Below are positions 1 to 64,000 of a stretch of 64,000 nt of DNA, piece by piece. The DNA is from an uncultured Verrucomicrobiota bacterium. GTDB taxonomy: Bacteria; Verrucomicrobiota; Verrucomicrobiia; Verrucomicrobiales; Verrucomicrobiaceae. Made by a program: the position numbers and the translations under genes. The notes beneath the pieces are model-generated. The model was not told the DNA's origin. It ran no database searches and worked only from the letters and a program-made list of their open reading frames with translations. How positions within the stretch are numbered: position 1 is the stretch's first letter; every line of letters starts with the position of its first letter. Location: contig CAILZI010000111.1 of the NCBI GenBank assembly GCA_903838675.1, positions 224-64,223 of the forward strand, in the 5' to 3' direction.

Positions 1-1
1 G

Positions 2-400
2 TATGAAAACCTCGCGGCATTTCGCTTCGCGCTGCGGAAGTTTCTGCGTTTCAGTGAAGATGCTGCGGGCGCGGCAGGACTCACGCCGCAGCAGCATCAG
101 GCGCTGCTGGCCATCAAGGGATTTCCTGGGCGCGACCACGTCACGGTGGGGGAGCTCGCCGAACGTCTGCAGATCAAGCCGCACAGCGCCGTGGGGCTGA
201 TCGACCGGCTGGTGCTGGAGAACTTGGTGGAACGCGATGCTTCTGCGAAGGACCGGCGGCAGGTGCGCATTCGCCTCACCTCCCGCGGGGAGGGCATGCT
301 GGAAGAGCTGTCCGCGATGCATCGGGAGCAACTGCGGCTGATCGGGCCCGAATTGAGCGCTTTGCTTCAGCGCCTGGGGCAGGGGGACGTTTTGTCTTGA
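2..400 (+). CDS. MarR-family transcriptional regulator, 5' truncated by the window edge
   Basis: Frame is open from base 2 (YENLAAFRFALRKFLRFSE...GLTPQQHQALLAI...TVGELAERL...DRRQVRIRLTSRG), a winged-helix MarR pattern; TGA at 398-400. Confidence 0.85.
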   Translation, partial: YENLAAFRFALRKFLRFSEDAAGAAGLTPQQHQALLAIKGFPGRDHVTVGELAERLQIKPHSAVGLIDRLVLENLVERDASAKDRRQVRIRLTSRGEGMLEELSAMHREQLRLIGPELSALLQRLGQGDVLS

Positions 401-431
401 GCGAGTCGGGACTTTCCCTGGTCGCTGCCGG

Positions 432-1958
432 CTACTTCCAAAACTTTTCCACTGCCGCTACTAGGCCGGGGATGCTGTTTTCCTTGGCTTCGACATCGAC
501 CTTGAGGCCGCGGGCCTTGATGGCGGCACTGGTGACGGGGCCGATGCTGGCGATCTTGATGCCGGCAGGGAGGGGGACTTTGAGGTTGAGGAAGTGCTCG
601 ACGGTGGAGGCGCTGGTGAAGGTGATCATGTCGGCGCCTTCTTCTTTCAGGCGGGCGAGGGCATCGAGGTTGTCCTCGGTCTCGCCGATGGTGCGGTAGG
701 CTTCGCATTCATCGACGATGGCCCCCATGCCTGCGAGTTCGTTGGCAATGACTTCACGTGTTTCCTGTGCACGTACCCAGAGGACCTTCACGTTTTCCAT
801 GTCCTGATGGTCTTTGAAAGCTTTGACGAGGCCTTCGGCGACGTAGTTCTTTTTGTCGGGCATGAGATCCACGGCGAGGTGGCGGGCCTTCACTTTTTCT
901 GCGGTGCCGGGTCCGATGCAGGCGATGCGCACGCCGCCGATGCTGCGGGCGTCGTTGTAGAGCTTGTCGAACATGGTGAAGAAGGCGTCCACGCCGTTCG
1001 GGCTGGTGAAGATGATCCAGTCGTAGGTATGGCAGTCCTGAACGAGCTCGCCGAAGGACAACTGATCTTCCACAGGGGCGATGCGGATGGTGGGAAGCTC
1101 GATGACATTGGCACCGAGTACGGAGAGCTGCTTGCTCAGCACGCTGGCCTGGGCGCGGGTGCGGGTGACGACGATCTTTTTGCCAAAGAGCGGGCGGTCT
1201 TCAAACCAGTTCAACTGCGGGCGCTCGGTGACGACGTCGCCAATCACGGCAACGGCGGGGGCTTTGAAGCCTGCGGCCTTCACCTTGGCAGCGATGTCGC
1301 TCAGGGTGCCGACGAGTGTCTGCTGGTGGCTGTGGGTGGCCCAGCGCACAAGGGCGACGGGGGTTTCTGGTTTCGCGCCGTGCTTGAGGAATTCGCGGGT
1401 GATTTCCTCAATGCGCTCCACGCCCATGAGGAAGACCTTGGTGCCGTCTGCCTGGGCGAGCTTGGCGTAGTTGAGCGAGGTATCAGGCTTGGTGGGGTCT
1501 TCGTGGCCGGTGAAAATGGTGAGTTGGGAGGCGTGGGAGCGATGCGTGACCGGAATGCCGGCGTAGGCTGGCCCGGCGATGGCGGAGGTGATGCCGGGGA
1601 CGATTTCAAACTTCACGCCGGCTTCGTAGAGCTCGGCTGCTTCTTCGGCGCCACGGCCAAAGAGGACGGGATCACCGCCCTTCAGGCGCGTGACGGTTTT
1701 GCCTTCGGTGGTTAGCTTGACGATGAGTTTGTTGATCTCTTCCTGTGACAGCGTGTGGTCGCCCGCCTTCTTGCCCACGTAGATGCTGGCGGCACCGTCC
1801 TTGGCGTAGCGGAGGTGCTCTGGGTTGCAGAGATAGTCGTAAACGAGCACGTCGGCGGCCTCGATGCATTCCTTCCCCTTAAGCGTGAGAAGTCCGGGAT
1901 CGCCGGGACCGGCGCCGACGAGGTAACAGATGCCAGGGGTGATTTTCTTGGTGGCCAT
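432..1958 (-). CDS. cobA/hemD: Fused uroporphyrinogen-III C-methyltransferase / uroporphyrinogen-III synthase
   Basis: N-terminal YLVGAGPGDPGLLTLKG, RLKGGDPVLFGRG and VPGITSA (CobA/CysG methyltransferase); C-terminal KKIVVTRTRAQA, IIFTSPNGV and ITFTSASTV (HemD). Start moved to ATG 1958 (MATKK). Confidence 0.95.
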   Translation of the reverse strand: MATKKITPGICYLVGAGPGDPGLLTLKGKECIEAADVLVYDYLCNPEHLRYAKDGAASIYVGKKAGDHTLSQEEINKLIVKLTTEGKTVTRLKGGDPVLFGRGAEEAAELYEAGVKFEIVPGITSAIAGPAYAGIPVTHRSHASQLTIFTGHEDPTKPDTSLNYAKLAQADGTKVFLMGVERIEEITREFLKHGAKPETPVALVRWATHSHQQTLVGTLSDIAAKVKAAGFKAPAVAVIGDVVTERPQLNWFEDRPLFGKKIVVTRTRAQASVLSKQLSVLGANVIELPTIRIAPVEDQLSFGELVQDCHTYDWIIFTSPNGVDAFFTMFDKLYNDARSIGGVRIACIGPGTAEKVKARHLAVDLMPDKKNYVAEGLVKAFKDHQDMENVKVLWVRAQETREVIANELAGMGAIVDECEAYRTIGETEDNLDALARLKEEGADMITFTSASTVEHFLNLKVPLPAGIKIASIGPVTSAAIKARGLKVDVEAKENSIPGLVAAVEKFWK

Positions 1959-2059
1959 GGTGGGAAGGGGGCGTACAAGGTGTCGAAACCATGGCACACC
2001 GCAAGGATGGATGATGGTTTCGCTTTTACTGATCGATGGGTGAGGTTAAATCGTTAAGG

Positions 2060-3031
2060 ATGCCATCTGTGCCTGCCATCCTCTTAAATCTGCCTGCTGC
2101 CTGTGATCCTGCCGAACCGGTGCTGCTGGCAATCTCAGGCGGGCGGGACTCCGTGGCGCTGCTGCACCTGCTGCGGGAGGCGGGATACACCCAGCTCATT
2201 CTCTGCCACTTGAACCACGGTTTGCGCGGCAAGGAATCGATCGACGATGCGGCGTTTGTGCGGCGGCTGGCGAAGAAGCTGGGGCTGAAATGCGAGATCG
2301 AGACGGAAGACGTGGCAGCGCTGGCGGAAAAAAGCCGTACTTCGACTGAGACGGCCGCCCGAGAGGCACGGCATGCGTTTTTGCTGCGAATGGCGGAGAA
2401 ATATGACGTGTGGGTCGTCCTGCTCGCGCATCATGCCGAGGATCAGGTGGAGACGATTTTTGCGAATCTTTGCCGTGGCAGCGGCCTGGCCGGAGTGGCG
2501 GGCATGCATGCGGTGCAGAGGCTGGATACGGGCCTGCATCTGGTGCGGCCATTGCTGCAAGTCCGGCGCAGCGAGATCGATGCCTATCTCAAATCAAAGC
2601 GCTTCAAGTTCCGGGAGGACTCCAGCAACACCTCGCCAAAACACCGCCGCAACCGGCTGCGGCATGAGGCGCTGCCACTGCTGAACGATATTTTTGCCCG
2701 TGACGTGGTGCCGCAGGTGCTGCGGCTGGGATCACTGGCTGAGCAAGATGATGACGCACTGCACCGGCAGGCGCTGGCGTTTCTGACGGCGGAAGGGCAG
2801 GTGAAGGATGATCGCTCGTTGGTGGTGACGCCGGAACTGCTGGCGCTGCATCCGGCGGTGTCGTCACGCGTGTTTGCGCTCTGGCTGCGCGAGGCGTGGG
2901 AACTGCCGGGCATCGAGCATGATGTCATTGAAGCGGCGATGGAAATGCTGGCCCCGGATGGTGCGGCCAAGATCAACTTGCCCGGAGACAAGCACCTGCG
3001 CCGCAAGGCAAAGCGGATGTGGGTGGAGTAA
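2060..3031 (+). CDS. tilS: tRNA(Ile)-lysidine synthetase
   Basis: PP-loop AISGGRDS, HLNHGLRG, AHHAEDQVET, RPLL, EDSSN, RNRLRH. Start is either ATG 2036 or 2060. Confidence 0.93.
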   Translation: MPSVPAILLNLPAACDPAEPVLLAISGGRDSVALLHLLREAGYTQLILCHLNHGLRGKESIDDAAFVRRLAKKLGLKCEIETEDVAALAEKSRTSTETAAREARHAFLLRMAEKYDVWVVLLAHHAEDQVETIFANLCRGSGLAGVAGMHAVQRLDTGLHLVRPLLQVRRSEIDAYLKSKRFKFREDSSNTSPKHRRNRLRHEALPLLNDIFARDVVPQVLRLGSLAEQDDDALHRQALAFLTAEGQVKDDRSLVVTPELLALHPAVSSRVFALWLREAWELPGIEHDVIEAAMEMLAPDGAAKINLPGDKHLRRKAKRMWVE

Positions 3032-3067
3032 CGAGGCTGAAGGCATCAACTCGCTCTGGGACTTCCA

Positions 3068-3083
3068 GAACGAGCTGAAGTTC
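3068..3083. repeat. Copy of a short dispersed GAACGA(G/A)CT-(G/A)AAG element
   Basis: gaacgagctgaagttc resembles 5537-5554 and 10793-10811; all three lie between convergent genes. Confidence 0.35.
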
Positions 3084-3095
3084 CAGCAGTCAATC

Positions 3096-4061
3096 TCAGC
3101 CGAGCGGATCATTGACGATGGCTAGAGCATGGCTGCCCACGCTGTAGGTCACATCGGTGATGCCGATGACGGAGCGGAGTTTGCCGGGCTCCACTGTGAG
3201 CGGGCCGGGCTTGGGCGCGCTGCCGGGCGCGGGCTGGGGGAAGGCGGTGGACATGCCGGTGTGGAAGGTGACGCTGCCTTCCACTTTCTGCAGCGCCTGA
3301 TGAATGTGGCCATTGAGCACGGTGACGGAGCCAAAGCGCTTGAGCAGGCCCAGAGCGCGTTCGCCATCGGTGGTGCCCCAGCCCCATTGCTCATAGACCA
3401 TCCAGAGCGGGATGTGGGCGAAGAGGACGACAGGCGTGCTGTCTTTGACGGCACGAAGGTCGTCCTCCATTCAGGCAAGCTGTTCCTCGCCAAGCTGGCC
3501 TAGGCGGCCTTCACGTTGCAGCATCACGTTGTTCAAGCCGATGAAGTGGGTGCCTTTGTGGTCGAAGCTGAACCAGCCGTGGCCCTTGGTGCTTTTGCCG
3601 AAGCGCTCAAGGTAGAGCTTGCCGTGGGCCTCCATCACATCGTGCTCGCCGGGGACGTAAAAGATCTGCTTGGTTTTGCAGCCCTTGAGGATTTGCTCAA
3701 GCGTGTCGAATTCCTCGGCTTCGGAGAGGTGGGTGAGATCCCCGGTGTGGAGGATGAAATCGGGAGCCACGGGGAGGGCGTTGATTTTATCGACTGCGGC
3801 CTGCAGCGTGCCGAGTACATCTTTGTTGGCCTCCTTGCTGAAGCCGATGTGGCTGTCGCTGATCTGGACGAAGCTGAAGTCAGCGCCGCTGACAACGGGA
3901 GCGTCTGCCGCATGTGCGCCCGCTGGCGAGAGGATACTGGAGGCCACCACGCCGCCCACGGCATTGAAGAGCACGCCGGTGCCGGCCCAGGCCATGCAGT
4001 TGAGGAAGCCGCGGCGGTCGATGCCGTCGTTGGTTTGATTTTGGAGCAGGATTTTGTTCAT
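3096..4061 (-). pseudogene. Tat-exported calcineurin-like metallophosphoesterase interrupted by one in-frame TGA (3471-3473)
   Basis: ORFs 3471-4061 and 3096-3470 are in the same frame (GEEQLA-TGA-MEDDL). Motifs DRRGFL (Tat), QISDSH, HTGDL and PGEHD are in the first half; FAHIP and NGHIH are in the second. Confidence 0.8.
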
Positions 4062-4096
4062 GTTTTTGTGGGTGTCGGTTTGGATTGACATGAGCC

Positions 4097-4125
4097 CAAC
4101 CAGCGTCGGCATTGGTTTATTCCCG
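4097..4125 (-). promoter_or_regulatory. Putative ECF-sigma promoter for the phosphoesterase (GGAATAAA-N15-GTTG)
   Basis: CGGGAATAAAC on the minus strand at 4115-4125 is identical to the plus-strand copy at 4146-4156, with the same 15-nt spacing to a GT(C/T) element. Confidence 0.6.
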
Positions 4126-4145
4126 TGCCAAAATTCTTTTTGGGG

Positions 4146-4174
4146 CGGGAATAAACTTATCCCTGCCGAAGTCT
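4146..4174 (+). promoter_or_regulatory. Putative autoregulatory ECF-sigma promoter (GGAATAAA-N15-GTCT)
   Basis: cgggaataaac ttatccctgccgaa gtct lies just upstream of the sigma gene; it is mirrored on the other strand. Confidence 0.6.
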
Positions 4175-4195
4175 GGAACCGAAAGCCCCTCGCTT

Positions 4196-4726
4196 GTGGA
4201 ACTCCGAATCGATCCCTTTGAACATACCATCCTCCCCCATCTGGATGCCGCCTACAACCTGGCGCGCTGGCTGGCGGGCAATGAGCATGATGCGCAAGAC
4301 ATCGTGCAAGAGTCGTGCCTGCGTGCGGTGAAGTTCTTTGAGGGATTTCGCGGCGGCAATCCGCGTGCCTGGCTGCTCACCATTGTGCGCAACACCAGCT
4401 ACACCTGGCTGAAGAAACGAGGCGCTGCCCACATGCATGCCAGCATCGACGATGAGGAATTCGAACTGGAAGATGTGGCGGCGAATCCGCAGCAGTTGGA
4501 AATGGCGATGGACTATGTCGAGCGCATGAGGGCGGCCATTGATCAACTGCCGCCGGAGTTCCGCGAGGTCATCGTACTGCGCGAAATGGAAGAGTATTCC
4601 TACAAGGAGATCGCCGACATTGCCGCAGTTCCCATCGGAACGGTGATGTCGCGACTGGCACGGGGACGCCAGCAACTGCGCATGATTCTCTGCGCTGAAA
4701 CCCAGACTGAGGGAGGACAACCATGA
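4196..4726 (+). CDS. ECF RNA polymerase sigma-70 factor
   Basis: LPHLDAAYNLARWL...DAQDIVQESCLRA (region 2) and REVIVLREMEEYSYKEIADIAAVPIGTVMSRLARGR (region 4). GTG 4196 preferred because it lies downstream of the predicted promoter. Confidence 0.92.
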   Translation: MELRIDPFEHTILPHLDAAYNLARWLAGNEHDAQDIVQESCLRAVKFFEGFRGGNPRAWLLTIVRNTSYTWLKKRGAAHMHASIDDEEFELEDVAANPQQLEMAMDYVERMRAAIDQLPPEFREVIVLREMEEYSYKEIADIAAVPIGTVMSRLARGRQQLRMILCAETQTEGGQP

Positions 4727-5490
4727 ACTGCCAAGAAACACAACACTGGCTCTCCGCCTATTGCGATGGTGAACTGCCGATGCCGCTGACACTTGAGATC
4801 GAGCGGCATTTTGGCGGCTGCCAGAACTGTGCGCTGATGAGGGATAACAGCACGCTCATGAGCAAGCGCCTACGTGCCGCAGCCTTCACGGTACCTGAGG
4901 GGCTGAGGCAGAGTGTGCGTGCCGCTGTGCAGCCGCAGGCCCAAGCCGCACGCGTCGTCCGGCCAGGCCGCAATTGGTGGACGGGCATTGCTGCCGCTGC
5001 TGCCATTGTCATCGCTGCCTTCCTGGTGCAGACGCATGACCGTGCGCAGGACAAGCGCCTGCTGTTGAGTGAAGTCACTGACAGCCACATTCGCTCGCTC
5101 ATCGGCGATCATTTGGTCGATGTCGCCTCATCGGACAAGCACACCGTGCGTCCGTGGTTTGAGGGCAAAGTGGACTTTGCACCCGCAGTGCCGGACCTAT
5201 CCGCGCAGGGATTTAAAACCATTGGCGGAAGGCTCGACTACATTGGCGGTCATTCGGCTGCCGCGCTTGTGTATCAATGCCGCAAGCACTACATCAGCCT
5301 GCTTCTCTGGCCTGCCGGGGTGGATGAGAATGCCTCATCGGGCATTCAATCTGAGGCAGCGCAGCGGGGCTACAGCATCGTGCGCTGGAACGCGGGAGGG
5401 CTGTGCTACTGGGCCATTTCAGAGATCAGTCAGGAGGATCTGAAGTCCTTTGCAAAAGCTTTTCAGGGAGAGGTCGGAGGCGTGCAATAA
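4723..5490 (+). CDS. Membrane anti-sigma factor with N-terminal zinc-finger (H-x3-C-x2-C)
   Basis: ATGA overlap with the sigma gene; LSAYCDGEL...RHFGGCQNC, one TM helix (WWTGIAAAAAIVIAAFLV), periplasmic DVASSDKHTVRPWFEGKVDFAP domain. Confidence 0.88.
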   Translation: MNCQETQHWLSAYCDGELPMPLTLEIERHFGGCQNCALMRDNSTLMSKRLRAAAFTVPEGLRQSVRAAVQPQAQAARVVRPGRNWWTGIAAAAAIVIAAFLVQTHDRAQDKRLLLSEVTDSHIRSLIGDHLVDVASSDKHTVRPWFEGKVDFAPAVPDLSAQGFKTIGGRLDYIGGHSAAALVYQCRKHYISLLLWPAGVDENASSGIQSEAAQRGYSIVRWNAGGLCYWAISEISQEDLKSFAKAFQGEVGGVQ

Positions 5491-5536
5491 GCAGCCGAGT
5501 ATACAGCTCGGTCTGGGTGAAGCGTACGCGCCTTCC

Positions 5537-5554
5537 GGAACGAGCTAAAGCTCG
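5537..5554. repeat. Copy of the short dispersed GAACGAGCT-AAAG-CTCG palindromic element
   Basis: ggaacgagctaaagctcg contains the hairpin cgagc-taaa-gctcg; it lies in a convergent intergenic gap. Confidence 0.4.
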
Positions 5555-5569
5555 AGAGTACTTTATGGC

Positions 5570-6805
5570 TCAGCCTTCCAGCGTGTGGACGAATAGGCCG
5601 CTGCGGAGCTTGGGTTCAAACCAGGTGCTCTTAGGGGGCATGATCTGGCCGACGTCGGAGATGGCCATGAGTTGATCGACGGTGGTGGGGAACATGGAGA
5701 AGGCCACGGTGTGCTCCTTGGCATTTACCAATTTTTCCAGTTCAGCCGTGCCACGGATGCCTCCGATGAAGTCGATGCGCTTGCTGGTGCGCGGGTCGTC
5801 GATGCCGAGGATCGGCTTGAGCAGGCGGTCCTGGAGGATGCTGACGTCGAGCTGTTCGATGGGGCTGGCATCCTTGGCGGGCTCCCAGTTAAGCTCATAC
5901 CACTGGTCCTTGAGGTACATGCAGCACTGGCCGGGTTTGGTGGGGGACTTGAGGGTGGTGGGCTTGATGGTGAAGACTTCGCCGACCTTCTTGAGAAACT
6001 CCTCGCGGTCGTTGCAGTTGAGATCTTTGACCGCGCGGTTGTAGGGAAGGATTTTGAGTTCGTTGCCGGGGAAGAGCACGCTGAGGAACCAGTTGTAGTT
6101 TTCCTCGCCTGTGTGGTTCGGGTTGGCCTCGCGGCGCAGCTTGCTGACGCGGAAGGCGCTGGCGGCGCGGTGGTGGCCATCGGCGACGTAGGCGCAGGGA
6201 ACCTGGCTTTCAAACAGGCCGGTCAAGGACACGCAGAGGCCGAGCGAGATGCGCCAGAGCTGATGGCGCACGCCATCGGGGGCGGTGAAGTCGTTGATGG
6301 GCTTCTCGGTCTTCATGAAGCTTTCGATCAGAGCGCTGATGCCGGGACGCTGGCGGTAGGTGAGGAAAATGGGGCCGGTGTTGGCATTGAGGGCATCGAC
6401 GAGATTGGTGCGGTCGTCCTCTTTGTCCTGGCGGGTCTTCTCGTGCTTCTTGATGATGTCCTTCTCGTAGTCCTCGGTGTGGCAGACGGTGACGAGGCCG
6501 GTCTGGCTGTGGCCGGCGATGACCTGGCGGTAAAGGTACATGCAGGGCTTGGCCTCGCGGACGAGGATGCCATCCTTCTGCAGGCGGTCGAAGTTTTCGC
6601 GGGCCTTGGCGTAAACGGGGGCGGAATAGGGATCGATTTCAGGATCGAGATCGATTTCGGCGCGGTCCACATGCAGGAGGCTGAAGGGCTTGCCCTTGGC
6701 CAGGGCGGCGGCTTCCTCCCGGTTCACCACGTCGTAAGGAACGGCGGCGACTTCGGGGGCGTTTTTCTGGGTGGGGACGAGACCTTTGAATGAGCGGATG
6801 CGCAT
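5570..6805 (-). CDS. DUF1015 family protein
   Basis: PYDVV, HEKTR, YVADGHHR, IDFIGG and C-terminal MPPKSTWFEPKLRSGL are typical of DUF1015. Confidence 0.88.
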   Translation of the reverse strand: MRIRSFKGLVPTQKNAPEVAAVPYDVVNREEAAALAKGKPFSLLHVDRAEIDLDPEIDPYSAPVYAKARENFDRLQKDGILVREAKPCMYLYRQVIAGHSQTGLVTVCHTEDYEKDIIKKHEKTRQDKEDDRTNLVDALNANTGPIFLTYRQRPGISALIESFMKTEKPINDFTAPDGVRHQLWRISLGLCVSLTGLFESQVPCAYVADGHHRAASAFRVSKLRREANPNHTGEENYNWFLSVLFPGNELKILPYNRAVKDLNCNDREEFLKKVGEVFTIKPTTLKSPTKPGQCCMYLKDQWYELNWEPAKDASPIEQLDVSILQDRLLKPILGIDDPRTSKRIDFIGGIRGTAELEKLVNAKEHTVAFSMFPTTVDQLMAISDVGQIMPPKSTWFEPKLRSGLFVHTLEG

Positions 6806-6835
6806 GGGGCGGGATAAGGCGAGGGGGGGCGGTTG

Positions 6836-6871
6836 TCAATCCGCACTCTTGGGCGGATTTGCTTCGTGATT
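6836..6871 (-). other. Orphan diverged copy of the last 11 codons plus stop of the cbiX-like gene
   Basis: Reads NHEANPPKSAD* versus NHEANAAKSAV* at 7423-7458; 26/36 nt identical, 5 differences synonymous. Confidence 0.7.
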
Positions 6872-6947
6872 CCGAACAATGCAAGGCATACTGGGGCAGA
6901 GCCTCAAGGGGCTGGTAAAAATGACTTAGATGAGGTATGAATGACTC

Positions 6948-7376
6948 GTGGACGACGACCTGGTGTTTTCAGAAAACGAAAGACCGCGCTACCTGCTGCC
7001 GGAAGGCTGCAAGGACCTTTATGACGTGATTCGGATGCAAGAGCGGGATGCCGCCATTGAAAAGGAGAGGGCTGCCATCCGTTCCAGTGCTCTTGAAAAA
7101 TATGCCAGCAAGGAAATGGAAGATCCCATGAGCACTTTGGCGCAGCTTGCGGAAGCCTTTGAAAAGCACCTCGGTGCGCCCGCCAAGGAATTGCCTCAAT
7201 GTATCGCGATTCCAATACCCGTGACCGTTGGTGAGCTGGCTGGCCTGCTTTTTATGCAGCCTTTCAAGATCATTTCTTTGCTGATTAAGCTCAAAATCTT
7301 TGCCAGCAAAGATTCAGAGATCAGCTACGAAACCGCTTCCAAAATTTGCGCTTTCTTTGGAGTGGCGGTGAAATAG
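6948..7376 (+). CDS. Small protein with a C-terminal IF2 N-terminal (IF2_N-like) domain
   Basis: IPIPVTVGELAGLLFMQPFKIISLLIKLKIFASKDSEISYETASKICAFFG matches the IF2_N pattern (xTVxELAxxL...IIxxLxxL...IxxETAxxIxxxFG); visibly AT-richer than its flanks. Confidence 0.7.
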   Translation: MDDDLVFSENERPRYLLPEGCKDLYDVIRMQERDAAIEKERAAIRSSALEKYASKEMEDPMSTLAQLAEAFEKHLGAPAKELPQCIAIPIPVTVGELAGLLFMQPFKIISLLIKLKIFASKDSEISYETASKICAFFGVAVK

Positions 7377-7422
7377 CCATGCGAATCCTTAAACTGACTG
7401 CTTCAGAGATAGGTCATTCTTT

Positions 7423-8898
7423 TCAAACAGCACTCTTCGCAGCATTCGCCTCATGGTTCTCCCGAGCCAACTTGCGTGCCGCAGAGACGACGTGGGTGCA
7501 GGCCTCAATGCAGAGCAGGGGCATGGCGTTGAGGGCGTGATTGGGCTGCGTTTTGGCAGCGGCCGCTCCGGCCATGGGCTGGGTGGGGGTGAGGGGCCAG
7601 AGGATGCGGCGGAGGCATTTGGTATTGGCGCAGGTTTTGCCGATCAGTGCGTGGGCCTGATCATCGGTGATGGTGTTGACGAAGCGATACATGCCGGTCT
7701 GGCGGCCGAGGAGGTCGCGCAGGGGGACGGCGGCGAGCTTTTCCTGCCCCAGTGCACGAGCCAGGCCGATGGCGGCGGGGTAGAAGAAATCGAGCGCGAG
7801 GCGCAGTTCGTCGAGATCGGCGAGATCGAGACGCCAGCCGCGATTTAGGGTGGGCGCGGAATGCAGGGGGCGGAAGGTGCCGCTGGCATCGTTTCGCGCG
7901 ATGAAGAGGGCATCGTGCGCTTCATGGTGGACCTGGAGATCCTCTTGGCCGCGATCGGCGATATGGCAGAGCGAATAGGTGCCATCGTCATTGGTGGCGA
8001 TGAGGATCTCTCCGATCTCATCGAGGCCTGAGTTCAACCAGTAGGCTAGGGAGGATTTCACCTCGTCGTTCGGCATGCCTTTTTTGTCCTTCACCTGATG
8101 CTTGGCATCGAAGTCGTGCACCTGATCGAGGATGACGTCTGCCATGAGAGGCTCGGTGCCGATGGCACCGCTGTAGTAGATCTGACGGCCTTGGAGCTGA
8201 TGCGGGTTTTGATGAAAGACGCCGATCTCGCTGAGCGCGGCACCGACTTCTTCGCGCATGCCGAGGAGGACGGGGATGTCCTGAAAGCTATGGAGGCCAT
8301 CGGCAATGAAGAAGGGGACGACGACGACATTCGGAGCTGTGGTGAGTTTGGCCCATTCAGCGACGAGGGGGGCTTCCTCCATGTAGGCGTCGATGACTTC
8401 GGCGAAGCCGTAGTGGCCGCTGCGAATGAGGACTACTTGATCCTGGATGGCCTTGGTGGAGTTCTCGTTCAGACTGGTGCCGTGGCCGACGATGACGAGG
8501 CTGGTCTGCTCGCGTGGCACATGGGGTGCGACTTCATCGGCACGCTGGATGAGGAGGCGCGTCATGTTGGGGTGGACGCCCACGGGATCGCAGTAGTGGA
8601 TCGTTTTGCCATCGCGGTGCGTGGTGGGGCCGTCGAGCTGGAGTTCACGCGGGAGCACCTGCTGGCAGAAGTAGCCTTCGCTGATGAAATTCGGGACGAT
8701 GTAGATGACCTCGCTGTCCACCATCTCGTACACTTCGCGCATGTTGGGCTCCTCTTTCCAGAAGCAGCAGACGACCTCGCGGAAGAGGCCGCGGCGGCGG
8801 ATGGAGTCGGCGTGCAGGTGAGTCGGGGCGCTGGAGTCCGGATTCGTGGTGGAACCGTGACCGACGATGATGAGGGCTGCGTGGGAGTAAGAGCTCAA
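7423..8898 (-). CDS. Tandem CbiX/SirB chelatase domains fused to a DR2241-like, Cys-containing C-terminal region
   Basis: Two chelatase repeats (LIIVGHGS...CCFWKEEP; LVIVGHGT...AYMEEAP...VVPFFIADGLHS), then LGRQTGMYR...CANTKCLRRILW...LCIEAC. TTG start. Confidence 0.8.
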   Translation of the reverse strand: MSSYSHAALIIVGHGSTTNPDSSAPTHLHADSIRRRGLFREVVCCFWKEEPNMREVYEMVDSEVIYIVPNFISEGYFCQQVLPRELQLDGPTTHRDGKTIHYCDPVGVHPNMTRLLIQRADEVAPHVPREQTSLVIVGHGTSLNENSTKAIQDQVVLIRSGHYGFAEVIDAYMEEAPLVAEWAKLTTAPNVVVVPFFIADGLHSFQDIPVLLGMREEVGAALSEIGVFHQNPHQLQGRQIYYSGAIGTEPLMADVILDQVHDFDAKHQVKDKKGMPNDEVKSSLAYWLNSGLDEIGEILIATNDDGTYSLCHIADRGQEDLQVHHEAHDALFIARNDASGTFRPLHSAPTLNRGWRLDLADLDELRLALDFFYPAAIGLARALGQEKLAAVPLRDLLGRQTGMYRFVNTITDDQAHALIGKTCANTKCLRRILWPLTPTQPMAGAAAAKTQPNHALNAMPLLCIEACTHVVSAARKLARENHEANAAKSAV

Positions 8899-8990
8899 GA
8901 AAGTGAGAAGTGGTGTGTCTGGTTCGTCCTCGTCCTCTTACTCGAACTCGAACTCGATCACGGCGTGTGCGCAGGCTGAGGCGATACGGA

Positions 8991-9039
8991 GAAACTGAAA
9001 ACTGAAAACTGGGAACTGAGAATTGAAAACTGGAAATTT
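8991..9039. repeat. Imperfect tandem heptamer array (consensus AAAACTG, about 7 units)
   Basis: gaaactg aaaactg aaaactg ggaactg agaattg aaaactg gaaattt. Confidence 0.8.
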
Positions 9040-9149
9040 AAGAAAGGATGCGCGGAGTGATGGAGGGGTGGGATGATGAACGGCCCGTGATTACGTCACG
9101 GGAGGCACGGTTGGAAACAATTCGTCATGCGGGTTTCCTCATTTCTCAT

Positions 9150-9527
9150 TCACCCGTGGCGGAAGCGCACGTCCTTGATCTTTGCATCGGGCAGCTTCTC
9201 CTGAAGGCGCTTGAGAATTTTCACTTTCTCCTGCATCAGCGCGTGGTGTGCGGTGGGCTGCATGAGACGGACGGTCAGGATGCCGCGCTCAAAGGTGTCC
9301 GGGCGGGTGAGTTTGAAGAGGAATGCACCGACGATCTCCTGCCAGGCGGCGAGGATGTCCTCAAGCTTCACGCGGTTGGCCATGCCGGCCTTGGCCATGA
9401 TCTGCGTGGCGAGGTCTCCCACTCTGAGCGTGGGCAGGTCCATCAGCGGCCCGTCCTCCACGCCGCGCCAGGCCGAGATGAGGCTGTGGCGCCTGCGCAT
9501 GGCGGCGGTGGGCTTGCGTTTGTCCAT
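9150..9527 (-). CDS. DUF721 / DciA-like protein
   Basis: LAAWQEIVG...TRPDTFERGILTV...LKRL...IKDVRFR fits the DUF721 pattern. Confidence 0.7.
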   Translation of the reverse strand: MDKRKPTAAMRRRHSLISAWRGVEDGPLMDLPTLRVGDLATQIMAKAGMANRVKLEDILAAWQEIVGAFLFKLTRPDTFERGILTVRLMQPTAHHALMQEKVKILKRLQEKLPDAKIKDVRFRHG

Positions 9528-9628
9528 GGGCGCATCCTAGACGGCAATTGGCGGGTGCTAAATCGCAATTTTCAAATCTCGCATTCCGCCGGGTCACCGC
9601 TAAAGATGCCCTCCCCCGACCACCCGCC

Positions 9629-10756
9629 ATGTCCGCCGCCCCTCTTCCCACCGACCACACTGACCCGATCAACGCGCAAATCCTCGCCGTGAGCGAAGAC
9701 CGCATCAAAGGCTTCACCCCCACACCGTTTCAGGACATCGCGCAGTTGTCCGGCCTGCCGCTGGAGACGGTGGTGGAGCGCATCCAGGCGATGCTGAAGG
9801 CCGGGGTGATCCGCCGCGTGCGGCAAACCCTGCTGGCCAACAAGCTGGCTGAAGGCGCGCTGGTGGCCTGGAAAGTGCCCACGGAAAAGCTCGATGCCGC
9901 CTTTGAATTCCTCTTCAAGCAGGACCCCTTCAGCGGGCATGTGGTGCTGCGCTCCACAGACCGCGAAGTGAGCGGCAGTGACTACCGCCTGTGGACTACG
10001 CTGAAAGTGCCGCAGGGGTATGATATCAACCAGCATTGCGATGTGCTGGCGAAGCTGATCGGTGCGGAAAGCTACTACACCATGGAAGCGCATGGCATTT
10101 TCGCCCTGGGCGTGGGCCATGTGCGCCGCAAGACGCTGGAGCCCGGCGATAGAGCCGATGTGCCTGCTGTGATGATGACCACCAACATCGCCGAGCTGGA
10201 TGAAGAAGAGTGGAACGTGCTGCTGCATCTCAAGGGAGATCTGAGCGTGGACGAAGTTGGCCCAAATCCATGGGAAGGCCGCGCCAAGGCTGCGGGTGTC
10301 TCGTTTGAGAAATTCTGTGAAGTCGCCAAACAGCTCGACAAAAAAGGCGTCATTGGCCGCTTCTCCACTTTCTTGGAGCACGTGAAGCCCAGCTCCACGG
10401 GCGTGCGCGTGACGCGCTTCAATGCTCTGTTCCACTGGAAGGTGCCCAAAGGCATGGAAGAACGGGCAGGCGGCGAAGTGGGCCGCCACACCATCATGAC
10501 CCACGCCTACTGGCGTGAAGGCGGTGAGCGCTTTGCCAACGTGAACATCATGGGTGTCATCCACGGCACCGACAAAGAGATGGTGCTGGCTCACAAGGCC
10601 GCCATCGACAAGCATCTGGCCGAAGAAGGCATCCCGCTGGAATACACGAATGTGTTCTGGGGCGGCCGCAGCGAAATCAAGCCCAGCGAGATCTCACCGA
10701 TCGTGTTCAAGGAATGGCACGCGAAGTGGAAGGATGTGGCGGGGCCGGTGGTGTGA
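9629..10756 (+). CDS. Fused AhbA-AhbB / NirDL-type siroheme decarboxylase (Lrp/AsnC-like fold, two repeats)
   Basis: Two HTH+Lrp units (PFQDIAQLSGL...AGVIRRV; PWEGRAKAAGVS...KGVIGRF), each followed by a GALVAWKVP / NALFHWKVP segment and an HxxxR motif (GHVVLR, THAYWR). Start moved to ATG 9629. Confidence 0.78.
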   Translation: MSAAPLPTDHTDPINAQILAVSEDRIKGFTPTPFQDIAQLSGLPLETVVERIQAMLKAGVIRRVRQTLLANKLAEGALVAWKVPTEKLDAAFEFLFKQDPFSGHVVLRSTDREVSGSDYRLWTTLKVPQGYDINQHCDVLAKLIGAESYYTMEAHGIFALGVGHVRRKTLEPGDRADVPAVMMTTNIAELDEEEWNVLLHLKGDLSVDEVGPNPWEGRAKAAGVSFEKFCEVAKQLDKKGVIGRFSTFLEHVKPSSTGVRVTRFNALFHWKVPKGMEERAGGEVGRHTIMTHAYWREGGERFANVNIMGVIHGTDKEMVLAHKAAIDKHLAEEGIPLEYTNVFWGGRSEIKPSEISPIVFKEWHAKWKDVAGPVV

Positions 10757-10790
10757 GGAGAATCGATACTGATCGAGTCATGATGCCAGT

Positions 10791-10818
10791 GTGGAACGAA
10801 CTTGAAGGTTCGCTCCAC
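10791..10818. repeat. REP-like hairpin, possibly a bidirectional terminator
   Basis: gtggaacgaac-ttgaag-gttcgctccac: 11-bp arms with one mismatch, between convergent genes. Confidence 0.55.
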
Positions 10819-10858
10819 TGCGGCGTCCTGATGCTGCTTCAGGCAATCTTTCTATGCC

Positions 10859-11446
10859 TCAATCCACAGCATAGACGATGCAAGCAAAGCTGAATGTGGC
10901 ATCCGTCTGCAACTCGCAGCGGCCGGTGCTGTTTTTCATGTCGGTGCGCTCAAACGTAATGATGCCGTGAAAATCAGGCAAAGCGTCAAGCCCCGGAAAG
11001 TCGGTTGTGGTGAAATAGAGATGATCTGGCTGGTAGTCGCTGCGGGTGAAGGGCGGACGCGCAAGAATGGCGCGCAGGCTTGCGGGATCGCAGCGGAAGT
11101 AGGCTTTCACCACATAGTCGGTCCACGCGTCTTCCTGGATGTGCAGATCATGGATTCCGGCAGGTATGTTTCCTGCAAATGCGACTCTGAGCGCCTGGGT
11201 GTCTCTTCCGCCGGTGATGAACAGACTGCCTGCGAGGATGAGAGCTGGCAGCAGCATGGCGCTGCGACGCAACCACACCGGGGAGCGAAAGCGGCGGAAA
11301 ACCCAGCGCACGCACCACTGGCCCAAAAGGACCAACGGCAAGATGATGATGAGGTGGAAGCCGCCCACAAAAGCGTCCCTTGTGGACGCTGCTAACAGGA
11401 CGAACAGCAGCAGGGTGGCCCAAAAGACTGGAAAACGGGGAGGCAA
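10859..11446 (-). CDS. Hypothetical membrane-anchored protein
   Basis: 195-aa ORF with three hydrophobic N-terminal segments and a soluble C-terminal domain; TTG start; no family recognised. Confidence 0.6.
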   Translation of the reverse strand: MPPRFPVFWATLLLFVLLAASTRDAFVGGFHLIIILPLVLLGQWCVRWVFRRFRSPVWLRRSAMLLPALILAGSLFITGGRDTQALRVAFAGNIPAGIHDLHIQEDAWTDYVVKAYFRCDPASLRAILARPPFTRSDYQPDHLYFTTTDFPGLDALPDFHGIITFERTDMKNSTGRCELQTDATFSFACIVYAVD

Positions 11447-11521
11447 GGGACTCGATTAGAGGTTGAGTCGCAGGGTATTTCAAACCGGTTGGTGATGTCC
11501 AACTCTTTAACGTCTCTTGTT

Positions 11522-11573
11522 TTCAAGGAATGGCACGCGAGGTGGAAGGATAAGGTGGGCCGGTGGTGTGAGG
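11522..11573 (+). other. Orphan diverged copy of the 3' end of the ahbAB-like gene
   Basis: 48/53 positions match 10706-10758 (FKEWHA(K/R)WKD...gtgtgagg), with one gap. Confidence 0.85.
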
Positions 11574-11611
11574 GCTCTGGACGTTCGCTGTATCTTTTTA
11601 ATGATGCACGC

Positions 11612-12187
11612 TCATGCACTCTCCAGGCTCCGGGTCATGCGCACCACGGGCAGACTCAAGCCGTCAAGCATCGGTATCTCGTAACGCTCCAGGACGGCAT
11701 AGCCGAATGTGGCGTACAGCGGCTCGCCTGCCAGTGTGGCTACGATGTCCACTCGCTGAAAGCCTGCCGCGATGATCGCCTGCTCACATGCGACCATGAT
11801 GGCACGGCCGATGCCGCGCCGCGCCCAGGCCGGATGCACGAAGAAGGCGCGTACGCGTGCGGCGTCGCGCTGGGGATTGAGCAAGGGGTCTTCGCCAGTT
11901 CGGTGGCCGTCTCCGCCGTAGAGTGAACTGCGGCGGCTCCAGCCACCACAGCCGACAATTACGCCCGCGCTTTCGGCGACGAAGTAGGTGCCGTCGCGAA
12001 TGAGTTGGCGGTCAACGCCGAAGACCGGTCCCAGGGCTGCATCCATCTGGTCCTGAGTGTAGTAGGGGGCCTGCAGGCTGCGGACTGAGAGAGGGATCAG
12101 AGCTTCCAAATCCGGTGCGTCTGACTCAAGAGCCAAGCGAAGCTGCCACGTTTGCGGTGTTGGAGCTGAGTGCGTGGGAGTGGTCAT
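11612..12187 (-). CDS. GNAT-family N-acetyltransferase
   Basis: GTYFVAE...IVGCGGWS...RVRAFFVHPAWARRGIG...ATLAGEPLY acetyl-CoA motif A/B pattern. Confidence 0.9.
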   Translation of the reverse strand: MTTPTHSAPTPQTWQLRLALESDAPDLEALIPLSVRSLQAPYYTQDQMDAALGPVFGVDRQLIRDGTYFVAESAGVIVGCGGWSRRSSLYGGDGHRTGEDPLLNPQRDAARVRAFFVHPAWARRGIGRAIMVACEQAIIAAGFQRVDIVATLAGEPLYATFGYAVLERYEIPMLDGLSLPVVRMTRSLESA

Positions 12188-12199
12188 TCACGGATTGAT

Positions 12200-12285
12200 T
12201 GTAAACGCCCGAGTTGAAGCAAGCCCGAGAGCGGGGTTGGCATGGAGACGGATTTGCGGCGGCCCGCAGCAGCGCTTGCTTAGAC
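12200..12285 (-). other. Possible degenerate integron attC site
   Basis: Minus strand GTCTAAG-CAAGC-GCTGCTGC...GCTTCAAC-TCGGGC-GTTTACA resembles R''-L''...L'-R'. It sits between a stop codon and the next start; core boxes carry mismatches. Confidence 0.3.
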
Positions 12286-12291
12286 CTCAGT

Positions 12292-12714
12292 TCACTTCTT
12301 TCGCTGCCATGGAATCGCAATGGTGACGGAGTAGTATCCGGCACCATTGGGTGAGTCGTCGAGATACAGGACAAAGCCGCAGCAGTTTGGCTCCAGTGCG
12401 ATGACGTCGCGCCCTTTGCGACGGACGATTGTGGCATGGGAGAGATCAAGATTGGCAAACTCACTCCATTGGGTCGGTGTCTTGTCTAGGTCTAGCCAGC
12501 GCTTGCCCTGAAACTTCATGCTCACAGGCTCGGACCAATGGAGGTGTGTCCATTTCACGCGCTCCTTAGTGAAGGTAAACTTGTCGCTGCCGTCAATGAC
12601 TCCAGAGATCGTCAGATATTCATAGGGATCCACCGGAGGCTTGGGGGCAGAGGTGCAGCTGCTGAGCAAAGTGAGCATGAACAAAACGGACAGGAAGGCG
12701 GGCATTGACTTCAT
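12292..12714 (-). CDS. Hypothetical lipoprotein
   Basis: MKSMPAFLSVLFMLTLLSSC lipobox; AT-richer than flanks; start moved to ATG 12714. Confidence 0.65.
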   Translation of the reverse strand: MKSMPAFLSVLFMLTLLSSCTSAPKPPVDPYEYLTISGVIDGSDKFTFTKERVKWTHLHWSEPVSMKFQGKRWLDLDKTPTQWSEFANLDLSHATIVRRKGRDVIALEPNCCGFVLYLDDSPNGAGYYSVTIAIPWQRKK

Positions 12715-12845
12715 GGTATGAAAAATTAGGAGGTAAACGTTGTCTGAGACTATCTGAAACAAGGTTGCCCTTGCCAAACCATTCTTTTGCCAATTCTCAA
12801 CGTGTCCGTGCTGTCAGAGCCTGATGTTAATGGCCAGATGCGTTA

Positions 12846-13925
12846 TCAGTCCGCCTGCCACCCCACCCGCACCTTCTTCGTGCCATCGGCATGCACGGTG
12901 ACCCATGGCTTGGGTGGCAGCGGAGCCTTGCTGGGTGGCGGGGGCTGGGCCTCGGTGAGGAGGGTTGCATCGGAAAAATGGTTGTCGGTTTCGGTGAGGT
13001 CTGTCGCGCCTCCGCCGTTCCAGAAAGAGAATTCTTCGCCTTCCTTGTTCACCCAGTGCACGCGATTGCGTGCGAGGGTGATGTGGTCGCAGGGCTGCTT
13101 GCTCTGGTTCCACACGTACATGCCCAGGCTGGTGACGTTTGATTTCAGGCCGAGGACGTAGTTGTCCTCCACGCGGATGAAATGGCCGCCGGCCACGCCG
13201 ATGCCCATCTGCCCGGCGGAGAGGATGGTGTTCTTGCGGCAGAGGATGTGCGCACCGCCGAAGTCGCCAAGCATGATGCCGGAGCCGTTGGGGCTTTTGT
13301 CCAGGCTGCCGGAGACGGGATCGCCGGTGAGGTAATTGTTTTCGATGAGGATGGGTGACTCGGCGGTGCCGGTGCAATTGAAGAGGTTGATGCAGTCTTC
13401 GGGCAGGCTCTTGCCGCGCTCGTTGATGACGTAGTTGCTGCTGATGGCATTGTTTGCGCCGGTCACGGTGTCGAACTGCGCGGCCTGACCGCGCGGGAAG
13501 GGGCCCTTCACATTGTGCACGAAGTTTCCCTGCACGCGGATGCCATGGCCGCCGACGGCATAGACGCCCGACACCACGTTTTCGATCCGGCAGCCTTCCA
13601 CGATCAGATTCCGGCAACTGCCCGCCTGCACGGCGATGCGCTCGGAATCATGGATCCAGCAATTGCGAATGGTAATGTCCTCGCAGTCGATGAGCTCGAT
13701 GGAGTTCAGGTCACAGGCGGTGATGACGATGCCCTTGCAGCTCTCCAGCTTGATGGAAAGCGGCCCGCCGATTTTCTGCGCATCCAACGTTTCACTGTTG
13801 CGCAGCTCCCAGTTGATGGCGGGTGCTGGCGTGAGTTTGACGGATTCATAGACGACTGCATCGCCCGCGTGTCCCCAGGTGAATGCGGCGAGGGTGAGGA
13901 GAGCGGTAAGGAGTGGTTGTTTCAT
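12846..13925 (-). CDS. Secreted right-handed parallel beta-helix (pectin-lyase-like fold) protein
   Basis: Signal peptide MKQPLLTALLTLAAFTWGHA; repeated I(T/V)I(R/E)N(C/N)xI motifs. Confidence 0.75.
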   Translation of the reverse strand: MKQPLLTALLTLAAFTWGHAGDAVVYESVKLTPAPAINWELRNSETLDAQKIGGPLSIKLESCKGIVITACDLNSIELIDCEDITIRNCWIHDSERIAVQAGSCRNLIVEGCRIENVVSGVYAVGGHGIRVQGNFVHNVKGPFPRGQAAQFDTVTGANNAISSNYVINERGKSLPEDCINLFNCTGTAESPILIENNYLTGDPVSGSLDKSPNGSGIMLGDFGGAHILCRKNTILSAGQMGIGVAGGHFIRVEDNYVLGLKSNVTSLGMYVWNQSKQPCDHITLARNRVHWVNKEGEEFSFWNGGGATDLTETDNHFSDATLLTEAQPPPPSKAPLPPKPWVTVHADGTKKVRVGWQAD

Positions 13926-14001
13926 GGGGTTGGATGGGGGCCAAAATTCAGCACCTGCGAATTCGTTCACCACGGCACATGGTCAAGCGACGTTCGCGAT
14001 T

Positions 14002-14502
14002 TCAATGCCGGTCGTACCATTGCCTGACCTGTTCGCGTGCCCAGGCATGGTGGTGGTTCCAGGCTGCCCAGGTGGACTGACCCCAGGCCTGGGCGCGTGC
14101 TGAGTGGTCTTCGGCATTCTGTGCTTCGAGGACGGAAGCGACGGTCAGCGCACCCACATTGGCCGGGGGGTCCAAAAACGGAAAATCGCGGTAGTCTTGT
14201 TCGCGGGCGTTGTAGAAGGCACGGCCTCCGGCCCGCACCTGGCGGATGCTGGGATTGCCAGCGTGCTCGAGCAGCCAGCACAGGCGCATCAAATGAAAGG
14301 CGTTTGAGCGCGGGCCGCACTGCGCCGAGTGCTGCAGGCAAAAGGCATCGACGGTGTAGAGATGTGCTTCACCAAAGGCCGGGTTGCTGTATTCACGCTC
14401 CAGCACCGCGTTGAACATGGCGCGGCAGCTTCCAAAGCCCTCCAGCAGCATGGCACCACAGCAACTGCACGTCGTCGTGGCTGTTTGGGTTGAGGCTTGC
14501 AT
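14002..14502 (-). CDS. DUF5946-like protein
   Basis: CSCCGA...SCRAMF...HLYTVDAFCLQH...HLMRLC...WAAWNHHH matches my recollection of DUF5946. Confidence 0.6.
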   Translation of the reverse strand: MQASTQTATTTCSCCGAMLLEGFGSCRAMFNAVLEREYSNPAFGEAHLYTVDAFCLQHSAQCGPRSNAFHLMRLCWLLEHAGNPSIRQVRAGGRAFYNAREQDYRDFPFLDPPANVGALTVASVLEAQNAEDHSARAQAWGQSTWAAWNHHHAWAREQVRQWYDRH

Positions 14503-14523
14503 AAGGGATTCAGAATCAGAATT

Positions 14524-14604
14524 CGCTCAATGATCCAGGCTCAGTGAAGGATGCGGACAGCCGGTGAGACAGCCGGAGCCGTTGGTTGCCGCGCATGATG
14601 AGCG
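14524..14604 (-). other. Possible degenerate integron attC site
   Basis: Minus strand CGCTCATC-ATGCG-CGGCAAC...ACTGAGC-CTGGATC-ATTGAGCG; terminal cgctca/tgagcg pair; 81 bp between two co-oriented short genes. The GTT and AAC cores each have one mismatch. Confidence 0.35.
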
Positions 14605-14615
14605 CAGTTCCATGC

Positions 14616-14849
14616 TCATGCAATCTCCTCAAGAAACTCCGCCTCAAGCCGGATATCGTTCATCAAGCCTCCGGAGCGCTGGTCGATTTCATGGCTCACG
14701 TCGAGCACGAACAGGCCATGGCTGTCAATTTCCTCGATGCGATACTTGCGTCCGAGGCAGAACGCAAAGACGCGACGGCTCTCTTCGGGAAGCTGCGCGA
14801 CCCACTCTGGCATTCTGGCGAATTTGACGGTGCTGCCGGGTTGAATCAT
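14616..14849 (-). CDS. Small hypothetical protein (77 aa)
   Basis: Compact ORF with normal composition filling the gap between the SDR gene and the attC-like site. Confidence 0.55.
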   Translation of the reverse strand: MIQPGSTVKFARMPEWVAQLPEESRRVFAFCLGRKYRIEEIDSHGLFVLDVSHEIDQRSGGLMNDIRLEAEFLEEIA

Positions 14850-14903
14850 GGGCTGAAAAGCAGGAAGCGCCCGCTAAAGCACATGCACCGTCCTTTTTCA
14901 ATC

Positions 14904-15617
14904 TCACACCAAAACGCCGCCGCCATCGACGTCGAGGGTGACGCCGGTGATGAAGCCGTTGGTCATCAGCATGAGCGTTGCGGCGGCGATGTCTTCGGCG
15001 GTGCCGACGCGACCGACAGGAAGTTTTGATGCGATGGAAGAGTACATGCCTTCGCGGGCGGCCTCGGGCATGGAGAGGTAGGCGCTGGTGCCGCGCGTCA
15101 TGCCAGGAGAGACGGTGTTGACGCGCACCGGTGCAAGGTCACGCGCCAGAGCGCGGCCCATGGCTTCGACGGCGGCATTGACGCCTGCGAGAACGGCGTC
15201 GTTGTGGCCGGGGCGGCGGGAGAGGATGCCGGAGAAGAAAGTGATCGAGCCGGTGGGGTTCATCTGGGCATACTTGGCGCAGAGGTAAGGCCCAAAGAAT
15301 TTGCTGCGGAAGGTGAACTCACCATCCGCCAGCGGGGCATCCTTGAGTGTGCCTGTGCGGACGGAGCTGCCCGTCACCACCAGATGGTCCACCGGGCCGA
15401 CGGCGGCAAAAAAGTCACGGACCGAGGCCTCGTCTGAGGTGTCGAGCGTTTTGCCTGTGGCACCCAGCTCAGCGGCTGCGGCTGCCACTTTGTCGGCCGA
15501 GCGACTGGCGACGGTCACGTCAGCACCGTGGGCAATGGCCAGCCTGGCAATGGCGAACCCCATGCCAGAGGTGCCGCCGACGACGATGACAGTTTGATGA
15601 GAGAGATCGGAATGCAT
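14904..15617 (-). CDS. Short-chain dehydrogenase/reductase
   Basis: VIVVGGTSGMG Rossmann motif, DHLVVTGS, RVNTVSPG, PVGRVGTAEDIA. The frame stays open upstream to ATG 15830. Confidence 0.92.
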   Translation of the reverse strand: MHSDLSHQTVIVVGGTSGMGFAIARLAIAHGADVTVASRSADKVAAAAAELGATGKTLDTSDEASVRDFFAAVGPVDHLVVTGSSVRTGTLKDAPLADGEFTFRSKFFGPYLCAKYAQMNPTGSITFFSGILSRRPGHNDAVLAGVNAAVEAMGRALARDLAPVRVNTVSPGMTRGTSAYLSMPEAAREGMYSSIASKLPVGRVGTAEDIAAATLMLMTNGFITGVTLDVDGGGVLV

Positions 15618-16134
15618 GAGCTGAGGAATGAACGAGTGCTGCGGCGTGTGGGATGCGGGGAAATGCGAACGCATTGAGTTCAGTGGCGGATGTGAGCGGG
15701 CGCTGCTGTGCATCCTTGCGCCGTGGCCGGGTGGCGGCGGGATGCTGGGCCTGTAGGCCGGGCGCGCCATGAGTTCCTCGGTGATGTCCGTGAGTTGATT
15801 CTGGCCTGATGTGTTTGAGTGTTCGTACATAGCAGTAAGTAGTTTGTATTGGTATTAAAGTTGAGCCTGAAGGCATGCGGGTGCGCAGAGGCGCAGGAGT
15901 GCGCGGCGGCGGGCCGGATGCGTGAGCAAGGCGTGGCGGCAGACCGAGGTGGCGGGTTCATGGACCGCCGTGAGCGGCTGGCCGGATGCCTTGCTCCGCT
16001 GTTCCCCTCAGGCCCCCGCGTTCTGCACGACGAAGCACCTGAGGATGAAGATGTGTCTTGGGCCGGTTTTGAGAATGTCAAAGAGAAAGGTGAGGCGAGG
16101 GGGGGCGTGTGGCCCGGCACATACGGGAGCGCGA

Positions 16135-16288
16135 AGCGTCTTGGAGTGCGGTGACAGAGATGCACGGCGCAAGCCTGCATCGACGACACCGCTTTCGCGA
16201 GATCTTGAGTAATCTGTGGCCTTAAACTGCAGTCCGGCCTGCGAAAGCGGCGTCGCGCCAAGGCTTGCCGCACGCAGTCCAAGACGCT
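16135..16288. repeat. 154-bp nested palindromic REP/MITE-like element
   Basis: Outer arms agcgtcttggagtgcg (16135-16150) and cgcagtccaagacgct (16273-16288); inner arms cgacaccgctttcgc (16184-16198) and gcgaaagcggcgtcg (16241-16255); one mismatch each. Confidence 0.85.
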
Positions 16289-16350
16289 GTCGCGTGGCAC
16301 GAGAGCCCCCCCACCCAAACTCGCGACACTCCGCCTTCTCCAGCTGTCCT

Positions 16351-16947
16351 TCACTCCAATCCTTCTTTCCCCGCATGCAAATTCACAAAGGCCCCATCCA
16401 CCCCCAGCTCCTTCACGCTCCGCCTGGAGCGCAGTTCCCACACGCAGCTCGCGAAGACTTCATATCCCCGCTGCTGCAGCGCCTTGACGAGCCAGGGCGT
16501 CAGCACTACTTGGTTGATCATGCAGCACTGCCAGGGCTGCTGCTTCCACAGCGCCACCAGGGCTGGAAGCAGACCAAAACGCGCCAGACGCGCGGTCGGC
16601 ATCAACTTCCGCACTCTCCGCAAAACGCTGCTTCGATGAGAGGCAAAGATCACCTTCTCCAAGGGGAGATGTGGCGCCAGGTACTTGGCTGCGCGCAGGA
16701 GATCTGCATCGGCATAATTTCCCTTCAAATGAGCGACGAGGCCCATGTCCTCGCGGAGTTCCGCCAGGCAATCGCGCAATTCGGATTTCGAGTTCCACCC
16801 ATGATGCGCGCAGTGGAATCCGCCGTGCGAAGCGCGCACCACGTCGAGCTCCACGAAATTCGCTTGGTGCTGTGCGGCGAGGCGCATCCCGGCAGGGGTA
16901 TTCTGCATTCCCTTTCCCATGCCTCCACGGTGCGCGATGGTTTTCAT
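16351..16947 (-). CDS. Glycerophosphodiester phosphodiesterase-like protein (short, divergent)
   Basis: MKTIAHRGG...QNT...FVELDV...HCAHH...GYEVFA...GVDG resembles the GDPD TIM barrel. Confidence 0.6.
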   Translation of the reverse strand: MKTIAHRGGMGKGMQNTPAGMRLAAQHQANFVELDVVRASHGGFHCAHHGWNSKSELRDCLAELREDMGLVAHLKGNYADADLLRAAKYLAPHLPLEKVIFASHRSSVLRRVRKLMPTARLARFGLLPALVALWKQQPWQCCMINQVVLTPWLVKALQQRGYEVFASCVWELRSRRSVKELGVDGAFVNLHAGKEGLE

Positions 16948-16972
16948 GGCTGAGTATTAAGGATGGCAGGTC

Positions 16973-17257
16973 TCAGCGGTCTCGTCTTGCGAACACCCCC
17001 CAAAGAATGGCAATGCCTGAAAGCGCGGAAAAGGCACCCGCCACCCGCGCTCCGGTTTTCGACACATGTTCAAACTTAGCGTCGGTTCTCGGGGAACCCG
17101 GGCGTGACACAGCCATCTCGGTGGGGTGAATGACCAAGGCTGTGCCAGAGATCAGCAGGAAAGCGCCCAGCAGAACAAGGCCCAGTTCGAATCCAGAGGG
17201 GCGGCGCATGAGGCAAGGTTCCGGTGGTTGATGATGTAGGTCATTCATGCCTGACAT
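16973..17257 (-). CDS. Small two-TM hypothetical protein; start uncertain
   Basis: Two hydrophobic helices (LGLVLLGAFLLISGTALVI; VAGAFSALSGIAILWGVF). Confidence 0.5.
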   Translation of the reverse strand: MSGMNDLHHQPPEPCLMRRPSGFELGLVLLGAFLLISGTALVIHPTEMAVSRPGSPRTDAKFEHVSKTGARVAGAFSALSGIAILWGVFARRDR

Positions 17258-17929
17258 CTATAATTTTTTAATTGCCGCTCCTGTTCTGTTGGAGACTATG
17301 ATTTTGTTCCAAAGGGAGGTGGCGACGCCAGTCCACACATATTTGCATTGCTTCGATCCATGGCTTCGCTTTATGTTTTCGACAGTGAGCGGCGTTGATT
17401 GATACACGGCACGGGCTTCTAACTCACGCTCTTCGCCTGCCTTCATGGGAAATGGTAGAGTCCACTCGCTCAAAAAATCCACATTGACCAGAAGGTCATC
17501 TCCTGGCGCGAGTGTCATCACTTTAGGAAACCCCATGCTGCAGGTGTAACCGCGGCTAGTGTGTGCCTGAAAGACCTTGTCTCGCGCACGTGGATACCGA
17601 AACTCTATTGCCATTGCAGAATCTCCTTGTGGACAATAGGGGGCCCATAAGGTCAATGCTTTCTTCGTGGTGTTCGAGATTTTCAAATGGATTATCGTAT
17701 GTGGAGCGAAGAGAATGAGGTTTAACAGCCCATCACGAGTTGAGCGGGCGGACCGACCGCTCGAGTCGTAAATTGTCACTGCGACATCGCTGCTACCCTT
17801 CTCGTGCGAGGCCAACGTTAAATGAGAATGGCCTTTCGAGGCGCATGAAGACAAAGTGCTCATGGTTGCAATTGCCAGCACCTTGATGATCAACTGCTTC
17901 GTTAGCTTAATGCAAAGTCTAGCGCGCAT
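17258..17929 (-). CDS. Hypothetical exported protein, probable lipoprotein
   Basis: IIKVLAIATMSTLSSC lipobox-like segment; AT-rich relative to the window; start moved to ATG 17929. Confidence 0.55.
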   Translation of the reverse strand: MRARLCIKLTKQLIIKVLAIATMSTLSSCASKGHSHLTLASHEKGSSDVAVTIYDSSGRSARSTRDGLLNLILFAPHTIIHLKISNTTKKALTLWAPYCPQGDSAMAIEFRYPRARDKVFQAHTSRGYTCSMGFPKVMTLAPGDDLLVNVDFLSEWTLPFPMKAGEERELEARAVYQSTPLTVENIKRSHGSKQCKYVWTGVATSLWNKIIVSNRTGAAIKKL

Positions 17930-18023
17930 GGGAATAGTTTTACACGACAGTGGTCTATTCAGGCAACTCATATGTGAGTCTGGACCTAGTGGGTGCTGAA
18001 GGCTGTATGTCATTGCCTGACAC

Positions 18024-18056
18024 AAAAACGCCCTCTCCCGAACGGAAGAGGGCGTT
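18024..18056 (-). terminator. Intrinsic terminator of the isomerase gene
   Basis: aacgccctct...agagggcgtt stem with an A5 run on the plus strand (U-tract on the minus strand), 39 bp past the stop. Confidence 0.8.
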
Positions 18057-18094
18057 GAATCTCAAGAGTGTTTTGTTCTCTGCGATGCAGCTAC

Positions 18095-18958
18095 TTACGC
18101 CACGATCGGATGCAGATTGGCTTTGCACCACTCGCCATTCTGCTTGGTCACGCCATCGGGGTCATCGACGGCGACATGGGCTTCGTCTTCGCAGATGATC
18201 CAGCCGGAGTAGTTGCGGGAGACGAGCCATTCGGTGATCTTGTGGAAGTCGAGCTTGCCGGTGCCCATTTGCGCCCAAGGCTCGGCGCCGTTGCCGGAGA
18301 AGTCTTTGTAATGGATGTGGTTCACCAGGTGCTGCCACTTGTTGAGGGTGGCGATGACGTCCATGCCGCCGCGGATGATGTGGCCCACGTCGGGAGTCCA
18401 GCCGGTGACTTTGGGGTCGAGGCTGCTGAGGACGACGTCGTAGTCTTCCTGGGTGCGGACGAGGGAGGCGGGCGGGGAGTTCGGGTGGTAGGAGGCCTTG
18501 ATGCCGAGATCAGCGGCGCGCTGGGAAACGCGGTTGACGTTCTTGGCGATGTTGAGGCGGCGGCTCTGGAGGTTGTCTTTGCGGCCGCTTGGCAGCGTCA
18601 CCGTGCCGAGCATGGAGCCGGGGAAGTGCTTGAGGAAGTTGAGGGTGAAGTCAGCGGCTTCCTTTTCATTGGGCGCTTCGGTTTCACCATCCCAGGCGCA
18701 GACGAGAGCGAGGCCAGCGAGCTGCACGTTGTACTTCTGCAGCACGTCCTTGAGCTTGATGGGGTCGATGAAGTCACCGAGCCAGTACTTGGAGCAGCCG
18801 AGGGCGCTCTGGGAGATTTCCAGCACCATGGGTTCGATGCCGGTGAAGCCTGCTTCGCCTGCGACCTTGATCATGTGGTCGAGCTTGTTGTCGTAGCCTT
18901 TGCCGGTGCCCTGCATGAACCAGGTGTAGACTTCGGAACCGAATTGGATTTTGCCCAT
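18095..18958 (-). CDS. Sugar phosphate isomerase/epimerase (IolE / xylose-isomerase-like TIM barrel)
   Basis: AGFTGIE, SYHPNS, PDVGHI, HIHYKD, MGTGKLDF, WIICEDE metal-binding motifs. Confidence 0.85.
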   Translation of the reverse strand: MGKIQFGSEVYTWFMQGTGKGYDNKLDHMIKVAGEAGFTGIEPMVLEISQSALGCSKYWLGDFIDPIKLKDVLQKYNVQLAGLALVCAWDGETEAPNEKEAADFTLNFLKHFPGSMLGTVTLPSGRKDNLQSRRLNIAKNVNRVSQRAADLGIKASYHPNSPPASLVRTQEDYDVVLSSLDPKVTGWTPDVGHIIRGGMDVIATLNKWQHLVNHIHYKDFSGNGAEPWAQMGTGKLDFHKITEWLVSRNYSGWIICEDEAHVAVDDPDGVTKQNGEWCKANLHPIVA

Positions 18959-19087
18959 GGTGTGAGTGTGGTGGTGGATTGCTTTGGAGAAATCACGACG
19001 GCCAGTGCGGCCGGTGGAGCGGCATTGGAGCGAACGAGCGTGAACTGTAAAGCGGCAAAATGCTGTGGGAGCCTACTGATCAGATCA

Positions 19088-19158
19088 ACACCGCAGAGAT
19101 GGGAACGCCGAAGAGTTCTTCTGAAACCACCTCTGCGGCGTTCCTCACTCTGCGGTGT
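19088..19158. repeat. Long imperfect inverted repeat (REP-like)
   Basis: acaccgcagag...ggaacgccgaagag paired with ctctgcggcgttcc...ctctgcggtgt. Confidence 0.8.
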
Positions 19159-19181
19159 AAATCTCAATGTTTTCTAGAGTA

Positions 19182-19805
19182 CTACGGCTTCTCCGGCGGT
19201 GGTGGAAGTCCTGCTGGGATGGTGGGCTTGTCGCGGTCCCGGATGTCGTGGGCGATCTCGGCGATGACGTTGGTGCTTTCGCGGCTCTTGGTTTTGGTCA
19301 AGGTAAGAGGGATGTGGAGGGTGCTGCGGCTGAGTCCGCTGCGGCGCATGACGAGCACCTCGGCATCCATGACGATGTCGTGCTGCTTTTTGGCATCGAG
19401 GCTGACGTAGGGCCCCAGGAGCAGGCTGGCGCGGGTGGTTGCGGGAGTCAGGGTGGGCTTGAACTCGGCGCGGCCGGCAAAGCCCCGGGCTTCCATGACG
19501 GCGTTGAATCCCCCGGCACCGCTGAGGCGCATGCTTTTGACTTCAAACCACTGCTGATCTCCCGGCTGGCCAAAGGCGTGCAGGCGCATCTGGTAGGGGC
19601 CGACTTCGGAAATCAAGGCCCCGCCGACGACCATGGCACTGAGGGCGATGCCTGATTCCCGGGCCTTGGGGATGAACTCCACCCTAAAAGCGCTGCCCGC
19701 TGCCGTGGGGGCGGGTGATTTGGACTGGTAGTCGTAATGCGTGGTGAAAGTGTGGATGCAGGAGGGCAGCCAAAGGAGGGCAAGCAAGGAGAGCAGGGGA
19801 CGCAT
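19182..19805 (-). CDS. Hypothetical lipoprotein
   Basis: MRPLLSLLALLWLPSC lipobox, host-like codon usage. The upstream part of the 366-aa track ORF is antisense to the PEP-CTERM gene. Confidence 0.7.
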   Translation of the reverse strand: MRPLLSLLALLWLPSCIHTFTTHYDYQSKSPAPTAAGSAFRVEFIPKARESGIALSAMVVGGALISEVGPYQMRLHAFGQPGDQQWFEVKSMRLSGAGGFNAVMEARGFAGRAEFKPTLTPATTRASLLLGPYVSLDAKKQHDIVMDAEVLVMRRSGLSRSTLHIPLTLTKTKSRESTNVIAEIAHDIRDRDKPTIPAGLPPPPEKP

Positions 19806-19890
19806 GAGCGCCAAAATGCAGGGGTGGAAGGCGGGAAGCGAGCCCGAAATGGGGGCAAGAAACTTCGGATTAGGAAAACAATCAGTGGCA

Positions 19891-19919
19891 TTGACAATAT
19901 ATGTGATATTTAATATAAT
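19891..19919 (+). promoter_or_regulatory. Perfect sigma70 consensus promoter TTGACA-N17-TATAAT
   Basis: ttgaca 19891-19896, tataat 19914-19919; ATG only 9 nt after the -10 box. Confidence 0.85.
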
Positions 19920-19928
19920 TACAATAAC

Positions 19929-20555
19929 ATGCCGGTTTCTCGCATTCTCGCTTTGCTTGCTGCTCTCGCCCTGCCCCTTGGCTCGGCGCAGGCGCTGACT
20001 TGGGATGAGACGATCAACGGAGACCTGTCCGGCGATGGCACTGCGCCGACGCTGCTCGGTACTTTGTCCTCTGGGGACAATCTGATTAGCGGCACCATGG
20101 GTTCTCTCAATGGCACAGGGCCTCTGGATGCGGACATCTGGAATTTCACCGTCGCCTCTGGCTATGACCTGACGGGGATCAATCTGACGTATTATAAAGC
20201 CGCCAGCGGCAGCTTGTTGAATGAGTCCTTCATGGCGATCGCCACCGGTGGATCGATCGACCAGAACGATCCGTCGAATCACCTGAGCAATGCGCTGTGG
20301 GGCTACGGGCAGGACAGTTTTGGCAACACCTACACCGACCTTCTGGCGTTGCTGGATGCGGGTCCGGCGTTTGGGGGCATCGGGTTCAATGGGCCGCTGA
20401 CGCCGGGGAACTACACCTTCTGGATTCAGGAGGGGTCTGACCAGATCAACTACAAAATCGATTTTGTGACGTCTCCCGTTCCTGTGCCAGAGCCGGGCAG
20501 CCTGCTGCTGCTGGGAGTGGCTGGTTTGTGGACGCTGCGCCGTCGGCGGCGGTGA
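19929..20555 (+). CDS. PEP-CTERM exosortase-target surface protein
   Basis: Signal peptide; C-terminal VPEPGSLLLLGVAGLWTLRRRRR. Confidence 0.93.
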   Translation: MPVSRILALLAALALPLGSAQALTWDETINGDLSGDGTAPTLLGTLSSGDNLISGTMGSLNGTGPLDADIWNFTVASGYDLTGINLTYYKAASGSLLNESFMAIATGGSIDQNDPSNHLSNALWGYGQDSFGNTYTDLLALLDAGPAFGGIGFNGPLTPGNYTFWIQEGSDQINYKIDFVTSPVPVPEPGSLLLLGVAGLWTLRRRRR

Positions 20556-20598
20556 ATGGTTTGCAAAGCGCCGTGGCCGCAGCTAAGGCGGCACGCAC

Positions 20599-22095
20599 AT
20601 GATTCGGAATCTATTGTTCGACTGGTCCGGCACGCTGGTGGATGACCTGCCAGGCGTGGTGTTTGCCGTGAACGGCATGCTGCGCGCCGCTGGAGTGGCG
20701 GAAATGACGCGGGAGGAATTCAAGACGCGGTTTCGCCTGCCCTACACCGAGTTTTTTGCGGAGGTGCTGCCGGGCCTGCCGCTGGAGCGCCTGCAGCAGC
20801 TTTATCTGGAGCACTTCACACATGCACATGCAGACATCCGCCTGCTGCCCCACGCGCTGGAGTGCCTCAAGCACGCCGCCGCCACGGGGCGCCGACTCGT
20901 GGTGCTGAGCAGTGCGCCGCTGCCGCATGTGGCGGCCCAGGCGGAGGCTCTGGGGGTGCGGGATCTGTTTGAAGTCATGCGCTGCGGAGTCATCGACAAA
21001 CGCACCGAAATCCACGGGCTGCTGGCGGAGCTGGACATGGCCGCCGCAGAGACTGCCTTCATCGGCGACATGCGGCATGACATTGATGCGGGCCATGCCG
21101 CCGGGGTGGTGACCATCGCCACGTGTACCGGCTACGAAAGCGCCGAGACGCTCATGACATCTGCGCCAGACATGCTGGTGCCCGATCTCTCGCGTCTGCC
21201 TGCCTGGCTGGGGCCTCTGGGCGGGAGTGATGGGGCCTACCCGGTGTCCACCGTGGGGGCGCTCATTTTGAACTCAAAAGGTGAGATGCTGCTCATCCGG
21301 ACGCACAAGTGGAGCCACCGCTGGGGCATCCCCGGGGGGAAGATCAAACGCGGCGAAACCTGCGAGGAGGCGCTCATTCGCGAGATCCAGGAGGAAACTG
21401 CGCTCACGCTGCAGGGCATCGAATTCGTCATGGTGCAGGACTGCATTGAGCCGGTGGAGTTTCAGCGGTCCGCTCACTTTCTGCTGCTGAACTACATCGC
21501 ACGCTGTGCCGATGACGCACCGCCGGTGGTGCTGAATGAGGAGGCGCAGGCCTTTCAATGGCTGCCGCTGGCCGAGGCCCTGCAGATGGATCTGAACATC
21601 CCCACGCGAGTTCTGCTGGACGAATGCATGAGGCAGGGGCTGCTGGGCGAAAAGCCGAATGAAGCTCCAGCACCGCAAGCCCTGGCCGGGACTTCCGCAT
21701 TGTCAGATCCCCATCCCCGGCTAAAACCACCACCCCACATGCTTCCTCCTGACGAAATACGTATTTCCGCCCTGCGCCTGACCACGCACATCGGTGTTCC
21801 TGAGGAGGAGCGGGCCGGGAGCCAGGTGCTGGAGGCGGACGTCACCCTGCGCATTCGCCGGCGTTTTGAGGCGATGGACGATGACCTTGCGGCGACGATC
21901 GACTACGCCGCAGTCGCCGCGCGGCTGCAGGCACTGGCGGCGGAGCGGCCCCGGCGGCTGATCGAAACCCTCGCAGCCGAGATGGCGGCGTGTGTGCTGG
22001 AGGAATTTCAAGCCATTGGTGTGACCCTGGAATTGCGCAAACGCATCCTGCCGGACACGGATCATGTGGCGGTGCGTCTTGTGCGTGGAGACTGA
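20599..22095 (+). CDS. folB: Three-domain fusion: HAD phosphatase, Nudix hydrolase, dihydroneopterin aldolase (FolB)
   Basis: HAD motifs FDWSGT / LSS / DK / IGDMRHD; Nudix box GGKIKRGETCEEALIREIQEET; FolB HIGVPEEER...DDDLAATIDYA...LIETLA...LELRK. No stop codon in 498 codons. Confidence 0.88.
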   Translation: MIRNLLFDWSGTLVDDLPGVVFAVNGMLRAAGVAEMTREEFKTRFRLPYTEFFAEVLPGLPLERLQQLYLEHFTHAHADIRLLPHALECLKHAAATGRRLVVLSSAPLPHVAAQAEALGVRDLFEVMRCGVIDKRTEIHGLLAELDMAAAETAFIGDMRHDIDAGHAAGVVTIATCTGYESAETLMTSAPDMLVPDLSRLPAWLGPLGGSDGAYPVSTVGALILNSKGEMLLIRTHKWSHRWGIPGGKIKRGETCEEALIREIQEETALTLQGIEFVMVQDCIEPVEFQRSAHFLLLNYIARCADDAPPVVLNEEAQAFQWLPLAEALQMDLNIPTRVLLDECMRQGLLGEKPNEAPAPQALAGTSALSDPHPRLKPPPHMLPPDEIRISALRLTTHIGVPEEERAGSQVLEADVTLRIRRRFEAMDDDLAATIDYAAVAARLQALAAERPRRLIETLAAEMAACVLEEFQAIGVTLELRKRILPDTDHVAVRLVRGD

Positions 22096-22192
22096 ACGGA
22101 ATGGCAGGTGCGGCGTCCAAAGACCCCAGTCTTGCCGGTCAGAGCCAGCCCGCCTGGTGCACGTCCACACAAGAAAACCATTCTACCAAACC

Positions 22193-22399
22193 ATGAAATC
22201 TTTGCACCTTATCGTGGCCGCATTGCTTGCCTCCACTCTTCTCATCTCCTGCGGCACCCATGCCGATTCGCGGCAACCCACAGTGTCCCAGCAGGATGCC
22301 TATGATTTGAGCTGGGGACTGACACCGCGCAAAGCGCGTGGCAATCCGAAGATGCGCTATCAGTACAATTCCAGAGCCGAGCAGGCCTCCGCGCCCTGA
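22193..22399 (+). CDS. Small lipoprotein, paralog 1 (68 aa, apparently truncated by a 1-nt deletion)
   Basis: MKSLHLIVAALLASTLLISC lipobox; shares RGNPKMRYQYNSRAEQ with the next gene. Confidence 0.7.
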   Translation: MKSLHLIVAALLASTLLISCGTHADSRQPTVSQQDAYDLSWGLTPRKARGNPKMRYQYNSRAEQASAP

Positions 22400-22423
22400 G
22401 TTTCGGCCCCGCAGCACCTGCCT

Positions 22424-22453
22424 GTGGCCAGGCGTGGTGAGCCTGGAGACTGA
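22424..22453 (+). other. Orphan diverged copy of the folB 3' end
   Basis: gtggccaggcgtggtgagcctggagactga versus 22066-22095: 23/30 nt, V-A-x-R-x-x-x-G-D-stop; downstream intergenic sequence is also duplicated (offset 358). Confidence 0.7.
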
Positions 22454-22550
22454 ACGAAAAGGCTGGCGCAGCGTCCAAGACTTCGATCTTGCCAGCCAGT
22501 GCCAGCCCGCCTAGTATCGTGGCTCGTTAAGAATTCAATTTTGCCAAACA

Positions 22551-22865
22551 ATGACATCTCTGCGCTACCTTTTTGCCGCTCTGCTTGCCTCCACTCTTCT
22601 CGTTTCCTGCGGTTCCTTTGAGCATGTTGACTCACGTCATCCCACAGTGGCCCAGCAGGATGTTTTCGATGTGAGCTGGGGCCTGCCCCCACGTAAATCT
22701 CGTGGCAACCCGAAGATGCGCTATCAGTACAACTCCAGAGCTGAGCAGTCCGCCGCTCCTATGAGTCTCGAGCCTGCGGCACGTACCGCTCCCGTGCTGG
22801 CACCCACACCTGCGCCGAGCCAAGCCGCCCCGAGCAGCCCAACGATCCCGCCCAATCTGCGCTAA
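22551..22865 (+). CDS. Small lipoprotein, paralog 2 (104 aa, Pro/Ala-rich tail)
   Basis: LLASTLLVSC lipobox; conserved SWGLxPRKxRGNPKMRYQYNSRAEQ core. Confidence 0.75.
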   Translation: MTSLRYLFAALLASTLLVSCGSFEHVDSRHPTVAQQDVFDVSWGLPPRKSRGNPKMRYQYNSRAEQSAAPMSLEPAARTAPVLAPTPAPSQAAPSSPTIPPNLR

Positions 22866-22911
22866 CTGCGGCATGGCTTTTGCTTTCCTGTTTTTTTAAT
22901 TCGTACGACAC

Positions 22912-23853
22912 GTGAAGACTCCGCTTCTGACCTGCCTGCTGGCCTTTGGCTGCCATGCCGCATTGACCGCCCAGCAGATAAAGGCTCCGGAATCGCTCCG
23001 GCCAAGCACGGCTCCGGCTGTGCCAGCTCCAACCAAAACTCCGTCCACCGAGGAGATCGACAAGCTGGCTGAAGAAGCGCAGAAGGCGCTGTTTAAGTCC
23101 GTGGACAAGGCTGGCGGCGGGACGGCCACCACCGGCGCAAATGACAGCTCCAAATACACCCCATACGCCTCCTCCACCCCGATGCGCCTGCCGGTGCAGC
23201 GTGCGGAAGATCCTGCGCTTTGGGCCAAAGATTCAGTGCACAAGCTTGCAGTCATGGATGTGGCGATTGGAGGCTCTCGTGAAACGGTCATGATCGAGCT
23301 GTTTCCGAACGACGCGCCGCAGACGGTGAACAATTTCATCGATCTATGTGACAGCGGTTTCTACAACGGTCTGGCCTTCCACCGTGCCATTGAAGGCTTT
23401 CTGGTGCAGACCGGCGATCCGCTGACATCGGATGAATCCGCACGCCTCAAATGGGGTACGGGTGGCGAAGACAAAACGATTCCTGCCGAGATCAAACTCC
23501 CACATCGTGTCGGAGCCGTGGCCATGGCACGCCGCTCAGACAAGGTCAATCCTGAACGCCGCTCGAACGGTTCGCAGTTTTACGTGACTCTGGGCAATTA
23601 CGGTGTGCTTGAAGGCAAATACACTGTCTTTGGCCAGGTGGTGTCGGGCATCGAAACTTTCAAGAGCATCTCCATGATGCCAGTGGATGCCAACGATTGT
23701 CCCGTGGCCCGGATCGAGATCAAATCCGTCAAAGTCATCACTCAGAAGGGGCCCATGCAGCTGCCTGCGATGTCTGCTGGCGAAGGCCGGCGCTACATCA
23801 AACCGGATGCGGCGCGCAGCCTGATGGGCCGGTTCTTCCACCATGTGTGGTAA
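22912..23853 (+). CDS. Exported cyclophilin-type peptidyl-prolyl isomerase
   Basis: IELFPNDAPQTVNNF, FYNGLAFHRAIEGFLVQTGDP, GAVAMAR, NGSQFYV, YTVFGQVVSG; signal peptide and Pro/Ala linker. Confidence 0.93.
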   Translation: MKTPLLTCLLAFGCHAALTAQQIKAPESLRPSTAPAVPAPTKTPSTEEIDKLAEEAQKALFKSVDKAGGGTATTGANDSSKYTPYASSTPMRLPVQRAEDPALWAKDSVHKLAVMDVAIGGSRETVMIELFPNDAPQTVNNFIDLCDSGFYNGLAFHRAIEGFLVQTGDPLTSDESARLKWGTGGEDKTIPAEIKLPHRVGAVAMARRSDKVNPERRSNGSQFYVTLGNYGVLEGKYTVFGQVVSGIETFKSISMMPVDANDCPVARIEIKSVKVITQKGPMQLPAMSAGEGRRYIKPDAARSLMGRFFHHVW

Positions 23854-23892
23854 GTCCGCTTCGACACGAGCTTTTGCGTGAGGTCTGCTGCA

Positions 23893-25422
23893 TCACTTGG
23901 CAGGCAGTTCAAAACAGACGGCTTCGCGGTCATTGCGCACCAGCAGCCAGCGCCCTGCCAGCGTTGGCGGATTCCAAGTCTTGGCATGCAGGGCCTCCAG
24001 CCGTGAGACTTCCTCCAGCTTTTCAGGGTTGGCTTTGACCAGTGCGACGAATCCTTTCTCCGCCTGTACGAGCATCCAGTGGTCTCCCACGCGCATCTGC
24101 TGGCCAAAGCCGTAGCGTCCTTCGCGCCAGCCGCGCTCACCGGTGGCCAGATCCACACAGCAGAGGGTGCCTTCATCCAGGGCGTAGCCATGGGTGCCGA
24201 ACACACTGGCGCTGCTAAACTTCGTGCGCGGAGCGCTGGCCGCCCAGACGGATGACACGGCCAGCTTGCCGTCGGCCCCGGCCTTGATCTCCAGCAGATG
24301 GCTCTTCAAGCCGTAGCTGGTGGTGATGAGAATTCTCTCCGGTGTCACCTGTACGGGCTGGCAGACTTTGGGGAACATGCCGGGCCAGTCAAACTTCCAC
24401 AGCACGGTGCCGGTGTCAGGATCATGCCCGGTGACGGAGTTGCTATTCACGCTCAGGATTTGTTCACGGCCCGCCAGCGACATGAGTACGGGTGAGCTGT
24501 AGCTGCCGCCATCCTCCCCGGCCTTCCAGACCAGTTGTCCGTCAGTGAGGCGGCAGGCGATGAGCGTGGCGCCGTTGTCACCACCACTGCATACGATATT
24601 GTTCCCCACGATCAAGGGGGCGGCACTTTTGCCCCACTCCGGGCTTTTGGTCGTGCCTGACTCCTTCAGGATGTCTTTGCTCCAGCGGACTTTCCCGTTG
24701 GCCAGATCCAGGCAGTTGAGCAAGCCCTTGGAGCCCATCGTGAAAACCATGTTTTGCGCCAGATCGACCGTGGGCGTCGAGCGCGGGCCGATGCCGCCCA
24801 TCGGCTCATCGAAGCGGGTCACATCGGCATGCGCCCAGAGCAGCTTGCCGGTGGCGATGTCATAGCAGGTCACGTATTCCTCCGTACCCCGCTGCTCTTG
24901 CGTAAGCGCGCGGCCCCCGGCGACGGCAAAACCGGCCCAGCCGTCACCCACCTTGATGCGCCATACCTCACGCGGCGGGTGCGCTTTCCAGTCGGTCTGC
25001 CAGTCGGGTTCGGGCAATACACCGTCTCCCTTGGTGCCGAGGAAGCGTGGCATGTCCGCCACTCCTGTCGGGATGGCGGAGGGAACTGCTGCAGCGTCTG
25101 CACCGCCGTGGAGTTTCGGCAGCGCTTCCTGCTGCTGCCAGCGCCAGGCGAGGCTTGGAAAGGCTGAGCCGTCTGCAGAGCCATCGTAGCGGATCAGGAA
25201 CTTGAACGCGGCCATGACGGCAATGACTCCCAGGATGAACAGACCCAGGCGCTTCAGCCGCACTCCACGAAGGTGCAGGGCCCACCAGAGACTGAAGAGG
25301 AGCAGCCAAAGAGGGATGAGAATCATCAAACCGCCGGAGCGAAAAACGTGGTCAGTGGCCCAGAGCCAGGCAAGCAATCCACCAAACAGGAGGGTGAGGA
25401 AAAGAGGGAATTTCGGGATCAT
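23893..25422 (-). CDS. Membrane-anchored PQQ-like beta-propeller (BamB-like repeat) protein
   Basis: Three N-terminal TM segments, then repeated xCxDxxTGKxxW motifs, GPRSTP, YSSP. Confidence 0.85.
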   Translation of the reverse strand: MIPKFPLFLTLLFGGLLAWLWATDHVFRSGGLMILIPLWLLLFSLWWALHLRGVRLKRLGLFILGVIAVMAAFKFLIRYDGSADGSAFPSLAWRWQQQEALPKLHGGADAAAVPSAIPTGVADMPRFLGTKGDGVLPEPDWQTDWKAHPPREVWRIKVGDGWAGFAVAGGRALTQEQRGTEEYVTCYDIATGKLLWAHADVTRFDEPMGGIGPRSTPTVDLAQNMVFTMGSKGLLNCLDLANGKVRWSKDILKESGTTKSPEWGKSAAPLIVGNNIVCSGGDNGATLIACRLTDGQLVWKAGEDGGSYSSPVLMSLAGREQILSVNSNSVTGHDPDTGTVLWKFDWPGMFPKVCQPVQVTPERILITTSYGLKSHLLEIKAGADGKLAVSSVWAASAPRTKFSSASVFGTHGYALDEGTLCCVDLATGERGWREGRYGFGQQMRVGDHWMLVQAEKGFVALVKANPEKLEEVSRLEALHAKTWNPPTLAGRWLLVRNDREAVCFELPAK

Positions 25423-25524
25423 GAGGGTGTTGTTCGCGTCTTTCTACGTCTGCCGCAGTTCAAAGGAAATGGCTGGCGTTTATTTGGCGTATGTCTCAAC
25501 CTCCGCCAGTTCCCACCAATCCAC

Positions 25525-26520
25525 ATGAAACAGTTTCTCCTCTCTTTGCTTGCCGCGTCCGGCCTGATGGCTGCCGACCACGTCGTCTATGAACCCGCCG
25601 GTATGGCGAAAGGGAAGCACATTGTGCTGCTCTCTGGCGATGAGGAGTACCGCAGTGAGGAGGCCATGCCCATGCTCGGCAAGATCCTCAGCCAGCGCCA
25701 CGGCTTCAAATGCACCGTGCTCTTCAGCCTCGGAGCCGATGGCACGATCGATCCTAACAACGGCACCAGCCTGAGCCATCCCGAGGCGCTGGATTCCGCC
25801 GATGCCATCGTCATGCTGCTGCGCTTCCGCCACTGGGATGAGGCCACCAGCAAGAAATTTGAAGCCGCCGTGAACCGTGGCGTGCCGATCATCGGCCTGC
25901 GCACCAGCACGCATGCCTTCAACGGCTACGCGAAGGACAGCCCCTTTGCGGCGTGGAACTTCAACAACGACGGCGGCTGGGGCCGCAAATTCCTCGGCGA
26001 GACCTGGGTCAGCCACTGGGGCAAGCACAAGTCTGAAGCCACCAAGGGCATCATCGAAGCCGCGAACGCGAATCATCCCGTGCTGCGTGGTGTCAGCGAT
26101 CTCTTTGCCAACACCGATGTCTATGAAGCCGCTCCGCCCGCTGATGCCGTGATCTTGGTGAGGGGTCAGATTCTCCAAGGCATGACCGCCGACACGCCAC
26201 CGGCGAGCTACACGAAGGCCACTGCCGCCAAGGTGGAGCAGGATGTGAATACACCCATGATGCCCGTGGCCTGGCTACGCGTGGTGAAGAACGACGCCGG
26301 CACCGCAAACAAAATCCTCGCCACGACGATGGGCGCCGCCACCGACCTCAGCAACGAAGGCCTGCGCCGCCTTGTTGTGAACGGGGTCTTCTGGGGCCTC
26401 GGGCAGGAAGTGCCGGAGAAGGCGGATGTTTCCATCGTGGGTGAGTACAAGCCCACAATGTACGGCTTCGGCGGCTTCCAAAAGGGCGTGAAGCCGGAGA
26501 GTTTTGAGCTGGCGAAGTAG
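25525..26520 (+). CDS. Exported ThuA-like domain protein
   Basis: HIVLLSGDEEYRSEE, GLRTSTHAF, GETWVSHWG, RRLVVNGVFW; signal peptide from ATG 25525. Confidence 0.75.
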   Translation: MKQFLLSLLAASGLMAADHVVYEPAGMAKGKHIVLLSGDEEYRSEEAMPMLGKILSQRHGFKCTVLFSLGADGTIDPNNGTSLSHPEALDSADAIVMLLRFRHWDEATSKKFEAAVNRGVPIIGLRTSTHAFNGYAKDSPFAAWNFNNDGGWGRKFLGETWVSHWGKHKSEATKGIIEAANANHPVLRGVSDLFANTDVYEAAPPADAVILVRGQILQGMTADTPPASYTKATAAKVEQDVNTPMMPVAWLRVVKNDAGTANKILATTMGAATDLSNEGLRRLVVNGVFWGLGQEVPEKADVSIVGEYKPTMYGFGGFQKGVKPESFELAK

Positions 26521-26523
26521 TTT

Positions 26524-27300
26524 TTACTTCAGCTCAAACACAAAAGGCAGTCCCTGCGCGGTCATCATGGCTTTTTCCTTGGCCATGAAGCGTTCGGCGA
26601 GTTTGGTGAAGCTGCCGTCGGTGCGCATGCGGGCCAGGACTGCGTTGACCTTGGTCTTGAGTTCGTCATTGCCCTGCTTCAAGCCGACGGCCCAGACTTC
26701 CTCGCGCAGCGGGGCGAGCAGGGCGCGCGTCTTCCCTTCGTATTTGGCGTGGTAGTTCATGATCGAGAGCTGATCGTAGATCCAGGCATCGACGCTCGAA
26801 TTCACCACTTCCATCACGCAGGACACATCGGCATCCAGGGCGATGATTTTGGCGTCTTTGAGGTTTTCCCGCGCCCAGCTTTCACCCGTGGTGCCGAGGC
26901 GGACGACGACCTTGCGGCCCGGTGTTTTCAAATCGGCTGCGCTTTGAATCGTGGAGCTGTTGGCGACGAGAACGGCAAGACCCGTTTTCACGTAGGGCTC
27001 GGAGAAGTCGATGGATTTGCGCCGTTCGGGTGTGGCCGTCATCGCCGAAAGCACGAGGTCGATGGAGCCGGTGCGCAGCGCGGTGACGAGGCCGTCGAAG
27101 TTGATGTTGCGGAACTCCACCTCACGTCCGAGCGCCTTGCCGATTTCGCGCCCCACCTCGATGTCCACACCGCTGATCTGGCCTGATGAATCAACGAACT
27201 CAAACGGCGGATAGGTCGCATCGGTGCCGATGATGAGCTTGTTGCTGCGTGAGCAGGCGCAGAGGGTGAAAAACAGGCTGAGGACGAGGTATCGAAGCAT
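26524..27300 (-). CDS. Polar amino-acid ABC substrate-binding lipoprotein (family 3), with no transporter genes adjacent
   Basis: LCAC lipobox, IGTDATYPPFE, GVDIE, ALRTGSIDLVLSAMTATPERRKSIDFSEPY. Confidence 0.9.
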   Translation of the reverse strand: MLRYLVLSLFFTLCACSRSNKLIIGTDATYPPFEFVDSSGQISGVDIEVGREIGKALGREVEFRNINFDGLVTALRTGSIDLVLSAMTATPERRKSIDFSEPYVKTGLAVLVANSSTIQSAADLKTPGRKVVVRLGTTGESWARENLKDAKIIALDADVSCVMEVVNSSVDAWIYDQLSIMNYHAKYEGKTRALLAPLREEVWAVGLKQGNDELKTKVNAVLARMRTDGSFTKLAERFMAKEKAMMTAQGLPFVFELK

Positions 27301-27308
27301 GGGATCAA

Positions 27309-29261
27309 TCAGGAGTTCAAATCACCGGCATAGTCGCTCGGCATGCGCCAGTCGCTACGCGGAGAGAGGGCCACGGAGCCGACCTTGGGGCCGTCCGGCA
27401 CGCTGGAGCGCTTGAACTGGTTTTGGGCGAAGCGTTTGAAGAAAAGCGCGAGCCACTTGGCGATGGTTTCATCGTCGTATTTGCCGGCAAAAGCCTGCGC
27501 CGCGAGCCAGCGGATTTTCTCGGCGTTGCTGCCATGGCGCACGAAATGGAACAGGAAGAAATCATGCAGCTCATACGGGCCGACGGTGTCCTCGGTCTTC
27601 TGTTGAAGCGATTCATCTGCGGCGAGAGGCAGCAGCTCGGGGGAGATCGGCGTGTCGGCGATGTCCAGCAGGATGGCACCTGCTTTTTCGGCGAAGGGGC
27701 CGGCGGCGCACCACTCGATGAGGTAGCGCACCAGGGTCTTCGGCACGCCAGAGTTCACATGATACATGGACATGTGGTCGCCATTGAAGGTGCACCAGCC
27801 CAGCGCTGCCTCGGAGAGATCGCCCGTGCCCACGACGATGCCGCCGGTCTTGTTGGCGAGGTCCATGAGGATCTGCGTGCGCTCACGGGCCTGTGAGTTC
27901 TCGTAAGTCGCGTCATGCTGATGTTCCGAATGACCGATGTCCGCAAAGTGCTGATGCACGGCGTCATTGATCGAGATGGTGCGCAGTTCGATGTTTAGCG
28001 CGTCGGCGAGTTTTTCGGCATTGCCCTTTGTTCGTGTGGTGGTGCCGAAGCCTGGCATCGTGACCGTCAGCGCGGCGGTCGTCGGCATGCCCGCACGTTT
28101 CAAGGCTTCGAGCATTACTAACAATGCGAGTGTGGAATCGAGTCCGCCGGAGAGTCCGAGCACGGCGGTTTTGGCGCGTGCTTGTTTCAATCTGCGGGCG
28201 AGACCGGTGGCCTGAATGGCGAAGATTTCCTCGCACACCGCCGCACGATCGACTTTGGCCGAGGGCACAAAAGGATGAGCTGAGATCGGGCGCAGAAGTC
28301 TGTCATCACCGCCGAGGGCTGCGCCGAGACTGAACGCGACACGCCGGAAGCCGATGCTGCCTGCTTCATCGCGGAAGGCGGAACTCTTCAGGCGGTCGTG
28401 CGCCAGCTGGTGCAGATCGACATCGGTGACGATGGCGCGGGTCTCGAAGGAGAAGCGTTCGGTTTCACCAAGAAGTATGCCATTTTCAGCCACGATGCCA
28501 TGGCCCGAGTACACCACGTCCGTGGTCGACTCACCCGCGCCTGCTCCGGCATAGACATAGGCTGCCAGACAGCGTGCCGCCTGCTGTGCCACGAGGTGGC
28601 GGCGGTAGGGGGCCTTGCCGAGAACTTCGGTGCTGGCGGATGGATTGGCCAGCAGCGTGGCTCCGGCGAGTGAGAGATGGCAGGATGGTGGAATCACCGT
28701 CCACAAGTCCTCGCAGATTTCCACACCGAGCACGAAGCCCGGGACATCCAGCACCTCAAACAGCAGCTCCGCGCCGATGGCGACATCCTGGTCATTCAAG
28801 CGCAGGGTTGAAACGTTCAGCGTATGAGAAGGCGAGAACCAACGGCGCTCGTAGAACTCCGCAGAGTTTGGCAGAAAGGTCTTGGGCACCAGTCCGAGCA
28901 GGCGGCCTTTGGCCAGCACCGCCGCCATGTTGTAAAGGCGGTCCTGCACGCGCAGGGGCAGACCTACTACCAGCACGCATGGCAGATCCTGGGTGGCCTG
29001 CACGAGTTCTGCCAGGCCCTTCACGCTCGCATCCAGCAGTGCGGTGGTGTGAAACAGATCGGCGCAGGAGTAGCCGGTGAGGCTCAGCTCCGGGAACACC
29101 ACCAGCCGGCAGCCGCGCTGCGCCAGCGTGCGCGCTTCACGGGCGAGGATCGCGACATTCTTCATCACATCCCCCAGCACCAGTTCCGGGGACACGGCAG
29201 CGACGCGTACAAAGCCAAGGCGTTCGCGCGTGGTGATCGGGGTGGGGGATGCTTGCGGCAT
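27309..29261 (-). CDS. nadE: Glutamine-dependent NAD+ synthetase
   Basis: Nitrilase-type glutaminase domain (VFPELSLTGY, VPKTFLPN, EICEDLW) plus synthetase domain (LGLSGGLDST, TYENSQARERT, GTGDLSE, NSGVPKT, QFKRS). Confidence 0.95.
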   Translation of the reverse strand: MPQASPTPITTRERLGFVRVAAVSPELVLGDVMKNVAILAREARTLAQRGCRLVVFPELSLTGYSCADLFHTTALLDASVKGLAELVQATQDLPCVLVVGLPLRVQDRLYNMAAVLAKGRLLGLVPKTFLPNSAEFYERRWFSPSHTLNVSTLRLNDQDVAIGAELLFEVLDVPGFVLGVEICEDLWTVIPPSCHLSLAGATLLANPSASTEVLGKAPYRRHLVAQQAARCLAAYVYAGAGAGESTTDVVYSGHGIVAENGILLGETERFSFETRAIVTDVDLHQLAHDRLKSSAFRDEAGSIGFRRVAFSLGAALGGDDRLLRPISAHPFVPSAKVDRAAVCEEIFAIQATGLARRLKQARAKTAVLGLSGGLDSTLALLVMLEALKRAGMPTTAALTVTMPGFGTTTRTKGNAEKLADALNIELRTISINDAVHQHFADIGHSEHQHDATYENSQARERTQILMDLANKTGGIVVGTGDLSEAALGWCTFNGDHMSMYHVNSGVPKTLVRYLIEWCAAGPFAEKAGAILLDIADTPISPELLPLAADESLQQKTEDTVGPYELHDFFLFHFVRHGSNAEKIRWLAAQAFAGKYDDETIAKWLALFFKRFAQNQFKRSSVPDGPKVGSVALSPRSDWRMPSDYAGDLNS

Positions 29262-29341
29262 GGGGGAACCTAGCACGCGGGGTTTGGGGTGCGCGAGGAG
29301 TAAGTTCAAAGGTGCCGAGTGTGGCGCGGGTGCTTAGCATG

Positions 29342-29758
29342 TTATTCCACCATGCGCGCCTTTAGCTCCGCCGTGGGCATCATGCAAGATTCATCTTTGC
29401 CGAACCAGCGGTAGCGGTTGCGGGCGATGAAGTGGTAGGCGGCGTCGCGCAGGGCACGTGGCAGGGTTTTGAAGATGAGTGCGAGCTTCCACAGTCCACC
29501 GAGCGTGCGGGCGATTTCGAGGACTGCGTCGCTGGCTTTAAAAGCGCCCTGCGGGGTGAGAAAAAGCATCGCGTTTGGCGCTGCGGGATCGAGACCGTGC
29601 TGTGCGTAGAGCTGGCTGCCCATGGGGCTTTGAATCGGCGCGAATTTGATTTTACCAAGCGGATCACGCTTCACGATGAAGCGCACGCTGGCATCGCAGA
29701 GATGGCAGACGCCATCAAAGAGCAGGAGGTGGTCGTGGCTGGGATCGTAGTGGGGCAC
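29342..29758 (-). CDS. DCC1-like thiol-disulfide oxidoreductase (DUF393)
   Basis: LLFDGVCHLC (DxxCxxC), FAPIQS, YHFIARNRYRWFG. Confidence 0.9.
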   Translation of the reverse strand: MPHYDPSHDHLLLFDGVCHLCDASVRFIVKRDPLGKIKFAPIQSPMGSQLYAQHGLDPAAPNAMLFLTPQGAFKASDAVLEIARTLGGLWKLALIFKTLPRALRDAAYHFIARNRYRWFGKDESCMMPTAELKARMVE

Positions 29759-29760
29759 GG

Positions 29761-30435
29761 CTAGTCGATCTTACGACTGTCCGGTGCCGTTGGCGCGGCC
29801 GAAAACCAAAAGAGGTAGGCGAAGATCAGCAGGGTGCCAAAGCCAAGGGTAAAACCCCAGGTGCGGGTATGTGCCAGGGGATGGAGAATGTAGGAGGCGA
29901 TGCGGGTGAGCAGAGAAGCGGGCCGGTGCAGGAGGTCCCAGCTGTTCCAGCGGTCAAAGCGGCCGAGGTAAACACCAAAGCCGCTCAATGCGAGCGAACC
30001 CAGCGTGACACACCAGGCGGTGGCGTGGGAAAATTTCCGCACAAACCAGTGCTGGACGATGTGCAGCGACTGAAAACCGAACCAGAGCGCGACGAAGGCA
30101 AAGGAGAGCAGCATGAGGAGATCGAGCCACTTGGGGACGTTGCCGTTGTGTTCATTGAGATGAATCAGGTCGGTGAGGACGTAGGGAGCATTGGGGAAGA
30201 ACAGCAGCCAGACCGCCAGCAGCGGCAGCGCCAGTACGAGGCGATTGATCTGGCGCAGGCCGAGGCTGAGGCCGAGCGGGATGGCCGCCAGGAAGAGATT
30301 CCACAGCATGAAGTCGTAGTAATAATGTCCGGCGAGATGGAAGCGCAGGTTCAGCACAATGCAGCACCACAGGCAGGCAAAGAGATTCAGCAAAAAGACG
30401 CGGGTGGACATGGCTGGCTCAACGATACGCTTCAA
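29761..30435 (-). CDS. DUF1361 family membrane protein
   Basis: WNLFLAAIP, WLLFFPNAPYVLTDLIHL, GVYLGRFDRWNSWD. Confidence 0.88.
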   Translation of the reverse strand: MKRIVEPAMSTRVFLLNLFACLWCCIVLNLRFHLAGHYYYDFMLWNLFLAAIPLGLSLGLRQINRLVLALPLLAVWLLFFPNAPYVLTDLIHLNEHNGNVPKWLDLLMLLSFAFVALWFGFQSLHIVQHWFVRKFSHATAWCVTLGSLALSGFGVYLGRFDRWNSWDLLHRPASLLTRIASYILHPLAHTRTWGFTLGFGTLLIFAYLFWFSAAPTAPDSRKID

Positions 30436-30576
30436 TGCGCGATCACGGCAAGTGGTGGTCGATTTATGAAGATGAATTCACGCTGGGTTCACGGGAAATT
30501 CATACGAAGGACTGCCGCAACCTCCTCTTTTAAGGTTTGTCTTGATTTAGGTGTGCTTATTACAATCTTGCTCAAA

Positions 30577-31074
30577 ATGAGTCGTCTCTGCCGAAGCTGC
30601 CTATTCGTTGCAATCCTTACGCTTGCTACATTGACTGTGGCTGAGGATGAAAAGACACCGTTGCAATCCAAGATCACTCAAAAAGGAAACAATCGTACGA
30701 CTGTTTGGTCTCGGGGCAAAGAACGTGTAATGCTTAGTCTTGAGTCATCTACAAAAGGAGACGGAGTTTACGACCGACTCATTGAAGCTTTCTATTTGAA
30801 CGGTAATCAAGTATTCACCTGCTCGCATTTTAAACCATCGCCACCAGGAAGGATGTACTTGTCAAATCGGGGCATGGAAGGGCCTTTCATTTTCAGTGGC
30901 AGCATAGGAATCAACTTTCCGGAAGAAGTCTTATTCATTGGGAATCCGTTCGTGGAGCAATTTGAATGTTTTGCTTTTGAAAACGGACGGCATCGGCCAA
31001 TGACATTACCAGAGCGAGAGCAGCTCAAGAAAAGAATGTCTGAGTTTTTTCCAAATCAGCCTGCGGAGAAATAA
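30577..31074 (+). CDS. Hypothetical exported protein (AT-rich)
   Basis: 3' part of the 401-aa track ORF; signal-like MSRLCRSCLFVAILTLATLTVA; codon usage unlike neighbours. Confidence 0.6.
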   Translation: MSRLCRSCLFVAILTLATLTVAEDEKTPLQSKITQKGNNRTTVWSRGKERVMLSLESSTKGDGVYDRLIEAFYLNGNQVFTCSHFKPSPPGRMYLSNRGMEGPFIFSGSIGINFPEEVLFIGNPFVEQFECFAFENGRHRPMTLPEREQLKKRMSEFFPNQPAEK

Positions 31075-31087
31075 AAAAGCCAGGTTC

Positions 31088-32161
31088 TCAAGCCGCCACT
31101 TTACGCCGATTCTTCGCCGCCTTGAGCTGGCCGCAGCCAGCCGCCACATCGATGCCCCGGCGCTGGCGGATGGTGCAGGGAAATCCGGCTTCCTGAAGGA
31201 TGCGGTGGAAGGTGTCGGCTGAGCTGTCGCTGCTTTCGGTGCCGGTGTAACCGTCGGTGCGGTTGAGGGGGATGAGATTGATGTGGGCGTCCAGGCCGTG
31301 GAGCAGCTCGGCGATCCGCTGCGCGTGCTGGGGCGTGTCGTTGACGCCTTCGATCAAGGTCCAGGCAAAGAAGATGCGGCGGCCGGTCTGCGCATTGTAG
31401 CTGCGGCACGCGGCGATGAGATCGGCCAGGGGCCAGCGCTGATTGGCGGGGATCAGTTTGGCGCGTTCCTCCTCCGTGGCGGCATGGAGACTGACGGCGA
31501 GGTTGTAGGGCCGCTTTTCCGCCGCCATGCGCAGGATGCCAGGCACGACGCCGACGGTGGAGACGCTGATCTTGCTGGGGCCGATGTTCAGGCCCCGGGT
31601 GTCGCAGATGATGTCGAGGGCGGTCATCACGGCGTCGTAATTGTGAAGGGGCTCGCCCATGCCCATGAAGACGAGATTGCGCAGGCCTTTTTTCTCACCT
31701 TTGGCGCGCACGGCGCGCTGGGCATGCAGCACCTGGGCCACGATTTCGCCGGGCCGAAGATGCCGCACGAAACCCATCTGGCCGGTGGCGCAAAAGACGC
31801 AGCCCATGGCGCAGCCCGCCTGGGTGCTGACGCAGGCGGTGTGGCGGCCGGTGTAGCCCATGATGACGGTCTCGATCTCCTGCGCATCCGCCATGCGGAG
31901 GAGGAACTTGTGCGTCAAACCATCGCTGCTGGGGGTGTCCAAAGAGACGGGCGGGACATCGAGCGTCCAGGAGCCGTCGCCGAGCACCTGCGTGAGCCAT
32001 TTGCGCAGGGGGGGGAGGAGATCCTCGCGGGCGAGGGGATCCGCCATCGCTTTGAAGTGCAGGGTGTTCCAAAGTGTGCCGGCATGAGCCGGACGCAGGC
32101 CTGCCGCCACGATCTGCTCACGCAGCTGGTCAAAGGTCAGGTCATGGAATGATTGTGGCAT
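31088..32161 (-). CDS. rlmN: RlmN-family radical SAM RNA methyltransferase
   Basis: CVSTQAGCAMGCVFCATG (CxxxCxxC), FMGMGEPL, LAVSLHA, INLIPLN, RRGIDVAAGCGQL. Confidence 0.92.
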   Translation of the reverse strand: MPQSFHDLTFDQLREQIVAAGLRPAHAGTLWNTLHFKAMADPLAREDLLPPLRKWLTQVLGDGSWTLDVPPVSLDTPSSDGLTHKFLLRMADAQEIETVIMGYTGRHTACVSTQAGCAMGCVFCATGQMGFVRHLRPGEIVAQVLHAQRAVRAKGEKKGLRNLVFMGMGEPLHNYDAVMTALDIICDTRGLNIGPSKISVSTVGVVPGILRMAAEKRPYNLAVSLHAATEEERAKLIPANQRWPLADLIAACRSYNAQTGRRIFFAWTLIEGVNDTPQHAQRIAELLHGLDAHINLIPLNRTDGYTGTESSDSSADTFHRILQEAGFPCTIRQRRGIDVAAGCGQLKAAKNRRKVAA

Positions 32162-32778
32162 CAGGTGAGGTAGGGATTCTCGCGCTTCTCACGGCCGATG
32201 GTGGTGTCGTCGCCGTGGCCGGGGTAGACGCGGGTGGCATCAGGCAGGACGAACAGCTTCTTAATAATGCCGCTGAGCAGCAGGGCTCCGGAGCCATTGG
32301 GGAAGTCGGTGCGACCGACACTGTCCAGAAAGAGAACGTCGCCGCCAAAGAGGAGATTTTGGGATGGGAGATGGAAGCAGAGACTGTCCGGAGAATGGCC
32401 GGGTACGTGGTAAAGTTTCCAAGTCTCGCCGAGGACTTCGATCTGGCTTTTGCCTTCGAGGACTTCATCGACCTCAAAAGGTGGGACGGAGAAGGGGCTG
32501 CCCGTCACGGCTCCGTAGAGGATTTCCAGCGTCAGTTCGCGTGAGTAGGAGGCAAAGGAGTAAACCCGGCAGCCGTGCTCCGCTTTAAGAGTGGCGGCGT
32601 CAAGGACATGGTCAAAGTGCTGATGAGTAAGGAATAGCACGTCCACCTTCACTTTTTGCTTCTTGAGCCAGGCTGAGATGCCGTCAGGCGCATCCACGAG
32701 GAGGGTGCCCCCGGGCAGGGTAAGAAGGTGGCCGTTCGTGGCGGCGATGCCGCCGGTGTAGGTGGAGATTTCAGGCAT
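32161..32778 (-). CDS. MBL-fold metallo-hydrolase (glyoxalase II-like)
   Basis: LTHQHFDH, VPGHSPD, GDVLF...GRTDFP, YPGHG, EKRENPYL; TGA/ATG overlap with rlmN. Confidence 0.9.
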   Translation of the reverse strand: MPEISTYTGGIAATNGHLLTLPGGTLLVDAPDGISAWLKKQKVKVDVLFLTHQHFDHVLDAATLKAEHGCRVYSFASYSRELTLEILYGAVTGSPFSVPPFEVDEVLEGKSQIEVLGETWKLYHVPGHSPDSLCFHLPSQNLLFGGDVLFLDSVGRTDFPNGSGALLLSGIIKKLFVLPDATRVYPGHGDDTTIGREKRENPYLT

Positions 32779-32885
32779 GGAGAAGGCGAAAGACGGGAAA
32801 GAGTTGGACATTTCAACCCATAAAAGGCAAAATCTGGAAGCAAAACGCGCCGCGAGGTTCGTTATTGATTCGGACGACCCCCACC

Positions 32886-35267
32886 ATGACTCGCTACCTA
32901 CTCTCCCCCGTCGCGGCTGCGGCCACCGCCCTCGCGCTCCTTATTCCTGCAGCGCAAGCGGAAACCAATTTTGGCCAGGTGGCCATGCACGTGGCCTACA
33001 TGCTGCAAAACCACCATTACTCGAAGCAGGACTTTGATGACAAGGTGTCTGGCGAGATGCTGCACAACTATCTGAACATGCTCGACTTCAAGCACATCTT
33101 CTTCACCGAGCAGGATGTCGCGGGCTTCAAGGACAAGTATGAGACCACGCTCGACGACCATGTGCTGATGCGGAACATCAGCCCGGCCATCGAGATCTAC
33201 GACATCTACAAACAGCGCGTGAAGGAGCGCGTGGACTTCCTCAAGAAGGCGCTGGAGACCAACAAGTTCACCTTTGACTCAAAGCGATCCATCGAGATCA
33301 AGCGTGATAAGGCCCCTTGGCCTAAGGACAAAGCCGCGCAGGACAAGCTGTGGCTCGACATCATCGAAGACAATCTTCTGGCAGAGCGCATCGCCGATGA
33401 GACGCGCGAGCGTGATGAAAAAAAGAAGGCTGAAAAGGCTGCCGCCAAAAAAGCCGGCACCGCCGAGGCCAAGAGCGAGAGCGTGCCTGATGACAAAAAG
33501 GTGGCCGAAGCTCCCAAGCCGGCAGCCGAAGGAGACAAGACTCCCAAAGTGGCTGCCAAAAAGGACAAGGACGAAAAGGATCTGACCCCCAAGGAGCGCG
33601 TGCTCAAAGACTACACTCGCCTGCTTGAGAGCATCGACGAGAACGACACCAAGGACGTGGTGAACTTCTTCCTTTCCAGCCTTGCCACCGCCTATGATCC
33701 GCACACCGAGTACATGAGCACGGATGAGAGCGACAACTTCAAGATCCACATGCAGCACAAGCTCGTGGGCATCGGCGCCTTGCTCGGCCAGAAAGATGAT
33801 GGCGCAGAAATTCAGGGCATCGTCGTCGGTGGTCCTGCTGACAAACAGGGGCAGCTCAAGCTCAATGACCGCATCATCGCCGTCGCCCAGGGAGACGACG
33901 AGTTCGTCGATGTGAAGTATCTGAAGCTGCAGAAGATCGTCGATATGATCCGTGGTGAAAAGAGCACCACTGTCCGCATTAAGATTGTCCCGGCTGATGA
34001 CCCCTCCGGAACACGCATCATCGCCATCGTTCGTGATGAAGTTCCGCTCAAAGAGAAGCTCGCCAACGCCGAACTCCTCGTCACCCCGCCGGATCTCGGC
34101 AAGACGCTCAGAGTCGGCTGGATCAACCTGTCCAATTTCTACGCCGACATGGAAAACAACACGGTCAGCACAAGTGTTGACGTGGAGCGCCTGCTGCGTC
34201 GTCTGATGAAGGAAAAAATCGACGGCCTTGTGCTGGATCTGCGCGACAACGGTGGTGGCTCCCTGGATGAAGCCATCAAGCTCACCGGTCTCTTCATTCC
34301 TGCCGGCCCCGTGGTGCAGGCCAAGGACTGGCGCGGCAGCATCACCTGGCGTGACTGCGAAAATGAGAAGCCTGTGTATGACGGCCCCATGATCGTCCTC
34401 ATCAACAAGGCCAGCGCCTCGGCTTCTGAGATTTTGGCGGCGGCGCTGCAGGACTACCGTCGTGCACTCATCGTGGGGGACAAGTCCTCCTTCGGCAAAG
34501 GCACCGTGCAGACCATCCTCCCGGTTGAGCGTTACATGCCTTTCTTCAGCGACAAAAAGGGCGCTGGTGACCTCAAGGTGACGATTCAGAAGTTCTACCG
34601 CATCGCCGGTGGTTCCACCCAGCTCAAAGGTGTTGAATCCGACATTCCACTTCCTTCGATCCGCGACGTGCTGGACATCGGCGAATCCTCCGCTGAAAAT
34701 CCGCTGCCCTACGACACCATCCCCCCCCGGAAATATCCCCTCTTCCGCAAGGATGCGTTCCCGATCGACGAAATCAACGCTCGTGTGAAGAGCCGGGTCG
34801 CCGCAAATCCGGAGTTCCAAAACGTGGTCGAAGAGTCCAAGCGCCTGAAGGAAAAAATCGACAAGAACACCGTCTCTTTGAACCTGCAGGAGCGTGAGAA
34901 GGAACGCACCGACACCGAAGCTCGCCGTGACAAGCAGACTGAGGAACGGGCAAAGCGCGCCAAGGAAGTCGCGGAGCGCATCAAAGACAATGGCTTCAAG
35001 GCCTATCACCTCACGCTCGACAACGTGGACAAGGCGGATCTGGTGCCTGAGTCTGCCTTCAGCAAGGAAATGAATTCCGGCATGCGCACGGCCTCCAAGG
35101 ATGACGACAGCGGCAATGACGAGTCCAAGTTCCCCTATGCTGTTGAGCCCGTGAAACTGGAGACGATTCATATCCTGCGTGATCTGCTCGAACTTGATCA
35201 CAAGCCCACCACTGCGGCCAAGACCGAGGACAAATCACAGGTCAGCACCAAGCCTCAGGCGCAGTAA
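32886..35267 (+). CDS. prc: Carboxy-terminal processing protease (S41A, Prc/Tsp type)
   Basis: YDPHTEY, PDZ GIGALL, LDLRDNGGGSL, catalytic SASASEI and GKGTVQ, QKFYRIAGGSTQLKGV. Confidence 0.92.
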   Translation: MTRYLLSPVAAAATALALLIPAAQAETNFGQVAMHVAYMLQNHHYSKQDFDDKVSGEMLHNYLNMLDFKHIFFTEQDVAGFKDKYETTLDDHVLMRNISPAIEIYDIYKQRVKERVDFLKKALETNKFTFDSKRSIEIKRDKAPWPKDKAAQDKLWLDIIEDNLLAERIADETRERDEKKKAEKAAAKKAGTAEAKSESVPDDKKVAEAPKPAAEGDKTPKVAAKKDKDEKDLTPKERVLKDYTRLLESIDENDTKDVVNFFLSSLATAYDPHTEYMSTDESDNFKIHMQHKLVGIGALLGQKDDGAEIQGIVVGGPADKQGQLKLNDRIIAVAQGDDEFVDVKYLKLQKIVDMIRGEKSTTVRIKIVPADDPSGTRIIAIVRDEVPLKEKLANAELLVTPPDLGKTLRVGWINLSNFYADMENNTVSTSVDVERLLRRLMKEKIDGLVLDLRDNGGGSLDEAIKLTGLFIPAGPVVQAKDWRGSITWRDCENEKPVYDGPMIVLINKASASASEILAAALQDYRRALIVGDKSSFGKGTVQTILPVERYMPFFSDKKGAGDLKVTIQKFYRIAGGSTQLKGVESDIPLPSIRDVLDIGESSAENPLPYDTIPPRKYPLFRKDAFPIDEINARVKSRVAANPEFQNVVEESKRLKEKIDKNTVSLNLQEREKERTDTEARRDKQTEERAKRAKEVAERIKDNGFKAYHLTLDNVDKADLVPESAFSKEMNSGMRTASKDDDSGNDESKFPYAVEPVKLETIHILRDLLELDHKPTTAAKTEDKSQVSTKPQAQ

Positions 35268-35311
35268 CTGCCAGCCTGTCCTCCGAAGTTCTCACACATT
35301 CCACTGGTAGC

Positions 35312-35797
35312 ATGCATCCAATGCAGGTCGGTATCATCACTGTTTCCGACCGTGCCAGCCAGGGTGTTTATGAAGATCTCGGTGGTCCAGCCTTGAAGCA
35401 GGCGGCGGATGGTTATGGCTGGGTGGTCGCTGCTGAAGCGATCGTCCCGGACGACCTCCTGCGCATTCAAGAGACGATTCGCTCCTTCTCGGCCCAGGGC
35501 TGTGCTCTCATTCTCACCACGGGTGGAACCGGAATCGCCGGGCGTGATGTCACCCCCGAGGCGATTCGCGGCATCATGCGCGTGGAGATTCCCGGTTTTG
35601 GCGAACTGATGCGAATGAAGTCGCTCGAACTGACCCCGAACGCCATACTCTCCCGCAGCCTGGCGGCAGTGGTCGAGCGCAGCCTGGTCATTGCGCTGCC
35701 AGGGAAACCGCAGGGAGCCGTCGATTGCCTCAGCTTTGTGCTCGGTGCCATTCCTCACACGGTGAAGCTGGCCCAGCGGGTGCCTACGAGCTGCTGA
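35312..35797 (+). CDS. mogA: Molybdopterin adenylyltransferase (MogA/MoaB family)
   Basis: ITVSDRAS...D..G, VPDD, ILTTGGTGIAGRDVTPEA, IPGFGE, LPGKP. Confidence 0.88.
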   Translation: MHPMQVGIITVSDRASQGVYEDLGGPALKQAADGYGWVVAAEAIVPDDLLRIQETIRSFSAQGCALILTTGGTGIAGRDVTPEAIRGIMRVEIPGFGELMRMKSLELTPNAILSRSLAAVVERSLVIALPGKPQGAVDCLSFVLGAIPHTVKLAQRVPTSC

Positions 35798-36136
35798 GTA
35801 CGATAGACACTGCTGTCTGTCGATTAGCGCGCTCGCAAGCCGCATCGCCACTGAATCGACAGCCGACTTTATCATCCGGGTGATTTCGCTGGAGCGTGGG
35901 AGTGACGAGTCGTTTATTCCGATTGCGGTGTCTTTGTGGCAAAGCGGAGGGTTGGTGCTGTTGAAAGCGTTTGGGAAAATCGCACGCCAGTGTGTATGCG
36001 GTGCCACTGATCGACGGGCAAGAGTGCCCATCGTACCAAAGCGGTTCGTGAACTATTCAGCACCACGCACGCATTTTGCGGCTGGACTTGGGGGCAGACT
36101 TTCGATTAAAACTCTACTGCCAGCCAAACCACTCCC

Positions 36137-37516
36137 ATGAAACGCATTCCAGTTTCCTCCCGCCGTCAGTTCCTCACGAAGTCTGCCGCCGCCATCGGCT
36201 TTCCCACCATCATTCCTGCCAGTGTGATTGGGCAGAATGCTCCCTCCAGCAAGATCACCATGGCCGTCTTCGGCTGGGGCATGATGGGGCCGAGCAACAC
36301 GAGCAAATTTCTCCAGGAGCAGGACTGCCAGATTGTGGCTGCGTGCGACATCGACAAACGCAATCTGCAGAAGGCACTGGATACCATCAACGGCGCCTAC
36401 AAGAACCAGGACTGCAAACCCTACCATGACTATCGCGAGGTGATGGCCCGCAAGGACATCGACACCGTGATGCTGGCGCTGCCTGACAACTGGCATGCGC
36501 TCACCGCCATCGAAGCAGCGAAGAACGGCAAGGACATCTATGGTGAGAAGCCGCTGGCGCGGACCATCGCCGAGCAGCAGGCGATTGTGAAAGCGGTGCA
36601 GAAGCACGGGCGCGTCTGGCAGACCGGTTCCTGGCAGCGCAGCGAGGACAATTTCCGCATCGGGGCTGAGATCGTGCGCAACGGTCTCATTGGAAAGCTG
36701 AAGGAAGTTCACGTGGGCCTGCCGAGCGGGCACAACGACTTTGCCAAGACCGGCGATAAGCGCAGCGTCACAGCACCGCCGCCCGAGCTGGACTACGAGA
36801 TGTGGATTGGTCCTGCAACGATGCAGGACTACATCGAGTGCCGCGTGCACAAAAACTGGCGCTGGGACTACAACATCGGCGGCGGTCAGTTGCTCGACTG
36901 GATCGGCCACCATTGCGATATCGCGCACTGGGGAATGGACATGGACAGCAGCGGCCCGAATGAGGTGAGCCCCATCCAGGTGGACATGCCGCTGCGCACC
37001 GACATCTGGAACACCGCCACCAAGTACCGCGCCGAAGCCAAGTATGCGGGTGACATCACCATGACCATCGCAGGCGGTCATCCGGACATCCAGTCAGGCA
37101 CCAAGTGGATCGGCACTGACGGCTGGGTCTATGTGAATCGTAACGGAGCTTACGACTGCTCGAATCCAGCGTTCAAACAGCTGGTCAAAAAGCGGAAGGA
37201 CGAAAAGGATCCGAAGAGCGAGATCATCGAAGTCGCCAAAGCGCCGAAGCTGGGAGATGACATCATCAAGATGCGTCTCTACGAAACCAAGGGGCACCAT
37301 CGCAATTTCCTAGACTGCGTGAAGAGCCGCCAGCCCACCGTTACGCCGGTGGAGACGGCGCATCGCAGTGCCAGCCCGGGTCACCTCGCCCTCATTTCCT
37401 TCCTCACCAACCGTTCCATCAAATGGGATCCTGTGAAGGAAGAGATCCTTGGTGATGCAGATGCCAGCAAGCTGCTGGGACGAGAGTATCGCGGGCCGTG
37501 GAAACTGGAGGTGTAG
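36137..37516 (+). CDS. Tat-exported Gfo/Idh/MocA oxidoreductase
   Basis: SRRQFL twin-arginine signal, PDNWHA, YGEKPL, QTGSWQRS, DWIGHHCD. Confidence 0.92.
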   Translation: MKRIPVSSRRQFLTKSAAAIGFPTIIPASVIGQNAPSSKITMAVFGWGMMGPSNTSKFLQEQDCQIVAACDIDKRNLQKALDTINGAYKNQDCKPYHDYREVMARKDIDTVMLALPDNWHALTAIEAAKNGKDIYGEKPLARTIAEQQAIVKAVQKHGRVWQTGSWQRSEDNFRIGAEIVRNGLIGKLKEVHVGLPSGHNDFAKTGDKRSVTAPPPELDYEMWIGPATMQDYIECRVHKNWRWDYNIGGGQLLDWIGHHCDIAHWGMDMDSSGPNEVSPIQVDMPLRTDIWNTATKYRAEAKYAGDITMTIAGGHPDIQSGTKWIGTDGWVYVNRNGAYDCSNPAFKQLVKKRKDEKDPKSEIIEVAKAPKLGDDIIKMRLYETKGHHRNFLDCVKSRQPTVTPVETAHRSASPGHLALISFLTNRSIKWDPVKEEILGDADASKLLGREYRGPWKLEV

Positions 37517-37528
37517 GCTGATGTGAAA

Positions 37529-37586
37529 ACAGGCTGCCAGCCTGTGCAGATCGCATAAACCGGATGTGAACAGGCTGGCAGCCTGT
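37529..37586. repeat. Inverted pair of the 17-bp palindrome ACAGGCTG(C/G)CAGCCTGT (REP-like); partial copy at 35268-35279
   Basis: acaggctgccagcctgt (37529-37545) is the exact reverse complement of acaggctggcagcctgt (37570-37586). Confidence 0.85.
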
Positions 37587-37600
37587 TTCACGTTCAATGC

Positions 37601-39004
37601 CTACGTGATCACATCGCGGAGAACATTGCCATGCACATCGGTGAGGCGCAAATCCCGCCCACTGAAGCGGTAGGTGAGCTGTTCGTGATCAATGCCCATG
37701 AGGTGCAGCACAGTGGCCCACATGTCATAGACAGTGCAGGCGTTTTCGATGGCGTGGTAGCCGAAGTCATCCGTCGCACCGTAGATGTGGCCAGGTTTGA
37801 CGCCACCACCGGCCATCCAGATGGTGAAGCCGTAGGGATTGTGGTCGCGGCCGTCGGTGCCTTGCGCAAAGGGTGTGCGGCCAAATTCACCGGCCCAGAT
37901 GACGAGGGTGCTGTCGAGCAGGCCGCGTGATTTGAGGTCTTTGACCAGCGCTGCGATGGGTTGGTCCACCTGATGAGCCATGTTGGCGTGGCCTTTTTTG
38001 ATCTGCCCGTGCTGATCCCATGGATTTGGTGCCTGGCCACCACCGAGCGTTTGCGGCAGGCAGCTCAGCTCCACAAAGCGCACGCCACGCTCCACCAGAC
38101 GCCGCGCCAGCAGGCACTGCCGCGCATACGCTGTGAGGGTGGAGTCGGGGCCGTCCATGCCGTAGAGCTTCTTTGTCGCCTCGGTTTCACCCGTGATGTC
38201 GCACAACTCCGGCACCGCGGACTGCATGCGCCGGGCCATCTCGTAATTTGCAATCGCCGCATCCACATGAATGTCATGCTGCGCGGTGCTGGCAAAACGG
38301 TGGTCCATTGTGCCGATGAAGTCGAGCTGCCTGCGTTGCGTATCGCGTGGCTGGCGCGAGCGGATGTTTTTCACCGCCTCCTGCGCATCTGCCTGCACGA
38401 TGCTTGCCTGATGCTGCGCTGGCAAAAAACCATTGCTGAACAAACCCACCCCGCCATGCGGCACGGCGGCACCACCACTTTGTAGCACGATGTAGCCGGG
38501 CAGATCACGCGACTCGGTGCCGAGGCCATAACTTGCCCAGGCACCGGCACTCGGATAGCCAAGAAACGGGAAGCCACTGTGCATGAAGAAATTTCCCTGC
38601 GCATGCTCGCTGAACTTCGCCGTCATGCTGCGGATGACACAGAGCTCATCCGCGACTGTTGCCATGTGGGGAAAGAGCTCGCTCACGGGCATGCCGCTCT
38701 GGCCGCGCTGACGATACTCCCAGTGTGCGGGCTGCACGGTGCCGTTGTTGTTGAACTGTGTTTTCTTCACCTCGACCGGCATGGGCTGCCCCGCGTATTT
38801 TTCCAGCAGCGGCTTCGGATCGAAGGAGTCAAGGTGGGACACTCCGCCGCTCATGTAGCAGAAGATCACGCTGCGGGCCTTGGGTGCAAAGCGCTTCGCA
38901 CGATTAACCGGCGACTCCGCCTGCATCAATCCTGCGAGCGCGGCCATGCCAAAGCCGGTGGAGGCATTGGCAAGAAGCTGGCGGCGTGAAAAGGGGGCGT
39001 TCAT
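37601..39004 (-). CDS. DUF1501 family protein, copy 2 (Tat signal)
   Basis: [48 protein letters not shown]. Confidence 0.92.
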
Positions 39005-40419
39005 CAGGCGATGATGTCTTTGAGTACATTACCATGTACGTCTGTGAGGCGCAGGTCTCGTCCGCTAAAGCGGTAGGTGAGCTGTTCGTGATCGATTCCC
39101 ATGAGATGCAGCACGGTGGCCCACATGTCATAGACGCTGGAGATGTTTTCGACAGCGTTGTAGCCGAAATCATCCGTGGCACCGTGAACGTGGCCGCCTT
39201 TGACGCCGCCGCCAGCCATCCAAACGGTGAAGCCGTAAGGATTGTGGTCGCGACCATTCGAACCCTGAGCAAAGGGCGTGCGGCCAAACTCACCGGCCCA
39301 GACGAGAAGCGTGCTGTCGAGCAGACCGCGTGCGCGCAGGTCCTTGATGAGAGCGGCGATGGGCTGATCGATCTGATTGGCCATCTTGCCGTGGCCTTCC
39401 TTGATCGCACCGTGGTGGTCCCAGGGATTGGCTCCGTTTCCTCCGCCGATGTTGTAGGCAAGCGTGCTGAGCTCGATGAAGCGCACGCCGCGTTCGACGA
39501 GTCGGCGCGCGAGCAGGCACTGGCGCGCGTAGGCGGCTTTCTTCGGCTCGGGATCATCGAGGCCGTAGAGTTTTTTGGTCGCTTCGGTTTCGCCGGAGAT
39601 GTCGCAGAGATCGGGCACGGCGGACTGCATGCGCCAGGCCATCTCGTAGTTTGAGATGGCAGCCTCCACGTGCATGTCATGCTGCGTGGTGCTGACGAAG
39701 CGGCGGTTCATCGCGCCGATGAAATCGAGCTGTTTGCGCTGCGTGTCCTGCGGCTGACGTGGACGGATGTTGACGACCGCCTCCGCTTCATCGGCTTTCA
39801 CAATGCTGGCCTGATGCTGCGCAGGCAGGAAGCCGTTGCTGAACAAGCCCACGCCGCCATGCGGGGTGGATGCCCCTCCACTTTGCAGCACGAGGTAGCC
39901 GGGCAGATCGCGCGACTCGGTGCCAAGCCCATAGCTCGTCCACGCACCCGCGCTGGGGAAGCCGAGGAAGGGGAAGCCGGTGTGCATGAAGAAATTGCCC
40001 TGCGCATGCTCGCTGAATTTGGCCGTCATGCTGCGGATCATGCACATCTCATCCACCACCCCGCCGATCTGTGGAAACAGATCGCTCACCTCCAGGCCCG
40101 ACTGACCGTAGCGTTTGTAGTCCCAGTGCGAGGGCTGCACGGTGCCGTTGTTGTTGAACTGCGTCTTCTTCACCGCACCCGGCATCGGCTGGCCCGCAAA
40201 TTTCTTGAGCAGTGGTTTGTGATCGAAGGAATCGACATGCGACACACCGCCGCTCATGTAGAGAAAGATCACGCTGCGTGCTTTGGGCGCGAATTTCTTC
40301 GCGCGATGCACGAGCGGCATGTCTGCGAGCGCCTGCTCTTGCATAAGCCCTGCAAGTGCGGCCAGGCCGAAGCCAGTGGAGGCGTGGGAAAGGAGCTGGC
40401 GGCGATTGATCGTATTCAT
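39004..40419 (-). CDS. DUF1501 family protein, copy 1 (Tat signal)
   Basis: Same motifs as copy 2; TGATG overlap with it. Confidence 0.92.
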
Positions 40420-43400
40420 TGCAGGTAAATGAACTCCTTCAGGTTAATGAGTGACTGTGCGAGGCTGGTCCAGGACTGGATGATGGAGTCATCTCCGGCG
40501 GTGGATTCGCGGAGGGATTCGAGCTGGCGGGACTGGAGGTCGCGCTGGGATTGAAGTTGGGTGAGTTGTTTGCTTTGGTCGGGAGTGAGTGTGGCTATGA
40601 TGTCTGACTCGGTGATGGAACTGGATTCGATGCGGACGGTTTGCGCGATCTCTGCGGGAGTCAGTGCATGATCATAAAGGCGGGCGCGGAAGATGCGACC
40701 GCTCAGTCCTTTGTTGCCTGCGGGGGTGGCGTGGCGGCAACCGAGGAGGATCTGGGAGGAATCTGCTTCAAAGAAGGCTGCGGGGGCTTTGCGATAGGTG
40801 CGGCCGTAGGGTTTGCCATCGCGGTAGCCGCTGATGGTGCCATCGGGTTGATAGACGACGGCCACATGCACGGGGCGTGTCGCGGCTTCGGTTTCGGCGC
40901 TGCCTTCGAAGAGTTCGCTGCGGTCAAAGAAGTTGCTGCCAGCGACCCAATGCTGCGGGGTCTTCTCGGCAAAGACGATGGAGTCAAACTGTCCGCCGTC
41001 TTTGTGCTGCACGGTGACGACGCCGCCGCCGCGCTGGGTGAGGTTGTCGAGCATGACCCAGGCTTCGAGGGTTTTAGCGGTGAGTGCTTTGGGCAGGGAG
41101 CCGGATTTGGCCATCGACTTGCCATCGAGAACGAGCGCACCGTTTTCGACTCGGGCGGAGCCGACGAGTTCGAGGTTCATGCGGCCCTCGGTATCGCGGG
41201 CATCTTTGTCGAAGGTCCATTCGGCGAGCGGTGCGGGTGTGTTGAGCGGCGCTGCGGGCAGCTTGCGCTGGGCCTGCAGCTTGGTGCGTGCGGGTTCGAG
41301 GAGAGCGGAGATTTGCTGGTTCAAACCGGCCAGCTTTTGCTCCTGGGTGGCAAGTGCCTGTGCACGCACGCTGTTCTCCTGCTGCAAGGCCGCGAGGTAG
41401 GCGAGGCTTTGCTTCACCTCATCCGCCGTGGCTTCGCGGGCGAAGGCTTCGTGAAACATTTCTTTCACGCGCTGTTCGTCCGTAACTTTGGTGGAGCGCA
41501 GCGCCCATTCGCGGGACCAGCGGATGACGTTGTTGTCGTTGAGCAGGGTGAGTGACTGAGCGGGGACGTTGGTGGTGTCGCGCTTGCCACGGGTGCTGAA
41601 GGGCACGGGGGAGTCGAAGGTGGTGAGGAATGGATCGAGGGCGTTGCGGATGACTTTGACGTAGATGCTGCGGCGCGGCACGCCGCTGCCAGTGGATTCG
41701 CCGTAGAGCTTGGGTTCGAGTTTGCCGGTCAAAGCGATGATGGAATCACGAATGGCTTCGGCTTCGAGGCGATGAATGCTCCAGTGACTCAGCAGCTTGT
41801 TTTCGGGGTCCTTCTGCATGGCGATGTCGGAGGCCTGCGCGCTGCGCTGAAAGGCTTTGGAACTCATGATGAGCTTCAGCATGGCTTTGATGGAGCCGCC
41901 GCTGTCGATGAAACGCTGCGCGAGGAAGTCGAGCAGTTCGGGATGCGTGGGCAAGTCGCCGAGTTTGCCGAAGTTATCGACGCTGGCGACGATGCCGCGA
42001 CCGAAGACGTGATGCCAGAGGCGGTTGACAATGACGCGCGCAGTGAGCGGGTTGTTCTTCATGTCCGCCATGTGTTCGGCCAGTTGCAAACGACCGCTGC
42101 CATTGGTGTTGAAGGGCGTGGGATCGAGGGCGTCGAGGAAGCGGCGAGGGACGATATCAGAAGGTTGTTTGTGATCGCCACGGACAAAGAGCGGCGCGTC
42201 CTTGGCATCGGCCTCAATGACGCCGGGGACGCGGGTGGGCATGGGCAGTGCAGCTTCGACTTCGCGGTAGCGTGCGACCAGTTTGGCTGCAGCAGGAATA
42301 TCCTTCATCTGGTTCGGCAGTGTGCCATCCTGAACAAGCCGGTCGAGCGCCTCGGCCTGGCCGTTGCTGAGCTTGCCCTGCTGCCATAGCTGAATGATTT
42401 CTGCGGTGGAGGATTGCGCGCGCGCTTCGCCTGAGGGTGGTGATTTATCCTTGGTGATGACGACATCGGTGAGGCCAAACCAGGAGCGCGCGTCTGCGTT
42501 GTATTCAGCCGGGAGGTCGGCGGAGGTGGTGATCTGAATGAAGATTTCATCACCCTTCCAGAATTCGAGATCGAGCGAGCGCCACTCAAGCTTCGCGTCC
42601 TTGGCCTCGCTGAGCTGAACTGCCTTATGAATTGTTCCGGTGCGCGGGTAGTTCTCCACGACGTACTTGGCTTTCACACCGCCATTGCCAGCCACGCGGA
42701 ACCACAGCGTGCCGCCTTCGCATTTGAAGCGATTTGAAAACACGACCGCGCGTTCCTTGGTGGTGAGCAGATTGCTGAAATAACCGCCGGGATGAATTTG
42801 CGAAACGATGCCGTTGCCTTCAAGCGCGACTGAGAACTCGCCTGGAGGGGTGAGGCTGACGCCATGGGTGAACCATTGATATTTGCCAAGACCGGGATGC
42901 GCAGGGCCAGAGGTCTCATAGGACACGGTCTTGGGTGCTACCTTCAGCCATTGCGCAGCCACGGCGTCTTTGATCTGTTGTTTGAGCTGCGTGAGTTGTT
43001 CGCGTTCTGCTTTGCCGGTGCCAGGCGCATTCACATCAATCACGGCAGGGTGGGTGCTGGTGAAGATGCCGTAGAGGGAATAGAAGTCGGCCTGGGAGAT
43101 GGCGTCGAATTTGTGATTGTGGCAGCGCGCGCAGCTCACCGTGAGTGACTGAAAGGCCTTGGTGACCGTGTCGATCTGGTTGTCCGTGAAGGTGACCATT
43201 TCATCGAGCGAATCGACGGGCGAAAATCCGTGCAGCACCATGCGCAGTTGCGCGATGCCGATGGCGCTTTCGTTGATGCCGTTCTTGATGCGTGGCTTGG
43301 CCAGAAGATCTCCGGCAATGGCTTCCTTGACGAGTTGCGGGTAAGGCACGTCTTCATTGAAGGCGCGGATGAGGTAATCGCGGTACTGGTAGGCGTAGGG

Positions 43401-44126
43401 GATGGCGGGGTCGCCTTCGGAGCCGTAGCTTTCTGCGTAGCGCACCCAGTCCATGAAGTGGCGGGCCCATTGTTCGCCGAAGTGCGGGGACGCAAGAAGG
43501 GCATCGATGCTCTGTTCACCGGAAGGAGGAAGTCCGGTGAGGACGTAACTCATTCGGCGGCGCAGTGTTTGGGCATCAGCGGGCGGTGCGGCGGGAATGC
43601 CTTGTTTGGAGAGTTCTGCGTCGATGTAGTCATCGATGGTTTTGTTCGCAGGCTGCTTCGAGACGGGCACAAAGGCCCACCATTGCTTGCGGCGTTCAAT
43701 GATGCTCTTCCAGTCAGTTTCTTTGGCGATCTCTGCTTTGGAGGGCGGCGTATCGCGTGGATCGGCAGCGCCATCACGAATCCATTGTTCAAAGTCAGCG
43801 ACGACTTTGTCATCGAGCTTGGCCCCGGCTTTGGGCATCTTGATGTCTTCGTGCTCGTGCTTGATGGTTTGCACGAGCAGGGAGCCGGCGGGATCTCCGG
43901 GCTTGATGACATCGCCGGATTCACCACCGGTCTGCCAGCCGGGGCGGGAGTCGAGCACGAGGCCGCCTTTCTTCTTGGTGCCGGTGCTGTGGCATTCATA
44001 GCACTCCTGCGCGAGGATGGGGCGGATCTTCGATTCGAAGAACTCGATCTGTGCAGGCGTGGGTGCTGCGAGAAGCCTGCTGCAAAGCAGCATGGCGGCG
44101 AAGTGTATGACGAGGGACTTTCTCAT
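40416..44126 (-). CDS. Planctomycete cytochrome c / DUF1549 / DUF1553 (PSD1) protein with a LamG-like domain
   Basis: CYECH heme motif, [50 protein letters not shown]; LamG-like TLEAWV...HVAVVY. Start moved to ATG 44126. Confidence 0.9.
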
Positions 44127-44908
44127 GCCAGGAGCCTCCGGGTGATGGTGGCTGCGGCTTCGAGGCAGAGCTTGCCGGCTTTGTCGAACTGGTCGCGTTT
44201 CAGACGGAAGGAAGGGGACATGACGGTGATGGCGGCAACGGGGTAATGGTATTCGTCGAGGATGGCTGCGGCGACACAATGAATGCCTTCGAGCCCCTCG
44301 GCGATGTCGGTGGCAAAGCCTCGCTTGCGCGTTTTGACGAGGTCGGTTTCGAGCGAATCTGAAGTGGCGAGTGTGGTGGGCGTGTACTGCTTGAGCTGTA
44401 CGGCGGCGAAAAACTTTTCGAGCTCCGATGGAGGGAGGTGGGCCAGCACCGCCTTGCCGGGGGCGCAGGAGTACATGGGCACCTGCAGGCCGACGGTGCT
44501 GCTGACCTTGATCGGCTGCGAAGAGATGCACTGCTCCAGCACGGTCATCTTGTGATTCACGCTGGCGAGGATTTGAGTGGTCTCGCCGGTTTCATCACGC
44601 AGCCATTTGAGGGATTCCAAGGCGCAGACGACGAGGCTTTTCTCGCGCACCACCGGGCGGGAAAGGTCGAAGAGCTTGTTGGTGAGCACGAAGCGTTTGT
44701 CATCCTCACGGCGCTGCAGGTAGCCGCGGCTGTGCAGCGTGCCGGTGATGCGGAAGACGGAATTGACCGGCAGATCAAGCTCGCGTGCGATCTCAGTGAG
44801 GCTGAGTCCGGCGCGGTGGCGGCCGAGGAGTTCGAGGATGGCAAGCGTGCGCTCCGTGCCGGGCGCAAGCGTATCGTCTGTGAGTGGGATGGCGGCTTCT
44901 TTGAGCAT
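44123..44908 (-). CDS. IclR-family transcriptional regulator
   Basis: ERTLAILELL...SLTEIARELDLPVNSVFRITGTL HTH; PMYSCAPGKAVLA; GIHCVAAAI. Confidence 0.92.
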   Translation of the reverse strand: MLKEAAIPLTDDTLAPGTERTLAILELLGRHRAGLSLTEIARELDLPVNSVFRITGTLHSRGYLQRREDDKRFVLTNKLFDLSRPVVREKSLVVCALESLKWLRDETGETTQILASVNHKMTVLEQCISSQPIKVSSTVGLQVPMYSCAPGKAVLAHLPPSELEKFFAAVQLKQYTPTTLATSDSLETDLVKTRKRGFATDIAEGLEGIHCVAAAILDEYHYPVAAITVMSPSFRLKRDQFDKAGKLCLEAAATITRRLLA

Positions 44909-45011
44909 TCTGAATTTAGAAACGCTCCCACATTTGGAAAACTATCGCACTATCTGGAACAGATGTTCATCGCGTTTGCATTCTCGGCGCTCTCCCGCAT
45001 TCTGCACTGAC

Positions 45012-45443
45012 ATGAGTCAGGAAAAAGACCTCACATTGCTCGGACGTTCTGAAAATCGCCTCCCCGCCTCGCCGGACGTGGCGGTGCTGGAGACGTTTCC
45101 CAATCGCACCCCCGGAAGGAACTACCGCATTCACCTCAGCGCGCCGGAATTCAGCTCGATCTGCCCCGTGACCGGGCAGCCGGATTCGGCGCATCTGGAG
45201 ATTCTCTACATCCCAGAAGCGACGTGCGTGGAAACGAAGTCGCTGAAATTCTATCTGGCCTCCTATCGAAATCACGCCTCCTTCAATGAGGCGATCGTGA
45301 ACCGCGTGCTGGACGACATCGTGAAAGCGTGTGCGCCGAAGCAGGTGGTGGTGCGTGGCAAATTTGGCGCGCGTGGCGGCATTCAGCTCACCTGCGAGGC
45401 ACGGTATCCTGATCTGGAAGAAACCCTGCGTCTGCCGGAATGA
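45012..45443 (+). CDS. queF: PreQ0 reductase (type I QueF)
   Basis: EFSSICPVTGQPD (catalytic Cys), ETKSLKFYL, ARGGI. Start moved to ATG 45012. Confidence 0.92.
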   Translation: MSQEKDLTLLGRSENRLPASPDVAVLETFPNRTPGRNYRIHLSAPEFSSICPVTGQPDSAHLEILYIPEATCVETKSLKFYLASYRNHASFNEAIVNRVLDDIVKACAPKQVVVRGKFGARGGIQLTCEARYPDLEETLRLPE

Positions 45444-46102
45444 AAACGGTCGTGCTGCTCTCTGGCGGGATGGACTCGGTGACGGCGCTGCACTGGGCGC
45501 TGCGGGAGCATGAGGTCGTGGGAGCGGTGAGTTTTGACTACGGTGCGAAGCACAACCACCGCGAGATTCCACTGGCTGCATGGCAGTGTGCGAACTCCGG
45601 CGTGAAGCATGACATCATCGACCTGGATTTTGTGAACCGGCTGTTTGCTTCCGATCTGCTCAAATCCGGCGGTACGATTCCCGAGGGGCATTACGCCGAC
45701 GAAAACATGAAGAAGACCGTCGTGCCGTTTCGCAACGGCATCATGCTTTCCATCGCCTGCGGTTTGGCGGAGAGCTGTGAGGCCGAGGGACTCGTCATTG
45801 CTGCGCACGCTGGAGATCACACCATCTACCCCGACTGCCGGGAGCCTTTCATGGAGGGAATGGCTGCGGCGATGCGTGAGGGCACCTACGCCCGGATCGA
45901 GCTGCTGCGTCCGTTCATTCATCTCGACAAAGCAGGCATCGCCAAACTCGGCGATAATCTGGGGGTGGATTACGGCAGGACGTGGTCGTGCTACAAGGGC
46001 GGAGACTTGCACTGCGGGAAGTGCGGCACGTGTGTGGAGCGCATCGAGGCGTTTGTGCTCGCGGGCCTCCCGGACCCGACGATCTACGAGACCAATTCTT
46101 GA
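45440..46102 (+). CDS. queC: 7-cyano-7-deazaguanine synthase
   Basis: LLSGGMDS, FDYGAKH, TVVPFRN, YPDCR, TWSCY...CGKCGTC; ATGA overlap with queF. Confidence 0.95.
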   Translation: MKTVVLLSGGMDSVTALHWALREHEVVGAVSFDYGAKHNHREIPLAAWQCANSGVKHDIIDLDFVNRLFASDLLKSGGTIPEGHYADENMKKTVVPFRNGIMLSIACGLAESCEAEGLVIAAHAGDHTIYPDCREPFMEGMAAAMREGTYARIELLRPFIHLDKAGIAKLGDNLGVDYGRTWSCYKGGDLHCGKCGTCVERIEAFVLAGLPDPTIYETNS

Positions 46103-47562
46103 GGCGGTGTCGTCACACGGCGGCGGTGCGTGCGGACCATGTTGAGGTCCTTGAGCTTGCGCTGCAGGGTGCGGCGGCTCATGCCGAGCATCTCGGCGGC
46201 CACGGTGCGGTTGTTGCCGCTGCGCTGCAAAGCGGTGAGGATGAGATGGTGCTCGGCTTCGGTGATGTCGAGATCACTCTTCGGCTTGATTGCGGGATCG
46301 GCAGTGGCCCCGGTGGGTATGGCGGCGGTAGCGGCATCCTTGGCGGCGATCAATGACGGGGCGCGCAAACCAATGCCCAGGCCGTGCGGATTGAGCAGGT
46401 AAGAGGGCAGGTGCTTGAGCATGACGCGGTTGCTGTTGCTCATGACCACGCCGTGCTCGATGGCGGCGCGCAGTTCGCGGATGTTGCCGGGCCAGTCGTA
46501 ATTCATCATCGCAGGCAGGGCGTCTTCGCCGAGCGGCTTGTAAGTTTTACCATTGGCCTTGGCGAGTTCCTTCAGGAAGTGATCCGCCAGCACGGAGATG
46601 TCGCTCTTGCGGGCGCGTAGCGGGGGAAGCTGGATGGTGACCACTCGCAGACGCCAGTAGAGATCCTCACGGAATTTACCTTCCTCCACCATCTTGGCGA
46701 GGTCGCGGTTCGTGGCGGCAATGACGCGGACGTTGATCGAGATCGGTTTGCTGCTGCCGACGCGTTCGATGGTCTGCTCGCCAAGAGCGCGAAGAAGCTT
46801 CACTTGGGTGCTGGCGTCGATCTCACCGATTTCATCGAGGAAGAGCGTGCCACCATTGGCCTGCTCAAAGCGGCCGATGCGGCGCTCCTGAGCACCGGTG
46901 AAGGCGCCTTTCTCGTGGCCGAAGAGTTCGCTTTCGAGGATCTGCGGGGAGAGCGCCGCGCAGTGTACGGAAACGATGTTCGCCTTGGGCCGGCCGCTGA
47001 GATTGTGAATGGCACGCGCCACGAGCTCTTTGCCGGTGCCGCTCTCGCCTTCGATCAAGACGGTGGCGCGGGAGGGGGCCACCTGCTGGATGGTGTCGAT
47101 GATGGGTTTCATCACCTCCGCCTGACCGAGGATGCCTTCGATGGAGAACTTGCGCTCCACCTGCTGCTTCAACGCGACGTTTTCATGCTCCAGCGAGCGG
47201 CTGCGGAGGGCACGCTTGATGAGAATCTCCACCTCATCGAGATTCAAAGGCTTGGTGACGAAATGGTAGGCACCCCGGCGCATGGCCTCCACGGCGGTGT
47301 CGACGCTGCCATAGGCCGTCATCATGATGCAGACCGGCGGCTTGGGAAGAGCCAGGGCGGCATCGAGCAGCTTCATGCCATCGTCCTCGCCGAGGCGGAG
47401 GTCGGTGAGCATGACGTCGATGCGGTCGTTGTTGAGGTATTCCATCGCCTCGGCGGCGTTTGAAGCCACGTAGCAGTCGAAGTCATCCTCCAGCGAAAGG
47501 CGCAGGCCATCGCGGGTGTGCTTTTCGTCATCGACGATCAGAACTGTGGCTTGGTCGTTCAT
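46084..47562 (-). CDS. Sigma54-dependent NtrC-family response regulator
   Basis: Receiver LIVDDE / LTD / MMTAY / KP; AAA+ GESGTGKE, GAFTGA, LFLDEIG, RVIAATN, WPGNIREL; C-terminal Fis-type HTH. No kinase adjacent. Confidence 0.95.
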   Translation of the reverse strand: MNDQATVLIVDDEKHTRDGLRLSLEDDFDCYVASNAAEAMEYLNNDRIDVMLTDLRLGEDDGMKLLDAALALPKPPVCIMMTAYGSVDTAVEAMRRGAYHFVTKPLNLDEVEILIKRALRSRSLEHENVALKQQVERKFSIEGILGQAEVMKPIIDTIQQVAPSRATVLIEGESGTGKELVARAIHNLSGRPKANIVSVHCAALSPQILESELFGHEKGAFTGAQERRIGRFEQANGGTLFLDEIGEIDASTQVKLLRALGEQTIERVGSSKPISINVRVIAATNRDLAKMVEEGKFREDLYWRLRVVTIQLPPLRARKSDISVLADHFLKELAKANGKTYKPLGEDALPAMMNYDWPGNIRELRAAIEHGVVMSNSNRVMLKHLPSYLLNPHGLGIGLRAPSLIAAKDAATAAIPTGATADPAIKPKSDLDITEAEHHLILTALQRSGNNRTVAAEMLGMSRRTLQRKLKDLNMVRTHRRRVTTPPQELVS

Positions 47563-47627
47563 GTGTGAAGGAATGGCACACTATGGAAGGTGAAGGCGCG
47601 GGCGGCAATCGTGGAGGTGGAATAATT

Positions 47628-47646
47628 GTTGACTGACCGTCTAGTC
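47628..47646. promoter_or_regulatory. Putative TetR operator overlapping the tetR -35 box (TTGACT)
   Basis: GACT-N8-AGTC palindrome; 13/19 match to the reverse complement of 48302-48320. Confidence 0.55.
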
Positions 47647-47680
47647 TGTTTTAAACCTCGCCACCTTTCTTTAAATTGCC

Positions 47681-48277
47681 ATGGGACGCACCTCCACTGC
47701 CAAAGATCGTCTGATTGATGCCATGATCGAACTGATCTGGGCGGGCAGCTATGGCAGCACCTCGGTGGATCATATTTGCGACAGGGCAGGGGTGAAGAAA
47801 GGCAGCTTTTACCACTTCTTTGAGTCCAAAACTGAGCTGGCCCTCACCGCCATCGAACATAGCTGGATAGAGCACCGCAAGGAGCTGGACCAGATCTTTT
47901 CCCCTGTGGTACCCCCGGTGGAGCGCATCCTGAACTGCTTCCGCAATTTCCGGCAGGAGCAGGAGGAACTCTTTAAAAAGCATGGCCGGGTGCTGGGCTG
48001 CCCGATCCATTCCCTGGGGGCGGAGGTCAGCACGGTGGACGAGCGCCTGCGCGACAAACTGCAGGAGATCCTGAGCCAGTTCATCCGCTACTACGAGAGC
48101 GCCATCCGCGATGCCCAGGCACAGGGCAGCATTGTCACACATGATGCTATGGCCCTGGCACGCATCGTGTTTGCCTACAGCGAGGGGCTGCTGCTCCACG
48201 CCCGCATGTGGAATGACCTCGGCCGGCTGGATGAATTTGAGTCCGGCGCCAAGATCATCTTGGGCGTCAAAGGCTGA
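47681..48277 (+). CDS. TetR/AcrR-family regulator (NemR/ComR-like)
   Basis: SVDHICDRAGVKKGSFYHFFESK HTH; GCPIHSLGAEVS. Confidence 0.92.
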   Translation: MGRTSTAKDRLIDAMIELIWAGSYGSTSVDHICDRAGVKKGSFYHFFESKTELALTAIEHSWIEHRKELDQIFSPVVPPVERILNCFRNFRQEQEELFKKHGRVLGCPIHSLGAEVSTVDERLRDKLQEILSQFIRYYESAIRDAQAQGSIVTHDAMALARIVFAYSEGLLLHARMWNDLGRLDEFESGAKIILGVKG

Positions 48278-48301
48278 TCCTGTGCCCATTTTTTGCTTTC
48301 A

Positions 48302-48320
48302 AACTAACCGACTAGTCAAC
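48302..48320. promoter_or_regulatory. Second putative TetR operator, upstream of the RND operon
   Basis: aactaaccgactagtcaac, related to 47628-47646. Confidence 0.5.
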
Positions 48321-48345
48321 TTCACACCCAAAACCAACGCGCCTC

Positions 48346-49500
48346 GTGAAACTTCAAACCCTTCTCCCCTTCGTCCTGCTCCTCGCCGCCTGTGGCAAAC
48401 CGCCTGCGGGTGGTCACGGCGGCGGTCAGATGCCTCCGGCTCCGGTGACGCTCGCGCCGGTCGAGCAGAAAGAACTCGTCGAGTGGGAAGAATTCACCGG
48501 GCGTGTCGAGCCGATGGAGACCGTGGAACTGAAACCGCGTGTGTCCGGCTACATCACCGAAGTTCATTTCCAGGCCGGGGCCATGGTCAAGAAGGGGGAC
48601 GTGCTGTTCATCATCGACCAGCGTCCGTTTGAGACCCGGCTGCGTTCCACGGGTGCCGAGGTGGCACGTGCCGAGGCCAATGCGCAGGGGATGAAGCGTG
48701 AGTTTGACCGCGTGCAGACCCTGCTCGCGGCGAAAGCCATCGCCCCAGAGCAGGCGGAAGCGCGTGAGTCGATGAACCTGCAGGCACTCGCCGGACTGGA
48801 AGCCGCCAAGGCTGCGCAGCACAGCGCGGAAATTGAATTCGAGCACAGCTCGGTGAAGGCACCAATCAGCGGCCGCATCAGCCGTGCGATCACGACCACG
48901 GGCAATTTTGTTACTGCAGGCAGCACGCTGCTTACGACCATCGTGACGGTGGACCCCGTGTATGTGTATGCGGACATCGATGAAAACAGCCTGCTGAAAC
49001 TGCAGGCGATGCAGCGCAGCAAGACGACCTTCACCAATGGTGACGGCCGCGTGCCCGTGGAGCTCCAGCTCTCCAATGAGAAGGGCTTTCCGCATCAAGG
49101 ACACATTGAGTCCTTTGACAACCGCCTGGACGCAGGCACCGGCAGCATGGTGTTGCGTGCAGAGTTTTCGAATGCTGACAACATTCTCACCCCCGGCCTG
49201 TTTGCGCGCATTCGCATCCCCATGACGGGCAAATACAAGGCGCTGCTGGTCGATGAAAAAAGCATTCTCACCGATCAGGCCAACAAGTTTGTACTTGGGA
49301 TTGATGAATCCAAAACGCCTGCGTTGTCGGTTTACAAACCCATCGTGATCGGGCCAAACATCGACGGCAAGCGCATCATCCGCAGCGGCCTGGTGCCGGG
49401 AGACAAGATCATTGTCAATGGACAGGCGCGTCTGCCGCAGCCCGGCATGCCGGTGCAGCCGGTGGAAGCACCGCCAGCCAAGGAAACGGCGGCCAAGTAA
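48346..49500 (+). CDS. RND efflux periplasmic adaptor (MexE/AcrA-like lipoprotein)
   Basis: LLAAC lipobox, EFTGRV, KPRVSGYI, VKAPISGRI, TPGLFAR. Confidence 0.93.
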   Translation: MKLQTLLPFVLLLAACGKPPAGGHGGGQMPPAPVTLAPVEQKELVEWEEFTGRVEPMETVELKPRVSGYITEVHFQAGAMVKKGDVLFIIDQRPFETRLRSTGAEVARAEANAQGMKREFDRVQTLLAAKAIAPEQAEARESMNLQALAGLEAAKAAQHSAEIEFEHSSVKAPISGRISRAITTTGNFVTAGSTLLTTIVTVDPVYVYADIDENSLLKLQAMQRSKTTFTNGDGRVPVELQLSNEKGFPHQGHIESFDNRLDAGTGSMVLRAEFSNADNILTPGLFARIRIPMTGKYKALLVDEKSILTDQANKFVLGIDESKTPALSVYKPIVIGPNIDGKRIIRSGLVPGDKIIVNGQARLPQPGMPVQPVEAPPAKETAAK

Positions 49501-49530
49501 TCACGAAGCGAAACAACCCTCACACGCTTC

Positions 49531-52500
49531 ATGAACATTTCACGTTTCTTCATCACTCGCCCCATATTCGCGGGGGTGCTCTCGCTGCTGATTTTCATCC
49601 TCGGCGCCATCTCGTTGTTTCAACTGCCGATTTCCGAATACCCGGAAGTTGCGCCACCGACAGTCATTGTCACCGCGACCTATCCCGGTGCTAATCCGAA
49701 GACCATTGCCGAAACCGTGGCTTCGCCTTTGGAGCAGACGATCAACGGCATTGAGAACATGCTTTACATGTCATCGCAAAGCACGGCGAACGGCGTGATG
49801 ACGCTCACGGTCACCTTCAAGATCGGCACGGAGCTGGACCTCGCGCAGATGCAGGTGCAGAACCGAGTGGCTCAGGTGCTGCCAAAGCTGCCTGAGGAAG
49901 TGCGCCGCTTTGGGGTCACCACGGTGAAGTCATCGCCCAACATGACGCTCGTCGTGCATCTGCTGTCCCCAAATGACCGATATGACGAGATCTACCTGCG
50001 CAATTACGCGACGCTTAATGTGAAGGACGAACTGACACGCCTCTCGGGTGTCGGCCAGGTCAACATCTTCGGTGGCGGTGAGTATGCGATGCGCGTGTGG
50101 ATTGATCCCGACAAGGCGGCCGCGCGAGGCCTGACCTCGGGCGACATCGTGAACGCCATTCGCGAGCAGAACATCCAGGTGGCGGCAGGCACCATCGGCC
50201 AGCAACCCACTCAGGATTCCGCCTTTGAACTGACGGTGAATGCCAAGGGGCGCCTCATCAGCGAGGAGGAGTTTGACCAGATCATTGTCAAAATCGGGCC
50301 GCATGGTGAGAAACTTCGCCTGCGCGATGTCGCACGCGCTGAGATGGGATCGGGTGATTATTCGCTGCGCGCCCTGCTAAACAACAAGCGCGCTGTAGGC
50401 ATGGGCGTGTTTCAGCTGCCTGGAGCGAACGCACTCGCTGTGTCCAAGGCCGTGCGTTCCTGCATGACGGAACTGAAAAAGAAAATGCCCGAAGGCGTTG
50501 ATTACGCCATCGCCTACGACCCCACGGTGTTCGTTGAGAAATCCATCGACGCCGTCATTCACACGCTCATTGAGGCGCTGCTGCTCGTCGTGCTCGTCGT
50601 CGTGCTCTTCCTGCAGACCTGGCGTGCTTCGATCATCCCGCTGGCGGCAGTGCCGGTGTCGCTCGTCGGCACCTTTGCGGTGATGCATGCCCTCGGTTTT
50701 TCCATCAACAACCTCTCGCTCTTCGGCCTCGTGCTGGCGATTGGCATCGTGGTGGATGACGCCATCGTGGTCGTCGAAAACGTCGAGCGAAACATTCAGA
50801 ACGGTCTCAAGCCGCTGGCGGCGACTCAGCAGGCCATGACGGAGGTGACCGGGCCCATCGTTGCCACGGCGCTGGTGCTATGCGCGGTCTTCATCCCGAC
50901 GGCGTTCATCAGCGGATTGAGCGGCCAGTTCTATAAACAGTTCGCCGTCACCATTGCCATCTCCACCGTCATTTCAGCCATCAATTCCCTCACGCTTTCC
51001 CCGGCGCTCTCCGCTTTGCTGCTGAAAGGGCATGGCGACAAGCGCGACATGCTCACCAAGCTGATTGATGCCCTGTTTGGCTGGTTCTTCCGGCCGTTCA
51101 ACCGCTTCTTTGAATGGTCCTCCAACGTGTACGTGGGCATTGTGAAGCGCATCATCCGCTTCAGCGCAATTGCGCTCATCATTTACGGCGGACTTGTCTG
51201 GGCGACGTGGAAAGGCTTTGAAATCGTGCCTGAAGGCTTCGTGCCTGGACAGGACAAGCAGTACCTCGTCGGCTTCGCGCAGTTGCCGGACGGCGCATCT
51301 CTCGACCGCACTGACGATGTCATGCGCCGCATGTCGAAGATAGCCATGGACCATCCCGGGGTGAAAGACGCCATCGCCTTCCCGGGCTTGTCGATCCAAG
51401 GATTCACCATCAGCCCCAATGCAGGCATCGTTTTCGTCGGCCTCGACAATTTCGAAGAACGCACCACACCCGAGCTGAGCGGCGGAGCCATCGCCAATGC
51501 GCTCAACGGAAAATTCATGGCCATTCAGGATGCAATGATCATGATGTTCCCACCGCCGCCCGTCAATGGCATCGGTACCACGGGCGGGTTCAAACTCATG
51601 GTCGAAGATCGTGGCAATCAGGGCTACGCAGCACTTTACCAGGCCACACAAAAGCTCGTTGGCATGGCGTATGGCAGCCAGAAGCTCACGCAGGTTTACT
51701 CCGGCTACACCGTCAACGTCCCGCAGATCGAAGCGGATGTGGATCGTGAAAAAGCCAAGATCCAGGGCGTGCCGCTCGCGAATCTCTTTGAAACCCTGCA
51801 GATCAATCTGGGCAGTCTGTACGTGAATGACTTCAATCGCTTCGGCCGCACCTATCAGGTCGTCGCCCAGGCTGAGCAGCAGTTCCGTGACAACGCCAGC
51901 GACATCACGCGGCTCAAGACGCGCAATGCTGCGGGAGAAATGGTTTCTGTCGGGTCGTTGGTGAAAGTGAAGGAGGGATTCGGGCCGGATCGAGTCACGC
52001 ATTACAACGGCTATCTTGCCGCCGACCTGAATGGCGCACCGCTGCCACCGCTGAGTTCCGGCCAGGCTGAAGAGCTCATCTCCAAGCTGGCGAAAGACGG
52101 TCTGCCGGGGGGATTTGAATTTGAGTGGACCGACCTCACGTACCAAAAGATCATCGCAGGCAATACGGCCATCTACATTTACCCGCTCTGCATCCTGCTG
52201 GTTTTCATGGTGCTCGCTGCCCAGTATGAAAGTCTGCGGCTGCCGCTGGCCATCATCTTGATCGTGCCGCTGTGCCTGTTGTTTGCCCTGGCTGGTGTGA
52301 TGATCACTGGAGGGGACAACAACATCTTCACGCAGATTGGGTTCATCGTGCTGATTGGTCTCGCGTGTAAAAACGCCATTCTCATCGTTGAGTTTGCGAA
52401 GGAGAAATTCGACCACGGCCTGAGCCCCTTGGAGGCGGCCATCGAGTCCTGCCGCCTGCGTCTGCGTCCGATTTTGATGACATCCATCGCCTTCATCGCC

Positions 52501-52713
52501 GGGGTGTATCCGCTTGTTGTCTCCACCGGTGCGGGTGCTGAGATGCGCCGCGCCATGGGCACCGCCGTGTTTGCCGGCATGATCGGGGTGACCTTCCTCG
52601 GTCTGTTCTTCACGCCGGTGTTCTATGTGCTGGTGATGAAGCTTGGGCGGAAGAAAAAAGCCGCCGCTCCTGCTGCTGAGATTCCCGCCACCGTCCTTCC
52701 TGTCCCTCATTGA
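49531..52713 (+). CDS. RND efflux permease (HAE1, MexF-like)
   Basis: FFITRPIFA, LPISEYP, GIVVDDAIVVVENVER, KNAILIVEFA, RLRPILMTS. Confidence 0.96.
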   Translation: MNISRFFITRPIFAGVLSLLIFILGAISLFQLPISEYPEVAPPTVIVTATYPGANPKTIAETVASPLEQTINGIENMLYMSSQSTANGVMTLTVTFKIGTELDLAQMQVQNRVAQVLPKLPEEVRRFGVTTVKSSPNMTLVVHLLSPNDRYDEIYLRNYATLNVKDELTRLSGVGQVNIFGGGEYAMRVWIDPDKAAARGLTSGDIVNAIREQNIQVAAGTIGQQPTQDSAFELTVNAKGRLISEEEFDQIIVKIGPHGEKLRLRDVARAEMGSGDYSLRALLNNKRAVGMGVFQLPGANALAVSKAVRSCMTELKKKMPEGVDYAIAYDPTVFVEKSIDAVIHTLIEALLLVVLVVVLFLQTWRASIIPLAAVPVSLVGTFAVMHALGFSINNLSLFGLVLAIGIVVDDAIVVVENVERNIQNGLKPLAATQQAMTEVTGPIVATALVLCAVFIPTAFISGLSGQFYKQFAVTIAISTVISAINSLTLSPALSALLLKGHGDKRDMLTKLIDALFGWFFRPFNRFFEWSSNVYVGIVKRIIRFSAIALIIYGGLVWATWKGFEIVPEGFVPGQDKQYLVGFAQLPDGASLDRTDDVMRRMSKIAMDHPGVKDAIAFPGLSIQGFTISPNAGIVFVGLDNFEERTTPELSGGAIANALNGKFMAIQDAMIMMFPPPPVNGIGTTGGFKLMVEDRGNQGYAALYQATQKLVGMAYGSQKLTQVYSGYTVNVPQIEADVDREKAKIQGVPLANLFETLQINLGSLYVNDFNRFGRTYQVVAQAEQQFRDNASDITRLKTRNAAGEMVSVGSLVKVKEGFGPDRVTHYNGYLAADLNGAPLPPLSSGQAEELISKLAKDGLPGGFEFEWTDLTYQKIIAGNTAIYIYPLCILLVFMVLAAQYESLRLPLAIILIVPLCLLFALAGVMITGGDNNIFTQIGFIVLIGLACKNAILIVEFAKEKFDHGLSPLEAAIESCRLRLRPILMTSIAFIAGVYPLVVSTGAGAEMRRAMGTAVFAGMIGVTFLGLFFTPVFYVLVMKLGRKKKAAAPAAEIPATVLPVPH

Positions 52714-52720
52714 TCCTGTT

Positions 52721-54232
52721 ATGCGCCTCTTACTTACCTTTCTTCTCGCGACCAATGCCCTCGCCCAAATCGGGCCGGATTACGAACGTCCTGAAACGGT
52801 GACGCCGCCGAACTACAAATCCGCCATCCAGTGGCGTGAGGCGCGTCCGTTGGACTCCTTGCCAAAGGGCGCATGGTGGCGCGTGTATGGTGATGCGAAA
52901 CTGAACGATCTGATGGAACGCGCCACGGCGCACAACCAGACGTTGAAGGCGGCGGTCGCGCGTTTCGACCAGGCGCGTGCCGGCACCGGCATCGCCCGTG
53001 CCGCCTTCTTTCCCTCGGCGGACATCAATTCGACGTTCTATACGCAGCGGACCTCGCCGAACATGCCGAGCGCCTTTCCTCTGCATGGCCTGCATTATGT
53101 CGGGCCTGGCTACAACGTGCCGATCGATTTCACCTGGGAGCTTGATCTGTGGGGCAAGATCCGCCGGCAGGTGGAAAGCGCACGTGCGGATGCCTCCGCC
53201 GTGGCCAGCGTGATGCAAAATGTACTGCTCGGCATGCATGCCGATGTCGCCACCAATTACTTCCGCATCCGTGCTCTCGATGGCGAACTGCAAACCGTGC
53301 GTGCCGCAGTCGGCTGGCGCAGGCAGGCGCTGGACATTGCGCGTGCACGCGTCAAAGCCGGTGCGGGCAGCGAACTGGAGCAGGCGCAGGCGGAGACTGA
53401 AGTGGCCACCGCCGAGGCGGAGGTGAGCGCCCTGCAGAATCAGCGCGACCAGCTTGAAAACGGCATCGCCCTGCTGACCGGCACGAATCCCAGCGCCTTC
53501 AAGTTCAGCGGCAATGCCAGCCTGCTGCCCACACCTCCGGTCATACCCACAGGTATTCCCAGCGACCTGCTGGAACGCCGCCCCGATGTGGCTGCGGCAG
53601 AACGCACGCTCGCCTCAGCCACAGCGCAAATCGGTGTGGTGAAAGGAAACTTCTTTCCCAGCATCAAGCTGATCGGGCATGGTGGCTACCTCAGCGGTGA
53701 TGCGGCCAAGCTCTTCGAGGTCAGCAGTCTCAACTGGAACGTCGGACCCAGCATCAGCGTGCCTTTGATGGCGGGTGGCAGGAACCGGGCTGCGGCAGAG
53801 CGCAGCCGCGCCGCGCATGATGAGGCGCTGGCCAACTACAGGCAGGCCGTTCTGGTCTCCTTTGGCGATGTCGAAAACGCACTCGCCGCCCTGCGCAATC
53901 TCAGCAATCAGACCGAGGCGCAGCATCGTGCGCGCGACAGCGCCCAGCTGGCGGCCAAGATCGCTCATGCTCGCTACGAGGCGGGCACGAGTCCTTATCT
54001 GGATGTGATCGAAGCCAACCGCTCCCTGCTCACCACAGAACGTGCCTGCGCCACGCTTGCCGGGCAGCGTTTGATCGCCAGCGTCAGTTTGATCAAGGCG
54101 CTCGGTGGCGGTTGGGATCAAAGCCTGCCTGTCACGGTTCCCGTCGCGACGGCTGACCCTGCGGCGCGTGGTTCGACCGCTGAGAAGAAAGGCTTCTTCA
54201 CGAAGGTGAAGGGCTGGTTCAAGCGGGATTGA
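52721..54232 (+). CDS. RND outer-membrane factor (NodT/OprN-like)
   Basis: GPDYERP, WWRVYGD, WELDLWG, PSDLLERRPDV, LIKALGGGW. Start moved to ATG 52721. Confidence 0.92.
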   Translation: MRLLLTFLLATNALAQIGPDYERPETVTPPNYKSAIQWREARPLDSLPKGAWWRVYGDAKLNDLMERATAHNQTLKAAVARFDQARAGTGIARAAFFPSADINSTFYTQRTSPNMPSAFPLHGLHYVGPGYNVPIDFTWELDLWGKIRRQVESARADASAVASVMQNVLLGMHADVATNYFRIRALDGELQTVRAAVGWRRQALDIARARVKAGAGSELEQAQAETEVATAEAEVSALQNQRDQLENGIALLTGTNPSAFKFSGNASLLPTPPVIPTGIPSDLLERRPDVAAAERTLASATAQIGVVKGNFFPSIKLIGHGGYLSGDAAKLFEVSSLNWNVGPSISVPLMAGGRNRAAAERSRAAHDEALANYRQAVLVSFGDVENALAALRNLSNQTEAQHRARDSAQLAAKIAHARYEAGTSPYLDVIEANRSLLTTERACATLAGQRLIASVSLIKALGGGWDQSLPVTVPVATADPAARGSTAEKKGFFTKVKGWFKRD

Positions 54233-54279
54233 GATCCCTTTCCTCGCGCATGGAGAACTGTGCTCTCCATTGTCTTGAA

Positions 54280-56115
54280 CTACTTCGCCTGCTTCGGCTT
54301 GAAGATATTGATTCCGGCTATCTGCAGCAGGGCGTTGTTGGTGATGTAGAAAATATCGGGATCGTTTTTGATCTGACCAAAATAGAATGCAGTGCTGGCA
54401 TTGGGCTGTGTTGGTGAGAAGAGAATTTCGATTTCACGCACAGGGCCGTCGGTGCGGCCGGGTTCGCCGAGAACGATCTGGATGGTGATGAAGGGAGTTT
54501 TCAAGGCTTGGAGCGCATCGCTGCGGTCGGCCGCCCAGTCCTGCACGGTGAAGCGCGAGAGGTTGCCGGCAAGCTGATCAGCTTTCACACGGTCGATCTC
54601 AGCGGTGACATCATGGCCGGCTTTTGAGACTTTCCATTCGGCAGTGACGGGGTTGTAGTCGAGCACGGTGGGTGCATTCGCACCTTGGGCCATGGTGATG
54701 CGGCGCAGGGCGAAGGTGGTGAATCGCAGGGCTCCGAGGCCTTTCCATTTGATGCCGTCGGTGGGCAGAGAAGGAAGCAGGGAGGCATCAATGCGGTAGA
54801 CGAAGGGCTCGTTGTCGTATTTGGCAAAGAACTGGGTGTTTTCCGCATTGTGGCCAAACATGAGCTTCACCGGCTTTTCACGCTGCGGAGTCCAGGTGAC
54901 GGTCTGGAAGGGATCGTCCAGGCCAAAGGGGGTGAGATCAGCGGCGGAATCCGCGGCGAACTGGAGAATTTCATAGGTGTTGAGTGCGTTGAGGCAGCGT
55001 GAGACACGATCGCCGTTGGCGGGGTCCCAGTTGCCATGGCGCTGGAGGTACCATGAACCGCCTTCGTTGCGCAGGTTGATCTCCGGGTGGGTCTTGCTGG
55101 TGATGGTGATGAAGTCGAGCCGCTCGCCGTCGATCTGCGCCAGCAGGTGGTCGCGCAGGGCATTGGGACTGACCCAGAGGGAGAGGAGGTTTTTGGCTAC
55201 GACGGTAAAAGCAGGTTTGCGATAGGCGGTGGTCGCGGTGGTGACCGCCTGTTTGTCATCGGCGGGTTTCTTGAGCGTGTACTCAAAAGACTTGCCGCGT
55301 GTCTTGGATTCGACGGTGACTTTGATTTCGTCGGCATGGGCGGTCTGCGCGTCTTCCTTGGTCGTGGCGGTGACATCCTTGGCCTCGGTGATTTCGATGT
55401 TGAGGATGGTGGAGAGCAGTTCGGTGATGCGTTCCTTGCTGCCGCGTGTCTTGAGCGGTTTTTCGAGCAGCCAGGGCGCATGCTCGTTTTCACGACTGAG
55501 CACGATCTGACCGGAGGGCTGGTTCAAGGTGATGCTGGTGATGACCTCCGCCGGCAGCCGCAGGAGCTTGGGGTCGCGCCAGGAGGCGGCGGGAATCTGC
55601 AGGACCTCGGGGGCTTCGCTTTTGGCGAGATACCAGGATGTGCCAGAGTGGCCGGGGTCTGGAATGCCGATGTAGAGGCTGTTTTCGACGACTGCGGGGG
55701 AGCCGAACCAGCATTCATAGAGCGGCGCATCCCCGGCGAGAAGGCGCACCTTAAAGCGGGGTTTGTCGAGTCCGGTTTTCTGCCACTCGGCCGCATCAAA
55801 TTCCTCCCGATGAATGCGCTCGATCCACTCGACTCCGTGGAGGGTGAGAATGAGCGCGGCGACTTTTTGCGGATCGGCCAGATCGTCATAGGGCGCTTCG
55901 ATCCGCCAGGCAGAGCCGTCACGCACGAGGGTGAGCGGCACATTTTCAGCGGTGAGGATTTCGATGCGGGTGACCTTCTCTCTTTCGAAGCGAGTGGGGC
56001 CCCGCCTGACATCAATTCTATCCACCGCGGATGGGAAGTAGCGCTCGATGCCGAGGATGATCGCCCCCATGGCGGCAACGAGCAGGAACAGGAGAAGAGT
56101 GGTGCGTGCGCTCAT
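54280..56115 (-). CDS. DUF4340 domain protein (two repeats)
   Basis: N-terminal TM anchor; repeated W-x-L/I...AD/GS...V..LL..L and FGL(D/E)xP motifs; last gene of a Gld-like ABC operon. Confidence 0.75.
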   Translation of the reverse strand: MSARTTLLLFLLVAAMGAIILGIERYFPSAVDRIDVRRGPTRFEREKVTRIEILTAENVPLTLVRDGSAWRIEAPYDDLADPQKVAALILTLHGVEWIERIHREEFDAAEWQKTGLDKPRFKVRLLAGDAPLYECWFGSPAVVENSLYIGIPDPGHSGTSWYLAKSEAPEVLQIPAASWRDPKLLRLPAEVITSITLNQPSGQIVLSRENEHAPWLLEKPLKTRGSKERITELLSTILNIEITEAKDVTATTKEDAQTAHADEIKVTVESKTRGKSFEYTLKKPADDKQAVTTATTAYRKPAFTVVAKNLLSLWVSPNALRDHLLAQIDGERLDFITITSKTHPEINLRNEGGSWYLQRHGNWDPANGDRVSRCLNALNTYEILQFAADSAADLTPFGLDDPFQTVTWTPQREKPVKLMFGHNAENTQFFAKYDNEPFVYRIDASLLPSLPTDGIKWKGLGALRFTTFALRRITMAQGANAPTVLDYNPVTAEWKVSKAGHDVTAEIDRVKADQLAGNLSRFTVQDWAADRSDALQALKTPFITIQIVLGEPGRTDGPVREIEILFSPTQPNASTAFYFGQIKNDPDIFYITNNALLQIAGINIFKPKQAK

Positions 56116-56131
56116 GCGTCAAAGTCGGTGT

Positions 56132-57628
56132 TCATGCGGCCCGGCGGCTGGCCCAGACCATGCAGCCGAAGGCAAGCACGATGCCCGGCATGGTGATGGA
56201 GGTGATCCAGAAGATCAGCTCATGCTGCTTGTTGCTGAGCTGAATGCGGTAGGAGTGTTTCGACTTGGCAGGAATGCCGATGAAGCTTTCGCGGTTCATC
56301 AGCCAGTTCAGGCCGGCTGCAGCAAAGTCACGGCTCACGGCGAGCATGGTCTGCTTGTCGAGCAGGGTGGCGTTCGAGACCACCACCATGCGTGAGGTGT
56401 CCGCGCGCTGGGTTTCATCACCCAGGGCGCCGCGCTCGATGCTGGCGGCGACATAGATGGGCGGCAGAGTGTCCTCTTCATCGACGACGGGCAGTTCTTC
56501 CAGAAACTGCCGTTCACCCCAGAAGCGTGGTGCGGCCTGGATCAACGGCTGAACTTTGATGGACTGTTCCTTGAGCGAGGTGTTCTCGGCGAGAATTTCC
56601 AAGGACTCCGACTGGCCGGCCAGAGTGATCGCGGAAGAGGTGAGGTGGTGAATAAAAGGCACGATTTTGGAGAATTCACCCAGCACGGAAAACTCCTTCT
56701 TGGGGCCGGTGCTGGTGCTTTCCGCCATCAAGACGCGGTCGCCACGGGGATGCACGCCGTTGGCGGTGAGGAAGGCGTTGAGGCGCGAGGTTTCACCGCC
56801 GGGATCAAGCATGATGAAAATGCCGGCCCGCTTGGTCTGCCAGTAGTTGTTGAGCATGACGATCTCACGTTCTGAAAAATCGTAGCGTGCGCCGAGGATG
56901 AGCAGGCCGTCGGTGTCCGTGGGAATGTGACTGACTTCGGAGAGATTGACCTGAACGACTTCGAAGTTCTGCTGCTTGCCGAGATCAATGGCGGCGTTGT
57001 AGGCATCACCCTGGCCCACACCTGAGCGGCTGCCTTTGCCGACGACATAATAGAAACGCCGCACGCGGCCTTCCACGACGGAGATGAGAGCCGAGGAGAT
57101 GGCGTCTTCACCGCGAAATTCGATGATCTGCTTGTTGGTGCTGGTGCCCTTTTCCCTGACCACGAGCTCTTCCTCGGTGATGAAGCGCTTGTTCACACCG
57201 CACCGGATCAGCACGCCGTTTTGCGAGAGCGAGAGGCCTGTGTCTGCCTTGAGCTGCTCGGCACGCTCGATGTCGCGCACGGGATCGATGGAGCGCACCT
57301 TGATGCGCTGCCTGCCATGCAGGTGGTATTCCTCCAGGAGGGACTGCACTTCTCCATAGACTTTTGAATCACGACCAAAGACGATGTAGATCTGCACATC
57401 GCGAGAGAGGCTGTCGAGGTACTTCAGGGTGGCCGGGCTGAGGGTGTAGTCCTGGCTGGGGCTGAGATCCCAGCGCCAGTAATGGTAGTAGTTGAGGCGG
57501 TTCACACCAGCAAACAGCGCCAGTGCCAGGAGCACCTGCATGGCGACGTTCAAGCCGATGCCGTAACGCTTCGGCATGGGTTTGGTGTCGGCGCTGGCTG
57601 GTGGGTTGTTCTGTTCGGAATCCGGCAT
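56132..57628 (-). CDS. GldG-like ABC auxiliary protein
   Basis: RWDLS...YTLSPAT...L, VRSIDP, GEDAISSALISV, C-terminal TM helix. Confidence 0.82.
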   Translation of the reverse strand: MPDSEQNNPPASADTKPMPKRYGIGLNVAMQVLLALALFAGVNRLNYYHYWRWDLSPSQDYTLSPATLKYLDSLSRDVQIYIVFGRDSKVYGEVQSLLEEYHLHGRQRIKVRSIDPVRDIERAEQLKADTGLSLSQNGVLIRCGVNKRFITEEELVVREKGTSTNKQIIEFRGEDAISSALISVVEGRVRRFYYVVGKGSRSGVGQGDAYNAAIDLGKQQNFEVVQVNLSEVSHIPTDTDGLLILGARYDFSEREIVMLNNYWQTKRAGIFIMLDPGGETSRLNAFLTANGVHPRGDRVLMAESTSTGPKKEFSVLGEFSKIVPFIHHLTSSAITLAGQSESLEILAENTSLKEQSIKVQPLIQAAPRFWGERQFLEELPVVDEEDTLPPIYVAASIERGALGDETQRADTSRMVVVSNATLLDKQTMLAVSRDFAAAGLNWLMNRESFIGIPAKSKHSYRIQLSNKQHELIFWITSITMPGIVLAFGCMVWASRRAA

Positions 57629-57646
57629 GGTGGTGGATCAATCGGC

Positions 57647-58405
57647 TCACGGGCGCCAGCGGCGGAACTCGACCACGTGGTGGGTGAATGAGAGGAACAG
57701 CAGCGACATGCTGAGGTAGTAGATGATTGGCCGGCTGTCGATGAGGCCGGCGGTGAAGATGCGGATGTGCTCTGTGGCGGCGAAGTAATTGACGATGTCC
57801 ACGATGGTGTCGGAAATCTTGCGGCCCACGACGAGGATGAAAATGCCCAGCAGGAAATGCATGAGGCTCAGGGTGAAGGAGATGATGGCGGCGACGATTT
57901 GATTCGACGTCAGAGAGGAGGCAAAGCAGCCGATGGCCAGATTGAACATGCCCATGACCACCAGGATGAGATACGCGCCGCGCATGGCTCCGGAAGGCAG
58001 CTCCACCTGGCCGGCGGAGATCCAGTGGGCAAACTTGAAATTGATCAGGCTGGGCAGCCACAGCACGCAATACACGATGACAGCGGCCAGATATTTGGAG
58101 CCGACCACCTGCCACGCACGCACCGGGGCGGTGAACAGAGTCTCCAGCGTGCCCATCTTTTTCTCCTCGGCAAAGAGGCGCATGGTCAGCAGCGGGAAGA
58201 TGAAGAAGTAGGAAAGCCAGAACCACATGGCGTGAAAGGTCCAGCTCACGATGGAGCCGTCGCTGGGCGCGTTTTCCAGCACGGAGAGGGCCGCACGGAA
58301 GGCGAAACCATTGAGCACCATGACCAGCGCCAGCACCACGTAGGCGACGGGGGAGACAAAGAAGGCGTGCAGTTCTTTCTTGAGCAGAATCCAGAATATC
58401 CTCAT
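57647..58405 (-). CDS. GldF-like ABC-2 permease
   Basis: KKELHAFFVSPVAY, PLLTMRLFAEEKKMGTLETLFTAPV, SSLTSNQIVAA. Confidence 0.9.
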   Translation of the reverse strand: MRIFWILLKKELHAFFVSPVAYVVLALVMVLNGFAFRAALSVLENAPSDGSIVSWTFHAMWFWLSYFFIFPLLTMRLFAEEKKMGTLETLFTAPVRAWQVVGSKYLAAVIVYCVLWLPSLINFKFAHWISAGQVELPSGAMRGAYLILVVMGMFNLAIGCFASSLTSNQIVAAIISFTLSLMHFLLGIFILVVGRKISDTIVDIVNYFAATEHIRIFTAGLIDSRPIIYYLSMSLLFLSFTHHVVEFRRWRP

Positions 58406-59367
58406 AGGACGTGGGTGGGGATGTCGGTGGGTGTGCCCGCGTTCATGGAAAGTTCGACGAAGACATCCTCCAGGGTGGGGAGCTGGCGGTGCATCTCGCG
58501 GATGCGCCATTTTTGCTGCGTGGCGAGTTCCATCACTTCATCACGTACGTCGTGGTCGGGCTCGACCCGCAGGGTGAAGCGCCGCCAGGGATGAACGAGC
58601 AGCTCCTCTTCGGTGGCCTTGCGCACGGCGGTGATGGCGGAGAATTTTTCCGCCAGATTGCCGCTGCCTTCGATTTCCAAATGCAGCAGCGTGGTGGAGC
58701 GCAGCTGCCGTGTCAGGTTCGCCGGCGTGTCATTGGCACGGATGCGTCCATTGTGGATCATGATCACGCGATCGCAGGACTGCTCAACTTCATGCAGGAT
58801 GTGCGTGGAAAGCAGCACGGTGTGCTTGGACTTCAGATTGCGCAGCAGGTCGCGCACATGGCGGATTTGCACGGGGTCGAGGCCGTTGGTGGGCTCGTCG
58901 AGGATGAGCAGCTTCGGTTTGTGCACCAGGGCATCTGCCAGCGCCACACGCTGGCGGTAGCCTTTGGAGAGATTGCCGATGAGGCGCTTGCGCATGTCGG
59001 TGACGCCGGTGAGTTCCATCACTTCGCCGATGCGGCGGCGCATGGCCGTGCCGGAGAGGCCTTTCAGCTCGGCCCGGAAGTGCAGGTACTCTTTGACCCG
59101 CATGTCGGTGTAGAGCGGGGCGTTTTCCGGCATGTAGCCCACGGACTGGCGCACCTGGATGGACTGGTGGAAGACATCAAATCCCGCCACAACGGCCCGC
59201 CCCGAGGTGGCCGGCATGTAGCCGCTGAGGATGCGCATCGTGGTGGATTTCCCCGCCCCATTCGGGCCCAGAAAGCCCACGATCTCCCCCGGTTCCACCT
59301 GGAAGGAGATGTTGTTCACCGCAGTGCGTCCGGCATACTGCTTGGTGAGGTCCTGAACATCAATCAT
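58402..59367 (-). CDS. GldA-like ABC ATP-binding protein
   Basis: GPNGAGKST, LSKGYRQR, LILDEPTNGLDP, LSTH. Confidence 0.93.
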   Translation of the reverse strand: MIDVQDLTKQYAGRTAVNNISFQVEPGEIVGFLGPNGAGKSTTMRILSGYMPATSGRAVVAGFDVFHQSIQVRQSVGYMPENAPLYTDMRVKEYLHFRAELKGLSGTAMRRRIGEVMELTGVTDMRKRLIGNLSKGYRQRVALADALVHKPKLLILDEPTNGLDPVQIRHVRDLLRNLKSKHTVLLSTHILHEVEQSCDRVIMIHNGRIRANDTPANLTRQLRSTTLLHLEIEGSGNLAEKFSAITAVRKATEEELLVHPWRRFTLRVEPDHDVRDEVMELATQQKWRIREMHRQLPTLEDVFVELSMNAGTPTDIPTHVL

Positions 59368-59496
59368 GACTGGGAGGGAGAGGGAAAGGGAGTGCTGGGT
59401 TGGAAATGGTAAATTTAAGCCTATGCGCGCCTGAATGACAATTCGCAATGAGGCATTCGCAAAAATGAATGGGCGGAGGGGCGAGGCAGGCGAGAA

Positions 59497-59560
59497 ATCA
59501 TCCTGATCCCTCCACGCTCAGCCGCACCCACCGCTTCCAAACGGGGATCAAGATGATCCC
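59497..59560. repeat. REP-like inverted repeat
   Basis: atcatcctgatccc (59497-59510) pairs with gggatcaagatgat (59544-59557), one mismatch; the right arm is itself palindromic. Confidence 0.7.
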
Positions 59561-59579
59561 CCTCCTCCTGGCCAGTCCC

Positions 59580-59672
59580 CTGCTTGCCCGCCTGGCGGGT
59601 GCCGGTGCCTTTGGGCATCTTCATGAGGCTGTCTCCCAGTTCGGCGCGGATGGTGGTGGCGTGCTTTTGCAG
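59580..59672 (-). other. Orphan diverged copy of the sulfatase 3' end
   Basis: 83/93 nt identical to 61040-61132 (offset 1460); LQKHATTIRAELGDSLMKMPKGTGTRQAGK versus LQKHAATIRTELGDSLMRMPKGSGTREAGK; TAG changed to CAG. Confidence 0.9.
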
Positions 59673-59697
59673 GCTGCTTGAAGACGATGTGGGTCGA

Positions 59698-60915
59698 TCA
59701 TTTCTTAAGCTCGGCTTCAATCGCGGCAATCGCCGCCTCAGCGCGCTGACGAATTTCTGGAACCGGATCCGTTGCTTTCATGTGAATGAGCGAAGGGAGA
59801 ACGTGTTGTTGGAACAAAGTACGCATCTCCGCAAAATCCGAAGGTGAACAGGGGTTGGCAAGGCCGCTTTTGGGATTCGTTCGCGCCGCCACTTCACATT
59901 GATGGATCGCGGCCTCCCGCAAGAACGCATCGCCGTTTTGTAGAAATCCTTCAATCACTGCCAGCCCATCACGTTTAAACTCAAAGAGGGGAATGTTCTG
60001 TGGATGGAGTCCGCTCTTCTGGCAGTTGGAAAACACTTGTGTTAACAAGGGCAGGGCGTACTCGTAACGTGCCGATCCAAGCTGTGAAAGTGAGCCTTCA
60101 AGCTTGTTTTTGTCTTCATAGCTAAGCATGTTGAAACCTCGATAATTCGTCTGTACGAAGCTCATGCTTAGCAGGCACTGCGCATCGCGCACGTGTTCGC
60201 CCCCGCCGACATACCTCAAAACTTCAGTCCTCTCGGGCCTTCTGCGTTCGGCGGCTTCTATTCCAAGATACTCCTCGGGTGTGGTCAGCCAGGCAAGTGC
60301 TTCGAAAGCCCAACCCAAGCGCTGCCTGTTAGTAGCGGTTTTGATGTAGGTGAGCAGGGGTTTTTTCAATACATAAGGTTGCAACGCCTTGGCTCCTGCA
60401 TCGCTTGGACTAGCCGCAACCATTGCTCTGTAGGGGTTGCCCTCGATTTCGATGGCTTGTACCGCTTCGGCCTGGGCAACGAGCCGATAGGCAAACGAGG
60501 TGAGCGGGTCCAAGGAGGGGGCATTGGTAAAAGAGGCCGTGTTCGACCAGCCATCGCAATGAACAGAGATGGAAGTTAAACCTCCGTCCATACCAGCCTG
60601 GGTTTCAGCCATGCGAGCCTCTCTAAAGCCTGTTGCCACGATGGTTTCCAGCAGCGCGCTTATCTCATACTCCGACAGCTTCGTCTCGTAAGCAGGAATG
60701 GCGGGCTTGTTTTCAGACCCGTACTTTGAAAGACTCACTTTAACTTCACCGGTGGGGCTGATCTCCACCTCAAGGTGTTGGTAGGCGGAGAGTGATCCTC
60801 CGTGCCGTAATTGGAACAAGGGGGGCTGCGCTGCGGCGGGCCAGACACCAGCAAACATGAGGCAAACGGACAGGGTCAGGGCATTCAAGCGAAACAGGGC
60901 GAAGATTGCACACAT
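59698..60915 (-). CDS. Hypothetical exported protein (AT-richer, HEAT-like C-terminus)
   Basis: Signal-like N-terminus ending WPAAA; C-terminal DPVPEIRQRAEAAI; no family recognised; start uncertain. Confidence 0.65.
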   Translation of the reverse strand: MCAIFALFRLNALTLSVCLMFAGVWPAAAQPPLFQLRHGGSLSAYQHLEVEISPTGEVKVSLSKYGSENKPAIPAYETKLSEYEISALLETIVATGFREARMAETQAGMDGGLTSISVHCDGWSNTASFTNAPSLDPLTSFAYRLVAQAEAVQAIEIEGNPYRAMVAASPSDAGAKALQPYVLKKPLLTYIKTATNRQRLGWAFEALAWLTTPEEYLGIEAAERRRPERTEVLRYVGGGEHVRDAQCLLSMSFVQTNYRGFNMLSYEDKNKLEGSLSQLGSARYEYALPLLTQVFSNCQKSGLHPQNIPLFEFKRDGLAVIEGFLQNGDAFLREAAIHQCEVAARTNPKSGLANPCSPSDFAEMRTLFQQHVLPSLIHMKATDPVPEIRQRAEAAIAAIEAELKK

Positions 60916-61039
60916 GGTTTCATCTATGCAGCTCAGCAGAATGGGAGTCAATCCAGCCCAGTGGTTCGGAAATGTTCTAAAAATGCCTTGTGCTCTTGCC
61001 CTACGGAGTGCGTGACAGTCCTGATTTCTCTAAATTCTG

Positions 61040-62467
61040 CTACTTCCCCGCCTCGCGCGTGCCACTCCCTTTGGGCATCCTCATGAGGCTGTCTCCCAGT
61101 TCGGTGCGGATGGTGGCGGCGTGCTTTTGCAGCAGGGCCACCTCGTCCGGGTTTTGGGCTGCCACGTTTTTGGACTCGCTGAGGTCGCCGTAGAGGTCGT
61201 AGAGCTCCGGCTCGGTGATCTTGACCGGGTTGTAATTGACCGGTTTGCCGCCGGTGGCTTTGGGGATGTCCGTGGGCAGGCTGCGGTAGGTGTGGGGGAG
61301 CTGGAGCTTCCAGCGGCCGTCTCCGCTGGTGATGGCCTGGAGCTGGTTTTGCTCGTAGTAGAAGGCGTAGAAATCGTGCGGGTTTCTGGCGTCGGGCACG
61401 CCTGAGACGATGGGCCAGCAGTTGAGGCCGTCGATGGGGTGATCGGGCAGTTTCGCCTCAAGGACGTGGGCGATGGTGGGCAAGAGATCGATGGTCATCA
61501 TCATCGTGTCCGTGGTGGTGCCCGCGGGGATTTTGCCGGGCCATTTCATGATGCCCGTCACCCGTGTGCCACCCTCCCAGCAGGTGCCTTTGCCTTCGCG
61601 CAGGGGGCCTGCACTACCGGCGTGTTCGCCATAGCTGAGCCAGGGGCCGTTGTCGGAGGTGAAGATGATCCAGGTGTTGTCTTCGAGGCCGTTTTTCTTC
61701 AGCGTGTCCACGATCTGGCCCACGGACCAGTCCACCTCCATCATGACGTCTGCAAACAGGCCTTTGCCGGATTTGCCTTTGAACTTGTCGCTCACAAACA
61801 GAGGCACATGCACCATGCTGTGCGCCAGGTAGAGGAAGAAGGGTTTATCTTTGTTCTTTTCGATGAACTGCACGCCGCGGGTGGTGTAGTCGGAGGTGAG
61901 GTGGGTTTGATCCTCAGGCGTTACATTTTCATCCACGACATGGTCGTTTTCGATCATCGGCAGACTGGGGTAGGCACCCTTTTTGGCCTGCGGATGGAAG
62001 GGCCACATGTCGTTGGAGTAGGGGATGCCGTAGTACTGGTCGAAGCCGTGCTTGGTGGGCAGGAACTGGGGCAGGGAACCGAGGTGCCATTTGCCCACGG
62101 CGGCGGTGGCGTAGCCTTTTTGTTTCACCAGCTCGGCCAGGGTCAGTTCATTGGCGCTGATGCCGTGCTTGGCATTGGGGCCCAGGGCACCGTGGATGCC
62201 AAGGCGGTTGGGGTAGCAGCCGGTGAGCAGGGCGGTGCGGGAGGCGCTGCACACGGGCTGGGCGACGTGGAAATTGGTGAATTTGCGGCCATCGGCGGCC
62301 AGTTTGTCGATGTTGGGGGTCTGATAGCCCTGCGCACCAAAGCAACCGACATCGGCATAACCCATGTCATCCATGAAAATAATGACGATGTTGGGGGCTG
62401 GAGCGGCCGAAAAGGATGCCCCTGAGGAGAGAATCAGGGCAAGGAATGATGAAAGCAGGAGGCGCAT
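61040..62467 (-). CDS. Sulfatase (formylglycine-dependent, Cys-type)
   Basis: PNIVIIFMDD, VCSASRTALLTG (CxxxR), VGKWHLG, FTSDNGP, WEGGTRV, PELYDL. Start moved to ATG 62467. Confidence 0.95.
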   Translation of the reverse strand: MRLLLSSFLALILSSGASFSAAPAPNIVIIFMDDMGYADVGCFGAQGYQTPNIDKLAADGRKFTNFHVAQPVCSASRTALLTGCYPNRLGIHGALGPNAKHGISANELTLAELVKQKGYATAAVGKWHLGSLPQFLPTKHGFDQYYGIPYSNDMWPFHPQAKKGAYPSLPMIENDHVVDENVTPEDQTHLTSDYTTRGVQFIEKNKDKPFFLYLAHSMVHVPLFVSDKFKGKSGKGLFADVMMEVDWSVGQIVDTLKKNGLEDNTWIIFTSDNGPWLSYGEHAGSAGPLREGKGTCWEGGTRVTGIMKWPGKIPAGTTTDTMMMTIDLLPTIAHVLEAKLPDHPIDGLNCWPIVSGVPDARNPHDFYAFYYEQNQLQAITSGDGRWKLQLPHTYRSLPTDIPKATGGKPVNYNPVKITEPELYDLYGDLSESKNVAAQNPDEVALLQKHAATIRTELGDSLMRMPKGSGTREAGK

Positions 62468-62559
62468 GGCTGGGAAGACGACAAAATGAATGAGTCGGAA
62501 TGAATTAGCCATCATGAAAACGCCTGAGAAAACTGCGCACTTCCGCACAATTTTTCTGC

Positions 62560-62587
62560 TTGCTGATTCCTAGCCCGCCTTTATGAT
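62560..62587 (+). promoter_or_regulatory. Candidate sigma70 promoter for nusA (TTGCTG-N16-TATGAT)
   Basis: Spacing and position upstream of the leader hairpin. Confidence 0.45.
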
Positions 62588-62624
62588 CCGCGTCCTTCCC
62601 GGACAGAATTAGCGTTTTCACGGC

Positions 62625-62652
62625 GAGAGTGGGGTCCTCCCCGCTCTTTTTT
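62625..62652 (+). terminator. Leader terminator/attenuator before nusA (rimP-leader-like)
   Basis: gagagtgggg-tcct-ccccgctctt followed by a T-run, 24 bp before the nusA ATG. Confidence 0.7.
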
Positions 62653-62676
62653 GTCTGGTGAAAACACGAATTTCAT

Positions 62677-63942
62677 ATGATCAGCGAACTCAAAGCCCTC
62701 TTCGACTATTACGAGAAAGAGAAAGGTATCGACCGTGCAAAAATGGTCGAGGCCCTGTCACAGGCATTGCTCGCCGCCTCCAAGAAAAGCATCGGTCCCG
62801 CCCGGGAGCTGCGCATCGACATTGATCCTGACAACGGAACGATCAAGGCCTTCGCCAAACTGATCGCGGTGGAGACCGTCACCAACCGCTGGGAGGAGCT
62901 CCAGCTCGCCACGGCCAAGCGCTTCAAGAAGAACGCCGAGCTGGGGGATGAGATCGAGGTCGAAGTCACTCCGAACAACATGGGCCGCATCGCCGCGCAG
63001 ACTGCCAAGCAGACGATGCTGCAGCGCCTGCGCATGGCGGAGAAGGAAAACCTCTATGAGGAATTCAAGGACCGCACCGGCGACGTCGTCAGCGGCGTGG
63101 TGCGCCGCTTTGAAAAGTCCGACGTGATCGTGGATCTCGGCAAATTTGAAGGTGTCATGACCTCCAAGGAGCGTGTGTCCACCGAGGACTACACTCCGGG
63201 TGACCGCATGCGCTTCTATGTGAAGGCGGTGGAAAAAGACAGCGGCCGTGGCCCTGAAATCATCCTTTCCCGTGCGCATCCGAACTTTGTGCGCCGCCTG
63301 TTTGAATTTGAAGTCAGCGAAATCGGTGACCGCACCGTTGAGATCGCCAGCATCGCTCGTGAGGCCGGCTACCGCACCAAGGTGGCCGTGCACAGCGCCG
63401 ATGAAAAGGTGGACCCCGTGGGTGCCTGCGTGGGCCTGCGTGGCGCGCGGGTGAAGAACATCGTCCGCGAGCTGAACAACGAAAAAGTGGACATCATCCG
63501 CTGGAAATCCGACCCCGCCGAGTTCGTTCGTGAAGCCTTGAAGCCGATCAAGGTCATCTCCATTTCCGTGAACACGGACAAGAAAGAAGCGCGGCTCACC
63601 GTCAGCGACGAAGACCTCTCGAAGGCCATCGGCCGCCGTGGTCAGAATGCGCGTCTGACTTCCCGCCTCGTGGGCATGGACCTCGTCATCGAGAAGGATG
63701 AACACGCCGCCGAGGTCTTCGAAGGCCAGATGGGCAGCGCGGTGCATCATCTCGTGGATGTCCTTGGCATCACTGCGGATGTCGCCCGCCTGCTGACACA
63801 AGGCGGCATGGGTGATCTCAAAACTCTGGCCACCGGGGTCGATGTCGCTGACATCGCCGAGGTGCTGGGTGGAGACACCGCCCTGGCGCAGCAGATTTTC
63901 GACAAAGCAGCAGCACATGCTCTCTCTCCTGCAAAGGAGTAG
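62677..63942 (+). CDS. nusA: Transcription termination/antitermination factor NusA
   Basis: GRIAAQTAKQ, S1 domain, ILSRAHP, IAREAGYRTKVAV, DPVGACVGLRGARV, AIGRRGQNARL. Confidence 0.97.
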   Translation: MISELKALFDYYEKEKGIDRAKMVEALSQALLAASKKSIGPARELRIDIDPDNGTIKAFAKLIAVETVTNRWEELQLATAKRFKKNAELGDEIEVEVTPNNMGRIAAQTAKQTMLQRLRMAEKENLYEEFKDRTGDVVSGVVRRFEKSDVIVDLGKFEGVMTSKERVSTEDYTPGDRMRFYVKAVEKDSGRGPEIILSRAHPNFVRRLFEFEVSEIGDRTVEIASIAREAGYRTKVAVHSADEKVDPVGACVGLRGARVKNIVRELNNEKVDIIRWKSDPAEFVREALKPIKVISISVNTDKKEARLTVSDEDLSKAIGRRGQNARLTSRLVGMDLVIEKDEHAAEVFEGQMGSAVHHLVDVLGITADVARLLTQGGMGDLKTLATGVDVADIAEVLGGDTALAQQIFDKAAAHALSPAKE

Positions 63943-64000
63943 CCCCTGTGCCGCCATGACAACGATTTCAAACCAACCCCCAACTTACGACCAGCCAGCC

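Follow-up and report, generated by a model that had tools for sequence, protein, structure and literature searches.

A single gene of a Prosthecobacter-like bacterium, carried on the 64,000-nucleotide stretch of DNA that was analysed (the window), encodes a HAD domain, a Nudix domain and a FolB domain in one polypeptide. The gene is a genuine and recent fusion of a conserved HAD-Nudix plus folB module, and we consider it probable that this module converts dihydroneopterin triphosphate to hydroxymethyldihydropterin. In the proposed scheme, the Nudix domain would split pyrophosphate off 7,8-dihydroneopterin triphosphate, the HAD domain, of the DW[S/A]GT type, would take off the remaining 3'-phosphate by way of an aspartyl-phosphate on Asp8, and the FolB domain would cleave dihydroneopterin into 6-hydroxymethyl-7,8-dihydropterin, with glycolaldehyde as the other product. 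We infer what the Nudix and HAD domains act on and in which order the steps run. To our knowledge, the dephosphorylation of dihydroneopterin monophosphate is the one classical step of the folate pathway without an assigned gene; in E. coli the final monoester is thought to be left to general phosphatases. Papers from 2007 and 2014 still assign it to a non-specific phosphatase, and in the open-access literature we found no description of HAD and Nudix together with dihydroneopterin or of a dihydroneopterin phosphate phosphatase.

The presence of all three domains in one 498-codon polypeptide, proposed in an earlier reading of this DNA made from the letters alone (the sequence-only reading), is confirmed by the open reading frame and by Pfam. 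The matches to HAD_2 (residues 5–174, 1e-18), NUDIX (residues 217–337, 5e-21) and FolB (residues 387–494, 4e-20, 72.8 bits against a gathering cut-off of 31.8) all exceed their gathering cut-offs. In source annotations it goes by no other names than 'NUDIX domain-containing protein' and 'phosphoglycolate phosphatase'. The features of the gene are collected in Table 1.

Table 1. Features of the fused gene, with positions in the window
Feature	Position	Strand	Remarks
Whole fused gene, HAD-Nudix-linker-FolB	20599..22095	+	498 codons plus stop, ATG start, ORF uninterrupted; product of about 54 kDa
HAD domain, residues 1–205, subfamily IA, C1 helical cap	20599..21213	+	Pfam HAD_2 1e-18; AF2 pLDDT about 96; Foldseek
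HAD motif I, D8-W9-S10-G11-T12 (DWSGT)	20620..20634	+	nucleophile Asp present, Ser replaces Asp+2
HAD motif II, S104-S105	20908..20913	+	position 104 Ser/Thr in 82/82 representatives
HAD motif III Lys, K134	20998..21000	+	Lys in 82/82 representatives
HAD motif IV, G156-D157-M-R-H160-D161	21064..21081	+	G156, D157 and D161 in 81/82 representatives
Nudix domain, residues 215–345	21241..21633	+	Pfam NUDIX 5e-21; AF2 pLDDT about 96
Nudix box GKIKRGETCEEALIREIQEETAL, G246–L268	21334..21402	+	GX5EX7REUXEEXGU, Ala at last Gly
Linker, residues 346–380	21634..21738	+	what is left, now translated, of the spacer once separating the HAD-Nudix gene from folB, from DNA alignment with unfused relatives
FolB domain, residues 381–498	21739..22092	+	start codon of the ancestral folB kept as its first codon; Pfam FolB 4e-20

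The FolB domain has the putative catalytic residues E404, Y436, E456 and K481, which are invariant in an alignment with Nudix-FolB proteins. When the domain is aligned with M. tuberculosis DHNA, the E, Y and E fall at equivalent positions, while the Lys lies two residues out of register. The same enzyme (1nbu, 2e-11) is the best solved relative of the domain, and each of the top solved matches is an aldolase. On TIGR00526 the domain scores 67.1 bits, above the cut-off of 45.05; on the folB equivalog TIGR00525 it scores 64.9 bits, slightly below the cut-off of 72.15, and this small shortfall is one of the observations that speak against a pterin module. FolX, the dihydroneopterin triphosphate epimerase, was considered as an identity for the domain and rejected (NF008418, 30.8 bits against a cut-off of 152).

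The Nudix box, described as intact in the sequence-only reading, is so apart from the Ala at its last Gly, and it is intact in 85 of 85 related loci. The domain has both the Nudix fold and the box, and the solved structures closest to it are of the generic MutT/NudI type. Its nearest NCBIfam and solved matches are of the MutT, NudI and NUDT15 types, all far under the family cut-offs, and structures of the FolQ-type enzyme AtNUDT1 match it at 2.5e-5, a value that many other Nudix enzymes equal. A NudB-type dihydroneopterin triphosphate diphosphatase was rejected (NF006961, 30.2 bits against a cut-off of 103), so that the domain is no orthologue of E. coli NudB; this too is an observation against the pterin module. 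Clade-specific motifs (KW, HF, LNxEA..W and LNxPT) are common to the window Nudix domain and to Nudix-FolB fusion proteins.

The AlphaFold2 model of the HAD domain (pLDDT about 96) and Foldseek identify a Rossmannoid core with a C1 helical cap, and the model matches the PGPase-like HADs 2hsz, 2ah5, 3d6j and 3mc1 with TM(target) of 0.77–0.86. Of the residues that characterize the HAD superfamily, the nucleophile Asp and motifs II, III and IV are present and the acid/base Asp+2 is missing. HAD phosphomonoesterases normally use Asp+2 as general acid/base. The variant motif I, DWSGT without the second Asp, had been pointed out before, and it turns out to mark the whole family: it is found in 84 of 85 related loci, and among 82 representatives at 50% identity D8 occurs in 82, W9 in 80, and the Asp+2 position is Ser in 78, Ala in three, Cys in one and Asp in none. 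The family-specific H160 of motif IV is present in 75 of the 82. Ser at Asp+2 is thus a signature of the entire family, one that would be compatible with more than one phosphoryl target; perhaps His160 or the substrate itself could help catalysis in place of Asp+2. The replacement of Asp+2 by Ser, and by Ala in some relatives, is an observation against the pterin module. The catalytic residues have been retained despite long divergence, namely D8, S/T104, K134, D157 and D161 of the HAD domain, the Nudix box, and the E, Y, E and K of the FolB domain.

Two names were rejected for the HAD domain. Phosphoglycolate phosphatase (Gph), the name given to relatives by JGI, reflects the HAD IA fold with its C1 cap and the best NCBIfam and fold matches; however, the window domain scores far under all Gph equivalog cut-offs (70.3 against 327, 67.1 against 225 and 63.7 against 180) and lacks Asp+2, which makes the name unsuitable. 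Phosphonoacetaldehyde hydrolase has a DWAGT-like motif I; TIGR01422 gives 19.5 bits against a cut-off of 220, in a match confined to the C-terminal part of the domain. LHPP (PDB 2x4d, DISGV) and HDHD2 (3hlt, DLSGT) resemble the window domain in motif I, D-x-S-G-[TV], with Ser at Asp+2, but belong to the NagD-like HAD subfamily IIA and have another cap, and no specific kinship with the window HAD is detectable. Both are tied by name to pyrophosphate and P-N substrates, which have good leaving groups, an observation that again counts against the pterin module. Searches of solved structures by sequence and by fold returned only generic HAD-IA and MutT/NudI neighbours, which are uninformative on substrates.

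Gene context supports a functional link among the three domains. In a set of 85 loci spanning Verrucomicrobiaceae to Chthoniobacterales (45–91% identity), folB follows immediately and in the same orientation in 72, or in 72 of the 81 having enough downstream sequence, and the same was found in 68 of 80 further Verrucomicrobiota loci. The conserved adjacency across Verrucomicrobiota that the sequence-only reading had proposed as a check is seen: of the 165 loci examined, about 140 have folB next to the HAD-Nudix gene or fused to it. MAGs labelled Eremiobacterota, Acidobacteriota and Planctomycetota also have folB directly downstream. Two Pfam surveys of the neighbourhood, covering 134 and 150 ORFs, gave no other recurrent metabolic partner; the flanking genes vary, and DciA and ECF sigma factors are the sole recurring neighbours in the Verrucomicrobiota censuses and the window. 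No folK, folP or folE is near the module in the Verrucomicrobiota loci examined or in the window, which is a further observation against the pterin module.

The HAD-Nudix pair could instead be devoted to nucleotide house-cleaning, the Nudix domain converting NTP to NMP and PPi and the HAD domain converting NMP to nucleoside, with the synteny to folB being incidental. This would agree with the MutT, NudI and NUDT15 types of the nearest Nudix matches and with the annotation of the protein under Nudix or phosphoglycolate phosphatase names alone. However, those Nudix matches are all far under their family cut-offs, folB stays adjacent over an identity range of 91% to about 31% in which every other neighbour is exchanged, FolB fusions arose repeatedly, and FolE and FolP adjoin relatives. 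We regard this explanation as very improbable.

Fusions were surveyed among the best 150 representatives (50% identity) of 1.84 billion proteins. This search for the HAD, Nudix and FolB architecture, another of the checks proposed earlier, yielded all of the pairwise fusions (48 HAD-Nudix, 23 HAD-FolB and 10 Nudix-FolB) and 8 triple fusions. The linkers of the triple fusions, one of which (P0149) is from Planctomycetota, are mutually unrelated, an indication that these fusions arose independently. The HAD clade of the window protein (motif I DW[S/A]GT, never DxD) recurs in fusions of Verrucomicrobiota, Planctomycetota and Chlamydiota, and so does its Nudix clade. The homologous Nudix-FolB proteins of Chlamydiales and Planctomycetota, whose taxonomy was taken from cluster names, are 33–43% identical (alignment A9) and share the clade motifs. 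The association of HAD-Nudix with folB is old, recurrent and widespread in PVC bacteria. What is conserved throughout Verrucomicrobiota is the pair of HAD and FolB, to which the Nudix domain is an optional addition, and HAD-FolB without a fused Nudix domain is found in Akkermansiaceae and other lineages. In some HAD-FolB proteins (P0248, P0252 and P0194) the HAD domain has decayed and is therefore dispensable in some lineages; this decay also counts among the observations against the pterin module.

Several relatives adjoin other genes of pterin metabolism. In a Chlamydiota-like MAG, a HAD-Nudix relative follows GTP cyclohydrolase I (FolE; Pfam 2.7e-72) by 20 bp, and a Nudix-FolB relative elsewhere precedes a Pterin_bind/FolP gene by 11 bp. 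One relative has HAD-Nudix, FolB and an SDR with the FolM/PTR1 signature TGX3RXG as consecutive overlapping genes. A Chlamydiales MAG has a HAD of another kind, the canonical Cof type (DIDGT), whose gene overlaps the beginning of a Nudix-FolB gene; here a phosphatase has been recruited convergently.

Two unrelated lineages have an SDR after FolB, in one case with TGX3RXG. Such neighbours raise the question of whether the module feeds an unconjugated reduced pterin (such as tetrahydromonapterin or tetrahydroneopterin) and not folate, with HAD and Nudix still taking off the phosphates, the FolB-like domain being mainly an epimerase and a FolM-like reductase acting last. The score of the FolB domain under the folB equivalog cut-off and the lack of folK and folP nearby in Verrucomicrobiota are in keeping with such a role. 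Nevertheless we think it quite unlikely, given that the domain scores better on the folB model than on FolX, that its best solved relatives are aldolases throughout, that FolP comes after one Nudix-FolB relative, and that the SDR neighbour is absent from the Verrucomicrobiota censuses and from the window.

The same pterin module may also divide the work differently, with the HAD domain attacking a phosphoanhydride (the tri- or diphosphate ends of dihydroneopterin, or the released PPi) and general phosphatases finishing the monoester. We consider this unlikely. The lack of Asp+2 in all 82 representatives would fit, as would the Ser at this position in LHPP and HDHD2, the former being named for PPi and P-N hydrolysis; PpaX and BT2127, which are HAD pyrophosphatases, are among the weak matches by NCBIfam and by fold, and the HAD-FolB proteins of Akkermansiaceae and other lineages have no fused Nudix domain. 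Yet PpaX and BT2127 themselves retain Asp+2. It would also be odd for redundant HAD and Nudix pyrophosphatases to be fused over hundreds of genomes, for which complementary steps are a better explanation, and direct HAD-FolB fusions suit a HAD domain that produces the substrate of FolB. In Chlamydiales, moreover, the equivalent position is taken by the canonical DxD phosphomonoesterase of the Cof type.

Because the three domains are linked by adjacency, by fusions and by FolE, FolP and FolM-like neighbours, the HAD domain is a good candidate for a dihydroneopterin-monophosphate phosphatase. The sequence-only reading had gone further in seeing a phosphatase dedicated to this step; the linkage on which it relied is borne out, and the missing Asp+2 is a real caveat. 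More broadly, it is nearly an even call whether the DW[S/A]GT HAD clade is the missing dedicated dihydroneopterin-monophosphate phosphatase, at least in PVC bacteria, working without Asp+2 in a self-contained unit with Nudix and FolB.

The fusion in the window is genuine. An assembly error or read-through artefact, raised earlier as grounds for refutation, is ruled out: the junction is covered without differences by contigs of three separate lake-water metagenome runs, and the same fusion of 498 residues is found in 8 further species-level genomes, making nine in total, from one Prosthecobacter subclade. The accompanying expectation that relatives would have a stop before folB does hold for most of them. 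Some 70 other genomes of Verrucomicrobiaceae and Chthoniobacterales have a separate folB, 7–200 bp 3' of a HAD-Nudix gene of 350 residues. Cultured relatives with the two separate genes include Prosthecobacter vanneervenii, P. fluviatilis KACC 12649 and Roseimicrobium sp. ORNL1, and the module is also present in the complete genomes CP049143.1 and OZ253479.1. The fusion is real but young and arose by lineage-specific loss of a stop codon.

A Pro-rich linker of about 35 residues had been noticed before, and residues 346–380 are indeed such a linker (35 residues, with 8 Pro within 31 residues). AlphaFold2 predicts residues 353–381 to be disordered (pLDDT < 50, against about 96 for HAD and Nudix), and among the nine fused genomes the mean pairwise identity is 72% in the linker and 93% in the domains. 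The linker is a fast-evolving former intergenic spacer with predicted disorder. The in-frame ATG of FolB at nucleotide 21739, also recognized earlier, corresponds to Met381; no Shine-Dalgarno-like sequence lies 5' of it, nor is there one in unfused relatives.

With a fusion this recent and a linker that is predicted to be disordered and derives from a spacer, we see no support for the substrate channelling that the sequence-only reading had suggested, or for a large designed assembly built through FolB. In the window lineage, being tolerated suffices as a functional explanation of the fusion. It may even be neutral read-through that adds no function, with FolB still starting separately at the internal ATG and neither channelling nor special assembly taking place; we would call this a serious possibility, if rather less than an even call. 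It accords with the origin of the linker in a former spacer, its predicted disorder and its faster evolution, with the retained ancestral start codon, and with separate genes sufficing in most relatives. On the other hand, the frame has stayed open across nine species-level genomes, the same domains were fused independently elsewhere, which suggests that fusion is at least mildly favored, and the internal ATG has no Shine-Dalgarno-like sequence, although the unfused relatives lack one as well.

Whatever the role of the fusion itself, a sharply defined, phylum-wide HAD clade that is repeatedly fused to or adjoining FolB, or beside FolE, is a concrete candidate for the monophosphate step. If this holds, hundreds of database names ('phosphoglycolate phosphatase' and 'NUDIX domain-containing protein') would be corrected, a second Nudix clade would be defined for the pyrophosphatase step, and a HAD subfamily working without Asp+2 would be added; the view of the pathway chemistry would be unchanged. 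The proposed chemistry is that of the canonical pterin branch (FolE, NudB/FolQ, 'non-specific phosphatase', FolB), with which the module shares Nudix and FolB and to which the FolE and FolP neighbours of relatives belong. It differs in that the window Nudix domain is not a NudB orthologue and in that it has its own HAD, linked genetically to the pathway at a step for which the literature gives no gene. In riboflavin synthesis, a 'non-specific phosphatase' step has been filled by the HAD phosphatases YigB/YbjI and PyrP2. These are comparable as HADs that dephosphorylate a vitamin precursor in a reaction for which unspecific enzymes had long been held responsible, but they belong to another pathway, keep the canonical DxD and stand apart from the enzymes of adjacent steps as unfused proteins.

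FolB is known in other fusions. SulD and the fungal FolB-FolK-FolP proteins are multifunctional folate enzymes, and a FolB-FolK fusion is found in Bifidobacterium longum (PMC1971073). All of these join FolB to enzymes of neighbouring steps, as the window protein does, but they extend downstream (HPPK, DHPS), whereas the window fusion reaches upstream, into dephosphorylation. For Parachlamydia sp. UWE25 a FolQ-FolB fusion protein has been tabulated (PMC1971073, Table 2); set beside the window protein by its description, it likewise has Nudix and FolB in one polypeptide and comes from the PVC superphylum. The window protein differs from it in having the additional N-terminal HAD domain and a FolB junction of separate, recent origin.

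A single ORF, free of stops and frameshifts, encodes HAD, Nudix and FolB domains, all three of which exceed their Pfam gathering scores. The DWSGT form of HAD motif I, the place of the Nudix box, the in-frame Met and the Pro-rich stretch of about 35 residues separating Nudix from FolB had been described in the sequence-only reading and were recovered as given. In the structure predicted by AlphaFold2 from a 150-sequence alignment, pLDDT is about 96 across HAD and Nudix and 70-90 across FolB, and it drops below 50 at residues 353-381.

Features of the fused gene, the window and related loci (L-numbers, contigs of other scanned genomes); nucleotide coordinates unless residues are stated
Sequence	Coordinates	Strand	Feature	Basis
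Window	20599-22095	+	fused gene, 498 codons	
Fused protein	residues 5-174	+	HAD_2	Pfam
Fused protein	residues 217-337	+	NUDIX	Pfam
Fused protein	residues 246-268 (nt 21334-21402)		Nudix box	
Fused protein	residues 387-494	+	FolB	Pfam
Window	21739		in-frame Met	
Window	22193-22399	+	small lipoprotein, signal end ...LLISCG	no Pfam match
Window	22551-22865	+	small lipoprotein, signal end ...LLVSCG	no Pfam match
Window	44739-45440	+	QueF-like	Pfam 1e-26
Window	45440-46099	+	QueC	Pfam 7e-60
L001, P. vanneervenii	1679-3109		SEFIR + TIR_2 protein, 476 aa, beside syntenic block	
L001	about 7062-7258		palindromic spacer	
L022	about 5059-5259		palindromic spacer	
L180, Latescibacterota MAG	about 5001-5900		Nudix gene, HAD 17 bp later	
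L244, Chlamydiales MAG	5174-7442		Cof-type HAD, Nudix-FolB, SDR, overlapping	
L244	12360-12780		ParE/PhdYeFM toxin-antitoxin pair	
L249	5001-6897		HAD-Nudix, FolB, SDR	
L250/L251	3704-6068		RibD_C/DHFR-like, GTP cyclohydrolase I, HAD-Nudix	

These genes proved to be adjacent or fused in most of the Verrucomicrobiota loci scanned. The first scan covered 85 loci from Verrucomicrobiaceae, Chthoniobacterales and Luteolibacter, at 45-91% identity. In 72 of them a co-directional FolB ORF follows immediately; four have one close by on the opposite strand, and four are truncated by the end of the contig. A further scan with HAD-FolB proteins as seeds added 80 Verrucomicrobiota loci (Akkermansiaceae, Rubritalea, Roseibacillus, Limisphaerales, Methylacidiphilales and Pedosphaera), where HAD is fused to FolB (24), HAD is followed by a separate folB (26) or HAD-Nudix is followed by folB (18). 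From these counts, the conserved core is HAD plus FolB, an old gene pair, and Nudix often lies between them but is not always present. Pfam profiling of two sets of neighbouring ORFs (134 and 150) showed FolB as the only recurrent metabolic partner; these censuses undercount, since real genes were at times replaced by spurious long ORFs. Recurrence of DciA and ECF sigma factors beside the module is plain synteny.

Some MAGs carrying the labels Eremiobacterota, Acidobacteriota and Planctomycetota also show this gene order, although such labels can be wrong and clearly are for some bins labelled Akkermansia muciniphila. Three of the latter (L024, L043 and L164) carry Prosthecobacter-like HAD-Nudix genes and are probably mislabelled; L164 shares the arrangement of HAD-Nudix followed by folB, and identity to the window is 76-80% for the genes of L024 and L043. 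In L180 the usual order is reversed, and FolB was not detected in the flank.

Searched exhaustively with HMMER, 1.84 billion representatives yielded 126 proteins at E <1e-30. The best 150 representatives, classed by domain HMMs built in this analysis, comprise 48 HAD-Nudix, 35 HAD-only, 25 Nudix-only, 23 HAD-FolB, 10 Nudix-FolB, 8 HAD-Nudix-FolB (query included) and one Nudix-Nudix protein. The other triple fusions, one of them (P0149) from a Planctomycetota MAG, are 33-50% identical to the query, and their short linkers are unrelated to that of the window or to one another; the Nudix-FolB proteins are of Chlamydiales and Planctomycetota origin. Taken with their taxa, these classes establish that every pairwise combination of the domains occurs, across all three PVC phyla. 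Direct HAD-FolB fusions fit a HAD making the substrate of FolB, and fusions of HAD with Nudix would make sense if the two catalyse complementary hydrolyses. A house-cleaning role, its synteny with folB being accidental, is unlikely because fusions recur. Some HAD-FolB proteins (P0248, P0252 and P0194) have a decayed HAD, with the nucleophile lost (FAWPGAL, FSWSGTL) or the cap deleted and motif IV reading GH not GD, which suggests that HAD activity may be dispensable or replaced in some lineages.

The 498-aa form was found only in six clusters (87-90% identity) in a search of 5.8 billion proteins, where more than 100 other relatives (58-89%) have HAD and Nudix only, at about 350 aa. In those examined, folB is separate and immediately 3', after gaps of 196 bp in Prosthecobacter vanneervenii, 69 bp in Roseimicrobium sp. 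ORNL1, where the flanking genes differ, and 7 bp in a MAG. DNA alignment of the junction with unfused relatives places the query linker where the intergenic spacer used to be and shows that the fused gene keeps the ancestral folB ATG in frame. Among one-genome-per-species contigs, the fusion is common to the window and eight genomes (L006-L013), each exactly 498 aa; the nine genes have a mean pairwise identity of 93% for each domain and 72% for the linker. The junction is also spanned, without differences, by contigs assembled from three independent lake-water runs. The shared fusion, reproduced junction and spacer-derived linker therefore rule out both an artefact (read-through or assembly error) and an ancient design, relatives having kept folB separate; the fusion arose when one Prosthecobacter subclade lost the stop codon, and the frame has stayed open since. 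Nothing supports the substrate channelling entertained in the sequence-only reading, because the linker is predicted to be disordered, derives from spacer and evolves fast. In the unfused Prosthecobacter relatives L001 and L022, the gap holds a long palindromic spacer (GAATGACGAAAT...ATTTCGTCATTC), which could be a terminator, attenuator or repeat element and is mostly lost in the fused clade.

The HAD-Nudix relative P0167 (motif DFAGT; L250/L251, cluster members labelled Chlamydiota) begins 20 bp downstream of the gene for GTP cyclohydrolase I (Pfam 2.7e-72), which itself follows a RibD_C/DHFR-like gene; no folB occurs within 5 kb downstream. This position after FolE fits the triphosphate as input. 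A Pterin_bind (FolP) gene begins 11 bp past the end of the gene for the Nudix-FolB relative P0285. In L249 the HAD-Nudix (motif DWAGT), FolB and SDR genes overlap by 4 bp each, and the SDR motif TGSAKRLG matches the TGX3RXG signature described for FolM/PTR1. The L244 row, which also ends in an SDR (TGGAQNLG), begins with a Hydrolase_3 HAD gene (canonical motif DIDGT) that runs into the 5' end of Nudix-FolB. This phosphatase is not an orthologue of the window's HAD but takes its position, and thus a phosphatase has been recruited there at least twice.

The query FolB, which among solved structures best matches the aldolase 1nbu of M. tuberculosis (2e-11), is above the folB_dom cut-off, scores 64.9 against the folB equivalog cut-off of 72.15 and misses that of FolX (30.8 vs 152); its E404, Y436, E456 and K481 are invariant in comparison with Nudix-FolB proteins. 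SDR neighbours in two lineages favour a rival in which the dephosphorylation roles are as proposed but the product goes to unconjugated tetrahydropterin via a FolM-like reductase; the FolP neighbour of a relative and the higher FolB than FolX scores argue against it. The Nudix box is intact in 85 of 85 loci. The query Nudix reaches no NCBIfam equivalog (NudB 30 vs 103), its nearest solved structures are generic MutT/NudI types, and AtNUDT1 is a weak match (2.5e-5); its tie to dihydroneopterin triphosphate is from context, not orthology.

Structure comparison of the predicted model gave the HAD a subfamily IA fold with a C1 cap; phosphoglycolate phosphatase identity was ruled out by NCBIfam cut-offs. 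All 82 full-length HAD representatives have D8, S/T104 and K134, and 81 have D157 and D161; the family-specific W9 and H160 occur in 80 and 75. Position 10, the second Asp of motif I (Asp+2), is Ser in 78, Ala in three, Cys in one and Asp in none; the solved HADs LHPP (DISGV) and HDHD2 (DLSGT) likewise have Ser there.

The simplest account using all parts, and from genomic context the most likely, has four steps: FolE would make dihydroneopterin triphosphate, the Nudix domain would release PPi, the HAD would remove the last phosphate via phospho-Asp8, and FolB would cleave the side chain. This account keeps the three consecutive steps proposed in the sequence-only reading, and we infer all of it from genomic context. 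The chief caveat is one of chemistry: without Asp+2 the alcohol leaving group needs another proton donor, perhaps His160 or the substrate. Alternatively, the HAD may act on a phosphoanhydride instead of a monophosphate.

Multifunctional folate enzymes are already known, as is a FolQ-FolB fusion, given for Parachlamydia sp. UWE25 in a comparative-genomics study (PMC1971073); that study, like a 2014 paper (PMC4161248), regards the monophosphate step as non-specific. Family members in public databases bear uninformative or wrong names, and in the open-access literature we found no paper linking a HAD to FolB or proposing a monophosphatase gene. From genomic context, the functional prediction for the module is well supported.

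The adjoining genes of the query are unrelated to folate (a PEP-CTERM protein, an AP_endonuc_2 protein, two small lipoproteins and a cyclophilin), and folE, folK and folP are absent from the 25 commonest Pfam families in a census of 57 window ORFs. The QueF-like gene abuts QueC; both belong to the 7-deazaguanine pathway, another branch from the FolE product. The lipoprotein genes, directly 3' of the fused gene, are tandem paralogues with a common C-terminal motif (SWGLxPRKxRGNPKMRYQYNSRAEQ), and P. vanneervenii has a single gene of the same kind at the equivalent place.
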